Source: Zootoca vivipara
Lineage: Eukaryota
NCBI RefSeq assembly: GCF_963506605.1
Contig: NC_083277.1
Span: forward strand, 19,716,001-19,780,000
Reading direction: 5' to 3'
Length of the DNA: 64,000 nucleotides
Positions 1-64,000 of this stretch are shown one piece after another. The notes beneath the pieces were generated by a model. The model was not told the origin of the DNA, did not search any database, and saw only the letters and a program-made list of their open reading frames with translations. How positions within the stretch are numbered: the first letter of the stretch is position 1; every line of letters starts with the position of its first letter. Made by a program: the position numbers and the translations under genes.

Positions 1-90
1 AGATAAATTCTCCCTTCAAGATATGCAGATGATATGTAACAAAGTATTTTTCATTATTACTGCTGCAGTGGAAATCCCTCTCCCACATAC

Positions 91-1919
91 CTATTAGGTG
101 CATCATTTTTGGGGATACGGGGCACATCAATTGGGTCATCTGGGAATTCATACTCCTGGATTTTGGGCTGTAAGTTCTTGGATTTGGGCCGGCCGGGACC
201 CTGCCCTGTGCTGTGACCTCCTTTCCCTTCCAGCTTCTGTTTCTTGGGTTTGCCATGTTTGACAGGAGTGCCCAACTCATGCTCTTTTTTTTCCAGCTTC
301 AGAAACCTCCTGTCCCCTTTCTTGTCTTGCCAATCTGTCAGGATCTGGAAAAACAAAACAGCTGCTTTTGTTAGTCCCTGTTAGGGAAAAAGGTGGTACT
401 GTACTGTATATTCATTCATTCATTCATTCATTAAAAGGCTGCTAGGTCACTGCTCCAAAACTGCTCCCATCTCCTTGGCCCCAGTGACTCCTTCACTTCA
501 TTCTTCTTTTCATAGCACATCTGAGCTGGGGGCAGGAATTCAGGGGCTGGAAAGAGGTTAGGAGCAGGGAGTGCAGCAGGCATGTGAAAAAGACTTTCTA
601 GATGCTGTCCAGCTTCTTTGCACCCATCTCCCACTTCTGCACATCTAGGAGTTGAATTGAGCAAACTAACTGGTGCAAGTGGGAGAACTTCTGGTTGCAA
701 AACAGAACTTGCCCTCCCTCTGCAGGCCTCCCTGGGCAGATTTGGGGTGTGTATTTTGCAGTGTACATCTGGGGATAATGTATGGGGGAAATTCTATTGC
801 AGGTGCATCTTGGATACAGCCTTAGGACTCTTGCAAGGCCTTGCCCAACCTAGCTCCATCAATTGCTACATTGCTTGCACTGGTGGAAGAGCCCACAAAC
901 AGGACCTGAGTACAAAGTGTCCTCAATACTTGTGATTCCCAGCAAGTGTTATTCAGAAGCATACGGCCTCTGACAGAAGAGGGAGAACATTTGCTTAATC
1001 CCCTTTTGAAACCATTTAAGTCAGTGGCTGTCGTTACATCTTGTGGGAGCAAATTCCATAGCTTAACTATGTGGTGTGTGAAGAACCACTTCCTTTTGTC
1101 TCTCCTGAAACATTCCGCATCATTGGATGTCTCAGGCTTTTAGTATTAGGAGAGAGAAATTTCTCTATTTGCTTTCTCCACGCCATGTATTCTACACCTC
1201 TCTCATTTCCCTCTTAACAAAAATAATAATAATCCCCAAACATTGTCACCTTTCTCCATAGTGGAGTTGCTCCAACACCCCTTGATTAATTAGATTGCCA
1301 TTTTCTGAATGAGATATAGGAGGGGTACCCAACCTACGGTCCACAGACCACCAGTGGACCGCAATCATCATTCAGGTGGTCTGCAACACGTTTGTGGATT
1401 TGTGGCTGAAGACAGGAGATGCCACAACCACTGTGATAAATATTCGTATCAATTTTTAATTCTATTTTAACTGCTTATACTGTTTTACAATATGCTTTCT
1501 ATAAAAAACTGCATTCGAGATGAATTAAACAATGCAATTTAAAGATACAATTAAATCCAATTAAAAATCATACAGCATCTAGCACAGCACATTAGAATTG
1601 CTACACCAGGCAGCCCCTCAGCAATTTTCAAATGATCCACAAGTGGGCGAAGTTTGGGAACCACTGAAATAAAGCATCTCCCTTCTATGGAGCAGCTTGA
1701 TTTCCATCTGACCTGGGTCTCAGTCTCCAGCACCCGAAGCCGGCGGCTGGCAGAAGACAGCAGCGTTTCAAGCTCCAGCTGCAGGGTGTCGAGTTCTTCA
1801 ATGCCGATGCCATCATCTTCCGAACGGGCCAGCACAGCTGTGTAGCGAGGGCACACCTTCAGGTGGTCCACAGACTTGAAATCGTGGAACTGAAGGGGAC
1901 AGTCCTTTAGCTCAGACAT
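91..1919 (-). CDS. TADA3: Transcriptional adapter 3 (SAGA/ATAC HAT module), 5' part; gene continues off the left edge
   Basis: Coding exons 1919-1713 (ATG, MSELKDCPLQFHDFKSVDHLKVCPRY...ETETQ, 207 nt) and 344-91 (ILTDWQDKKGDRRFLKL...PKNDAPN, 254 nt). GT-AG boundaries; near-identical to the vertebrate TADA3 N-terminus. Confidence 0.97.
1320..1666. mobile_element. Degenerate hAT-like non-autonomous DNA element
   Basis: Ends AGGGGTACCCAACC ... GTTTGGGAACCACTG resemble hAT TIRs; no clean TSD. Confidence 0.45.
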
Positions 1920-2539
1920 GGTGCGGCTAGCTGGGTCTGCGAGAAGAGAAAGTGACATGAAGGAACGGAACAGCAACAAGTGCAGGTGCCAACAGGGAGG
2001 ATCAAAACAAGCAGGGGTTAAAAGCAAAACAAAATACAAAAACGATAACGGTTAACTGGCCAAGTGACACAGGTTAGCACAGAGAACTCTTACCCTATGG
2101 ATAACCGGAGACAGGGGAGCGGCTCACTGCCAAGAAACCTGCATCGATGGAGACACAGTGATAGGTATCACCAGCCGGCAGGCAAGGAGCCACAGTGAGG
2201 GGCAAGTGTTAAAGGGATGGGAGCAAGCAAGTTGCAGGTGGAGGGAAAAGAGAAGGAAAAGAGAACGAGAAGGCAAGGCTAGTCGACAGAACATCAGCAG
2301 CTGGGAAAGGGACCGCAGAATGGGCAGTGGGAGGGCAGACCCTCTGCAGGGTTAAGGCACAAACGTGCAAGGAAAGAAAAGCACAAAGCAATGAGGGTTT
2401 GGAAGGTGGGATGAGCAGCATTGGAAATAAGGACCCAAAGCGCTGGGGCTTGTGCAGGATGAAGAAACAGGTGATGAATGAGCTGTGGGAAGGGGGGGGG
2501 GAAGAGGCCAGGAGGGGGCGCTGGAGGAAGGAGGGGGGA

Positions 2540-3600
2540 GATTGCTGGGGTAGCTTCCGGTTTCAGGGGCTCCTTCCGGGTTACACTCACCCACGGCCCG
2601 CGCATGCGCGCAAGGATGGGGAGAAGCAGCGCCGCGGGTGGGGCGCCTTGCGAGGCTGGGGAGGGAGAAGGCTATACTGAATAGATAGAGACCGAGCTCT
2701 CCCCCGCAGAACTGCTTCCTCCTCCTCAGCTCCGCTCACTTCCTTCCTGGGCCAGCGCCTCCCCGTTGGCTGGACGCTCCCTCCGCCGCCCCGCCCCTAT
2801 TGGCCGAGAGTCAAGTTCTACGGGGCTTTTTTTTTTCTTCCCTCTCCACCTTCCTCAGCTTCCTGGATTTTTCCCCCCTTCCCTCTCCACCTTCCTCAGC
2901 TTCCTGCTATTGGCCCGTGTCCCCTTCGGCCACGCCCACACCTCTCTTGTTCCCAAATATGGAGACGGGGAGGCTTCGGTCGTACCAATTGAGAAACAGG
3001 GGTGGGTCAGGAGGGACAGAGCGAGGAAAGCAAACGATAAAAGACCAAAAAGTGCTGGCTGCGTTCTTTTCCGACGCTGTATTAGAAACCCCGACCTCAC
3101 CTAATTCTAGAAACTCGGAGGGAGCGAAAGGAGCCGGTATTGAGCGCGTGCACCCACCTATCCACCCCCTCCGCGAAAGGTTTTGGAGCGATCCAGAAAC
3201 GAGGATATCTCTCTCCCCCTCCCCTGCGCGCCGCCTCCGCGTCTTGGCGGGGGTCACTTCCGCTTCCGTTCCTGGGACCAAGACCCTCGGCTGTTGCCGC
3301 CGCCTTTGCTGCCATGGTGAGGGAGTTGGAGTGGGGTGGGTGGGAGAGGGGGTGACAGGGTGGGCCTGGCTGGGGCAGCGCGAGGCCCTCCGAAAGGGGA
3401 AGGGGGGGAGGGTTGTCCGTTGGCGGTAACCGGTCAGGGCAGGAGCTGCCGGGACCGTGGAGGGAGTTAAGGGGGCTCCGAAGGGAAGCTGCTCCTTGGC
3501 GCTGAGGGGAGACGCCTCTCTCAGGCCCGGCTGACAGGCTCCCTGCTGCCCAAAGGAGGGTGGGCGGTGACGTCACGAGCCGCGGTTTTAAAGGTGCGAC
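2540..3600. promoter_or_regulatory. TADA3/ARPC4 bidirectional CpG-island promoter
   Basis: GC/CpG-rich. NRF1 palindrome GCGCATGCGC at 2600-2609, ETS-type CTTCCG motifs (~2554, ~2574, 3256-3270), GC box ~2786, ATTGG boxes ~2799 and ~2909, full CRE TGACGTCA at 3568-3575. Lies between divergent genes. Confidence 0.85.
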
Positions 3601-6600
3601 GTAATTTTGAGGGGGAACCTGTCGAATCTCCTTCCTTGCAGACTGCCACCCTTCGCCCCTATCTCAATGCTGTGCGCGCTACCCTGCAGGCCGCCCTGTG
3701 CCTGGAGAACTTCTCGTCCCAGGTGGTGGAGCGGCATAACAAGCCGGAGGTGGAAGTCAGGTGGGTGTCTGTGGTGGTGGGTATTGGGGGAGGATGGGGC
3801 TGCATAATAAATATTGCTCGTAATAATAATGAGCTTTATTTGGAGCGAGGGGGAAAGGTCTCCTTCGGCCTTGTCGATACTCCCTGCTTTTTCTTTTCAG
3901 ATGGCCATGAATTGGTGTCGATTGATGAATGGGTGTTGTTGTTTTTAAATGCCGGGGATTAAAGCAATGTGCGCGAAGCGAAAGGGCAGCTGATGGAAAC
4001 GGTCCTTGAATGCTTCTTCAAGGGCTCATTGCGGGAACCAGAGGCAACAGATGCGGGCAAGAGGCTGGGGGATAAAAGCCGCATACGGAAGTGCGGAAAA
4101 CTAGGAGGTGGAGTCGTGGGAGAATGAATGGAAGGGCCTGAAGGTTGCCATGGGGACTGAAAAGTTTCCACATTGCAATGCACTCCAAAGTGAAATGATA
4201 GCTGTCAGGATAGGTTGCTGGTGGAGATATTGTGTGCATTTTAATTCTGCTACCTTTCTCTCCCCACCCATTGTTCAAGGTTTCCCATACCCTAAATACT
4301 TTTTTTAAAAAAAGAGTGGTCTACATTGTGGTAATCTGTTTTATCTGTTATTTGAAATCCTAGAGTTTCAATGTGTTTTGCTGACTTGTAAGCCACCTTG
4401 GAAGGGTATAGACCCTAAAAGATAGAATAAAAAAATCAAATAAATTAAAAAGGCTGTAATCCCATTAAAAAAACAACTTTTATTTGTGGAAGATTTAAGG
4501 CTGCAGTCCTACCTCATTTACCAGGGAGTAAGCACTACTGAATTAAGTAGAACTTATTTATGAGTAGACCTCATGTGCACTGTTAATTGGTCAATACAAA
4601 AGTTCTTCTTGGTTTTCCAGGGGCCTGCATTTTTAGATTCATCTTTTTGCTGTTTGTATTTTCTCCCAGCAGTCATGGCACTAGTGCCCTCTACCTTCTC
4701 ATTTCTTGACTTCTGCTTATTATTCCCCTTCATTGTATCATATTTTTATGACTACAGTAACCTCCTTCTTAATTTCCATGGCCCAAGTATCTGACCATCC
4801 TGCTATGGATAGTGTTGATCAGTTGGTGCTTATTATTATATCTTTTGTTTTATTTTTGTCTTGTTCCTATTCTGCATGTCAACTGTCATGCCACCTCTTC
4901 ATTCCAAGTGGACCATGGTGACTGCAGTTACACAAATCCAATCTTCCATATATACTGTTCCTCATACTTTTTGAAATTGTGGGTGGCCCATTTTTAATGT
5001 TCTCTAATTTCAGCACAGGGTTTGATTCAAAGAGCTATGCATGGACGACTGCAGCATTCAGATAACTCCATTCCTTCTGCATCCTCTTGGGTGCTCTAAC
5101 CAAAGACTTCCCTAACCTCCTGGGTCATCTCTGAATGAGTAGCCACTGGCTTGCCTTGACTTCCTTTTTGTACTGTCTTGGGCGGGGAGCAAAAGAAAGA
5201 AGGCCGTATGAATAGTAGTAGCAAGGAAAGGAGCATTTTGCTATCTCCCTGTAGTTCCTCAGCTGGAAAGTCTGGTTAGCGGCTGAGGGAAAACTGCAGC
5301 TGCTTAGATACTCATGGTAAACTGAGACAGTCCTTCCTGACCTCCCACTTGAGGGTTTTCCTTCACTAAGAGGGGCCTGGCCCAGGAATCATTCTGGTAG
5401 AAATCAGTGGAGTAAATGCCACTCTACTGACTTTTATTAAGTATGGGAAAGAGGTGGCATGGCCACCAATGTGTGAGGTCTATGCTTAGTCTCTGCTTGC
5501 CTCCTCCTGCTGTTTATTCCCTCCCCACTGCCATAAAATCTATGTGAAAGTGTGTAAAGGGAGCCATCTAATTCTGAGCATTAGGAGTCCCTGCAGATAT
5601 TGCCCAAGTCAAAATGTTACTGAATCATGTGAGTAATCAGTTTAGAGAAATATTTGAACAAGGTCTCAGCTGTGAAACAAATGGATAATCTTATATTTGC
5701 TCAGAAGGCAAATATGACTAATGCACCATGGTTCATATGGATGCATTAGTTGGCCTGAAATGTACAGGTGTAAAATCAATACAGTACATTTTCTTGTGCC
5801 TGTCTTGCAAGCTCCTGGTCCTCATTCTTATGTCACTATCTTTACAACAATTGTATTCTGTGTATTGTATGTAGTTTACATCAGTACTCTGCAGAAAGGT
5901 ACTGCGGTGATGTTAGAAGTCTGGCTGAACCTCACCTTGCAGAAAGGGGTTTGCATGGACTTGGTACAGATAGAGTAAGGAACCTCCACATTCCTAGACT
6001 ATCTTTGACTTCTATGCTGACCTCTCTATCCTTTGAAGTCTAGACTGCTTAGGCTGCATCCTCTTCAACTTCCATCTCATACTCCTCATTCAAGATGAGA
6101 GGTCATCTTGGATCTATCCTCTGAGAACAAAAGAGCAAGCATGGCTTGCCCGGACGTCTCCACCACCATCATTCTGCCCGGACTCGGAAACTACAACTAA
6201 TCCAGAATGCGGCAGCTAGACTGGTGACTGGGAGCAGCTGCCAAGACCACATAACACCGGTCTTAAAAGATCTACATTGGCTCCCAGTACGTTTCCGAGC
6301 ACAATTCAAAGTGTTGGTGCTGACCTTTAAAGCCCTAAATGGCCTTGGTCCAATATACCTGAAGGAGCGTCTCCACCTCCATCATTCTGCCTGGACACTG
6401 AGGTCCAGCACCAAGGGCCTTCTGGCGGTTCCCTTGTTGCGGGAAGCCAAATTGCAGGGAACCAGGCAGAGGGCCTTCTCGGTGGTGGCGCCTGCCCTGT
6501 GGAACGCCCTCCCAACAGATGTCAAAGAGGAAAACAACTACCAGACTTTTAGAAGACATCTGAAGGCAGCCCTGTTCAGGGAGGCTTTTAATGTTTATTA

Positions 6601-6648
6601 GATTACTGTGTTTTATTTATACCCAGATGGGCAGGGTATAAATAATAA

Positions 6649-6691
<43 letters not shown>

Positions 6692-9600
6692 GTGTTCTCT
6701 AGAATGATTACTTAACTTGGATAGAAAACTTTCTCTTTCTAAGTTATGTAACTCCTGTAATAAATGATTTTATTGTTTTTACTCTACAAATACCTCTTGT
6801 ATGTGTGGGATTACAACAAGTAAGATCTACTTTCTAACTAGAATCACAAGCTACATTCCACATACCAAATTTCAATAGGTGGGCTGTGGTGGTGAGTCTA
6901 TATTGGATAAACAGGCTTGATATGTGGTGACCCCTGTCCCAACGCTCCTGTCTGCCCTTTTGCACTCTGAGTTAATGGATTTCTCGTCCCTTTTAGAAAT
7001 ACTGGGATGGCAATAGTTTAGGTGCATGGTTCTACTCTCCCGCTGCTTCTTACTGAATCCAATATCTTCTGTGTGAGCTAAAGTGCAGTTACACAAGAGG
7101 AAGTGCTTGTGGTCTGACTAATGCCAGAAAGGCATTTGCCCACAACTGCCAGAGTTGGATCTTCTTCGGTCTTCTGGCAGACTAGCTGCAGGAACAAATT
7201 CTAGAGCTGCCTGGCTCATAGACATTGGAATGAACAAGATGGTTAACTAGGTTAAAGGGTCTCCCTAAAATTTGGAAAATGAATATTATGGAACTTGGGG
7301 AGGCACTTCTAATGATGTTTTGTGTAAAGAGTCTTAGCAACTCCCTCTGATTGTGCTCATTTACATGTTCTACCTCAATTCCTCTGGTCAAGTAGTTGAA
7401 TGAATCCCTTGTACAGGGCCCCCGGGACAGTGATTGTCAGTGTACAGCCCCTGCTCTGTATCTGGGATGTACCTTCCCCAGAACAGCTCTCCGATGGCTG
7501 AGTTATCACATATCAGCTGCTGGAGGGATGGGCATCAGACGGCAGATTGCAACCAGCAGTCTATATGTTATCTACATCTGCCAGGCAAAGGTATAGGTAT
7601 AGGCACCGGAAGCTAACTTAACACAGTTGTCTTGGTCCAAAGAAGAATTGTTTATATGATTTCTTATTCACCCTTCACCATGAAGTCCCAGGGCAGGTTA
7701 CAAGAAATTAAAGAGACAATGTTAAACATAGTTAAAACAACTAACAATCAGTATAATAGGATGGACTCTAAAAAATGTATCTCGGATGTCAAATGGCTTA
7801 GGTTACAGAGGTGTGTCTTCAGTATATGATGACAACAGTACAATGAAGGTGCCAGATGCACCTCTGTGGAGAAGGAATTCCACAACTTTTGGGCACCGCC
7901 TCCTGAATTTTAAAAAGTGGTGAAAACTTGCAAAGCTTGCATTTAGGATTACAAGTTCAATGGTTGGGGAGAAGAGAGAACATTAAATTGTGCTATGGCT
8001 GGAATCCTTCCAAAGGAGAGACAAAATGTGCCTCCCTGTGGTCCCTGACATAGATTTTCCTCTGTGGGTTTGCAGAAGCAGCAAGGAGTTACTGCTGCAG
8101 CCAGTGATCATCAGCAGGAATGAGAAAGAAAAAGTCCTAATTGAAGGGTCAATCAACTCTGTGCGAGTCAGCATTGCAGTGAAGCAGGTAAGCCAAGCAT
8201 GGATGGGAGATGAGGGGTGGGGTGGTCATTGCAACTCAACCTGAAAAACACTAATGGCTGCCCCTTTTCCCTTCCGCAGGCCGATGAGATTGAGAAGATC
8301 CTGTGTCACAAATTTATGCGCTTCATGATGATGAGAGCAGAGAACTTCTTCATTTTACGTCGGAAACCAGTTGAGGTAAGGAGACATGACCCAGGGTCAA
8401 TGGCATGGTACAAATGGCTTTTTCTGTTGTCTCTTAGCCAAAGCAACAGCATGCGACACAAGCCATTTCTTTGACAGCTGTTGTAGCATATCCCACACCT
8501 CACTGCTCTCAGTAATGTGAAGCTCTCTCAGGAGATAAGATGTCTGACTGAGTGGCTTTTATTTTCAAGATGTTGCTTGACTGCCAACATCTTCCACAGT
8601 AGCATTAGCAGTGACAATGGCTAACAGTGAGCTTGCCTCTTGCAGCACTGGTATGACTCAAAAAAAGGGTGTGGTTTCAGCCCTGTGTTGAGCTTGGTCG
8701 CTAGAGTCCAAATGACTTGAGTTGATTTGAATACCAAAGCCTTGATTTGCATTTTCTTACAGGAGATATGCATGTGTGTGCTGCTATACACTGATGGGTG
8801 TTAAAATGGCTCTCTCCATAATTGGTGTTGCAGTATCTGCAGACAACAGGGATTAGGTCCATTACTCCAATGTGGTCTGTGTGTTCTCCTGATTCTTCTC
8901 AGCTGTTGGATTTATTATCATAGAATCTCAGCATTGTAGAGTAGGAAGGGACCCCGAGGGCCATCTAGTCTAACTCTCTGCAATGCAAGAATCTCAACCA
9001 AAACATCCCATGACAGATGACCATCCAACTTCTGCTCAAAATATCTAATGAAGGAGAGTCCACCGCCTTCCAAGAGTGTCCATTCCACTGTTGAATAGCT
9101 CTTAACCTCATAAAGTTCTTCCTAACGTTTAGTTGGATTCTCCTTTCTTGTAATTTGAATCCATTGGTTTGAGTTCTACCCTCCAGAGCAGGAGAAAACA
9201 AGGTTGTTCCATCTTCCATGTGACAGCTCTTTAGATATTTGAAGATGGCTATCATATCTCCCCTCAGTCTCCTCTTGTTCATGCTAAACATATGCAACTC
9301 CTTCAACTGTACCTCATAAAACTTGGCTTTATTGACTGGGTGTTGGCAGGCAGCCCACTTAGCCCCAGGGCTGACAGAGGTCCAGTAGAGAGAGACATGC
9401 ACGACCTGCGTGTGCACCTCCCCTCCTGCCTGAGACGTCTGGGAGATTCCGATCTTGCCCGGTTGTCCATCAGTGACTAACACCAAAGGTGTTAGCACAC
9501 TAGAAACAGCAGAGTCTCGCTGCAGCAGTGACCAGACATCCAGGCATCACGTAGATAAGCTAATCTACTTTATTTACACACACAGAGAGAGAAAGAGAGA

Positions 9601-10870
9601 GAGCACTGCACTGCACTGCACTGCAAAATGGCTCCTCTCTATCTAGCATCAGACAGCAAAGAGAGCGAAACAAAGGACAGTAGTCCAATATCACGGAACA
9701 CAGTAACACAAACATCCTGTTTCTGTCACTTCCCACTCTGTGGAATGAAAACATACACTGTCATGTGATAGACAACAATCCCATGACTGCAGACACAGGG
9801 AATGAATCTCCAACAGTTAGTATAGATCTCACTGTTGCATGTAGCCAAGCCCACTACATATATCTGCAAACTGTTTATGGAAGGAAGTAAAAAGCAAGAT
9901 AATTCATTTCTCCCCATGCTGAGTTGGTGTCAGAGTGAGTAGGAGGTGTGATTGTTGAGTCTTTGCTTAATAGATGCTAATTACATGCTGCTTTCCTTTT
10001 ATCCCAGGGCTATGACATTAGCTTCCTGATCACAAACTTCCATACAGAGCAGATGTACAAGCACAAGCTGGTGGACTTTGTCATTCATTTCATGGAGGAA
10101 ATTGACAAGGAAATCAGCGAGATGAAGCTTTCCGTCAATGCCAGAGCTCGCATTGTGGCAGAGGAGTTCCTGAAGAATGTAAGGGTCTGTTAGGCAGAAG
10201 TGAAACAAAAATGGTATGCCAAAATTCACCAGTGGTTTGTGAGAGCTTGGTTGGTAAGTCATGTGACTGCCAGTGCCATCTGTAGAAGAGCAATACCTTC
10301 TAAACAAAAACAAAATCATGTACATTTTTTCATGTTGCAGGCCACCTTGAGCATGGTTTTAACTATGGAAAGCCGGCATATGAATAAAATGATGTATGCA
10401 TGTAAAATTATTTAGAGATGAAAATGGGGAACTTTATCACAAGTGTTTATGAAATGTTTTAGAAACAGCGGGAGGCCTATGTGATACAAAATTGTCTGTG
10501 GGCATAGAAGCCCTAGGTTCAGATATCTTCTTGACTATATAGAGTTCATCACATAGCCTTGAGTAGTAGTAATTGCTACTTACATTTGCTTGGTACTCGG
10601 GAGCACAAAACCCCCAGTATGGACTGTTCCAATGGGAATCAAATAAGAGATTGTTTGGATTCCAAGTTCCAAGAGAAGTGATCTAAATGACTTGTTACAT
10701 GATGCTAATAGCAATAAAAATGCAAACAAGCCCTTGAAAGTGATAGCAAAAAGGTTGGTAGCAACCTCTTCCAGATGCCTTCCCTTGTAAAGTTCTCGAT
10801 AGAGAAGTGAATCGTTCCAGGTTGTTGAATTAATTGACTTCTCTTTCTCTCTTTCTCCCCACAGTTCTAG
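3314..10870 (+). CDS. ARPC4: Actin-related protein 2/3 complex subunit 4 (168 aa)
   Basis: Exons 3314-3316 (ATG only), 3642-3760, 8076-8187, 8280-8375, 10008-10178, 10865-10870 (TTC TAG); 507 nt total. Translation [41 protein letters not shown]...AEEFLKNF. Confidence 0.98.
6146..6690 (+). mobile_element. 5'-truncated L2-type LINE
   Basis: ORF 6146-6601 encodes the RT C-terminal region ([14 protein letters not shown]...[14 protein letters not shown]...[16 protein letters not shown]); (TAT)n tail. Confidence 0.85.
8917..9330 (-). mobile_element. CR1 LINE 3' fragment
   Basis: Minus-strand peptide [16 protein letters not shown]...[13 protein letters not shown]...RKNF typical of the CR1 ORF2 end. 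Confidence 0.85.
9341..9815 (-). mobile_element. Solo-LTR-like segment
   Basis: Bounded by TGTTGG...CCAACA; minus-strand AATAAA near 9570; no TSD found. Confidence 0.4.
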
Positions 10871-11734
10871 ACTAAGGGCTGGAATCCACAGCTTGGCTTT
10901 CTCATTCTCTCTGCACAGCCACCTTGCTGCGGCTTCAGAGAGGGCCACAGTTTGGGAGCGAGATGAGAAGCAGCCAGACCTGCGGGGGCTGTCCCAGCTA
11001 AATGTACACCATGCTCGCCAGCGTGCCCAGGGGAGGGGAGGGTGCTTTTTTAATAATTTTGGAACAAAACTGTGCTTGTTTAAGACTGTGTCAACTTGAT
11101 ATCCTTTTCTCTTTTTTTTAATGACTGATACTTGCTGTTATTTGTCTACTCGAGTCTCTTAGTGGCCAAGTCCTTGTGGGGGAAGCGGGGGGTGGGATCG
11201 ACTGTTCCAGCAGCCCTCAGAAAGAGTTGTTGCGGGAGTTCATCTCAGTGCTGTGCATGCAAAAACAAAACAAAAAACCTCTGACAGATAACACACAAAA
11301 GCTGCCTTTATCTATAAGGTTGGCCCCAGTAAATGAGGCCTGAAGCATCTTTTTAGACAAACTGGCAGCCTGTCTTGGAACGTACTAGGGTACAAGGTGT
11401 GACTAACTTGGTCCACCTCCCAAACGGAATCATGAGTTTGCAGGCAAGCCAGGTGCTGAAGATGGCAATCCTCCCCTGTGCCAAGTCATTCCCATCTCTA
11501 GAGAGATCGCCCTCCCTGTAGCCCGCTTTCCCTTACTCCCACAGCAATCAGAGCATTCTGAGCACAGCACTGCCTCCTGTTCATTTCCTTTGTATTTCCT
11601 TCCACATCTGTGCCAGAGGGAGCTGTGATGGGAGGGGCCAGGCGTCAGCAAAACGCGACGGAGCTGGAATCTGTAACTCTTGGTTCTTTTTGCTATGGCA
11701 CTTGCTGTAACTTTCTTACTCTGGGACCTTCCCT

Positions 11735-11740
11735 ATTAAA
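11735..11740 (+). terminator. Probable ARPC4 polyadenylation signal (ATTAAA)
   Basis: ATTAAA about 865 nt after the stop, followed by a GT-rich tract. No AATAAA seen earlier in the 3' UTR. Confidence 0.5.
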
Positions 11741-11912
11741 GCCTTTTTCCCCCTTCTTGCCTCCTGAAGTTAAGCGGTGGTTGCATGGTTTCTCTGTGGT
11801 GTGCTAAGTCCTCCCTTACCGAGTCCGGTTATGCTGCCTGGGAAGCACATGGAATTTCTTGTCGTGTCCTAGCAACTAGGATTGACCAATCTTCTTTGTT
11901 TGCCCGAAAGCA

Positions 11913-12031
11913 GGCCCTCCAGATGTTTTGGAACTACAACTCCCATGATCCCTAGCTAACAGGACCAGTGGTCAGGGATGATGGGAATTGTAGTCCCAAA
12001 ACATCTGGAGGGCCGAGTTTGCCTATGCCTG
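11913..12031. mobile_element. Short palindromic hAT MITE (left end truncated)
   Basis: GGCCCTCCAGATGTTTTGG...CCAAAACATCTGGAGGGCC inverted arms; same family as 37823, 52420, 53122 and 60652. Confidence 0.8.
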
Positions 12032-12339
12032 CCCTAAAGGATGTTTTCAGAGTAGGTGCTCTTTCCGCACCTTAGTGGACTGTAGGCTCCATTCTCCCAA
12101 GCCAAGGCAAACCAAATTACCATGCTCCCTACAAAGAACATGTTCTATTATGTTATGAGGGTATCTCACTGATTTGTAAAGAACAGCTAATCCTCCCTGA
12201 AGTGAAGATAATATTCTTGCTGGGTAGATTTGCTCCACCTGTTCTAAAGCTCACATGTACCTATTTTGAAAGGTTTTGATACAAGAGGCATTTATTTATT
12301 AGGTGTGCATATTGTAGGATGTGCACCCATGGCAGGGGT

Positions 12340-12530
12340 GGCTAACATGTGGACCTCCATACATTTTATTACATTGGTCCATCTACAACATTGCTGTCTA
12401 TCCACACTGTCTGGCACCTGCTCTCCAAGGTTGGGGGCACAAGTCTCTCCCAGCCTTCCCTGGAGATGCCAGGGTTTGGAGCTGGGACCTTCTGTATACG
12501 AAGTGTGAGCTCCAACACTGAGCTTCCCCA
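12340..12530 (-). mobile_element. Squam3-like tRNA-derived SINE, degenerate
   Basis: Reverse-complement similarity to the copies at 33977, 46430 and 48015. Confidence 0.55.
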
Positions 12531-14085
12531 GAGGTCCAGTCATTCCTAACGTTGGTGCTGATGGGAGTTGGTTAGCTATTCCTTTCCTAAAGCACTGAGG
12601 CAGTGTATTGGGTATTGAAGGTTTTATAAAAGGAAGCGACAGTTTGCTTAAATATGACATTAAATCCTACACTCAAATCCTTTTCCTCTAGTGAAAGTTG
12701 GCGAAATATTATCAGCCTCAAAGCGAAACATTAATGCCGCTTCATTAATTGGCAAAAGGAGAAGAATGGTGTATATCAATAACTAAATTTCACAGTTTCT
12801 CCTGTCCTTCCCCCTGCACCAACGCAATGTGTCTGCTTTCTTTTTTAGAAGTTATAAAGGGCTATTTTAAGCAATTCCCTTTTTCTTAAGGAGAACTACC
12901 ATTGCTGGTTCCTCAAGCTCAGCTTCTGCCGTTGTGGGCAAGAGCCTTGTAGCCTATAAATGGATTTGTGGGCTGCTTCCTGTGGGGTGATTTGACGTTC
13001 TTGTGCAGCATAGCAAATCCTCATACTCTATATGCAGTCATGCACGCACATTTGTCTACACCAAGACTCGGGAGGACGAGGAGTGTTGAAATGGTCCTGA
13101 AGCCTAGCAGCAAGAGATGTAAAGCAGCTGCCAACAGTGGCAAAGACTTGCAAGGCAAAAGGCGATCCGGCAGCTTGGCTATTGCACAGCAAGCACAAAC
13201 TGCGGAACCATATGATTGTGGGGAAGCAATGAATGACACTAGATTTTAGAAGACTGCATGGTTCTGAGGACAAAATGTATTTGCAGTGGGGGTTGTTGGT
13301 TGCTACCTACTGGACTTGAAACCTAGATAGACCTGACTTGCTAAATCCAGTTTGCCATGTCAAAGAAACCTAAAGAGGCAGGTTCGTTGTCCCTTCTGAA
13401 CATTGTAGCCAATGAACATGAAGCCCCTTACCTCATGCATCGGTCAAATTCAAGTGTTAATCATCTGTTCCTGTGTTGATAGCAGCACTCCACTGCTGAA
13501 TAATTCCTAGTTTAGCTAGCTTGTCTTTCAGAGAGTGGTGGGAGGTTTTTCTTTCCTGCAGTTGATCCCCTGGGATGGACAAAAAAACAATTCAGATAGC
13601 ATACACTCCTCCATACAGTCTGTTTTAGAGAAAGGCAACGAAAGAGGGGCATTACCCCCATCAGCTGTCTCGCTATCCTTCTCAGCCAGGGGTGGTTGGT
13701 GTGTGACCCTTAAGAAGCCAAGCCAATGGGAGGAAGGAACAGAATCCTGGAATACGATGGTAGTTCCGCTGCCCTTTGATGTCACAGGTGCGACATCCTG
13801 AACATTCTCTGCAGGTCTCAACAGGTGATATAATACAATGCCATTGGCCTGCTCTTGCAAGGTAGGCCTCAATCCTAGGGAGGTTGTTTGCTTCTGAGCC
13901 ACAAACCCTCCCACTGTGCCAAGTCTGGGCTTCGTATACCTGCAGCTGGAAGTAGGCTTTTGCCAACACGTGAATTTTAAAGGGTCAAGTGGACACCAAG
14001 CACGGGGGGCAAGCCACAAATGTGCATGAGTCATCAGAGGTAGCAGGGAGACAGTATGAGCCGCAACTAAGGTAAATTAGGAATA

Positions 14086-14437
14086 AGGTAAAGGGTAAAG
14101 GGACCCCTGACCATTAGGTCCAGTCGTGACCGACTCTGGGGATGTGCGCTCATCTCGCATTATTGGCCGAGGGAGCCGGCGTACAGCTTCCAGGTCATTT
14201 GGCCAGCATGACAAAGGCGCTTCTGGCGAACCAGAGCAGCACATGGAAACACCGTTTACCTTCCCGCTGTAGTGATTCCTATTTATCTACTTGCATTTTG
14301 ACTTGCTTTCGAACTGCTAGGTTGGCAGGAGCTGGAACCAAGCAACGGGAGCTCACCCCGTCACAGGGATTCAAACCGCCGACCTGATCAGCAAGCCCTA
14401 GGCTCAGTGGTTTAACCCACAGCGCCACCTGGGTCCC
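14086..14437 (-). mobile_element. Sauria SINE, full length
   Basis: Minus-strand head GGGACCCAGGTGGCGCTGTGGGTTAAACC, ACCTTT-type tail; 12-bp TSD AAATTAGGAATA at 14074-14085 and 14438-14449. Confidence 0.9.
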
Positions 14438-15211
14438 AAATTAGGAATAGTATGTCCCTTTTGGATAGAGCCCATGTAGATGTGTGCCCCTCAGGCTAAG
14501 GATACTCGCACTTATAACAATCTGTTTTGTTCTGTTTGTTGCTCAACGTGTTGGTCCTTGAACCCTGCTGCCAAAGCCTTACTTCAACCCCCTCTGGAGT
14601 CTTATCCTTGATGTAATCCCCCCCCCATTTGCAGCTTGATGACCTCTCTTGCGTCCCCTGCCTGGCTGGTTCCTGCTGTTGCCCACATCGCCTTCGATCT
14701 TGGATGACTACATCCCTCTATCCAATCAGCCAGAAGTGGTCACCTGCTGCCACCACCCCCTTAATTCAGGGAAAGGGAAATTGGGGCCGTCCAGATGTTG
14801 CCGAAATACAACTCCCATCAGCGCTAGCCAGCACGGACTACTACGGTACATCCATCCATGTGCCTGATGGCCGACAGGCACGAGGAACATTGGACCCTTC
14901 AGATGTGGCTGAACCTACAACATCCACCATCCCTGGCCACTGGCCATGCTTGCTGGGGCTGATGGGAGTTGCAGTTTGGCAACGTTTAGGCGGCTAAAAG
15001 TTCCCCACACCTGATTGTGAGGGGCACAAGATAGCCCGGCCGCCCAATATCCTTAAGGCAGGGGCGGCCGAAGTGGTGGCCCCAAGATGCATGTTGGACT
15101 GCGGTGCCCATCCTCCATGACCATTGGCCCTGCTGGCCGAGGCTAATGGGAGTTGTAGCTCAGTTAGCAATTTCTGCTTTAAGCCATGCACTGATGACAG
15201 TGCCCTATTTA

Positions 15212-15214
<3 letters not shown>

Positions 15215-15263
<49 letters not shown>
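15215..15263. repeat. (GA)n microsatellite
   Basis: Perfect dinucleotide run. Confidence 0.95.
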
Positions 15264-15267
<4 letters not shown>

Positions 15268-15519
15268 AGAAGGATGGATATACCGGTAGTAGGCAAGGAG
15301 GGTTTGGCAAACCACCTCTGCCGATCTGTTAACATCCCTGGTTTTGATTCAGAAAGAAGTTCCTGCTGGAGAGCAGCTTAAAACAGAGGTGCATGGCTTT
15401 TGAGATCTCATTTCTAATTATCCTTATTGTGGCAATTATCTAGCTAGCAAGCTTCAGTTGCTCTGGGACAGAATTAATTCTCCTCAGAATATCTTTTGCA
15501 AAATATCTTTCTGAAAGGC

Positions 15520-16000
15520 CGGGGAGGGGTGGGGGTGAGGGGTACGTGTTTTAACAAAGCAAAACGAAAAGGCCTCTCCTGGAGCACCGGCTGCCGCTCT
15601 CCCTGGTTTCCATAGAAACGCCAAACAGCCGCATGGGAGTCTTGCGGAGGAGCTGGGCCCTCGCCGGCGGCGGGAGCGGGAGCCTCAGCTTTTCAGGGGC
15701 GGGGAAGGGACTCGGAAACTGGGGGGGGGGGAGATGCTGGTTGGGGCAGCCGGCCGTGGAGACAAGGCTGTGGGGTAGTAACTTTGTGGGTGGGGAGAGA
15801 AGAGGAGGTCCCCATGGAAGAGGAGGGACGTGGTTCGTTTGCCGCGGCTCCTGATGGCCTCATTACCGCTCGGTGAGAGGAATGTCCTTTGCACATGCAC
15901 AGAGGTGCTCTCGTCTTCATTGCAAGCGCAGGAGCGCCAACTTGGCCCCGCGACCGTGGGTGCCCCCGGGGGGGGGACGTGGGTGCCATGCAGCGTGCAA
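15520..16000 (+). promoter_or_regulatory. TTLL3 promoter with RFX X-box
   Basis: GC/CpG-rich patch; X-box GTTTCCATAGAAAC at 15606-15619; downstream donor CG|GTGAGA at 15872/15873. Confidence 0.7.
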
Positions 16001-19000
16001 TGACCCTGTGGGTGCCTGGCACCTTCATGGGGAATTTTGTGGGTGCTCAGGGAGTTGGCATCTATGTTGCGGTGCCAGGTTTTTCGGAGCTCAAAGACCT
16101 GTTTCTTATAGGGTTATGTTTACATGGGAATGCTGTGCTTGGTTGGAGGGTGGATAGCGAGGGGAAGCAGTTGGGGGGGGGGTATGGGAACTGTTGGTTT
16201 AGATTTTAGAAGGGGAAAGGTGCCGAATGGCTTGAATGTGTGTGTGTGTGTGTGTATTGATGTGATCAAGCAGTGCTTCCCTGTCTAATGACTTTAGCTG
16301 CTTTGTGCCTGGCAGTGAAGGGAAAAAACGAAAACGAAAAGCCCATTTTAAGTTGGCAAAAAGAGCAGAAACACAGTACAGCAGCAACTTTGGGTCAGCT
16401 CAGCTTTTACTGCTCTGTCCGAACCCAAGCGAGCATCTCTGAAAAGCTTCTGGGAAAAGCTAGGTTTATCAAAGGACTCCAGGGTTTCCACACAACATGA
16501 ATAAGCAGTATTGGGTGCAGATTAGGGTGAGGACTTTTTTTACAACCTCATTTCCCTGTATCATAATTTGATGAGCTTTCATTAAAGATTAGATAAAATC
16601 TTACTTTCAAAGAGATTTGATATAAAAAAAACACCTCACGCACAAAATGATTTTTAAAAATTTATTTATCAGTTTTTTGACCATTTTTGAAGTCACTGTA
16701 AGCAGATATAAAACTGAACCCAAGCTTTAGAGTCACATATATACAACATTATATAGGGCCATCAAACATACAAGGAAGCTTTTTTTAGCTGCAGTAACAG
16801 TATAGACGCCGCTAGAGGACGATGTTTTGCTACCTCTCCTGTAGGTTCTTTTCCCAGCATGTCCGGCAGGGTCTGCTGGCTGAGTAAATACATAGCTAAC
16901 TGAGGTTCTGCTCCCTAACAAAAGGCCTGCCCCCCCCAAAAAAATTCTGGCTATGTCCAATAATAGAAAGTGGACAGCTGCTGTAGGTTGTATGATGTGG
17001 ATGTCTGTCTGCGGATTATATTCTGTCATAAGCTCCTATATGGGATATTGATGTGGAGAGGAAGGATCTCTAGCTTAGCTGCAACAGTGAGCTTGTCACC
17101 TTATCCCTGCAGGTGGCTGTGCGGTGCGCCATGACTGACATACCTGTTCACTGTGAGTCGCTGGACAGGCAGTGGAGCTGGCACCAAGAATATGCAGGTG
17201 ACTGACCGCGGAGCTGCTTATTGGGACAGCCAAGATCCAAATTCTCTGGGAATGTACTGCGTTGCACAAATATATTGTTTCAGCGATCAATATTTTGAAA
17301 GGATTTGGAATTCATGTCCCTGACTTGAGGGAATTAAAAGAGGGCAGGATCTGAGGGGTAGATGAACTTGTAGGGTACTATAAAAAGCTAACTAAAGTAG
17401 TAACACCTTGCCTCTCTGTTTGTAAGCCCTGCTCACTTCCTCACCAGACTCTGGTAACCACACATTTGCAAGGTTTTCCCCCAAAAGCTATATGGGCTGG
17501 GTTTCGAGAAATAGAAGCCGAGTTTGCCAGGACACCAAATATTCTTCTCAGCATACAATGCTTGTATAGCAGCCCCCCCCCAAAAAAATACATGGGATAT
17601 ATGTTCAGTTCAGTTTTGAAGAGGTTGTAGTGACCCATAAATGGTGGGCATGTTTACTCCAAATTCTCAAATGGTTGCAGACACCACACAGTGGGCAAAG
17701 GCTACAGTGACCCCAAAAGGGTGTTTGGGATAGGGTGGCAGTCAAAGGATGAGATGCTCTCTCACTTCATTACAAGCTCACACCTCTCCTGTCCCAAAGA
17801 TAAATCCAGTCTTAAAGAAGAGCAAGACCTAGAACAGGAGTGGGGAACCTCATTATGCCCATTCTATTATGCCCTCCCTATTTGGCCGACCAGGCACACC
17901 CACCTGCTCTACGACACCTGATGTCATATATGAAGTCACTTGTGAGGTGTGTAAGGTTGAGGCTTTGTCAAAAGGGTGTTTGCTGGCCTGCAAAGCCGTT
18001 TTCAAAGCACAGGGCGAGATAGTGCTTTGAGTGGGGCTTCTGAAAACACACTCTTTTCTGCAGCTCTTTGAACAGAGCTTCTGAAGACCCAAGAACAAGC
18101 TAATTGTCCTAGAAGAAACAGTGGTCATGGGAGTNNNNNNNNNNNNNNNNNNNNNNNNNNNNNNNNNNNNNNNNNNNNNNNNNNNNNNNNNNNNNNNNNN
18201 NNNNNNNNNNNNNNNNNNNNNNNNNNNNNNNNNNNNNNNNNNNNNNNNNNNNNNNNNNNNNNNNNNNNNNNGTTTCCCTAGCCACTCTGGGCAGCTCCCA
18301 ACAGAATATTAAAAGCATGATAAAACATCAAACATTAAAAACTTCCCTAAACAGGGCTGCCTTCAGATGTCTTCTGAAAGTCAGATAGTTGTTTGTTTCC
18401 TTGACATCTGATGGGGGGGCGTTCCACAGGGCAGGCACCACTACCGAGAAGGCCCTCTGCCTGGTTCCCTGTAACCTCACTTATCACAGTGAGGGAACTG
18501 CCAGAAGGCCCTTAGAGCTGGACCTCAGAGTCTGGGCTGAACAATGGGGGTGGAGACGCTTCTTCAGGAATACTGGGGACGAGGCCGTTTAGGGCTTTAA
18601 AGGTCAGCACCAACACTATGAATTGTGTTCGGAAATGTGCTGGGAGCCAATGTACCGTGTTTCTCCTAAAATAAGACGGTCCTCAAAAATAAGCCATGTC
18701 AGGCTTTTAATTACTAGAATAAATATAAGACATCCCCCGAAAATAAGCCGGGGGTGGGAGCCGCTTCGAGGAGCGCAGCGCAGTGCGAAGAGCCTAGTGA
18801 GAGGCAGCTGCGGCTGCAGGTGAAGCCCGGGATCTGCGTGGGCGACTGGGGGCGAACGCCCTGAGCGCTGCGGCGGTGGAGAAGAGGCGCCCGATCAGCT
18901 GAGAAGCGGGCTGATCGGGCGCCTCTTCGCTACCGCCACAGCGCACAGGGCGCTCGTCCCCAGTCGCCCACGCAGATCCCGGGCTTCACCTGCAGCCGCA

Positions 19001-20624
19001 GAGCCTGGTGAGAGGCAGCTGCGGCTGCAGGTGAAGCCCGGGATCTGCGTGGGCTTAGCAAAACTGCACACCCCGCTCCCGCTCGAAAAAATAAGACATC
19101 CACCGAAAATAAGCCATGGTGTGTTTTTTTTGGAGGAAAAATAAATATAAGACGTGTCTTATTTTAGGAGAAACACGGTAGGTCTTTATATGGTCTCGGC
19201 AGCCACTCGCAGTCACCAGTCTAGCTGCCACATTCTGTTTGGCCTTTGTTAGGTCATTTTTGCTGCATTTGCCTTGGGAGTAGGGCAATTCCCTGGAAGT
19301 CTTGTGGGGCTGCATTCCTTTTAGAGTCATAGGATCTTTTAACAATCTCACTGAGAGTTTCTTTTGGTCTCTTGCAGTTGGGCCCAAAGTGTAAAGCAGG
19401 AGGGGACAGCGACGCTGGAGGGGGCAGAAGGACCAGCAGAGGAGGTAAGGTAGCTACTCCAAGATTTCTACTCCGCGAGGTGCCTTCAGGGCAAAAGGCT
19501 GCCTGCAGCAGCCTTTCCCAACCTCGTGCCCTTCTTCTCACAGTGTACAATTAAACTATGGAACTCCTTCCCACAGGAAGCAGTGATGGCCACCAATTGA
19601 TTTAAGAGAAGATAGGGCAAATTTGTGGAGGAATAGGCTCTCAATGGCTGCTGGTCGTGATGACTTTGCCCTACCTTCATGGGGGAAGGCGCAGTAATGC
19701 TTCTGAATGCCAGTTGCTGGAAACCACAGGAGGGGTGACTGCCAATCCAGTCAGTACTGGGGCTGGGACATTATCTTAATATTGCCCTTTGTTTCAGGCA
19801 GCAAAATGTTTTAGGTTAGCCTTAAAGAGCAAGCGAGGTTGCCCATGCTTAGTACATACTGACAAATATTGCACCAACAAGGTTCCACTGACACATTGGG
19901 GACTTCTGCTTCCTTTCTTCCTCCTGCGTGCCCCAAAATTTGCTCCGGAGGCTTCTCCAACGCTCTGGAACTAATTTTGAGGGTGCACCGGGGGGGGGGG
20001 GGCGGAGCAGGGGACAAGAGAAAAAGAGGAGGCTCTAGATCAGGGGTCAACAACCTTTTTTCAGCCAGACTATATTTCGAAGGGGGCAAAAATGAACGAA
20101 TTCCTATGCCCCACAAATAACCCAGAGATGCATTTTAAATAAAAGGATGTATTCTACTCATGTAAAAACATGCTGATTCCCAGACCGTCCGTGGGCCGCA
20201 TCCGCCCCCTGGGCCTTAGGTTGCCTACCCCTGCTCTAGATCATGTGCAGAAATCACAATCACAACACCTTTATTGGCATATATGTGCAGAAATCTGTTG
20301 CACCAACAAAGCTGCAGTGTTGGATACGGCCCTGAGAGATCCGTTATCTCCTGCCTCTTCCATTCTGAAATCACAGCAGGAACAAGTCCTGCTTCTTCAG
20401 GTGCGTTTTTCCGTATCACAATACAGTATGTCTTAGACTAGCCATGTAGTCCCCTAATGTGCCATTTGAACCCTTGTTCTTTTAAATGTTCCTCATCCAA
20501 CTGTGCTCAGTTGGCAGATTGAAGCCTGACGGAGATGCCCCCTCCAATGTCGAACGTCCGCAACTGCACCCCACTCGCCGCCATCCATCCACCGCTCCCA
20601 ATACCAGCAGGTATAGACCAGAAG
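15814..20624 (+). CDS. TTLL3: Candidate 5' coding exons of TTLL3 (combination uncertain)
   Basis: Exon ending 15872 with ATG 15814 (MEEEGRGSFAAAPDGLITA, phase 2) or ATG 15854 (MASLPL, phase 1). Exon-like 19378-19444. Exon 20511 (or 20518)-20624 ends in phase 1, matching the next exon at 22051. Confidence 0.45.
18135..18271. other. Assembly gap
   Basis: Run of N. Confidence 1.
18272..19240 (-). mobile_element. L2 LINE fragment interrupted by a MITE
   Basis: Reverse complement of the 6146 L2. The sequence resumes at 19181 (encoding QNVAARLVT) after the 18655-19178 insertion. Confidence 0.8.
18655..19178. mobile_element. Tc1/mariner-pogo-type MITE
   Basis: TIR CCGTGTTTCTCCTAAAATAAGAC / GTCTTATTTTAGGAGAAACACGG; TA TSD; internal GC-rich hairpin. 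Confidence 0.88.
20041..20233. mobile_element. hAT MITE
   Basis: TIR CAGGGGTCAACAACCT / AGGTTGCCTACCCCTG; perfect 8-bp TSD CTCTAGAT. Confidence 0.9.
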
Positions 20625-21141
20625 GTGAGTTGCCAAGATGCTGCCAGGGGTTCTGTGCTGTGGGTTGATGTTCATGTGATTTGCTAACCCCTCTAGATTT
20701 GTTTTATGATTTTTATTTTGTTTGTTGATCCTCTTTGTATTATTTTCCCTTCTTATTTTTGAAGTTTCTAAGCAGTGCATATTAAAAAAATAAAAAAGTA
20801 TACAATGGGCAAGTTCAATTAAAATTAAACATGAAAACAAAACTTCCTTAAAATGGTTGCTGAAGTAGAAAGGTCTTTGTTACATGCCTGACATTCAACA
20901 GGGAGAAGGCCTGTCTGATTTCAGCTGGGAGGGAATTCTACAGAATCAGGCCCACAACACCAAATTCATAACTCCTGGTGGATATGAGTTGTGTGTCCAA
21001 GCCATGTTCCCATCAGGCTTCTACAGGTCCTTTAGCATTGACAGTGTGAGCTGGCTGTTAATCCTTGCCTAATTGGACATCCTGGTTGCCAGCTGGTACA
21101 AAGGATGGTGGCACACTGGGCAATAAATATAGGACACAATA

Positions 21142-21360
21142 CAGTGGTACCTCGGTTTAAGAACAGTCCTGTTTACGAACGATGCGGTTTACGAACTCCG
21201 CAAAATTGGAAGTAGTATCCCGGCTTGTGAACTTTACCTCGGTCTAAGAACGGAATCCAAACGGTGGAAGGGCATTGGTGGTGGGAGGCCTCATTGCGGA
21301 AAGCATGCCTCAGTTTAAGAACGGACTTCTGGAACAGATTAATCTGTGTAAATAAGTTTG
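21142..21360. mobile_element. Tigger-like MITE (right end eroded)
   Basis: Starts TA-CAGTGGTACCTCGG; internal TTAAGAAC repeats as in the 59627 copy. Confidence 0.7.
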
Positions 21361-21425
21361 GATGTATGTAATGATGGAAAACTGATTGGTATAGTTTTTG
21401 TAAAATATGCAGGGATATAAGATAT

Positions 21426-21838
21426 AAGTGAGATATAAGTGAGAGCTGGACCATAAAGAAGGCTGATCGCTGAAGAATTGATGCTTTTGAATTATGGTGC
21501 TGGAGGAGACTCTTGAGAGTCCCATGGACTCCAAAAAGATCAAACCTCTCCATTCTGAAGGAAATCAACCCTGAGTGCTCACTGGAAGGACAGATCCTGA
21601 AGCTGAGGCTCCAATACTTTGGCCACCTCATGAGAAGAGAAGACTCCTTTCCTGATGTTGGGAAAGATGGAGGACACAAGGAGAAGGGGACGACAGAAGA
21701 CGAGATGGTTGGACAGTGTTCTCGAAGCTACAAACATGAGTCTGACCAAACTGCGGGAGGCAGTGGAAGACAGGAGTGCCTGGCGTGCTATGGTCCATGG
21801 GGTCACGAAGAGTCGGACACGACTAAACAACAACAACA
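21426..21838 (+). mobile_element. BovB (RTE-clade) LINE 3' fragment
   Basis: Peptides RVPWT..RSNLSILKEINPECSLEGQILKLRLQYFGHLMRR and RRRGRQKTRWLD...WRAMVHGVTKSRTRLN; (CAA)n tail; TSD ATAAGATAT. Confidence 0.9.
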
Positions 21839-22050
21839 ATAAGATATGCAAAATGAACCACGGAAAGAGAAGAAGGGAAGTCCTTGATATCTTAAGTACA
21901 TAAAATGTGTATCTGAAATTGTAAAATGGAAAATTTAATGAAAATCATATTTTTTTAAAAAAAGTTTCACAATGTCCCTTGTGTGAGGTAGGTGCTAGAG
22001 GTCACAAAGGTTGGAAAGCCTAGCTAGCCCCCCCTTTTTTTTCGTTCCAG

Positions 22051-25000
22051 GAGATGCAGCCGGTCTGATAGAGGGACGCTCACCTCGCAGCATCAGCTTC
22101 AACTCTTCCTTCAACCCAGACCGCCTCAAGCAGGCCAGGCAATTTGTGGAGAGAGCCATCAAGGTGAATGGCCTTGGCTCACCTGGTGTCTGCCTTTTTA
22201 GCCTTCGTCCTGCCTGTTTCCTCCTCTTCTGTAGCCTTGGTTGGATGGGTCAACCCAGGCCAATGAGGATGATGTTGTTGTTGTGGTGGTGGTGGTGGTT
22301 ATCACTGAGGGGAGAGTTCTTGCCTCACCTTCCCACAGCAGGGTAAAGTTGATAAGCCTCTCCTGTTGCCCCCATAGCAAAGGAAGATCTTCATGGTGAA
22401 CGGCCCTTACCCCGTGATTCGGAGACGGCTGCTTGGCAGGGGTTGGGTGGAGAGGAAGTTTCCCAAGGTGGCTAAAGTAGTGAATAAGCGAGAACGTCCG
22501 CCTGATGGGGAGCAGGATGAAGATGGTGATGACAGTGAAGGGCCTGAGGACGGTAAGGCCACCAGCCTCTTGGAACTTCTCTTTTAATTTTATTGAACAA
22601 AATTTATATACTGCCTGACTGTATGTATACATGTATGTATGTATGTATGTATGTATGTATGTATGTATGTATGTATGTATACAAAAGAGGAAACCCTCTA
22701 GGCGATTTACAAAAATGTTAAATGAAACATTGAGATTCTCAATTAGAACCACGTAAAAAGAGGTGTTTCATAGAATCATATCACTGTAGCGTTGGAAGGG
22801 ACCTCAAGGAGCATCTAGCCCAAGTCTCTGCAATGGTATTTAAAAACATTCGAAAGTTTGTTTTGAATTTTTGGAAGAATCTCAGGTGTAAACGCACCAG
22901 ATACGTTCATCTGTTCCTGCTCCAAATAAATCCTTGCACGCTATAAAAACAGGTGCAAAGCTACTCCCTGAATAGAGACACATAGGTTTGGCATGGCATG
23001 GGCACTAGCCAATAGGTGCCCATCTCAACTGGCTTTCATTTGTTCAGTGTGAAACACTGAAAAGCCAAGCTATATTTTGTCCTAGGATTGGAAATGTGTG
23101 TGTATGTGTGTTGAGGGCACCAATAGTACTTTCAAACTACCTTCACCTTTCTTAAAATGTCATCTCTGACTTTACACTGTTCCCCATGGGTTACTCAACC
23201 TTCTCAAATGGCCATTGTTTGGACCTAAAAGAGTTTGCAGTGAACTGTGTAAAAGTGGTACAAGGAAACACAGGATGGTATAACTATGTTTTCCTAAACA
23301 TGAGGTTTGCGTTGGCAACACAGCAAGGGAAAACACAGCAAAATAGCTACGTTTGTGAAGACTGAATAAAATAATATAAAACTTGCAGTAAAAATGGACT
23401 ATATTAGGTTGGGTGGAAAAAACGCTCTTAGATTTCACTTGGCATTTTTTTGTAACAAGAAAAAGATATAACTGATGTAAATATTGCTCCAGGTTTTGGA
23501 AGGAAACCACTGGCAACCCAAGATCTGTATACATTTGCTAATAAAATAGCACTCTGCACTATTTTCCTAATTTAGCCTCTTCAGAGAGTGCATTCTACAA
23601 CTTAAATTTATAAAATTAAGTGCGAATAAGTATCATTAGGTGTGTGTTTGCGATTCTGCTTTTAACATTTAAGTGTGTGTATAGATCTATAAAATTAAAA
23701 CCCATGCTGCCTTTCTATCAATGATTTGAAGGTGGTTATCAATTTCAAAGTGGTTTACAAAAATAACAAAATAATTAAATACTGTATGTGGATGAGCACC
23801 CATCTTTTTATGGACTTACCCACAGTAATAAGCACTTTAAATACAGTTTCAGCGTGTCCAAGAAGGATACTGCTCCCTGGTAATGACTGTGAGTGACCCT
23901 TGTCTCCGCTGTTTTCCATTTCCTTCACAGATGAGGAGGAAGAGGGGGAAGAGGAACAAGATGATGCCATTGATAGTACCTATAGCCTCATGGTTAGTTT
24001 GATGTGATGGTGAACTCCCCCTTAAATGCTTCCTTCAATCAGCGAAACCTTTCCCTCCACAATTCTGGTTCCTGCAAAAGCCCACTGAGGTAGCTAAGGC
24101 TGCACAAATGCACAGGGCAGTTTAAAGTGGATTTGATGCATCCCAGGTGTGCATGCTTTTCATGCCTTCCGCACCATCTTGTCCTCATCCGGGTTGCAGC
24201 CCACATTCCCCCCACCTCCATCTAATTCAGATTTCCCCCATATCAGTAGATCCATACTAAGGCAATAGAGGCCAACCAAATGTGACAAAGCAGTGTGCAA
24301 GCTTTCCAGGTTCTATCGTTAATAGCATGCACACTATTCTGTGACGTTTTGGTTGGCCTTATACAGTGGTACCTCAGTTTTCTAGCGTCTCGGAAGCTGA
24401 ACGATTCGGAAGCCGAACACTGAAAACCCGGAAGCAATTGTTTCCATATTCAAACGCGCCTCAGAAGTGGAATGGCTTCTGCGGAATGTTTCTCCATTTA
24501 TTCAATGTATTTTGCCGACCGCCCATTGATCTTGGTTTTCAAACGTTTTGGAAGTCGAACGGTCTTCCAGAACAGATTACGTTCAAAATCCGAGGTTCCA
24601 CAATTTAAAACACTCATGTGTTGTTGTTCATGGACAAAAACACACATGGAAGAATTGGATATGTGTTACCCACATGCACTTTTATACTCTGGTTTTGTAC
24701 CCAGCCATAGGCTAGTAGCTAGTGACTGGACCAATGAGGTATATGGCTTTGTAGAGATGTGAATCTGGGTCTCCTCAATCATAATCGGACTTTCTAACCA
24801 CTGCTCTCTGTTTGAACATCATAGACCCTCTCCTTCTGTTCTTCAGCATCACCTAGATTTATTCAGGATTTAGGTTTTTTCCATTTATACATCACTTCTC
24901 AAATAGAAAGAGATCCTTAAGTGATTCACAGTCAAATGAAAACAAAAAACAAAAACATTAATATGAACATTATTTTAAAAATATTTAACAGTGCAACACC

Positions 25001-25409
25001 ATATTGTTAGGGCTCTGGGGGGAAATGTTTTCACCTGGCGCCAAAAAAGATCACAAGGTTAGTACCAGGTGGGCCTCCTTAGAGAGAATATTCCATAAAT
25101 GGGAGCTACTACAGAAAAGACCTGTCTGGCCATTGGCACCCTCCAGACTTCCCTTGGAGGTGGCATTCAGAGAAGAGCTTCAGATGATGATCTAAGGGTG
25201 CCAGTTTTTAGCTATCATGGTCCTGAACCATATAACAGTCAAAACCAGCACTTTGAATTGGGTCTGGACAAAAATTGGAAGCCAGTGCTGTTGGGCCACC
25301 ATCATGCCACCTTCTTCCAGTCCATAATTTAGCTGCCTGTTCTTATTTCACCTTCCCCAACAGCAGATCTGTCACCTGCACCCAGTTCCCCCCCCCACCT
25401 ACCTTGTCC

Positions 25410-25442
<33 letters not shown>

Positions 25443-28166
25443 TAACCAGCTCCTGTGCTGTTTCACTAGGCTTCCACGTTTACTTTTCACCGTTCCTCTT
25501 TCCCTGGCAGTCAAGGTTGGTTCGCAATCAGATCCCCTATTTCATCTGGACCAACCGGCGTGATGTCATTGACTGCCGCCTCCTGCGAAAAGATCAGATG
25601 ATGAACCACTATGCCAAGGCGGGCACCTTCACCACCAAGGTGGGCAGAGTTTTTGCTTCTTGAACGCCAGGGCCATGCTAGCAGAGTGCGAATAGCGCTC
25701 TGAGTTGGGGAAATGAATCTGCAGGATCTGGGCCCAGCTGGCTTGTGTATGTGTGCTGTGGGGACTTGGGAAATTAAGCCGCTGCAAAGGCATCCATCCC
25801 TTCTTTCTCAGGTAGGGCTGTGTCTTAACCTGCGAAACCTGCCATGGTTTGACCAGGCTGATGCCGATACCTTTTTCCCACGTTGTTACCGCCTTGGAGC
25901 TGAAGATGAAAAGCATGCCTTTATTGGTGAGAACTGTTCACAATGCTCTCCTTCGGTGGGGTGGGGAAGAGAAAGAAACTCCTTGACTCTAGCACAATGG
26001 GCTCCTTGCTTGCCCTACCTTTGGGGTAAGAGATGCCTTATCCCAGAGTAAAGGACCACCATGTTTTCGGATATACTTTCTACTTTGGCGCTTGGCTCGG
26101 GGGACTGGCAGCGGCAGCGACACTTGCCTTCCCTGAGCAAGCGCCGTTGCCACCATCAGTCCCCTGAGCCAAGTGCCCTTCCCCGAGCCAAGCGCCCGCT
26201 GCACTTCGGCTTGGGAGACTGGGCGGCGGCAGCAGCACTTGCTCTCTTGGTTCAGGGAAGGCAGGCAGGCAGGCGGCAGCAGCCCCAGAGCCGAAGTGCA
26301 ACAGGCGCTGCTTGCCGGGGCTGTTGCCGCCTGCCTGCCTGCCTGCCTTCCCCGAGCCAAGCGAGCAAGCGCCGCCGCCCCCGCCAGTCCCCCGGAGCCC
26401 ATAGGAACGCATTGATTAAGTTTCAGTGCATTCCTATGGGAAACCGTGACTCGCAAGACAAACTTTTCGTAGGACGAATTGACTCCTGCAATGAATTAAA
26501 TTCGTCTTGTGAGGTACCACTGTAGGTTATTCAAGCTAACACACATCAAGTTGCTTCTGTTGTTGCTGTTACTATACGTGCCACTTTTCAGCGTGTCTTA
26601 AGAAAAAACCCACCCAGTCCTCATGGGGCTTACAATCTAAATGTTGACAGGACAGGAAACTAAGGGGAGGGGAGGCAAGTAAAGAAAGGGCAGTACCTAC
26701 CACCATAGTGTAGGATCTTGCCCAGGGAAATGGCTCCCATGCCATTAGTAGAAAGTGTGAGTGGATCATGAATGGGCATTTCCCCAGAAACATTGCAAGT
26801 TCTTGTTTGGCCTACTTTTAAATGAGTAAGATTAATCCCTGTGGATGAGTCTTTAATAAGCTTGTAAAAAAAAGAAAAGTGTGTTATTCAGCTCTGTGTA
26901 AATTATGTCCCATTTAAATGGTTACCCATCCTGAGTCCTTAGGATGGGGTGAAATAGAAATGAAAACAAATACTTCCGTAGGCACAGACCATTCATTCAT
27001 TCATTCATTCATTCATTTCTTTTCAAGCACATGTACCCCACCCTTCAGCCAAAAAAGATTTCCGAAGCAGATTACATACAATCAAAACAGAACAGTCCCT
27101 ACCTGTAGGCTTATATTTAAAAAAAACAGGCGCGCGCACACACACCACGCAAGGGAAAAAGACAGGGAGGGAAGAGGGAAATCAAAATTCAGGCATCAAT
27201 TTCTAAATATGATGACCAGCTGGCACAAATCAGGGCCAGGAGACACCCGATGGAACTGGGCCTCCAGCAAAGCTAATGAAAAGAGCCCTTGCTTCCCATC
27301 TCCTCCACTGAGGCAGCTGGATTGAATGGGTGCCCTCAAATGACAGTTATGGGGGGAGGATAGTTTAGGGGTTCCTTCCCCCCCCTGGATTCTCACCAGA
27401 GAATTATGTGTCCTTCCTCCCTTTTATGGCAGAGGATTTCCAGCTCACTGCGGCCAGGAGCCTTCTCAAAGTGGTGGTGAAACGATACTGGAATGAACCT
27501 CCCGACATGACAAGACTGGATGCTAATCAGAATGAGCCCCCAAATTTCCCAGAGACTCCAGGTAAGCGGTAGGAGCTGTGTTTTCAAAAAAGGAACAGCC
27601 ACAGAGATTTCTCTATTGCTGTCTCCAGCGAGTACCTGGAAAAGGTCTGGATGGGAGAGCAGAATGTGTGATAAATTGCCTTTCTCTTGAAATTTTTGCT
27701 AATGCCACCAGTTGTGTTCTAGGGGAGACTATTGAGAAGTGGCTATGGGTTACCTCCCAAAGTGTAACCCCGTGGCTTTTTCTCTGAGATATTTTTCTCA
27801 GCTAAGTGATCCTTCTCTTGTCTATGGTTGGGCAGGCCTCCTTTGTGTAAGAAGAGAGAATGGAGTAGAGGTGTTTGGCATGCAAATTAACTTTCTTTCC
27901 AGTGGAGATTAGATCAAAATAATTGAAGCATGAGCTTGCTTCAAGTCTTCCATGTGAAAATGTCCTAAGAAAGAAGTGTTATGGAGTTTCTTTATCTGAA
28001 GTGAGCTGGGTGGGTGGGTGGGTGGGTGTAGCTTTTAGGCTCCCCCAGATCACTGATCACTTTTTCCAAGTCAGTTTCCAACCACCACTCCTCAGTGTCC
28101 AGCCAGACCCTGACAACTGGGAATCTGTTTAAGTTGTTTGTAAAAAAAGACCTAGGTTTCTGTTTG

Positions 28167-28202
<36 letters not shown>

Positions 28203-28400
28203 AGCTTGCTTTCATTTCAGACACTTCAAGTGTCCCTATTTTTCAGGGACAGTCCTGGATTTATGGAAACCATCCATGTTTCTGATTTGATCCTGAAATG
28301 TACCACTTTTCTTTAGGACGTCCCTATTTTATCGGAGAAATGTTGGAGGATATGGAGTTATGTGACTCCTGAGCTATCTGATGGCAGCCCTGTATAGGGA

Positions 28401-28444
<44 letters not shown>

Positions 28445-31400
28445 CATATGTATATAAATGTTGGAAGCCACCCAGAGTGGCTTGGGCAACCCTTATTATA
28501 ATTGAATAGAATGTCCCTATTTTCATGGGAGAAATGTTGGAAGGTCTGTGATTTACAGGGAGCAGCAGAAAACAGTATCTCAGGCAGTCTTGCTTTGTGT
28601 GCATTGCATAACTGGCTCAACAACCCTTCGTTTTCAAAAGTCAAACAGTACACCAGCCGGAAGAAAGGGGTCCTGCTCTCATCCCAGCTGATTGAGACTG
28701 CGATACATGCCTGCGAGGAACACATGAGCAGCTTGAGGCACCAGGACATTGACAGAGAATCCGGCTCTTCTTTGCTAATGAAAAAGTCACACTGGGAAAA
28801 GTTTCTACATGGCTACTACCAGCTAGCCCAGTAAGTATAGGTGATCCTGGAATATACCACACAGCAAAACCATCTGTTTTTGAACCCGGAAAGCCCTAAT
28901 TTCAGAACTGGGTCTTTGTGCAAATTTGCCATATCAGTGTCCATTTTTGCATGGAGTGGAATCCACCAAGTTGACTTTAACTCAGGCAAGGAGACTTCAT
29001 CTTCCTCTCGTCTCTCCACCTCGTTCTCACAGCCTCCCCCCCCCAAAAAAAACTTTATTTGAGGGTATTCAGAAGGCTGGAGGTAGGCAGTGGAAGCTGA
29101 AATAATGTTGCGCAAGTGGGAGTCCATTCTGTTTATGCTTGGACAGCACCTGGGTGCAACATGTTCTGTGCCTATGTGCTCATTTCAGTTTAGCAATATT
29201 TGTCGCCCCACTTTTTTTCCTTTTCTATTTTTTGCAGAATCGTTTTAGGAAAGAACGTATGATGCACATAAAGATTTTGAGTTTAGGGCGCTTGGTTTTG
29301 TAGCTTGCCCCTGACAAAAGAGGACACACCAGGCAGGACTGAACCACAAACTTTGTGTCATTATCTTCTCTGCAGCCCCTGCCTTCCTCCTTCCTCCTTG
29401 CTCTCTTCCTGCCCTTCTTCCCCCCTCTGAGCATCCTTGGGAATTGGGTTCATGTGATCACGATGGCATGAGGGCAGCCTACATAAACTCTGAAGGGACA
29501 ATCTCCTAACACAAACAGGGGAATAAACTACACCTATCAGGATTACAGCAACTGGGTATGTAGAGGAAGATACAGGGACTTAATGGGGAACTTGAAGGAA
29601 GGTCTGGGGTTTGTATTGTGTAAAGAAATTCTTATTCCCCCGACTACTGGAAGGTCTTGCCAGATTAAACCTGGATTTCTTTCTAGGGGCATTGAGCAGA
29701 AACTCCTTGAACACCTTTCATTTCCTTCACAACTGTGAGAGCTGGAAATGTTTCTCTATTTTCAAATGAAATTTTGCAGGAATCGGCAGACTGAGAAGTG
29801 CCCATGCAGAAATTTGTTGTGTAGGTTATGTGAATTATGTTGCGTGAATTAGGCGGTTTTGCTCATCTTTACATGTTTGTGCTCTTATTCTCTTTCTCTC
29901 TCCTGCTTTGTTTTTAATCATCACAAACTGGGGACAATAAAATTGGGGGCTATGTCTGAAAGACTGAAGGGAAATGACTGTCAAACCTGAGTACGAAGGC
30001 CCTAGGCCTGGGAAACAATGGAGAGAGGAAGGGATTGCAGTTGGGTACTGAAACCTGAGCCACCTGGAAGGTTTTCCCAGGTGCTCTATAGCACCTGAGA
30101 CGTTGTGCTTGAAAATGCTCACGGTATCCCAAGCCAGGGATGGGGAACATGCGGCCTACTCAATGTTGTTGGGCTAAACTCCTATAGGGTGGTATCCCAT
30201 TGAAGTAGTTCCATCAGCACAAGGACTTTCTCTCCCCGCATGCTCCCACACCCTCTCCAAATATCCTCCAGAGGGTTGGGAGAACCCCAAGAACAGATTT
30301 GGGGGTGCATGGGAGAAGGGGGGAAGTTCATTGTGCAACCAGAATCATAGAATCATAGAGTTGGAAGAGACCACAAGGGCCAACCCCCTGCCAAGCAGGA
30401 AACACCATCAAAGCATTTCTAACAGATGGCTGTCAAGCCTCTGCTTAAAGACCTCCAAAGGAGGAGACTCTGCCACACTTCTTGGCAGCAAATTCCACTG
30501 TTGAACAGCTCTTACTGTCAGGAAGTTCTTCCTAATGTTTAGGTGGAATCTTCTTTCTTGTACAGTAGTTTGAATCCATTGCTCCGTGTCCGCTTCTCTG
30601 GAGCAGCAGAAAACAACCTTTCTCCCTCCTCTATATGACATCCTTTTATATATTTGAACATGGCTATCATATCACCCCTTAACCTTCTCTTCTCCAGGCC
30701 AAACATACCCAGCTCCCTAAGCCGTTCCTCATAAGGCATTGTTTCCAAGCCTTTGACCATTGAAGTCCTTATGCAAATGGAACTACGTTGTCAGATACTG
30801 CCCACAATCCCTTGACGTGTTGGCTGATAGGCGTTAGAGTCCAATAATATCTGGAGAGCCACATGTTCCCTCTGTGACTGCAAGGGCTGTAAAACTGTTC
30901 ATGGTGAAACGGTCCATTAGGAAGCCATATTCTGAGATTTACCAACTGGTCATAACCGTGCCAATTTCTAGATAAAGCTGTGGTTGAGTCCGATATACAG
31001 CTCGTTTTTCTAGAATAGCTGCCTGTCTGAACCGAATGGATTGTGTTGGCTGGAGAATGGGTGGGGGTCCTTGCTCTGAGTGTTTGTGTTTGCAGCGAGG
31101 GGGCACAGATGGTGCAGACAGGTGCCCACGTCGAGCGGTGCGAAGACGTCCTTCAACGACTGTCAAAGGTCGTCCCGCAGCTGGACATGGAAGGGGACAG
31201 GAACATATGGATTGTGAAGCCAGGAGCCAAGTCCCGGGGCAGAGGTGAGAGAAGTGGTGTTGCATAAAGGAGGGGAGTTGAAAATCCAAAAGAGTATATA
31301 AGGGGGAGACTGGGAGAAAATGGACTTGGCAAAGGGCTTGTTCACGCTGTGCTTCTTCCTGAGCAGTGGCACCCTGACCACATCCCTATTGTGCCCTTCT

Positions 31401-32721
31401 TGAGTTTGCTGCTATTAAAAAATCTTGGTTGCTAAGGCACTTTGCACAACTGGTGCAGCCCTCACACAGCAGGCTTAGAGAGGATCATAGAATCATAGAG
31501 TTGGAAGAGAGCACAAGGGCCATCCAGTCCAACCCCCTGCCAAGCAGGAAACACCAGGAGGGAGAGGAGAGGAGAGGGTGTGCTGCCTTGACATCCAGCA
31601 GTTGAAACGCGAGGAGGGTTTTTTCGGCCTCTCTCTTGAGTTCACACAATCAAATGAGACAGTGAAGGCCGACTGAGAAGGGACTGAGAAGCCTGTCCTA
31701 GTGGCCGATTGAGGTTGCTCAGAGTTAACCCACAACTATGAACCAGCCTTATAGGGTGAGAGCCAAAGGGTTTGTTTTTCCTCCCTTTTTCCTCCAAAAC
31801 ACTTTCCCTTTTTGTGTTGTGACTTTCAGATCGTAAGCCCAAAGGCATATCCTTTCCTATCATTGACACCTGTTAGCCTTTCTTAGGGTTGATATACATC
31901 CAGAATTTCCTGGATATAGCCAGTATTCAGCCCTCGAGCGGAAATGGCAGCCTGTGTTGGTAGTGTAGATTTTTGTGATTTTCATTAAAGCTCAACAACT
32001 TTCGTGTCCAGATTTTCACTTTTTTAAATGTGGCAACCCTAGGCCCTTTCTGAAACTCTTTTTTTGTTGTTGCTGGCGAAGTACAAGATAAAAATGCATT
32101 ATGTTAGTCCTGCCACGACAACCTGGTTATGCAGGACTCCTGATATGACTGCCACCTTCAGGAGTTTCACAGTTACCCTAGAAGTTCTCTTTGTTGAGTG
32201 GAGGTTGGACACCAGTAACACAAAAACATGCACTTTGTGTCTCTTGCCATCTCTGATGCATCAGCTGTGGAAAGAGTGTTGTCTGCCTAGCTTGGCTTCT
32301 GCAGAAAGGGTGCCTGAGCTTTTTGCTTTGCTCTGAACTGCTCTGATAGCAAGGATGTGGGGATGGAATGGACGTGGGTCTGTCACGACTGTGAGGGCTT
32401 TTGTTTGTTTCCCAACAGGCATCATGTGCATGGACCGCTTGGAGGAAATAGTGAAGCTAGTGGACTGCGACCCCATGATCGTAAAGGACGGCAAGTGGGT
32501 GGTGCAGAAATACATTGAGACGCCCCTGCTCATCTTTGGCACCAAGTTCGATCTGCGCCAGTGGTTCCTGGTGACCGACTGGAACCCACTGACCATCTGG
32601 TTTTACCAGCACAGCTACATCCGCTTCTCCACGCAGCCCTTTTCCCTACACAAACTGGACACGTGAGTGCTTATCTTCTCCATGGCTGGATCCAGCTTTA
32701 TGTTGCACTTGTATGTGTGCG

Positions 32722-32792
<71 letters not shown>

Positions 32793-35700
32793 TGCTGCTT
32801 TGTGAAGACTGTTCTGTGCATGCCACTCACAGTCTTAAATAGTCTCGTTGATGTCCCATGAGGACTATAGCTCCACAGAAGAGCATCTGCCTTGCTTATG
32901 CACTGGCATCTCCAGGTGGGATTGCGAATCTCTCCAGCTTGAGAGCTGCTGCCAGTCTGTGCTGACAATACTAAGTTAGGTGCACTGGCAGAGCTTCATG
33001 CTCCGGCACTGGGGACGGGGGCAGAGCTGGCACGCGTTCTGGGGGCGGGGGAACAGCCGCCATGGCGCCCTCAGGATCGCGCTGCCCGGGGTGGAGCGCC
33101 CCCATTGCCCCTCCCTTCCTACGCCCCTGGCTAGGTGGACCATTGGCCTGACAGTATAAAGCAGCTTTCTGTGTTCTTCTAAATTCTGCAGGATCATCCC
33201 AATTATTATTCCCAAGTAAATAGTTTGTGAACTACAGCTCTGACCATTTAAGTGGATTAAACCTGCCTGAAAGCTTGGGAATCTTCATATATGTTTTTGT
33301 GTGTGTGTTTAAAATCTCTCGGTAAGGCACCTTGTGAGGGCAATGTGCCCCGCCAAGCAGGTTAGAAATCTGCTGCGTGAAATTATTTAAATCAGCGCTC
33401 TTTTGCAGACCAGCGTGCTCTGTAAACATTGCCAAAGCAACTTGACTCGCATAATGTAACCGGGGAAAGGCATGTGACGGTAGCTGGCCAGTGAATATCT
33501 TGGAGAGCCCCAAGAGAGGGCAGCTGAGGGTGGAGAAGAAATGCAGGATGGAAGAAAGGAAAAAAAGAACTGGTGGAGGAGGAGTGAATGTCTAGTATGA
33601 GCATGAAAAAGGAGTTGGGAGCCTGGGTGTAATAAGGAGAGAGTACTTCGGAGAGGGATGCAGATAGGATTTGTTCAGAGAGCCACAAGGGTGATGTGGG
33701 GCTAAAGTAGAGGGAGATGAGGTTTCTGAGGAAGGGAGAATGCAGAGCAATGCAAAGCAAAGCAGTCATGCCTTGCGCTTTGCTGGAGCCTAGCAGGGGA
33801 GAAATGCCCAAGAAGTACTGTGGTTACCATGCTGGTAAGTCAGCTGCTGTGGGGGGGGGGGTAGAACTCTTCCTTGTGTACAGGGCTTCTTTGGAATGCA
33901 GAATGAGGCTTCTTGACAGCAGCACATACAGGGAAGAAGTATCTCTGATCACCATAGATGGGAAGGAGTTTAGAATGGGGAGCAGCTCAGTGGCCGAGCC
34001 TCTGCTTTGCATGAAGAAGGTGCCATGTTCAGTCCCCAGAATCTCCTGGTAAGGCTGGAAAAGCCTCCTTCCCAAAATCCTTGAGTGCCGCTGCACTATT
34101 GCCCCTATAGATGACGCTGAGCTAGATGGGCTGACTCTGCCTAAGGCAGATTTCCTGTGCTCCTATTGTGGCTTAGCAGGGATGGATCACGCACCTCCCG
34201 GTTCCCAATCCTGTATTGTTGCCCGATGCACCTGACCCCCGCCCCTTGTGGACTGATCTCACCCTCCTCTCCAACCCAGCTCCATCCACCTGTGCAACAA
34301 CTCCATCCAGAAGCACTACGAGAACTCGTTGAACCGCCACGCTGAGCTCCCCCGCGACAACATGTGGTCGTCCGAGCAGTTCCAGGCCCACCTGCGACAG
34401 ATGGGGGCCCCCGAGGCGTGGTCCACGGTGATTGTGCCCGGCATGAAGGCTGCGATCATTCACGCCATGCAGACCTCGCAGGACTTGGTGGAGTTCCGCA
34501 AAAACAGCTTTGAGCTCTACGGTGCAGACTTCCTCTTTGGAGAAGATTACCAGCCGTGGCTGATTGAGATCAATGCCAGCCCCACCATGGCAGCCTCCAC
34601 TGCCATCACTACCCGCCTTTGTGCCAGCGTGCAGGAGGACACCTTGCGTGTGGTCATCGATCGCAAGTACGATCGCAATTGCAACACCGGATACTTTGAG
34701 CTCATCTACAAACAGGTTAGTGCACAGGGCCCAGCTGTCTTAGCCTTAGGGACTGGGATTAGCTGCTTGGTTAAAGCATCTCCCCAGTCTGCCTTATTTG
34801 CCTTGCACTGGCTCTGCCTCCCTTTCCTTTGGGTTCTTGCTCTGCCACCATCTGGTAGCCTTCAATGCAGATGGCTCATCCTTTCTGCACTGAGGCTTTG
34901 CAGGCTGATTAGGTGCCTGAGGAGCCAGCTGGCAGGAATGGCCAACAGAAAATTAAAGGAGCTCATTCATAGCTGTTTTCAGTGCTTCATGGAATGGGAC
35001 AGGACCTCAAAGCAGGCCTGAGTTTCTTCTATACAGAGTGTGACTTGATTGGTTGGGAGGCGACACCACACACAGACTTCCCCTTTCTTCCTATATATAT
35101 AAAAACCTAAGGCTGTTGTCATGCTTTGTGCAGTTCACGTGGCCACCAGTAGGTGGCCATGCCAACGCCAGTGTGATAAACACAGGCAGGAGAACAAGGA
35201 AGCACTGCTGGTAGCAGGCAGCCCAGGAAGGAAGGAGAGGCACTTCACAGAGCAGTTTAGCAAGCCGTTATGAAGCATCCCTTGTCCTCTGTTAAAAGGT
35301 GTTTGGGGTTGGGATGCACTGTGAGGGAGGAGCGTGGGATGGACGCAGTGTAAAGAGAGTGGGGTTTGGTCAGGTGTGGGAGAAGGGCATCTGGTAAAGG
35401 GGTTGGTGGATAGGCCGGGTGAGTGGAACAGGCAAGCTTGGCAACCCCTAGTTGCTAGTCCAACCCCCTGAGTGCAGAAATCTCACGATCTACCTACTGA
35501 GCCTTCCAGATTTGGCAGCAGGCGCTGTTCTGAATGTACCTCCTGCAGAACTGCAGTGGATGGCCTCCTCTCTGGGTCATTCTGGGGTGGCTCTGCATCA
35601 GGTGGAGTTGGATCATTCCTTCACTCTGGTGCAGAGATGCTCCAGACTTACCTGTTATTGGAGGGGGCTTATGGGAAGGAGCATCACAGGACCCTTTTTA

Positions 35701-35839
35701 AAAATTCGGTTTTTTGCAAGCACCCTAGTGGTTCTCTCGAGATGCTGTAGCATGTATGTGGGCACAGTTTGGGAACAGCTTCTTTGGGCCTCCTCTGCAC
35801 CAGACACAGATGCATCCCGTGGACCATTTCTGCTTGATA

Positions 35840-35881
<42 letters not shown>

Positions 35882-37190
35882 TATACCCTGCCCATCTGGC
35901 TGAGTTTCCCCAGCCACTCTGGGTGGCTCCCAACAGAATATTTAAAACACAATAAAACCTCAAACATTAAAAACTTCCCTAAAACTTCCCTTCAGGTGTC
36001 TTCTAAAAGTCAGATACTGTAGTTGTTTATTACATTGGCACCTGATGGGAGGGTGTTCCACAAGGCAGGCGCCACTACCGAGAAGGCCCTCTGCCTGGTT
36101 CCCTGTAACCTCACTTCTCGCAGGGAAGGAACTGCCAGAAGACCCTCTGAGCTAGACCTCAGTGTCCAGTGATGAAACCGTATCCCCGAAGCCCTGTCTC
36201 AGGATATCTCTCTCAGCCTTGTGGCAGCTTGGCAAACCAGGGCCCACGAGAATCCCTGCTGCCCTGACCCTCTGAGCACGAGGGGGGGCTTGGCAGCCTC
36301 ACCCTGTTTCCCTCTTCTCCCCACAGGCTGCTGTGGAAATCCCTCAGTACGTTGGCACTAGCCTTTTGGTAGAAGGCTCCACCGTCAAGAGGCCTCCGCC
36401 CCAGAGAAGCCCCGTGCCTGGCGACGCCAAGAACAGCAGCGGGCCACATCCACCCAAGCACAAGCTGATCTACCGGCGCAGTAACCAGGATACCCCTCGA
36501 GCCCCGACCCCGTGCTGGGCATCCGCCAATGGCAAGGCAGCCGAGCCTGCGGCTCCTGGGAAGGAAAACAAGAAGGCACCCGGAAGCAAGGTCCCAACCG
36601 AGCCTGCGGCTCCTGGGAAGGAAAACAAAGCCCAGGAGAAGGCGCCCAGCAGCAAGGCCCCCGATTCGACGTCCGCAAGGTTCAAGCGGCCCAGCAAGCT
36701 CAACGCAGACCCCCGCAACCGGAAAGTGGTGATGGCCCATAGCATGGCTACCACCACGCTCGGCCCGGGGGGGAAGTTGTCCGGCCCGGCTCAGCTCTGT
36801 GCCACGTCCAGCTCCCAGAGCCTAGCCCCCCAGGAGCCCGCCCTCCACCAGGCCAAGGATCCCAAAGGCGCCGGCGCGGTGGCTCAGGTGCCCGGCAAGG
36901 CAGCCCCAATGCCAGGTAGGGAGCTGTGGCTGAAGATGCGGGCGCAGGAAATTGGTTCTCTCCCCCTCTCTCCTGACCTGGCGGCCTCTCGTGCTTCCTT
37001 CTCTCCCTCCTTCCCCGTGAGGGTCAGGGTGCAGCAGCAGCACCTGCGGAACTTGATGCACAGCATGCCTGTGCCCCCAAATCCCCCATCCCCCCCGGGC
37101 ATGGATTTAGTTTCAGCCACCGAACTCACTGCCATCAGAGCGTCTATGATCAGAAGGCGGCAGCAGAGGGAGGACAGGAGCCCCCATTGA
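22051..37190 (+). CDS. TTLL3: Tubulin monoglycylase TTLL3 (core exons)
   Basis: Phase-consistent exons 22051-22163, 22378-22552, 23931-23992, 25511-25639, 25812-25926, 27433-27561, 28641-28830, 31096-31244, 32419-32662, 34280-34715, 36327-37190. TTL-domain motifs [49 protein letters not shown]; syntenic position after ARPC4. Confidence 0.94.
22620..22680. repeat. (ATGT)n microsatellite
   Basis: Tetranucleotide run. Confidence 0.95.
24364..24602. mobile_element. Tigger-like MITE
   Basis: TA-CAGTGGTACCTC ... GAGGTTCCAC ends; related in opposite orientation to 42994-43235. Confidence 0.75.
26085..26522. mobile_element. Tigger-like element fragment with GC-rich internal inverted repeats
   Basis: Right TIR GAGGTACCACTG-TA; internal GGCAGGCAGGCAGGCGGCAGCAGCCC / GGGCTGTTGCCGCCTGCCTGCCTGCC. 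Confidence 0.65.
28222..28545. repeat. Interspersed repeat with repeated GTCCCTATTTT units and internal (TG)n
   Basis: Three GTCCCTATTTT motifs, two followed by GGAGAAATGTTGGA; (TG)n at 28405-28441. Confidence 0.55.
30341..30760 (-). mobile_element. CR1 LINE 3' fragment
   Basis: [40 protein letters not shown]; (TTCTATGA)n tail. Appears nested in an older MITE (~30188-30803). Confidence 0.9.
32725..32789. repeat. Compound (TG)n(AG)n microsatellite
   Basis: Adjacent perfect dinucleotide runs. Confidence 0.95.
32860..33180 (+). mobile_element. Squam3-like SINE split by a hAT-type MITE (32983-33129)
   Basis: SINE body resumes after the insert; 8-bp TSD GTTAGGTG/GCTAGGTG; insert ends CTACGCCCCTG. 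Confidence 0.6.
33977..34165 (+). mobile_element. Squam3-like tRNA-derived SINE
   Basis: A-box AGCTCAGTGG, B-box-like GTTCAGTCC, 3' TGAGCTAGATGG...AAGGCAG. Related copies at ~46430-46635 and ~48015-48205. Confidence 0.65.
35838..36168 (-). mobile_element. L2 LINE 3' fragment with (TAT)n tail
   Basis: Reverse complement of the L2 3' end seen at 6400-6690 and 56000-56290. Confidence 0.85.
36541..36628 (+). repeat. In-frame 57-bp-period duplication inside the TTLL3 last exon
   Basis: CCGAGCCTGCGGCTCCTGGGAAGGAAAACAA at 36541 and 36598 ([10 protein letters not shown] twice). Confidence 0.92.
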
Positions 37191-37356
37191 CCCAGGAGCA
37201 GCCCTCGTTCGGGGCTTGTCGCTGCAGGCAGGAATCATGCTACATATATATAAATAGATAGATACATATATATATTTATAGGGTCTGGGCAGCACTTCTT
37301 AATGGGGTTGTATGGAGAGGGAATCATGTTTTCTTAAGAGCTAGACTCTCCATCCC

Positions 37357-37362
37357 AATAAA
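37357..37362 (+). terminator. TTLL3 proximal polyadenylation signal AATAAA
   Basis: AATAAA 167 nt after the TGA ending at 37190. Confidence 0.6.
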
Positions 37363-37822
37363 GGACTTTGAAGGAACGTTGGCCACAGTGTGTGATGGCA
37401 GGGAGTGGGCCAAAGGAGGAGGTCGGATGAACTGCCTTTGGCATTTGTGTGGAGGGCAAAACTAAGGTTCCGTTTGCTGGGGGAAAGGTGGGCAGGGATG
37501 TGCTAGGAGCCAAGAGCAACACAGGGACTAAGGGAGGTGGAGAGAAACTGTGATACGAAGGGAAGAACTTTGATTCCAAGGACACCCGGAAGCATAGGTG
37601 CCAAGTTCCGGATTGAAAAATCCGAGATCAGCAGCGCCGCGGCACCGGAAGTCCGCTTCTACGCCGACTGGAACAGAGTGGGCTGAATCTCAGACAGAGG
37701 AAATTATGCAACTCGGGAGACCATCAGAAACCATAAGCTGATCAGGCAAAAATTGGTTCAATGTTGAAAAGAATAAGCAACAAGCATGTGAGATTCAGGC
37801 AGGGAGGTTCAAAAGGCTAGCA

Positions 37823-37917
37823 CAGGCATCCCCAAACTGCGGCCCTCCAGATGTTTTGGCCTACAACTCCCATGATCCCTAGCTAAGAGGACCCAGTGGT
37901 CAGGGATGATGAGAATA
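37823..37917. mobile_element. Short hAT MITE, right arm deleted
   Basis: CAGGCATCCCCAAACT start; TSD GGCTAGCA/GGCTAGCC. Confidence 0.7.
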
Positions 37918-38450
37918 GGCTAGCCTATGGGCCCCCCCAAGCAGGTTGCCCAAACAGCCAGTTGAACAGCCAAGGTCCCATGTGGCCCTGCTTTTAGGAA
38001 CACACCACAGTACAGATTAGCCCATTACAATTCAACTGCAGACCTCCTGACTGTAGGAGGCTCAGTCAGCAGACTCCTGAGACCATGGCGAGGAAGACAA
38101 ATGAGAGGGAGCCCTCCGCCTTGCTCTGTCTGCCATCAGATAGTTAAAATACCATGAAAACTGGTGGCTGGTCCTTAGGTAGGGAGAGAAATGGTATAAC
38201 AAAGTGCGTGCAAGAAAACCTTAGTAACCTGTGGTGTGGAATGAAGTTTGAGCAGGGGGTGCTCAGGGCACAGAGCCAAGATGAAAAAATTGCATTTGCT
38301 AATGTGTCTGTACAGATCCCTCTGGGAAATTAAGACGGCGGGTGACTGCCGTCTCACCAGCATTGTGTTTTGCACCCAGACACATGTAAGTCATTTTTAC
38401 AAAACTGGGTGGGAGGAAAGGAGAAAGCGGCCTAGGCCACTGCATAACTA

Positions 38451-38786
38451 CAAGTGAAACTCAGAAAATTAGAATATCATCAAAAAGTGCATTTATTTCA
38501 GTAATGAAACATTTTAAAAAAATTTTTACAAATGCTTTCTTTTGGAAATTCCACAGTAATAAAACAAATAGTTACAATAATACAAAAAATAAAATAAACA
38601 TCGCTATTACATTTCATTAATTACGTTCAATTTATAATTGACCCACCTAACAAAAAATAATTACAATTACAACAATCTTGCTTTGCATGTCATGCATCTA
38701 TCTTATATATTGGTTTCACCTTTTAAGTTGCGTTACTGAAATAAATGCACTTTTCGACGATATTCTAATTTTCCGAGTTTCACCTG
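38451..38786. mobile_element. Tc1-like MITE, copy 1
   Basis: ~55-bp TIR (CAAGTGAAACTCAGAAAATTAGAATATC... / ...GATATTCTAATTTTCCGAGTTTCACCTG); TA TSD; AT-rich core. Confidence 0.88.
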
Positions 38787-40289
38787 TACTTCTTACTTGT
38801 GGACGGGAAGCAGTGCATTTTTGGGGGGGGGGGTGATTTGGTGGGGGAACTCTTCCTGAAGTTTGTTTATTGCGAGCTCAGTCGCAGTGCCATCCTCGCA
38901 CTCACCCACCCAGTGGCTAAATATAAAATGTGATTAATAAACTCAAGCAGACAATGATCTGGATTAGCAATGGCCACAGCTTTGCTGATTACAGATATAG
39001 GTGGGGTTTTGGCTCAGGCATTGGGTGTATATCTGTTCCAGCACCCCCAGCACCCCCCCCAAAATATTTCATTTTTAAAAGGTAAGGGAACTCAGTTCCC
39101 CCAAGTTCCTGCTAAAACAAAACCCCAAAACAAAACCCTGACAAGAAGATACAGTGGCTGGTTGTTGTTTTTAAATTGTTCAGTCTTCGCTTTCTGAGTT
39201 GACTCACGCCTAGTTTTCATTCCTAAGGTGAGCTAATGCCATTTATGCCAACCATGAATATTTTGTTGCTGTTGTTGTTTTAAAACAAACGGCCCTTCCC
39301 TTGCTGCTGGACTCCAACTCCCATCATCCCTGACAACTGACCATGCTGGCTGGAGCTGATGGGAATTGAAGTCCCACAACACCTAGGCGGCCGCAGGATC
39401 CCAGTCCCTGCCTTGTGACCCGCAGCCAAGCTCTGCAGTACACAACATTTACCACCATCTTCCCAAGTCTGCCTGGCTAGCCATCCTCCCTACCTTGCTA
39501 CTGACTTGTCTGCTACTGTACTTCTTAATGCATCAGCACACTTCTTGCTCTTCCATCAAACTCTTATGGTCGAGGAACCCCCCCTCCCCCCAATTTGGTT
39601 GCATTAAGTAGGAATGTGCAACAGTATATGCCAAATATTTCTTCAAGGACTGGAGCAGAATGCACGAATACGCCACTGACTAGTAAAATTCAGGTGACCA
39701 AGCTGAGGTTGTGTGAGAACAGGATGCTGAACTTAGATGGCCCCCGATCCAGCAGGCTCCTCTTGTGTTCATAAGCTAAGCATGGCTGCAGTGTATTCCA
39801 TAAACATGATCCTAAATATCATTCATGGTTAGGGATGCTCTTTAATGCAATTAAAAAAAAAGCTGGCCCTTTTCACTCTAATGAAATTCTTTATCATCAC
39901 AATGGACTCCTGCTTCTGGATTCTCCCATCAGCATATCCCTCTTGAGGGATTGTTTTTGTGTGTTACAATCATGAAAGATGCATACAAGCCCCTCTCCCT
40001 GCCGGAAGTCACAGTCCTCTTATCAATAGCCCTCCATGAGTTAAAGGACATTTTTCAGAAGCAGGCAGTTCACCATATAAATACTGGGGGTTGTATTAAA
40101 CTTTTACTTAAAAGTTGGGCTGGGTTCAACTAAGGAGTTCTGCTATTGATAGCCAGTGCAAGGACTCCTGGTAGCACATTGGGGACCCCTCCCCCCCCGC
40201 AAAATCAGCTTGGGGTGTGTGTGGTTGGGACCACCCAGAACAGCACATGGTGGTGGGGGGTCATTCTGTCAAGCAAACAGAAATGTTTG

Positions 40290-40650
40290 CACTGCCAAAA
40301 GGTTTGTTTTAGCGACCGTGCGGTGGGCCGGAGGGCAGGGGAGTGCGCGCCCGTGCGCATGCGCACACGCACACGGGCGGGAAAAAATCGCCAAAAATCG
40401 CTTGTGCGCATGCGTATGGGCCTCCCCCGACCCGGAAGTGCACCAGAAATGACCTCTTCCGGGTCGGGAGAGGCCCATACGCATGCGCACAAAGGATTTT
40501 TGGCGATTTTTTGGCGATTTTTTAGATCGTCGCTGCGCCGCGCGCCGTGAGAGCGGGCGGCGGCAGCGGGCGGCGGGGGTCGTCGCGGGCCGGATTGGAA
40601 GGCCGATTGGGCCGCATCCGGCCCGGGGGCCGTAGTTTGGGGACCCCCTG
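40290..40650. mobile_element. CpG-rich hAT-derived fragment with internal hairpin
   Basis: 3' TIR-like GTTTGGGGACCCCCTG; hairpin 40382-40512. Confidence 0.7.
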
Positions 40651-41712
40651 TTTTAGCGTATTGTTGAATTCCTCCCATTGAAATTAATGGCCATTACTAA
40701 TGTAGGTCCGTTAATTTCAATGGATCCACTCTTGAGTATAATTGAGTATGACGCACAGAACTGGAATGTACTGGGTAGAGCTTGCCATTGGGCCCTCGTA
40801 GCCTCTTAAAATAATCGGTCAAATAGGGTTTGTGCCTCTGAGGCAATTGTAGGCTTGCCAGCCTCCTTTAAAACTACCCTTTGCCTTTAACACTTGTGTG
40901 ATGGACTGAATCCAACAGGTGAAACTTGCCTTGCCACCGCATTTCCATTCCAAGGGGACTGCCTGTGTCTTTAACAGTTGCATGACAGGCCTGAACTAAT
41001 AACAATATACAGCACTGGAGTGTTCAAAGTACACACCCACTATTCTTCATGTGCACAACAGAGAGGTATCAGCAGGCTTGGAACACAGGGGGATGTTAAG
41101 GTTTGCAAACATGCAAAAATATATATATGTAGCTCTGCTCAGCCCATAAAACACCATGGAGACAGTTGGACTCTCTTGTTTTCGTCAGACACCAGCCTCC
41201 TCCAAAGCTCTTGCCAAAAGTATTGCTTCCTTTCATTGTGTGCTGTACATTTAAGCTCATAGTGGCCTAGAGTCGAGGCATTTCATCCCTGAGGAGGGCT
41301 CAGAGCCCACAGGTTCTCAGCCAGGTGCCTGTCCACTGTGGTGGGCCTCTTCAGTGCTGTATATGGTATGTTGTGACATGTCCATGCCTCCCTGCACTAA
41401 CTGCTTCTGCTTGAGCCTTGGGTTTGGGGGCCTGCGAGTGGCTGTGGGGTTAAAGTGGCATGAGTTTTGCATGGGGGTAGTTGCCTTCTTCCCTTCCTTT
41501 CCCTTGCTGTTGCAAAAGGAGCTGGGCCAGGGTTTTCCTCTCATTTTGGAGGCCGTTGCACAATTCTGTTTGTTTTATTGCTTTCTGCAAATGGCTAAAA
41601 AGCAGCCGTCCATCAGCACGGAAGGGGCGCTCTTTTTTTTTTTTAAAGTTTTAGAGGTTTCCAGGGTCTCTCAGCATCAAGGCAACGTGCTATATTATTG
41701 GTTCCTCCCCAG

Positions 41713-42290
41713 GCCTGGCTGCAATTCACAAGCTCCCCCGCCTCTTCTGCAACGGAAAGGCCATGGCAAGTTGGCAAGTGGTGTGCTGCTCCAGAGCTGG
41801 GTCTCGGCGGCGGCTTCCTAGAACTCCCAAATTCTTCTACCGCAAGGCGGTCATCTCATGCCAGGCTCAGGTATACACCGAGTCCCTGAGTGCTCACGGG
41901 ACCACACTCCTGCCCTGAGAAGCCCCACTGACCAACCCTGCATTTCCCCTCTCTTCCTGCCTCCTTCCGCATCTCCACCCTTGGAGGCTGTCGAAAGCTG
42001 CTTCCCTCTCTAGAAAAACATCTGGCAGCTTTGAGCAGGAGCCGAGAGGTCACCACGCACCCCACCCACCCACCCTCTTTGGACATGCTTCCTCCTCCCA
42101 GCCCAGTAACCGCTGATCCTTCCCTCACCCATATATCTAGGATGAGCAGCAGCTTCCACCCCTGGTACCAGCTTTTGAAAATCAGATGTCTGTATTGCCT
42201 CCGGTGGGGGAAAAAGGAGACTATGAAACCACATGCAATAATTCCGCCACGGCAGCCGACTCGATGCCGTCAGGCTTGGTAAAAATTTGA
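41713..42290 (+). CDS. Candidate alternative 3' exons of TTLL3 (41713-41870, 42141-42290)
   Basis: AG acceptors after pyrimidine-rich tracts, CAG|GTATAC donor, open frames phase-matched to an internal donor at 36915 in the TTLL3 last exon. No homology support. Confidence 0.4.
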
Positions 42291-42993
42291 GAAGGAACTC
42301 CAGGAGAGTTGCACGTAGAAATCCACTCTGGCTTGGAACTTTGAGAAGACCTCTAGTGGATCGTGCAGTGCCCAAATCAATTGTCTATAGATTCTGAAGA
42401 TGACTGGGTCTTCTGCTTCCCCGAAACAACCGCCAGGCTGCAGAATTAGGTTGCTCCTAGGCTCCTCCCCATGACAGGATTGATAACTTTTGGAAGTCTT
42501 CCAACCATCTGTGTGGAAAATGGAGCACCCTGGGAGACACAGCAGAAGGCGAGAGTTTCAAAGCCATGGAGAAAGATCAAAACTGCTGAGAGCGAAAGAG
42601 ACCCGTTAGGTCATAAGAGGGCTCTATCTCACATGCTAAAACAAAGAACCATGCTGGCTGCCCTCTGCCTTTGTCAGTCCTTAACCCAGGGATCAGCATC
42701 TGGTGTGTCGGGAGCACAGCAGGGTTCCCCAAATCTGACCACTAACCAGCGCCCACTGCTGCCAACTCGGAGGCAAGAGTGTATGTGCAGAGGAATTGGA
42801 GTGGGCACAGCTTGATACCATCTATCATGTCCTCAAAATAGCTTCCCAGTAAATACTAATGGCTAACCAGGGCATTAAACATGAATGATAAGCTGGCCAG
42901 CTTTTAAGTAACCAGCCTGTAAATACGCAATTGTCTCCGACAATGAGAGATGGTGGTGGACAAATAAGAGAAATCTTGGCTTTAATACCAGTA

Positions 42994-43235
42994 CAGTTGT
43001 ACCTTGGAAGTGGAACGGAATCCGTTCCGAAGTCCGTTCGACTTCCAAAGCGTTCCAACTTCCAAAGTGCAGCTTCTGATTGGCTGCAGGAGCGTCCTGC
43101 AGCCAATTGGAAGCCGCGCCAGATGTTCGGCTTCTGAAAATCGTTCGAAAACCGGAACAATCACTTCCAGGTTTTCAATTGTTCGGGAGCCGAAGCGTTC
43201 TAGTTCAAAGGCGTTCAGCTTCCGAGGTTCCACTG
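42994..43235. mobile_element. Tigger-like MITE
   Basis: TA-CAGTTGTACCTTGG ... CCGAGGTTCCACTG-TA. Confidence 0.8.
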
Positions 43236-44059
43236 TATAGGAATTTTCAGTGCTATTTTTCTAGAAAAAAAAGAGGTGCCGGAACTTACCACTAATGCTT
43301 CCATTGTTCTCTTAGAAAAGCAATGGTGCCCACCTGAGAGGTGCCGGAACCGAATCCAACGAGTTCAGGCTGAAAAAAAGCCCTGGAAATTTATTTGACA
43401 AAGGCTTCTAGGAATGGGTGCTGGGTTGTTTGTAGCATTTAAATACGTACATTTTGTGTGTATTAGTCTTGCAGTAGGTTTCAGGTAAGATTGTCACTCT
43501 TCCCACACCCCATCCCACTCCAGTAGTGCTCCTGTGATTTTTACAGCTGCCTGACCATCAAATTCAGCAGATGGTACTCCCCCCCCCATCAGTAAAATTT
43601 AAAAAAACAAAAAAGAGCTCTGGATCATACCAAAGGCCTGTCTAGTCCAGCATTCTGTTCTCATTGTGGCAAACCAGATGCCATCAACCCAAACAAGACA
43701 TGGAGGGCAACAGCCCATCTCCAACTTGCAGTCTGCGGCAACTGGTACTCTGGACACAGAGCTAGTGAGACCCTGCATCAATTGGTCTCATCACATTAAT
43801 CCAGAGAAACTTTCACCTCTTGAATTTTTGCTAGTCAGACAGGGAGCGGGGGGAAAGGAGGCAAACCCAACCTTTGGCTAGAAGATGCTCTGTTTAACAA
43901 TATCTGGTTTCGGAAATTCTTCCCTGACAGAAGGCAGAAACAATAGATAGTAATAATTTGTGTGTTGAGTCTACTGTGGAAGCAAACTCGCTGCATTTCA
44001 GACAAATGTACAAGCCTCTTTTGTTCCATACGTTTGCACTAGGAGTTGGATCAGTACAG

Positions 44060-44432
44060 CACCGGCCGGTTGGTTCTTGTATAGATAAACAAAACCGCCA
44101 CCCTATGTTTTTAGAGCAATCAAACTGCTGCGTTAGCTACACCAAAGTGGCCTCCCTGGGGTACAAGCCTGGACAGTGAATTTGGAGGTTCTGGGCTGCC
44201 AGACAAAAGACGACTCCACCCGTTCCAAAGGAAAGCAGAGCCATACATTGGCACTAGCTTGGCTGCAAGAGTTACCAGGTGGTGTTGTACAAGGCACCAC
44301 CCAACCCACTTAGGGACTCCAATCTTGATTTGTGTAGGGTTTGCTCCTTAGCCTTTTCTTCTCCCAAAGATATCCCGCCAGGCAGTGGAGATTTAGGACC
44401 AGTGTTTTCCTTCTCCTAGATGGGCTGCCTCC
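44060..44432 (-). mobile_element. Probable LINE-derived (RTE/Vingi-like) 5' fragment
   Basis: Minus-strand GGCAGCCCATCTAGGAGAAGGAAAAC resembles such 5' ends, from recall only. Confidence 0.3.
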
Positions 44433-44561
44433 AGGGTTCAAGAATAACCCCACCCTAGAGAATAGAGGCTCTTCTGGGCTGCCAATAGCAGCCTGAATCT
44501 TTTTTTAAAAAAATCCTGGCTGTAGAAAAAGGAAATAGCTATTTTATTGGATTAGGAGGCA

Positions 44562-44838
44562 CTTTTCTGCTGCTCCAGAGAAGCGTACACGGAGCAATGG
44601 ATTCAAACTTCAAGAAAGAAGATTCCATCTAAACATTAGGAAGAACTTCCTGACAGTAAGAGCTGTTCGGCAGTGGAATTTGCTGCCAAGGAGTGTGGTG
44701 GAGTCTTCTTCTTTGAAGGTCTTTAACCAGAGGCTTGACAGCAATATGCCAGGAATGCTTTGATGGTGTTTCCTGCTTGGCAGGGGGTTGGACTGGATGG
44801 CCCTTGTGGTCTCTTCCAACTCTATGATTCTATGATTC
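44562..44838 (+). mobile_element. CR1 LINE 3' fragment
   Basis: Similar to 30341-30620 in opposite orientation; TCTATGATTCTATGATTC tail. Confidence 0.88.
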
Positions 44839-45679
44839 ATACTTGGCTTGGGGGTGCAGAGAGGGCAATTATGCTTACCAATGCCCTGCCTCCCCCCCCC
44901 CACTCTGGCCAGTCTTTGCTTCACTTCCTGAAAGTCAGTTCCCCGCGTGATATTTTTGAGTCACACTGGAGCATTATCAATGCTTGGGTATATGGGGGGA
45001 AATTCAGGACTGTTATCTTTGTATATAAAAATCATGGCAAGCGTACTGCTAGTGAAATTCGAGGTGTGGATTTGGGACTGGGTCTAGTCTTTTTTCTTCC
45101 TGTAGTTCCTGCTTTTGTCCCCTCATTCCTCCCCACTTAACATTGCTACCACCTCCACAATCCCCTTATCCTGCCACCAGGCTTAAGGACCAACAAAATG
45201 GTGCCTGGCAGCTGGAGGATTCACATCGGAGGGGATAAAACTGTTTGGTTGCCACAGTGACTCTTCCGTTCCAGAAAACAGAGTTAACCCACCTTCCACT
45301 CTTGGTATTCCCAATGTCTCTGTTTTTACCCAATTAACTGTGTTCCAGATTGCAGCCCAATTCCATTCATCTTATAGAACTCAGCGGGAAAATTCAAAGC
45401 CGGCTCCCTTTCCACGCTGGGTTCTGCTAAATACAGTGCGACACAATTCTGAGAACTGACATGCAGAGGGGAGGGAAAAGGCAAGAGCGGTGATTCAGCC
45501 TATCACTCCCATGGCCAACGCAAAGCACCTGAAAGCTCACTCATTTGCCATGTAGTAGCAATGCAGCCTTTGTTAAATGCCTGTCGGGGGGGGGGGAATA
45601 GGTGTGTTAGGTGGCTCGTGGATTCTGGGTGTATGTGCAAAAGGAAATGTTTTAAAAACCACACAGTATGGTTCTATAG

Positions 45680-46037
45680 CAGGGACCTAGGTGGCGCTGT
45701 GGGCTAAACCACTGAGCCTAGGGCTTGCTGAACAGAAGGTCGGCGGTTCGAATCCCTGTGATGGGGTGAGCTCCCGTTGTTTGGTCCCAGCTCCTGCCAA
45801 CCTAGCAGTTCGAAAGCACATAAAAAAAAGCAAGTAGATAAATAGGAAGCGCTATAGCGGGAAGGGAGACAGCGTTTCCATGTGCTGCTCTGGTTTGCCA
45901 GAAGCGGCTTTGTCATGCTGGACACATGACCTGGAAGCTATATACGCCGGCTCCCTCGGCCAATAATGCGAGATGAGCGCGCAACCCCAGAGTCGGTCAC
46001 GACTGGACCTAATGGTCAGGGGTCCCTTTACCTTTAC
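45680..46037 (+). mobile_element. Sauria SINE, full length
   Basis: GGGACCTAGGTGGCGCTGTGGG head, CCTTTACCTTTAC tail; TSD GGTTCTATAG. Confidence 0.9.
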
Positions 46038-46794
46038 GGTTCTATAGATCCCACAGCCTTCTAGCACGTCTCTCCCATGATTTCAGCTCGAGCTGGCGCT
46101 AGAAATGAAGACATTAGTTCCTTGTTCTAGGAAAGGGAAGACTGACTTCCAGCGGCTCCAGTCCATCAATTCACGTCACGGTGGCCATGCCAGCTGGGCT
46201 TGATGGGAGCTGGACTCCAACATCGGGAGAGCCGCAGATTGATTCCCTGTTCTAGGGCATGGTTTGGCTCCTTATGGCCTCTCCTCCATGCTGAGGGTCC
46301 ATCCTCCTGTATGAAGCTCTAAACAACAGACCGCCTCTGCTCATGCCATGACGGTCTCCATGAGCAGGTTTGGAGCAGCTGCTTGCTAGCATTGTTCTTG
46401 TATTAAAAGGAGATGAAAGAGAAAGGGGAAAAGACCACAGCTTAGTGGCAAAACGTATGCTTGGCATTGCAGAAGGCCCCATGTTCAATCCCTAGCATTG
46501 CTAGTTAGGGGATTTCAAGTAGAAGGGTTGGGGTAAGATTTTTCTTGAGACCTTGAAGAATCATTGACAGTCACCATAGCCAGCATTGAGCTAGATGGAA
46601 CAGTTTGACTTCAAAATAAAGGCATCATCATATGAGATTGATTCTGGCTGGCTCTCCTCTGGAAGTCCACCTGAATCTCACCACCTTCTGGAAGAATTTT
46701 TTAAAAAATTACTTTTATTATTCCAGATATTTATGTAGGCTGTGGTTATATAGTTGTGCTGTATCTTTTGGTTACAATACAAAAGCATGCTATA

Positions 46795-47159
46795 CAGGTG
46801 AAACTCGGAAAATTAGAATATCGTCGAAAAGTGCATTTATTTCAGTAATGCAACTTATTCTCATTATTTTTTCTTTTAATTTTTACAAATGCTTTCTTTT
46901 GGAAATTCCACAGTAATAAAACAAATAGTTACAATAATACAAAAATAAACAAAAACATCACTATTACATTTCATTAATTACATTCCATTTATAATTGACC
47001 CGCCTAACGACAAATAATTACAATTACAACAAATAAAGGCTTGACATATCTTGCTTTGCATGTCATGCATCTATCTCATATACTGGTTTCACCTTTTAAG
47101 TTGCATTACTGAAATAAATGCACTTTTCGACGATATTCTAATTTTCCGAGTTTCACCTG
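46795..47159. mobile_element. Tc1-like MITE, copy 2
   Basis: ~60-bp perfect TIR; TA TSD; core highly similar to 38451-38786. Confidence 0.9.
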
Positions 47160-48535
47160 TAATTTGTTTTTACCTTGTTCTTACTCAAGCTTAAGGTTTT
47201 CACTTAAACAAACAAAAACAGCCCTGTTCCCAAACTTGCCAGCAGGCTGAGACAGAGTCATGTAGCAGGTCAACCTTTTCCCATATAGAGAGGGGCAAGA
47301 AAAGCTCCACCTGTTATATTTCATTATGTCAGACTGCCATTAAAGCAAGGATGGGGAAATTTGTGGTCCTCCAAATGTTGTTATGACTTCAGCTCCCACC
47401 ATAAGCCCCAGCCACTGTAGCCAATGGTTGAGGGTGATGGGAGCTGGAGTCTACCAAATTCGGGGTGGGGGGGCATAGATTCCTTCTCTACCTCACCGCT
47501 ACTCCTGCCATTAAGGGGCACTGACAGTAAAAAGGCGAGTGGCAATTCCATCCACTCTCCAAACGCAATGATTAAAGGCAGGAAGTGGAAGCTTTGACAC
47601 ATTTTTTTTTATTTCTCATTGGTTCCTAAACACTGAAGAGAACCAAGAATACAAGTTTTGTGCGGTTGTGTTTGACATTTGTACAGCTTTCCTTGGCGAG
47701 TCTGTTTTTTAAAAAAATAATCTTTACATCGTTGGTATCTTGCTGGTGGAGTGGTTTGTGGATTGCAGTTTGTGAAAGAGAAATAAACGTCTACCTTTGT
47801 AGCCTGATCTTTGTAGAATTCAGTTTTTCACGTTCTGATCAAAGGGGCTGGGGATTGATTCGTTTTCTTTAAAATGGAGGACGTTGAGAAGCCTGTCATT
47901 TATACGGAAGGGTAAAATCTGAAACTTGACCACGTTACAAAGAAACCACCAAACAGTCTTGGCAGGCTTTGCTTGTGCTAGTCAGAGATTTTAGTGGAAT
48001 GGGAGGGTCATGTACGGCACCAGTGGCGCTCAGGGCACATGCTCTGCATGCAGTAGAGACCAGGTTCAGCCTCTGACAACTCCAGGCTGAGCCCAGGAAC
48101 ACTTCTATCCGAAACCCTGCAAAGGCTATGGCCAGCCTCTGGGCACAGTACTCAACTAGATGGACCAATGAGCTTTCTTACTCTGTATAAAGGAGCTTCC
48201 TAGATTCCAGTCTCTCCCTACTGCTGGCACTATTCCCTTCTTAAAAAAACAACAACACTTTGCTAATTTGTATTATTATTATTATTATTATTATTGTTAT
48301 TATGCTTTTCAAAAATGATTTAAGGGTGATGTCATAACCCAAACGAGATAAAAGAGGATGGTCCAAGTCCAACCGGAGGCTTTTCGAGCCATAATTTTCT
48401 ACCAAGGGCTGATAAACTCCTCATTGGCTAAATGTACAAGTTGTCCCTTACCCAGGCCAAATACCGAAACCTTTAACATCACTTTGTAGTACCTGGAGTT
48501 TCCTCTCCCAACCCTTAAATATATATATATTATTA

Positions 48536-48763
48536 CAGTGTTACCTCTACTTACGAATTTAATGCGTTCTGAACGCACATTCGTAAGTCGAAAAAAAATT
48601 GCAAGTCGAATCCCATAGGAATGCATTGGGAGAAAAAATTCGTAAGTCGAAGCAACCCTATCTAAAAATTCGTAAGTAGAAAAAATCCTATCTAAACTGC
48701 ATCCAAGATGGCAGACGGAGCTCCATTCGTAAGTAGAAACATTCGTAAATAGAGGTACCACTG
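48536..48763. mobile_element. Tigger-like MITE
   Basis: TA-CAGTGTTACCTCTACTTACGAAT ... ATTCGTAAATAGAGGTACCACTG-TA; internal TTCGTAAGT repeats. Confidence 0.85.
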
Positions 48764-50459
48764 TATTTTGCAGAGAAACCCTTGTGTCACATTTGAAAAT
48801 GTTCTTTGATGCCTTAACATATCTAAATGGCCCCTCCTGCTTTCCACTCCATGCATTAAGATTCTTCCATTCTTGCCTCTCTAGCTGACCAAAGACCTGT
48901 AAACTTATTCCAGCGGTAGGATTTGTTTTATAGCTACATAGTGGACAGCGGGGGGACCGCAGCATGCTGCAGCCCTCCAGCATGAGCCACAATAATGCAC
49001 ACAGCTAAGAAGTCTCTCTCTACTTCTCACACACACTTTGGTGATGCTCTGCTGCAGCCTGGCTCCAGATGGCAGCAAGAGCCAAAATGCAAGCAAGGCT
49101 GTGCACACATTTTCCAATCGCTCTTCTTTGTTCTTTCCAAAGTAGCCTAACTGCAGGTAGCACTCTGACACGTACATGCTGCACAACAAACCATAAGCTG
49201 CATTCTTTTAATTGGTGGGGATGGGTGGAACGAGGGGAGAGAGAGGAGGAGAGGAGGGAAATTACCGTACGTAGTTCCTGGTTTTGTTTGGGACAAAATA
49301 AGCTGGCCTTTCCAACCTTTAAAGAAGAATAAGTTGTAGGTTTTTAAACAGCAATCCTCATTCTGAAGGAAGTAAACAATGCTTGTTTCCTATTATTAGT
49401 GTGTGTATATATTTGCCAACAAGAGCCCTGATTCTGCCTCTCGTAAGTTTCACTTGCTGCTGCTAGAAAGCAGGAATCTCTGGCCCTCAGCCCTTGCAGG
49501 AGACTGATCCAGACCCCTCTGCAGCCACCCTCTTTAGAAGAAAAGGAAAAAGTGCCAAGTAATATGGTTGTGCCCAGGTCTGCAAACTCTCTCAAGTGGC
49601 CTGGACCTATGTGTAGAACACAAAACTAGATTCCCCCCCCATAAACATTCCTCTAGTCTGAACTCAACTTGCACCTCTGCACCATAATACAGCCTGAAAA
49701 CAGGATGAACTTGATGCCTGTAATCTTATGCCAGTTACCTCACTTTAAAAGCCTACTCGCACTGCAGTAACTCAACAAGGCTCTCCGGTTACCCTGTTGA
49801 CAGAAAGCCATTGTAAAGATAACCATCTGCCACTCCTAAGAGCACTTGTTCCAACTCTGCGCCTCTTGCCGTAAGTTAAACGGCACCAGTCCAGCGGTTA
49901 TCAAATCAATCTTACTACCAAATTACTAGGCATGAGAACAAGGAAGGTTCACCTTTATCGGATCAATTCGTATCAGCAAAGAAGAGGACAAGCTTTCAGG
50001 TTACACAAAGCCGCTTCAGGCAAGACGGCTGCCTACAAAACCTTGCACTCTCATGCCCCCACATCCTGCATCATGGATGGTGCCAGCTGGTGACTGGGTG
50101 GGGTGGGGGGGCCCTTCCTCAGCAGTGGCACCTTGCTTATGGGACCTTCTGTCCAGGGAGGATGCCATGACACCTGCCCTTCAGTCTGCTCATCACTCGG
50201 GGAAGGCCTTTGTCTTTTCCCCAGACTTTCGTTAAACAGATTTTTATAAATCGCTGCCACGTCTGAAGCTGCGTTTTCATCTTATTGCTATTTAGTATTT
50301 ATTTCATCATGTAAAAGTTACCCTGGGAATATTTATATGGAAGGGTGGCCTGGACAGTTTTAAAAATTACTCTCAGTTCAATAGAAGACACAGAATAAGC
50401 AAAGGGGTCCTTATCTGAAACCCATTCAGCAACAGCTCATTATACTTAAAGGTTCTGAG

Positions 50460-50512
<53 letters not shown>

Positions 50513-50922
50513 CATATCTCGGTTTAAGTACGCTTCGGTTTGAGTACTTTCAGTTTAAGAACTCCGCAGACCCGTCTGGAACGGATTAATCCACTTTCCA
50601 TTACTTTCAATGGGAAAGTTCGCTTCAGGTTAAGTACAGACTTCCGGAACCAATTGTGTANNNNNNNNNNNNNNNNNNNNNNNNNNNNNNNNNNNNNNNN
50701 NNNNNNNNNNNNNNNNNNNNNNNNNNNNNNNNNNNNNNNNNNNNNNNNNNNNNNNNNNNNNNNNNNNNNNNNNNNNNNNNNNNNNNNNNNNNNNNNNNNN
50801 NCACCAATCGGCTTCCGTTCTTAGACCGAGGTAAAGTTCGCAAACTAGGACACTATTTCCAGTTTTGTAGAGTTCATACACCGAATAGTTCGCAAACAGG
50901 GCTGTTCTTAAACTGAAGTACC

Positions 50923-50953
<31 letters not shown>

Positions 50954-50964
50954 ACATATATATG
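50460..50964. mobile_element. Tigger-like MITE spanning an N gap (50661-50801), flanked by (CA)n and (TG)n
   Basis: Ends CAGAGTCATATCTCGGTTTAAG / CTTAAACTGAAGTACCACTCTG with mirror microsatellites. Confidence 0.65.
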
Positions 50965-51400
50965 CTGGATCATCACCTTGTTGTGGTGAGTGGGCTTGCA
51001 TGTTCCTATGACCCTTGTGAGCAAAGCCGTTGGGAATCTCGGACTCCCAGCAGGACTCCCAGCAGGGTCACCCAATGCAGTAAGGTCAAGGGGAAGGAGC
51101 TAGAGAAAGAATGATCCAAGAAGTCCTCCATGGCAGAACAGGCGGATGATAACAAGCGGTATGTTACAACGACTGTGAAGGCGGACGAAGGCTGCAGCAG
51201 ATAGGAATCTACCGGTTTGTTGTGACTACTTCATGCCATCGCAACAGAGCCCCACTGCGAAGACTGTGCGTTGGTCAGCGTGCACTGATCTACACACATA
51301 AAACAAAACCACGCACAGGCGTCTTCCAAAAACCCAACCCAACCATGTTTATGGAAGACAATCTTACTCAGCTACGAGTAATTGCCAAAGAATAATAATA
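50965..51400 (+). mobile_element. Short non-autonomous retroposon, RTE-like 5' UTR plus (AAT)n tail
   Basis: Starts ...TCACCTTGTTGTGGTGAGTGGGCTTGCATG; tail AATAATAATA; TSD ATATATATG at 50956-50964 and 51401-51409. Confidence 0.55.
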
Positions 51401-52135
51401 ATATATATGGATATATAGAAAAGCAGTAGTGAAAAGCCAAAGCATTTTTTTCATTAGTAATTCGTGTTTTATAGATATATAAAGGAGAGAAGTCTACACT
51501 GCTTTACCCCCCCCCCAGAAGAGTGCATTATCCTGAGTGCCAGAGGCAATCATTGGCAAGCGATTCAATGGGTGGGTACTGCCTCTTCTGGAAAGATAAA
51601 TGCTGAACACAGTGGCTTAGTGCTGCAAAGAACATAAACCATGCAGCATGAGGAACGCATGCATCCCATCAGAGTTAATGGGAGTGCAGCACGCCCGCCG
51701 ATTTCAGTAGGAGTTGGGTGTGCCTAAGCTTTTTCCAGCCTGGACCTCAAGCCAGCCATTGACTCGCGTTGCCATGGCACAGCCATGCGTACGCAATTGG
51801 CCTGCTGGTTCACAGCCTGCGGAGGTTGCATTTATCGGGGCAAACATAAACTCTAGAACCGAGGTTTCCCTCGGTGCTACCTTCATTGCTGCACAGCACA
51901 AAGAGTTCAAAAAAATTGCTTCTGTTAGACCGTATGAGGTGTAAAGGAAGCCTCTCCCTTTCACGGCCTTCAGCAGCAGCTCTGTGAGCATCCGGCCAGT
52001 AAGGGGCGAGATGCTTCTTCCTCTCCGCAGCAAGAACCTGGCAGAGACCTGCTTCTGGCTGTCAAAAGCCATGACTTCCACTGGACCGGGGCAGGCGGTA
52101 CCTGCTGAGTTGAGGCAAACGCTTCGGATGCCTTG

Positions 52136-52978
52136 TCACTGCTTGTTTTGGTCCTGCGGCAAGGCGAGGCCCAGAAGATCAAGGGTCCTCAGGAAAAAAG
52201 GTGGCGGAGGAGCCGTGAGCACAGTGCGGGACGAAGGGGAGCCGGCGGCTGGGAGGAGGAGCTGGTGCAGGTGCAGGTGGAGAGGCAATCGGTGTGCCAG
52301 TTGCTGCTGCAGGCGCAGCTTCTTCAGCAGAGCATCTTCTAGGACCTGTCAAGAGGGTGGGAGCATCATCATTACAACTTTCTACAGGAAAGAGCACAGC
52401 AGTCCTTATTTTACTGGGGCAGGCTTCCTCAAACTCGGCCCTCCGGATGTTTTTTGGCCTACAACTCCCATCATCCCTAGCTAGCAGGACCAGCGGTCAG
52501 GGATGATGGGAATTGTAGTCTCAAAACATCTGGAGGGCCGAGGTTGAGGAACCCAGCTCTAGCCCAAGAGAGGGCGCCAAGTCTCATGTTTTTCCTTGCC
52601 AAGCTTGGAAGGTTCTCGTGTCCAAGCACAGTAGGAAGATCAACTGAGTTCCAAATCAGATGTGGTGCGGAAGATCTTACAGTCTGTTTCTCCCTTTGAT
52701 TTTTTTTTAAATAAAAAAATACCTTTACACCACCCCCATTCAGTTGCTTTGAAGATCATTTTATTCTGTGAACCGCCCTGAGATCTTATGAAGGGCAGTA
52801 TATAAATCAAATAAATAAATAAATGAGGGGTTAAACCCGTGTGGTACCCGCCTGCCCCCATTAAGTTAGTAGCAGCTTGGGGAGTGGTGGGGTCTGGGGG
52901 GAAAGCGTGGAAGCAAAGAGTTTATTTTGTTTTATTTAATAGATTTTTATACCGCTCTTCAAGGATCACAGGGTGGTT

Positions 52979-53025
<47 letters not shown>

Positions 53026-56000
53026 GGTAATAATAATGCATACCATTGTAATAAACTAAAAGGAGGCCCTATTCCAGGCATCAGAAGTTAGGAGGGAGCC
53101 AGCACAATGGAGCGGTTAGAGCAGGCACCCCCAAACTCAGCCCTCCAGATGTTTTGGGACTACAACTCCCATCATCCCTAGCTAACAGGACCAGTGGTCA
53201 GAGATGGTGGGAATTGTAGTCCCAAAACATCTGGAGGGCAGAGTTTGGGGATGCCTGGGCTAGAGTGTTCGACTAGGATTGGGGAAATACAGATTCTTGT
53301 CCATTGGGCCCCATTTTACAAGGAAAGGCTCCTGGAGCACAAAGAGAAGTTGGAAGGCTGTAGCCAGGAATGTCAGCTACTTGTATGGCCATAAAGCAGA
53401 GATGGGGAGCCTGTGGCCCTCCACATGTTGTTGGACTCCCATCAGCCCCAGTCAGCACAGTCAATGGTCAGGGATGTTGGGAGCTGTACATCTGCAGGGC
53501 ACCAGGTTCTCCGATGGATGTAAAACATGATTGCTGCTGTTATCTCCCAAGTGATATAGCCTTGGGTTGTGGAGACACAGATCTGACTGTGCGAAGGCAC
53601 TGCTCAGTCAGGTCCCTTCCTTCTATCCTGCTACATCACTCTGTAGATCCCCGACACCAAGATAGGAGGCAGCATCAGGGGCAGTTTGGTACCTGTGTGC
53701 GAGGCAGGGTACTCTCAGCTGGCAAGAGGAAGGGCTCCCCCAGGACAGTCCCCACACGGGAGGAATACACGTGGTCCCCTAGCGCAGGGCTCAGCAGCAG
53801 TATCAGGCTGACCAGGAGTTGGTTAGCGAAGGCTGCCAAAAGGACAAAGGAGAGATCAAGAGGGGGCCCCAGTGTAGACTTTCCCAACAATGCTTTACAC
53901 TGTGACGCTCACAATCCAAGCTCTTTTTAAAACCCGAGTAAGACAAATGGACAGTGTCAAAAAACGAGAACTATGACAGCCTGATCTTGTACCTAAGGAA
54001 CCCAGATTCTGCAGTCCAAAATAAGGAAAGAGGAGGAAAAAGGAAAAAGGAAAGAGGTTTGCTCCATATTAATTTGCAAAACGAAACACTTTAAATGTGC
54101 AAAAATGGCAAAAAAAGGGCAGACAAGCATTTCTGGGGGGCAAGGCTGAGATTAAAAAAAAAATTCCTTCCAGTAGCACCTTAGAGACCAACTAAGTGTC
54201 ATAGGTATGAGCTTTCGTGTGCATGCACACTTCTTCAGATACACTGAAACAGTGACTTCTGTTTCAGTGTATCTAAAGAAGTGTGCATGCACACGAAAGC
54301 TCATACCTTTGACAAACTTAGTTGGTCTCTAAGGTGCTACTGGAAGGAATTTTTTTATTATTATTTTTTCCGACTATGTCAGACCACCACGGCTACCTAC
54401 CTGTAACTAAGGCTAAGATAGTAAGAGGAAAGGAAGAGAAAGAGGCTTAAAACAAGAGAAGGAAAAGGGAAGGCAGAGAGGGACAGGGAAATCAACTGGC
54501 CATGAACCCCCCCCAATCGCCTAATTATAAAAAGACCTAGCCCAGTTCCATTTGACTTCCGGCCCATCAAGTAAACAACTATGCAGTTATGTGCAGGATT
54601 CTCTACAGCCATGAGAGCTAGAAACTTGATCAACTGTAAAAAGAAGAAGAGGCTAAGGGTTTGCTATCTCAGGTTCCAAACTGTATGCTGGGCTACCTGG
54701 AGAGCCTTTTGATCAAAACGTTTATACATATTATAAATGGGAAAAAATAGTAATCTTGGGGGAGTAGCTGTAACTGAGGGAACTCGTGTGTCAGATTCTC
54801 CGCTTGCTTTCCGTATCACAGCGCCCCTTTCCAGTTATTCCTGCGACTGTCTTTGTGCCACGGATCCTCCCTCACGCACCTGTCAGTGGCTGTAGCTGCA
54901 GCAAGGCGCAGCCTTCGCGGGAGTCCAGCACCTTATAGAGTGTCCGTGTTTTTCTAACCTCCTTCCTCTGGATGCTTCCTCGAGAAGGGGAAGCCACTGG
55001 CACCACCTGCAACCCACACAGAAGCCCGGAGTCAGTGTGTTTCCTGAGGGCCAATGGTAACTCCAGCAGCTAAAGTAATCCCTGCGCCCAGTCCAGGCAA
55101 CTGGATCCCAGCGGAGGCGAGACCAAACTTCTCAGGCTCTGCAGGGACTCCACTGAACGAGCTGCCCGCAGCAGCAGCAACAGGCAAATATTCCCTAGAG
55201 CCGCAATGTCAAATCCTCTCCCCCCTCCCTGTTAAAAAACCTGTCCTCACCAGCCTATGTTCTTCGACCCGTATCAGTTTGAGACCTGTACGAATTTCCC
55301 CTTCCAAGGCTGCAGGGATCCTGGTAGTGACGGCACTGCAAAGAGAAGGTTCTCTGTCAGGCCACACGGACACCAAACTGGGCCTACGGCGCTTTGAAGG
55401 AAATGGGGAAGGCAGAATGGGAACCTCTTTGCTGGGGATCCCCACCCTACCATAAAAACGGGAAGCGATTAGGAAGTCTTCATCTCACCAGTAGGTAGCA
55501 GCCGGATCTCCTGCTCTTCTACATCGGGCATAGAAGTCCTGGAGGCGCTGGGTGGTGCTCGGGCAACCTGAGAGGAGAACAAGTCCAGAACTCTCCCTAG
55601 GGAGAGGCAAAATCCTGTATAAAGGATATCCTTTAATAAAGATAGTCTGTCAGCTCCATCTGGTACGCAGGCTGAGACCCTACCTGCCTGCGGACTGTCT
55701 TGCCAGAGTGGTGCATGCTCTGGTTATCTCCCACTTGGATTACTGCAATGTGCTCTATGTGGGGCTACCTTTGAAGGTGATCCGGAAACTACAATTAATC
55801 CAGAATGTGGCAGCTAGACTGGTGACTGGGAGCGGCCGCCAGGACCACATAACACCGGTTACGATCTACATTGGCTCCCAGTACATTTCCGAGCACAATT
55901 CAAAATGTTGGTGTTGACCTTTAAAGCCCTAAACGGCCTCGGTCGTGTATACCTGAAGGAGCGTCTCCACCCCACCCCCCCGGTCAGCCCGGACACTGTG

Positions 56001-59000
56001 ATCCAGCACCACTGAGATCTGGCGGTTCCCTCCTTGCAAGAAGTGAGGTTACAGGGAACCAGACAGAGGGCCTTCTCGGTAGCAGCACCTGCCCTGTGGA
56101 ATGCCCTTCCATCAGATGTCAAGGAAATAAGCAGCTATCTTATTTTTAAAATACATCTGAAGGCAGCCCTGTTTAGGGAAGCTTTTAATATTTAATGCTG
56201 TATTGTTTTAATATTTGATTGGGAGCCGCCCAGAGTGGCTGGGGAGACTCAGCCAGATGGGCGGGGTATAAATAATAAATTATTATTATTATTAAACCTC
56301 TGACACAGGCCATGACACTGTCCCATGGACAGAATAGTGCCTTACTTAAAACCACCCAAGGTGGCATCGATGGCCAAAGGTCACAACAACTACAAATTCC
56401 CGCCAGTATCTGAGGCTATTTTATACACCTCTGTCATGTCTCCCCACCCTGTTGTCCCTTTTTCTAAGCGAATAATCTCCAAGCGTTATAACCTCCCTTA
56501 TTTGGGAGGTTATTTGGGAGTTGCTCCAGCCTCACAATCTTTAGACTCACAAGAGCCAATCACAAACCTTTCCCCTAGCCCTTCGCAACCATTCTTATTT
56601 TATTTTTTGCATACAGAAGTTCTGAAGTGAGTTCAGAGCACATGATCATATCCGGAAAACTGGAGCTGTAGTACAGATCAGCTGTCTAAATTCTGTGCTA
56701 TGGGTTCTCTTGCAATACGGCAGTTTAATCAGATTTTACTGAATGCCCTCTTGCTGATTATGTCAGGGCATGGTCTGAAGATGCATGATGGGAAGCTGAA
56801 GCAAAGTAGTATCTAGATAGGAGCACATGTGTGCTGCCTTGAGTTCTATGGTGGAAGAAAGGTGGGGTTTAAATAAATAAGACCCATCCTGTACACAGCC
56901 TGTTGTCATTCTCTCCAAAACCTTGTCTCCGTTTACTTACTTTACTGCAGCTTTTATCACATCGAGATTCTGTGGGAAGCCAAGCTTCTGGCTTAGATCG
57001 GGTAGAAGAGACAGCAAAGTCAGCTCCCCCGGTTTGCCTGTTGTTGGCAGAGAAGGAGGGAAATATTATCGATGCCACACAGAAGCTAGCCATTACTCAC
57101 GGCTGCAAAGAAGAGGCTTGTTCTGGCAAAGGCTTGCCAGCCCTTCCCGCCCTGGTCCAGTTTTACTTTGGGAGCTCACTTATTTACTTATTATTTCACA
57201 AAATGTATATACAGTACCACTTGATTGTAGAAAAAAACCTCGAAGCAGTTTACAAAAAAATTTAAAAATTAAAATTATCACCAAAAATAAATCACAACGG
57301 TAATTTAAAATATAAAGAAAGTTAAAACCATAATAGAATAAACTAAAGCAAATTAAAACTCATACAAACTTTCTGAACATCTGGATAGGCTTGTCTAAAT
57401 AAGAACGCCTTCAGCAGCATAGAGTGAAGGTGTCTGACTGGTATCAACAGGCAGGGAGTTCCCAAGTGTTGGTGCCCCCACACTGAAGATCAAGTTCTTA
57501 CAGACGCAGTGTGAATATTATGTGGCATCTGTAAAAGTTCCAATTCTGCCAATCAAAGCAGTTGAGCGGGCACATATGGGGTAAGGCAATCTCACAGGTA
57601 AACTAGTCAAGAGTTGTTAAGGGCTTTATATACTAATAGTAACACCTTGAACTCAGCCCAGAAGTGGATCAGCAACCAGTGCAGACCTCTGAGTACAGGT
57701 GTTATATGCTGATAAGGCCTCCCTCTTGTCAGTAATCGTGCTGCAGCATTCTGCACTAAATGCAGCTTCCGGGTCAAGCACAAGGGGAGCCCAGCCCGCA
57801 TACAACACATATTTATTCCGTGGAGTACAGGCATATATTTATGTATCTTTAAAGGCATTTCTATAATCCTGCATTTCCACTTTAAAATGCCTAAGGATCC
57901 AAACACATCAAAATGTAACGCCACATACCTGTCACAGGTAAGCCAGGGGGTTTGCTGATGGCAACCAGTGAACCTGAAATACAAAAGAACCAGTAGCCTC
58001 AGGGACAAGTGGTGAGTGTTGCAGTATTCAAACCAACTCCAAAGCATGTCAACAACCTCTGCCACAATGCAGAATCAAAAGGAGGCTGTGGGTGGAATTT
58101 TCCATGCTCGGGGAAAGGGGCTTTCTTGTATTAGCAGAAATCCCTGTTCCTCTCCACAGTCTCTATATTTCCATTCCCTTTCAAATGTATGCCCCCTTCT
58201 CCCCAGCATCTTTTTTTGATTGCAGCATTCTAAACAAAAGACACCAAATTCAGAGGGATTGGGACAGGGGTGTGGGGAGAGAGAATACATAAACACACAA
58301 AGGTGTGCTGTGCAATTATACTAGTTATGCAAACAAGCTACATTCTGCACACTTTCTGCATATGCAGAATGGGAATCCACCGCAAGTTTCACAATCCTCC
58401 GATAGAGCAGCCGAGGCTAATAGGCCAGTTATTACTCTCAACCTTTTTTCCATTCGCTTATACAAGGCCTGTACAATTAGGAAGAATGCAGCTCAATAAC
58501 CACGTATGGCAGATAAACGAAGGATGTATACATCTCCTATTTTTACTGCCTGCAGCTTGCTTGGGCTAAAAACCCAGCATAAGTTGTCAAGTGCAGTATC
58601 TGGAAAGCCATCATACATGGCTTGAGAGTTACAGTGGTGCCTCGCAAGATGAAATTAATTCGTTCTGCGAGTCGCTTCGTCTTGCGATAATTTTGTCTTG
58701 CGAAGCGTGGTTTGCCGCAGCAAAAAAACAAAACAAAAACCGCAAAAAAACGTCTTGCGAAGCACGGCCATAGAAAACTTCGTCATGCGAGTCACCAAAC
58801 ACATCACAAAACGCTTTCGTCTTGCGAGTTTTTCGTTGCGCGAGGCATTCGTCTTGCTGTACATTCAGCTTGGTGAGCACAAGTTGTGCAGGTCTGATTT
58901 ATAGCACTCTAGGGCGAGGCTATATGAAACTGTGTCTTCACTAACCCCACTAGAACACTAACTCTGTCCCAATTTGTCTACATCCTTCTTAAAATGCAGC

Positions 59001-61122
59001 ACCCCAAACCAGACACAGTATTCCAATTGAGGTCTGATTTGTGCAGAATGAACAGGAACAATTACTTCCAGCAAGTTAGAAATTATGGTTCTATTACTGC
59101 AGCCTCAAATCTTATTAGCCTTCCTTGCAGCTGCATCACACTACTGATTCATGCTCAGCTTGTGGTAAGGCTACAATCCCAAGATCCTGTTCACATATCG
59201 TTCTAGTGTTATGAGAAATAACAGACATACCATCTGCATGCACTACTGATGCTTCCAGCAGGTTCAACATTTCTTCGGGGCCAAGTGATCTTGTGGGTCT
59301 TAAGATGCTTACTTCACTGGAGTTGTCTGTGACTGGCTTTCGGGAACCTCTTTCCTTCTGCAGCAACTGATACCTACAAAAAAGGAAACCGTAAATAATC
59401 ATCAATATATAGCCAGCTGGCCTTAAGCTTCCTACTCTCCTCTCCCATTCTGACACTGGCACCTTCCACACACAGCTTGCCTGCCACTTTTAACTTCCTC
59501 TAAAAATACATAAATATTGATCTGGATTTATATCTTGCATCTATGAGAGAAGCTGCTAACAACAGATTTGGGTTATATAATGGATCTGTGCCCATCAAGG
59601 GGCTCAGAATGCAGAGTGATCAAGTACAGTGGTACCTCAGGTTACAGACGCTTCAGGTTACAGACTCCGCTAACCCATAAAGTTAAGAATTTTACTTCAG
59701 GATGAGAACAGAAATCGCGTGGCGGTGGGGCGGTGACTGTGGGAGGCCCCATTAGCTAAAATGGTACCTCAGGTTAAGAACAGTTTTAGGTTAAGAACGG
59801 ACCTCCAGAATGAATTAAGTTCTTAACCAGAGGTATCACTGTAAATGAGTGTACGTGGAGGGAGAAAAACAAAATTGGAATATGTATGTAGAGAATTGGT
59901 TATTCTGATTATGGGCAACAGCCAGCAGAAGGGACCCAAGGGAGCCAGTTTCGAAACAGATGTAATGGTGTTCTTCTACGCCTCCATCTCCAGATCTCTC
60001 ACAGGGTAGTTGTAACATTAGCCAATGTCAGAAAAGAGACACGCTAGCTCTCTAAATCTAACTGAAATCAGTAAGACATGTGAATGAGCACATTTAGGGC
60101 CAGCGGGGAGAGGGCTTTTACCTACCATACAACACCTTTCACAAACTCTTCACAAACTTGACCCCTATCCAACCAGATCTCAAAACTTTCCAATTCCCTC
60201 CCCCCCCACCATACTTCTCAAATATCTCCCTTCACTCACACCCAGTGCCATCCAATATTCTCTCCACCACCTCAACCGACAGCCTCTCCCCAAGTTCCCA
60301 ACTTGCCACTGTCAAACCACCCTCAGGGTTTTTGTTTGGTGGGGCGAAAGTAGCTGAATGTTGCATTAAAAACAAAACAACAACAACCTCATTACATACT
60401 TTAGATCTCCTGCCTCCTAATACCAGGTTGCACATACTGATTAAAGCAAAAGGCACTCTGCACGTGCTTGGAGTTTTTTTCTTTATCCATACTTTTCAGA
60501 ATTAGGCCTTGACACTAGAAATAGTTTCCTGGGGCTAAGCCCCAAAGGAGCCCTAGCTCAACCCTGTACACCTCTGACCATTTAACAGGATGCTGGTGCG
60601 TCAAGGAAGAGTCAAGAGTTTCCTTCCACTAACATAAATCTGTGTCTAGAACAGGCACCCCCAAACTTCGGCCCTCCAGATGTGTTGGACTACAATTCCC
60701 ATCTTCCCTGACCACTGGTCCTGTTAGCTAAGGATCATGGGAGTTGTAGGCCAAAACATCTGGAGGGGCGCAGTTTGGGGGATGCCTGATCTAGCAGAAA
60801 CGTCTGGGCCTCATCATCAGCTACTTTTTGTTTCTAGCTTTGGAAGTTCAACAGGTGATGCCTCTCTCCTATCACTTACATCCCCGTGTCGGGGAAGCGG
60901 GTCTAAACCACACCTGTTGAATTTCTGCCTGTCACAGATTGAGAGGTGGCTTGCCGAATAGAGTGGGATACACAGTGGGGGGGGGGACAACCCGACTCTC
61001 TGCCGAGTTTCCTCACGAGCCTCTTACCAGGCGCGGGAACTGAACGGCCTTCCGCACCCGCAGAGGAGGCACCAACGGCTCGAGCGGAACATCGCGACCC
61101 CGAGGAGAGCACAAGGCTCCAT
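52136..61122 (-). CDS. RPUSD3: Mitochondrial RluA-family pseudouridine synthase-like protein RPUSD3 (349 aa)
   Basis: Nine phase-consistent exons 61122-61028, 59373-59231, 57973-57929, 57037-56941, 55596-55489, 55335-55251, 55006-54880, 53832-53693, 52345-52136; 1050 nt total. Motifs SKPPGLPVTGKPGELTLLS, KESSGLVLLS, PALGDHVYSSRVG, LPLHLHLHQLLLP. Confidence 0.95.
52420..52556. mobile_element. Short palindromic hAT MITE
   Basis: Same family as 53122-53257. Confidence 0.8.
52979..53025. repeat. (TAA)n microsatellite
   Basis: Trinucleotide run. Confidence 0.95.
53122..53257. mobile_element. Short palindromic hAT MITE
   Basis: TIR CAGGCACCCCCAAACT / AGTTTGGGGATGCCTG; 8-bp TSD GGTTAGAG/GGCTAGAG. 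Confidence 0.88.
54154..54408. mobile_element. Penelope-like element terminal-repeat remnant in inverted (palindromic) configuration
   Basis: Arms 54157-54252 and 54259-54356 are near-perfect reverse complements. Sequence CCAGTAGCACCTTAGAGACCAACTAAG...GAGCTTTCGTGTGCATGCACACTTCTTCAGATAC and tail CACGGCTACCTACCTGTAAC resemble squamate PLE ends; contains a hammerhead motif. Confidence 0.75.
54205..54242 (-). ncRNA. Minimal type I hammerhead ribozyme motif (PLE-type)
   Basis: Minus strand reads GTAT-CTGAAGA-A-GTGTG CATG CACAC-GAA-AGCT-C-ATAC: stem I GTAT/ATAC, CUGANGA and GAAA cores, stem II hairpin, palindromic AGCT stem III, UC cleavage site. Confidence 0.72.
55645..56292 (+). mobile_element. 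L2 LINE 3' fragment
   Basis: VHALVISHLDYCNVLYVGLPLK..KLQLIQNVAARLVTG; frameshifted; (TAT)n tail. Confidence 0.88.
57180..57800 (-). mobile_element. Older L2 LINE fragment
   Basis: GLPLCLTRKLHLVQNAAARLLT...HITPVLRGLHWL...FKVLLLVYKALN on the minus strand. Confidence 0.75.
58632..58860. mobile_element. Tigger-like MITE
   Basis: TA-CAGTGGTGCCTCGCAAG start; repeated TCGTCTTGCGA units; related to the 26522 end. Confidence 0.7.
59627..59841. mobile_element. Tigger-like MITE
   Basis: TA-CAGTGGTACCTC ... GAGGTATCACTG-TA. Confidence 0.85.
60652..60788. mobile_element. Short palindromic hAT MITE in RPUSD3 intron 1
   Basis: TIR CAGGCACCCCCAAACT / AGTTTGGGGATGCCTG; degenerate TSD GTCTAGAA/ATCTAGCA. 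Confidence 0.85.
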
Positions 61123-63648
<2,526 letters not shown>

Positions 63649-64000
63649 ACATGCGGCCAGGAGTTCACCTGCATGCAGCGATGTCTGGGGGCTCAGGGGT
63701 GGGGGCTCAGGGGGGCCCCTGCTCAAGCAGAGGAAGATGGCGCTATTTGGGATTCTCGGCCCTCCCCACCATGCCAAGCTGATGGGAGATGGCAAGGGCT
63801 CCGTTTGAGCAGGGTGAAAGGTGAGCCTCTGTGGGTGCCTTCTGACCCTCTGCTGGCAACCACAGGGACTAGGAGCTGCAGACTTGGCCCAACCCTCCTT
63901 TTGGGAGGGATTTATGGGAGAGGTGACTGGCGCCTTTCAGAAAGACCTTAACTAGGTTGCTCAGATTGAGAGATGCAGGGGGCTCCTGCTGATTTGAATG

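Follow-up and report, generated by a model that had tools for sequence, protein, structure and literature searches.

A lineage-specific fold-back insertion in an RPUSD3 intron of Zootoca vivipara, probably left by a Penelope-like element

An intron of RPUSD3 in Zootoca vivipara carries a 256-nt hairpin-forming insertion that is very probably a dead, lineage-specific fold-back relic of a Penelope-like element (PLE), laid down from its 3'-terminal module, the part between the hammerhead and the reverse-transcription start site. The insertion is of a known kind and most likely neutral. The window, that is, the whole stretch of DNA analysed, comprises 64,000 nt (assembly GCF_963506605.1, NC_083277.1:19,716,001-19,780,000, forward strand) and all coordinates below are counted from its first letter.

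53693-53832, minus strand: RPUSD3 exon downstream of the insertion, about residues 246-295 (tblastn block 53839-53690, 74% identity, E 1e-14)
53833-54879, minus strand: RPUSD3 intron holding the insertion (GT donor 54879-54878, AG acceptor 53834-53833, read directly)
54142-54152, no strand: left copy of the target-site duplication, AAGGCTGAGAT (direct repeat of 54409-54419, 10/11)
54153-54252, minus strand: inverted 5'-truncated arm, tailless, in RPUSD3 sense (inverted-repeat arms and arm alignment)
54205-54242, minus strand: intact minimal hammerhead motif (exact sequence match, the sole descriptor match in the window)
54253-54258, plus strand: palindrome centre, part of the forward copy, whose 5' end lies a few bases beyond that of the inverted copy
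54259-54360, plus strand: forward 5'-truncated arm, plus-strand sense (inverted-repeat arms and arm alignment)
54269-54306, plus strand: twin hammerhead motif with G5>A at 54275 (CUAAAGA), one mismatch from the intact copy
54361-54408, plus strand: one-sided 3' tail of the forward copy (duplication bracket, absence in a relative, consensus match)
54409-54419, no strand: right copy of the target-site duplication, AAGGCTAAGAT (direct repeat; the contig of the relative realigns exactly at 54409)
54880-55006, minus strand: RPUSD3 exon upstream of the insertion, about residues 206-247 of Pogona RPUSD3 (tblastn block 55006-54881, 81% identity, E 2e-15)

The identity of the host gene was settled by a full-library phmmer search, cluster names and tblastn. 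Pogona RPUSD3, a protein that contains PF00849 (PseudoU_synth_2), aligned with the window in seven colinear tblastn blocks, all on the minus strand; the ORF of the last exon matched the same protein in the phmmer search (E 9.6e-22), and JAGN1 lies downstream (Pfam Jagunal, 1.7e-45). Colinear exons, a PseudoU_synth_2 protein and conserved neighbours were thus all found. Pfam gave no match on single RPUSD3 exon ORFs, a PDB sequence search returned noise, and no part of the gene region matched a regular expression for the RluA-type HRLD..TSG motif. A protein atlas returned weak PseudoU_synth_2 leads only (0.76-0.77). As the initial annotation had it, the insertion lies in an RPUSD3 intron, with the intact motif on the sense strand of the gene and G5A on the antisense strand; the gene is on the minus strand and the intron is of the GT..AG type (54879-53833). 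The number 7 given to this intron presumes that the unmapped N-terminal 46 residues sit in one exon.

An inverted-repeat search of the window delimited a near-perfect palindrome at 54153-54360. Complementarity is 96% between 54197-54252 and 54259-54314, and 98% between 54153-54197 and 54316-54360, around a 6-nt centre at 54253-54258. The palindrome and its centre had been recognized from the beginning, but the length of 200 nt then proposed was too short: the palindrome measures 208 nt and the whole inserted unit (54153-54408) 256 nt. The unit exceeds the palindrome because the forward arm bears a one-sided 48-nt tail. Alignment of the arms, both about 100 nt long, showed that their 3' ends point outward and that their 5' ends meet at 54252-54258. 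The inserted unit is bracketed by an 11-bp target-site duplication (54142-54152/54409-54419) with 10/11 matches. A 3-4-nt ATT/ATTA duplication at the edge of the palindrome had also been considered and was dropped for the 11-bp duplication, which takes in the tail. The insertion thus combines two neighbouring 5'-truncated copies in inverted orientation with a tail at a single end and a target-site duplication, which is the architecture of PLE insertions.

The tail (54361-54408) is found on the right side only, within the target duplication. Its bases 54365-54384 match a consensus of the loose ends of other genomic copies at 16/20 positions, a score equalled by 0.3% of random windows; the left flank showed no such resemblance when compared with the same consensus. 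Two substitutions (G>A at 54275 and one A/T difference) separate the two arms, which also differ by a 2-nt indel and in how long their T run is. The minus-strand arm lacks 2 nt that are common in RNA reads of the family ('TT' behind 54196, present in 101/161 and 146/220 reads).

The insertion is missing at the orthologous site of a close relative and is lineage-specific. In this relative (organism B, about 5% diverged), a single short-read DNA contig (depth 15), on whose alignment coordinates the empty-site evidence is based, aligns with 53447-54115 and 54409-54734 with 25 letters between, thus lacking the tail together with the arms. The boundary of the target duplication at 54409 agrees with the boundary of the empty site. 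The initial annotation had suggested looking in related lizards and had held that a species-private insertion would argue against host function; organism B bridges the site without the insertion, and this argument now applies.

The family of this copy is extremely abundant in both Zootoca vivipara and organism B: summed word depth on the element reached 4e5-1e6 in the two species, versus about 10-40 in the flanks. Other fold-back copies are indicated by the many DNA contigs in which position 54242 of the antisense arm is linked to varied points of the sense arm (54276-54312). In both species, moreover, family contigs and reads that match the forward arm begin at 54252/54253 and extend upstream with a common sequence (...CACTATATATAAGGGTCTG) that is missing from both arms of the RPUSD3 insertion. 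The arm is thus a truncated piece of something longer.

We then consider the hammerhead motif itself. The minus-strand letters at 54242-54205 are exactly those first reported, and they make a complete minimal hammerhead under the minimal-hammerhead descriptor of Cervera & de la Pena 2014. Helix I (GUAU/AUAC) has 4 bp and is followed by the core CUGAAGA, an extra A, helix II (GUGUG-CAUG-CACAC), GAAA, a palindromic AGCU and C17; the predicted cut site lies between 54209 and 54208. The 14-mer made of helix II and its loop is palindromic as a whole. All boxes of minimal hammerheads (C3-U4-G5-A6-N7-G8-A9, G12-A13-A14, A15.1/U16.1 and H17) are present in the minus-strand arm, while the plus-strand arm fails at G5, where position 54275 is an A; this change, already pointed out in the twin at 54269-54306, was confirmed as the sole core difference. 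The strict descriptor matched once in the 64 kb and had no match in 100 shuffles. A 3-mismatch pattern, blastn-short and a relaxed core regular expression revealed no other copy of the motif in the window, and a full-text search of the available papers found no match to its exact sequence. Infernal searches had been proposed as a check, and the Rfam hammerhead families (Hammerhead_1, _3, _II, HH9 and HH10) gave no match at gathering score on the window, nor at E<=10 on 321 or 57 bases. This is expected of a motif that has neither a hairpin on helix III nor a closed helix I. It still counts as a failed test, so that 'complete hammerhead' is valid solely under the minimal-hammerhead descriptor.

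Beyond the descriptor, the motif shows all six additional traits of PLE minimal hammerheads, among them an extra A after CUGAAGA, a helix II that opens with G and closes with C abutting G12, a short open helix I, a long helix II, no loop 3 and a palindromic 15.2-16.2. These traits fit the view, put forward in the initial annotation, of a Penelope-type minimal hammerhead whose palindromic helix III needs a partner copy. Indeed, the minimal hammerheads described in PLEs (Cervera & de la Pena 2014, PMC4209133) share the CUGANGA and GAAA boxes, the unpaired base between positions 9 and 10.1, the G10.1-C11.1 pair, the long helix II, the open 4-bp helix I, the lack of loop 3 and the palindromic AGCU that forms helix III only between two copies. 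They have been reported in reptiles. Most such motifs are lone truncated copies, some are paired on opposite strands at a distance of 100-700 bp, and single motifs show no cleavage (PMC4209133). In RPUSD3, by contrast, the motif ends are 26 nt apart and the two copies form one continuous hairpin.

The layout of the insertion is likewise that of PLEs. According to Craig et al. 2021 (PMC8557442), PLE insertions are highly 5'-truncated, often lie next to a second copy that is inverted and also 5'-truncated, and bear a tail of 30-40 bp on one side. Frangieh et al. 2024 (PMC11167929) show that the protein of a lizard PLE cuts both strands of DNA, extends them, and begins reverse transcription at two internal sites that flank the tail. 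The points of likeness with the published architecture (Evgen'ev & Arkhipova 2005, cited in PMC8557442; PMC11167929) are the strong 5' truncation, the inverted copy in head-to-head arrangement, the tail on a single side, the target-site duplication, and a mechanism that cuts both strands and extends them from internal start sites. The RPUSD3 insertion differs in its extremely small size, with arms of about 100 nt, in having neither an ORF nor a pLTR promoter, and in its tail of 48 nt versus 30-40. It also differs from Anolis PAc: its target, AAGGCTRAGAT, is not notably AT-rich whereas PAc prefers ATT, and its hammerhead sequence is unlike that of PAc (taken from the supplement of Frangieh et al. 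2024), which points to another PLE family. An RT or GIY-YIG ORF was found neither linked to the copy nor anywhere in the 64-kb window, and we thus infer the PLE parent from the motif type and the architecture.

These features suggest how the insertion may have formed. A PLE enzyme would have made a cut staggered by 11 bp in intron 7 of RPUSD3, and reverse transcription would have been primed from both sides toward the centre, which would place the 3' ends of both copies outward. If one copy began at the inner and the other at the outer start site, a 48-nt tail would be left on a single side. Both cDNAs would have halted about 10-18 nt upstream of the hammerhead and then been joined. The hammerhead motif would thus be a relic of the RNA of the parent element and not a host device, and in RPUSD3 pre-mRNA the arms would pair to form a duplex of about 100 bp; G5A in one arm and the 2-nt deletion in the other would be ordinary decay after insertion. 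The truncation points of the two arms are 8 nt apart, a near-equality for which independent priming alone does not account; a snap-back or template-switch step is possible.

Could the hairpin nevertheless serve as a double-stranded RNA substrate, its duplex of about 100 bp being edited by ADAR or diced, with or without an effect on RPUSD3? ADAR typically acts on long intronic pairs of inverted transposon copies, and the near-perfect hairpin, at -170 kcal/mol, has a generic likeness to models of long miRNA precursors (58-65 bits). However, no family model matched at gathering score, and a miRNA precursor was rejected: the best matches, generic long-hairpin ones found on both strands, fell far below the gathering scores (MIR8562, 65.1 bits versus 211; MIR1222, 58.7 versus 90). 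RNA depth on the intron flanks was 0 in two runs, and 86-91% of the RNA reads on the element run into unlike sequence, so that they derive from other copies. Over a 6-kb stretch, A>G plus T>C made up 55% of transitions in RNA versus 49% in DNA, which is no clear excess. Any such processing would moreover be a passive by-product common to thousands of sister copies. We consider this reading unlikely.

The initial annotation had proposed, as one of two readings, a folding-dependent intronic switch. In such a switch, a sense hammerhead kept by selection would cut RPUSD3 pre-mRNA whenever the hairpin fails to form, for example through co-transcriptional folding, helicase action or destabilisation by ADAR. 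Its premises are supported: the core is intact on the sense strand of the gene and mutated on the antisense strand, the insertion sits in a genuine intron at distances of 313 nt and 470 nt to the splice sites, and the sense copy is preceded in the pre-mRNA by its own antisense, which is predicted to lock it in a duplex of about 100 bp. The predicted energetics argue against the switch. The palindrome RNA folds at -170.3 kcal/mol (z = -34 versus shuffles), and forcing the hammerhead stems costs +67.5 kcal/mol relative to the hairpin, with a helix I pair probability of 4e-47. The antisense arm is transcribed first, so that the sense arm can pair while emerging. On its own, the hammerhead monomer folds no better than shuffles (z = -0.29), and in a two-copy co-fold helix III and helix II are predicted to pair between molecules. 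The transcript carries a single sense copy, with no partner for a dimeric helix III, and minimal monomers were found not to cleave (PMC4209133). For want of a partner, the sense copy is almost certainly not cleaved in RPUSD3 pre-mRNA. Frangieh et al. 2024 (PMC11167929) describe the sole lizard PLE hammerhead tested so far: it requires its own protein, is dispensable for insertion, and RNA-seq reads do not end at its cut site. RNA reads of the family showed no accumulation of ends at 54208/9 or 54302/3; these reads come from other copies and the evidence is weak.

The distribution and decay of the insertion argue in the same direction: the relative lacks it, the family is abundant and repeatedly inserts as fold-backs, and both arms have decayed at random, the sense arm having its own 2-nt deletion relative to the family. 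With only two substitutions between the arms, it is no surprise that one of them falls within a core of about 15 nt, and chance decides which arm is hit. The switch is not supported by these observations and we give it very little credence; the neutral insertion that the initial annotation had offered as its other reading is the one that empty site, abundance, decay and energetics all favour.

The intronic hammerheads HH9 and HH10, which amniotes have conserved, possess full helices and work as monomers. They resemble the RPUSD3 case in placing a hammerhead motif in sense orientation in an intron of a host gene (De la Pena & Garcia-Robles 2010), whereas the RPUSD3 motif is lineage-specific, minimal and masked, and matches neither Rfam family. 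Animal non-LTR retrozymes (Cervera & de la Pena 2020; Li et al. 2026 preprint, 10.64898/2026.07.22.740005) are also short and ORF-less, carry type I hammerheads, are related to PLE pLTRs and leave monomer derivatives scattered through genomes, including introns. They are nevertheless defined by head-to-tail hammerhead units that allow dimeric cleavage and yield circular RNA, while the RPUSD3 insertion has an inverted pair only. A search of the intron for a direct repeat of the unit found none save the 14-nt helix II palindrome, which recurs directly because the arms are inverted; a retrozyme was rejected for lack of a head-to-tail tandem unit in the intron.

Finally, a fold-back DNA transposon (MITE) with a fortuitous hammerhead-like motif would explain an almost perfect palindrome with a short target duplication, but it is scarcely credible and was rejected, as the unit is asymmetric with its 48-nt tail on a single side inside the duplication, family copies extend with common sequence upstream of the inner end of the arm, the fold-back junctions of other copies lie at many positions, which indicates independent truncations and not a fixed inverted-repeat structure, and the six PLE traits come with a motif that had no chance match in shuffles.

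It may be imagined that fold-back micro-insertions form a large class of near-perfect intronic hairpins of about 100 bp in these lizards that are edited or diced, and that the young RPUSD3 copy measurably alters pre-mRNA processing or is occasionally cleaved as a trans-dimer with family transcripts. We hold this to be very improbable; if true, it would mean a lineage-specific change in the expression of a mitochondrial pseudouridine synthase. Were the hairpin edited or diced, it would be one among thousands of passive substrates, and a host function would come as a surprise, as no evidence here points that way. As a discovery the insertion is of small value, being the ordinary footprint of a PLE insertion, of an already known kind. 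It is, all the same, a clean and fully delimited example of one, in which the duplicated target, the truncated copy in inverted orientation, the tail on a single side and the empty site of a relative can all be seen. Since two-strand priming in vitro (Frangieh et al. 2024) predicts this very layout, the insertion may be used as an annotation template for similar hairpin-hammerhead matches in the genome.

The minus strand at 54242-54205 reads GTAT CTGAAGA A GTGTGCATGCACAC GAA AGCT C ATAC, exactly as the initial annotation had described, and the plus-strand twin at 54269-54306 indeed carries a single motif difference, the claimed G5 to A change at 54275. A strict hammerhead descriptor, which demands a helix I of 4 bp, then CTGANGA with one further base allowed after it, a helix II no shorter than 4 bp, GAAA, U and finally H, retrieved this site alone in the 64-kb window and nothing in 100 block shuffles. 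Both copies sit in a near-perfect inverted repeat at 54153-54360, which folds as RNA into a single hairpin of -170.3 kcal/mol, compared with -44 ± 3.7 in dinucleotide shuffles (z = -34). In an outward alignment that starts at the centre, four differences separate the arms: the substitution at G5, an A/T change, an indel of 2 nt and an unequal length of the terminal T run. The structure lies between direct repeats (AAGGCTGAGAT at 54142-54152 and AAGGCTAAGAT at 54409-54419; 10 of 11 bases match), thus the inserted unit is 54153-54408, 256 nt.

Anatomy of the insertion.
54153-54252, inverted arm
54253-54258, six-base centre of the palindrome, between the inverted and forward arms
54259-54360, forward arm
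54361-54408, right-only extension (tail), 48 bases
54197-54252 and 54259-54314, inverted-repeat arms, 96% complementary
54153-54197 and 54316-54360, inverted-repeat arms, 98% complementary

In hammerhead sense both arms run from the centre outward, so that the 3' ends of both copies adjoin the target and the truncated 5' ends meet in the middle. The start of the tail (54365-54384) matches, at 16 of 20 positions, the loose-end consensus at 54359, which gives the sequence beyond the arm in other copies across the genome, a score equalled in just 0.3% of random windows; nothing in the left flank resembles this tail consensus.

Curated Rfam hammerhead families did not recognize the motif, either at gathering thresholds across the window or at E<=10 with 321 and 57 bases; the sole Rfam matches were miRNA-precursor models, reflecting generic long-hairpin similarity, with scores far under thresholds. 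The structural reading of the initial annotation nevertheless proved right for the minimal-hammerhead class described from terminal repeats of PLEs (Penelope-like elements; Cervera & de la Pena 2014, PMC4209133), because the motif shares its traits: helix I is short (4-5 bp) and open, helix II is long, an unpaired base (A in this case) is conserved between positions 9 and 10.1, and the G10.1-C11.1 pair is present. As in that class, loop 3 is absent and positions 15.2-16.2 are palindromic (AGCU), so helix III is possible only between two copies. Such hammerheads are mostly solitary remnants of truncated PLEs, occur in reptiles and are also known as opposite-strand pairs 100-700 bp apart; cleavage is undetectable for single motifs and poor for dimers (PMC4209133).

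PLE insertions are recognized by strong 5' truncation, often by an adjoining inverted, 5'-truncated copy that creates inverted repeats, and by a tail of 30-40 bp confined to one end (Craig et al. 2021, PMC8557442). In the reconstituted green-anole PLE, the protein cuts both strands of the target and extends them, and reverse transcription begins at two internal start sites with the tail between them (Frangieh et al. 2024, PMC11167929). The anatomy of our insertion is the one this mechanism predicts: after a staggered cut, two cDNAs would be primed inward, one from the inner and the other from the outer start site, and would presumably be joined at the centre. It is possible that a template switch or snap-back produced the arm junction, as the inner arm ends lie just 8 nt apart. 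The hammerhead of the published Anolis element, PAc (PMC11167929 supplement), has a sequence unlike the present motif, hence ours belongs to another PLE family. No reverse transcriptase or endonuclease ORF linked to the element was found in the window. An ATG lies in hammerhead loop II (54287-54349, plus strand, and likewise in the other arm), its frame open to the arm end (MHTKAHTFDKLSWSLRCYWKE...). As the ORF of PAc likewise begins within helix II, the opening codons of the parent-element ORF may be part of the arm, up to the reverse-transcription start site.

The host gene was delimited by locating RPUSD3 exons one by one against a reference protein; single exon ORFs gave no Pfam match. In a full-library search, the last-exon ORF (52139-52348, minus) matched Pogona vitticeps RPUSD3 (XP_020651111.3, which contains PseudoU_synth_2) with 72% identity and E 9.6e-22, and tblastn of this protein against the window gave seven colinear blocks.

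RPUSD3 tblastn blocks.
59372-59232, minus strand
57971-57927, minus strand
57059-56916, minus strand
55598-55248, minus strand, two exons
55006-54881, minus strand
53839-53690, minus strand
52357-52142, minus strand

The insertion lies in a GT..AG intron (54879-53833), with the donor about 470 nt away and the acceptor 313 nt away. Provided that one exon encodes the unmapped residues 1-46 (Pogona numbering), this intron is number 7. The gene region (42-63 kb) encodes no motif of the HRLD..TSG type, the catalytic signature of RluA-family pseudouridine synthases; the corresponding exon, 55488-55649 (minus), reads ...PRESSGLVLLSG, and a catalytic aspartate may lie at an exon junction. JAGN1 lies downstream, with a large coding exon at 63058-63648 (plus; Pfam Jagunal, E 1.7e-45), and a GC-rich stretch at about 60.9-61.8 kb may be a common promoter of JAGN1 and RPUSD3. 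Over and downstream of the RPUSD3 stop (51450-52249), strand-specific RNA with first mates on the plus strand only (depth 1.6-4.4) is consistent with a minus-strand 3' UTR some 700 nt long; almost no RNA reads fell on the internal exons (53.7 and 54.9 kb), with 6% of each run read.

Other repeats are found nearby. Two pieces of another extremely abundant short repeat (52452-52551 and 53132-53257; summed word depth 9e5-1.8e6, hundreds of RNA reads) lie on either side of a long microsatellite of (ATT/TAA) type (about 52970-53038). In both compared species, 52471-52476 is connected without a break to 53174-53182 in DNA contigs and in a few RNA reads, which leaves out about 702 bp; the pieces may thus be two partial copies, or a single element into which a later insertion fell. 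Two ORF fragments in RPUSD3 introns, at 55552-55917 (plus) and 57607-58065 (minus), share the motif LDYCN...L..QNAAARL...HITPVL, which resembles the C-terminal portion of a LINE ORF2; the first of them lies where copy number is very high (55650-56450, with summed word depths reaching 2.4e6).

The read comparison over 51250-57249 drew on two RNA runs from organism A and on one DNA run each from organism A and its relative, organism B, whose flanks are about 5% different. In organism B the orthologous site is empty, because one 1,030-nt contig (depth 15) spans 53447-54115 and 54409-54734 with 25 letters between the aligned blocks against 293 in the window, a net loss of 268 where the insertion plus one duplication copy amounts to 267, and because the right boundary of the gap, 54409, is the exact start of the right duplication copy. 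Organism A contigs are interrupted at the element (54179 and 54381), as a high-copy repeat would lead one to expect. In both species the summed word depth is 4e5-1e6 over the element and about 10-40 over the flanks, which indicates that the hammerhead-arm family is very abundant in both genomes, although summed word depth is not copy number. At 54242, where the hammerhead has its 5' edge, the antisense arm is joined in many DNA contigs of both species to varied sense-arm points (54276-54312); with their short sides, these joins are suggestive of other fold-back copies with different junctions. Contigs on the forward arm extend upstream of 54252 with a common sequence (...CACTATATATAAGGGTCTG) in both species, thus the arms derive from a longer element by 5' truncation. 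Two extra bases at 54196 are present in most family RNA reads, so even the 'intact' arm has lost 2 nt relative to its family. Between the arms there are 2 substitutions over about 98 nt, a divergence below the interspecies value of about 5%, which fits an insertion after the two organisms split. A species-private insertion with decay across copies had been named beforehand as evidence against a host function, and the empty site and arm decay are of this kind.

In RPUSD3 sense transcripts the antisense arm is made before the hammerhead arm, and the latter can thus pair with it on emergence. Enforcing helices I and II in the 236-nt RNA cost +67.5 kcal/mol relative to the hairpin, helix I had an equilibrium pair probability of 4e-47, and the isolated monomer was no more stable than shuffles (z = -0.29). 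The transcript holds one sense copy only, which precludes a dimer in cis. With so few arm changes, one hit in about 15 core positions, and the arm in which it fell, are unremarkable. RNA depth was zero in the intron flanks in both organism A RNA runs, and 86-91% of RNA reads on the element, in both orientations, continue into unlike sequence and thus come from other family copies. No pile of RNA read ends was seen at either predicted cut site, a weak negative, and no clear A>G/T>C excess over the DNA runs, again a weak negative. The green-anole hammerhead showed no RNA-seq read ends at its cut site, required the protein for cleavage and was dispensable for insertion (PMC11167929). At the outer edge of the insertion, gene-sense RNA (54350-54368, minus) reads AAUAAUAAUAAAAAAA, with an AAUAAA hexamer just upstream of the hairpin that could in principle serve as an intronic polyadenylation signal. 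Such hexamers are frequent by chance in AT-rich introns.

The folding-dependent intronic switch proposed in the initial annotation is therefore unsupported, given the energetic cost, the single sense copy and the empty site in organism B. Its alternative, a neutral insertion tolerated by the host, is the best reading of this species-private element with decayed copies, a fold-back PLE hammerhead insertion of a kind already in the literature.
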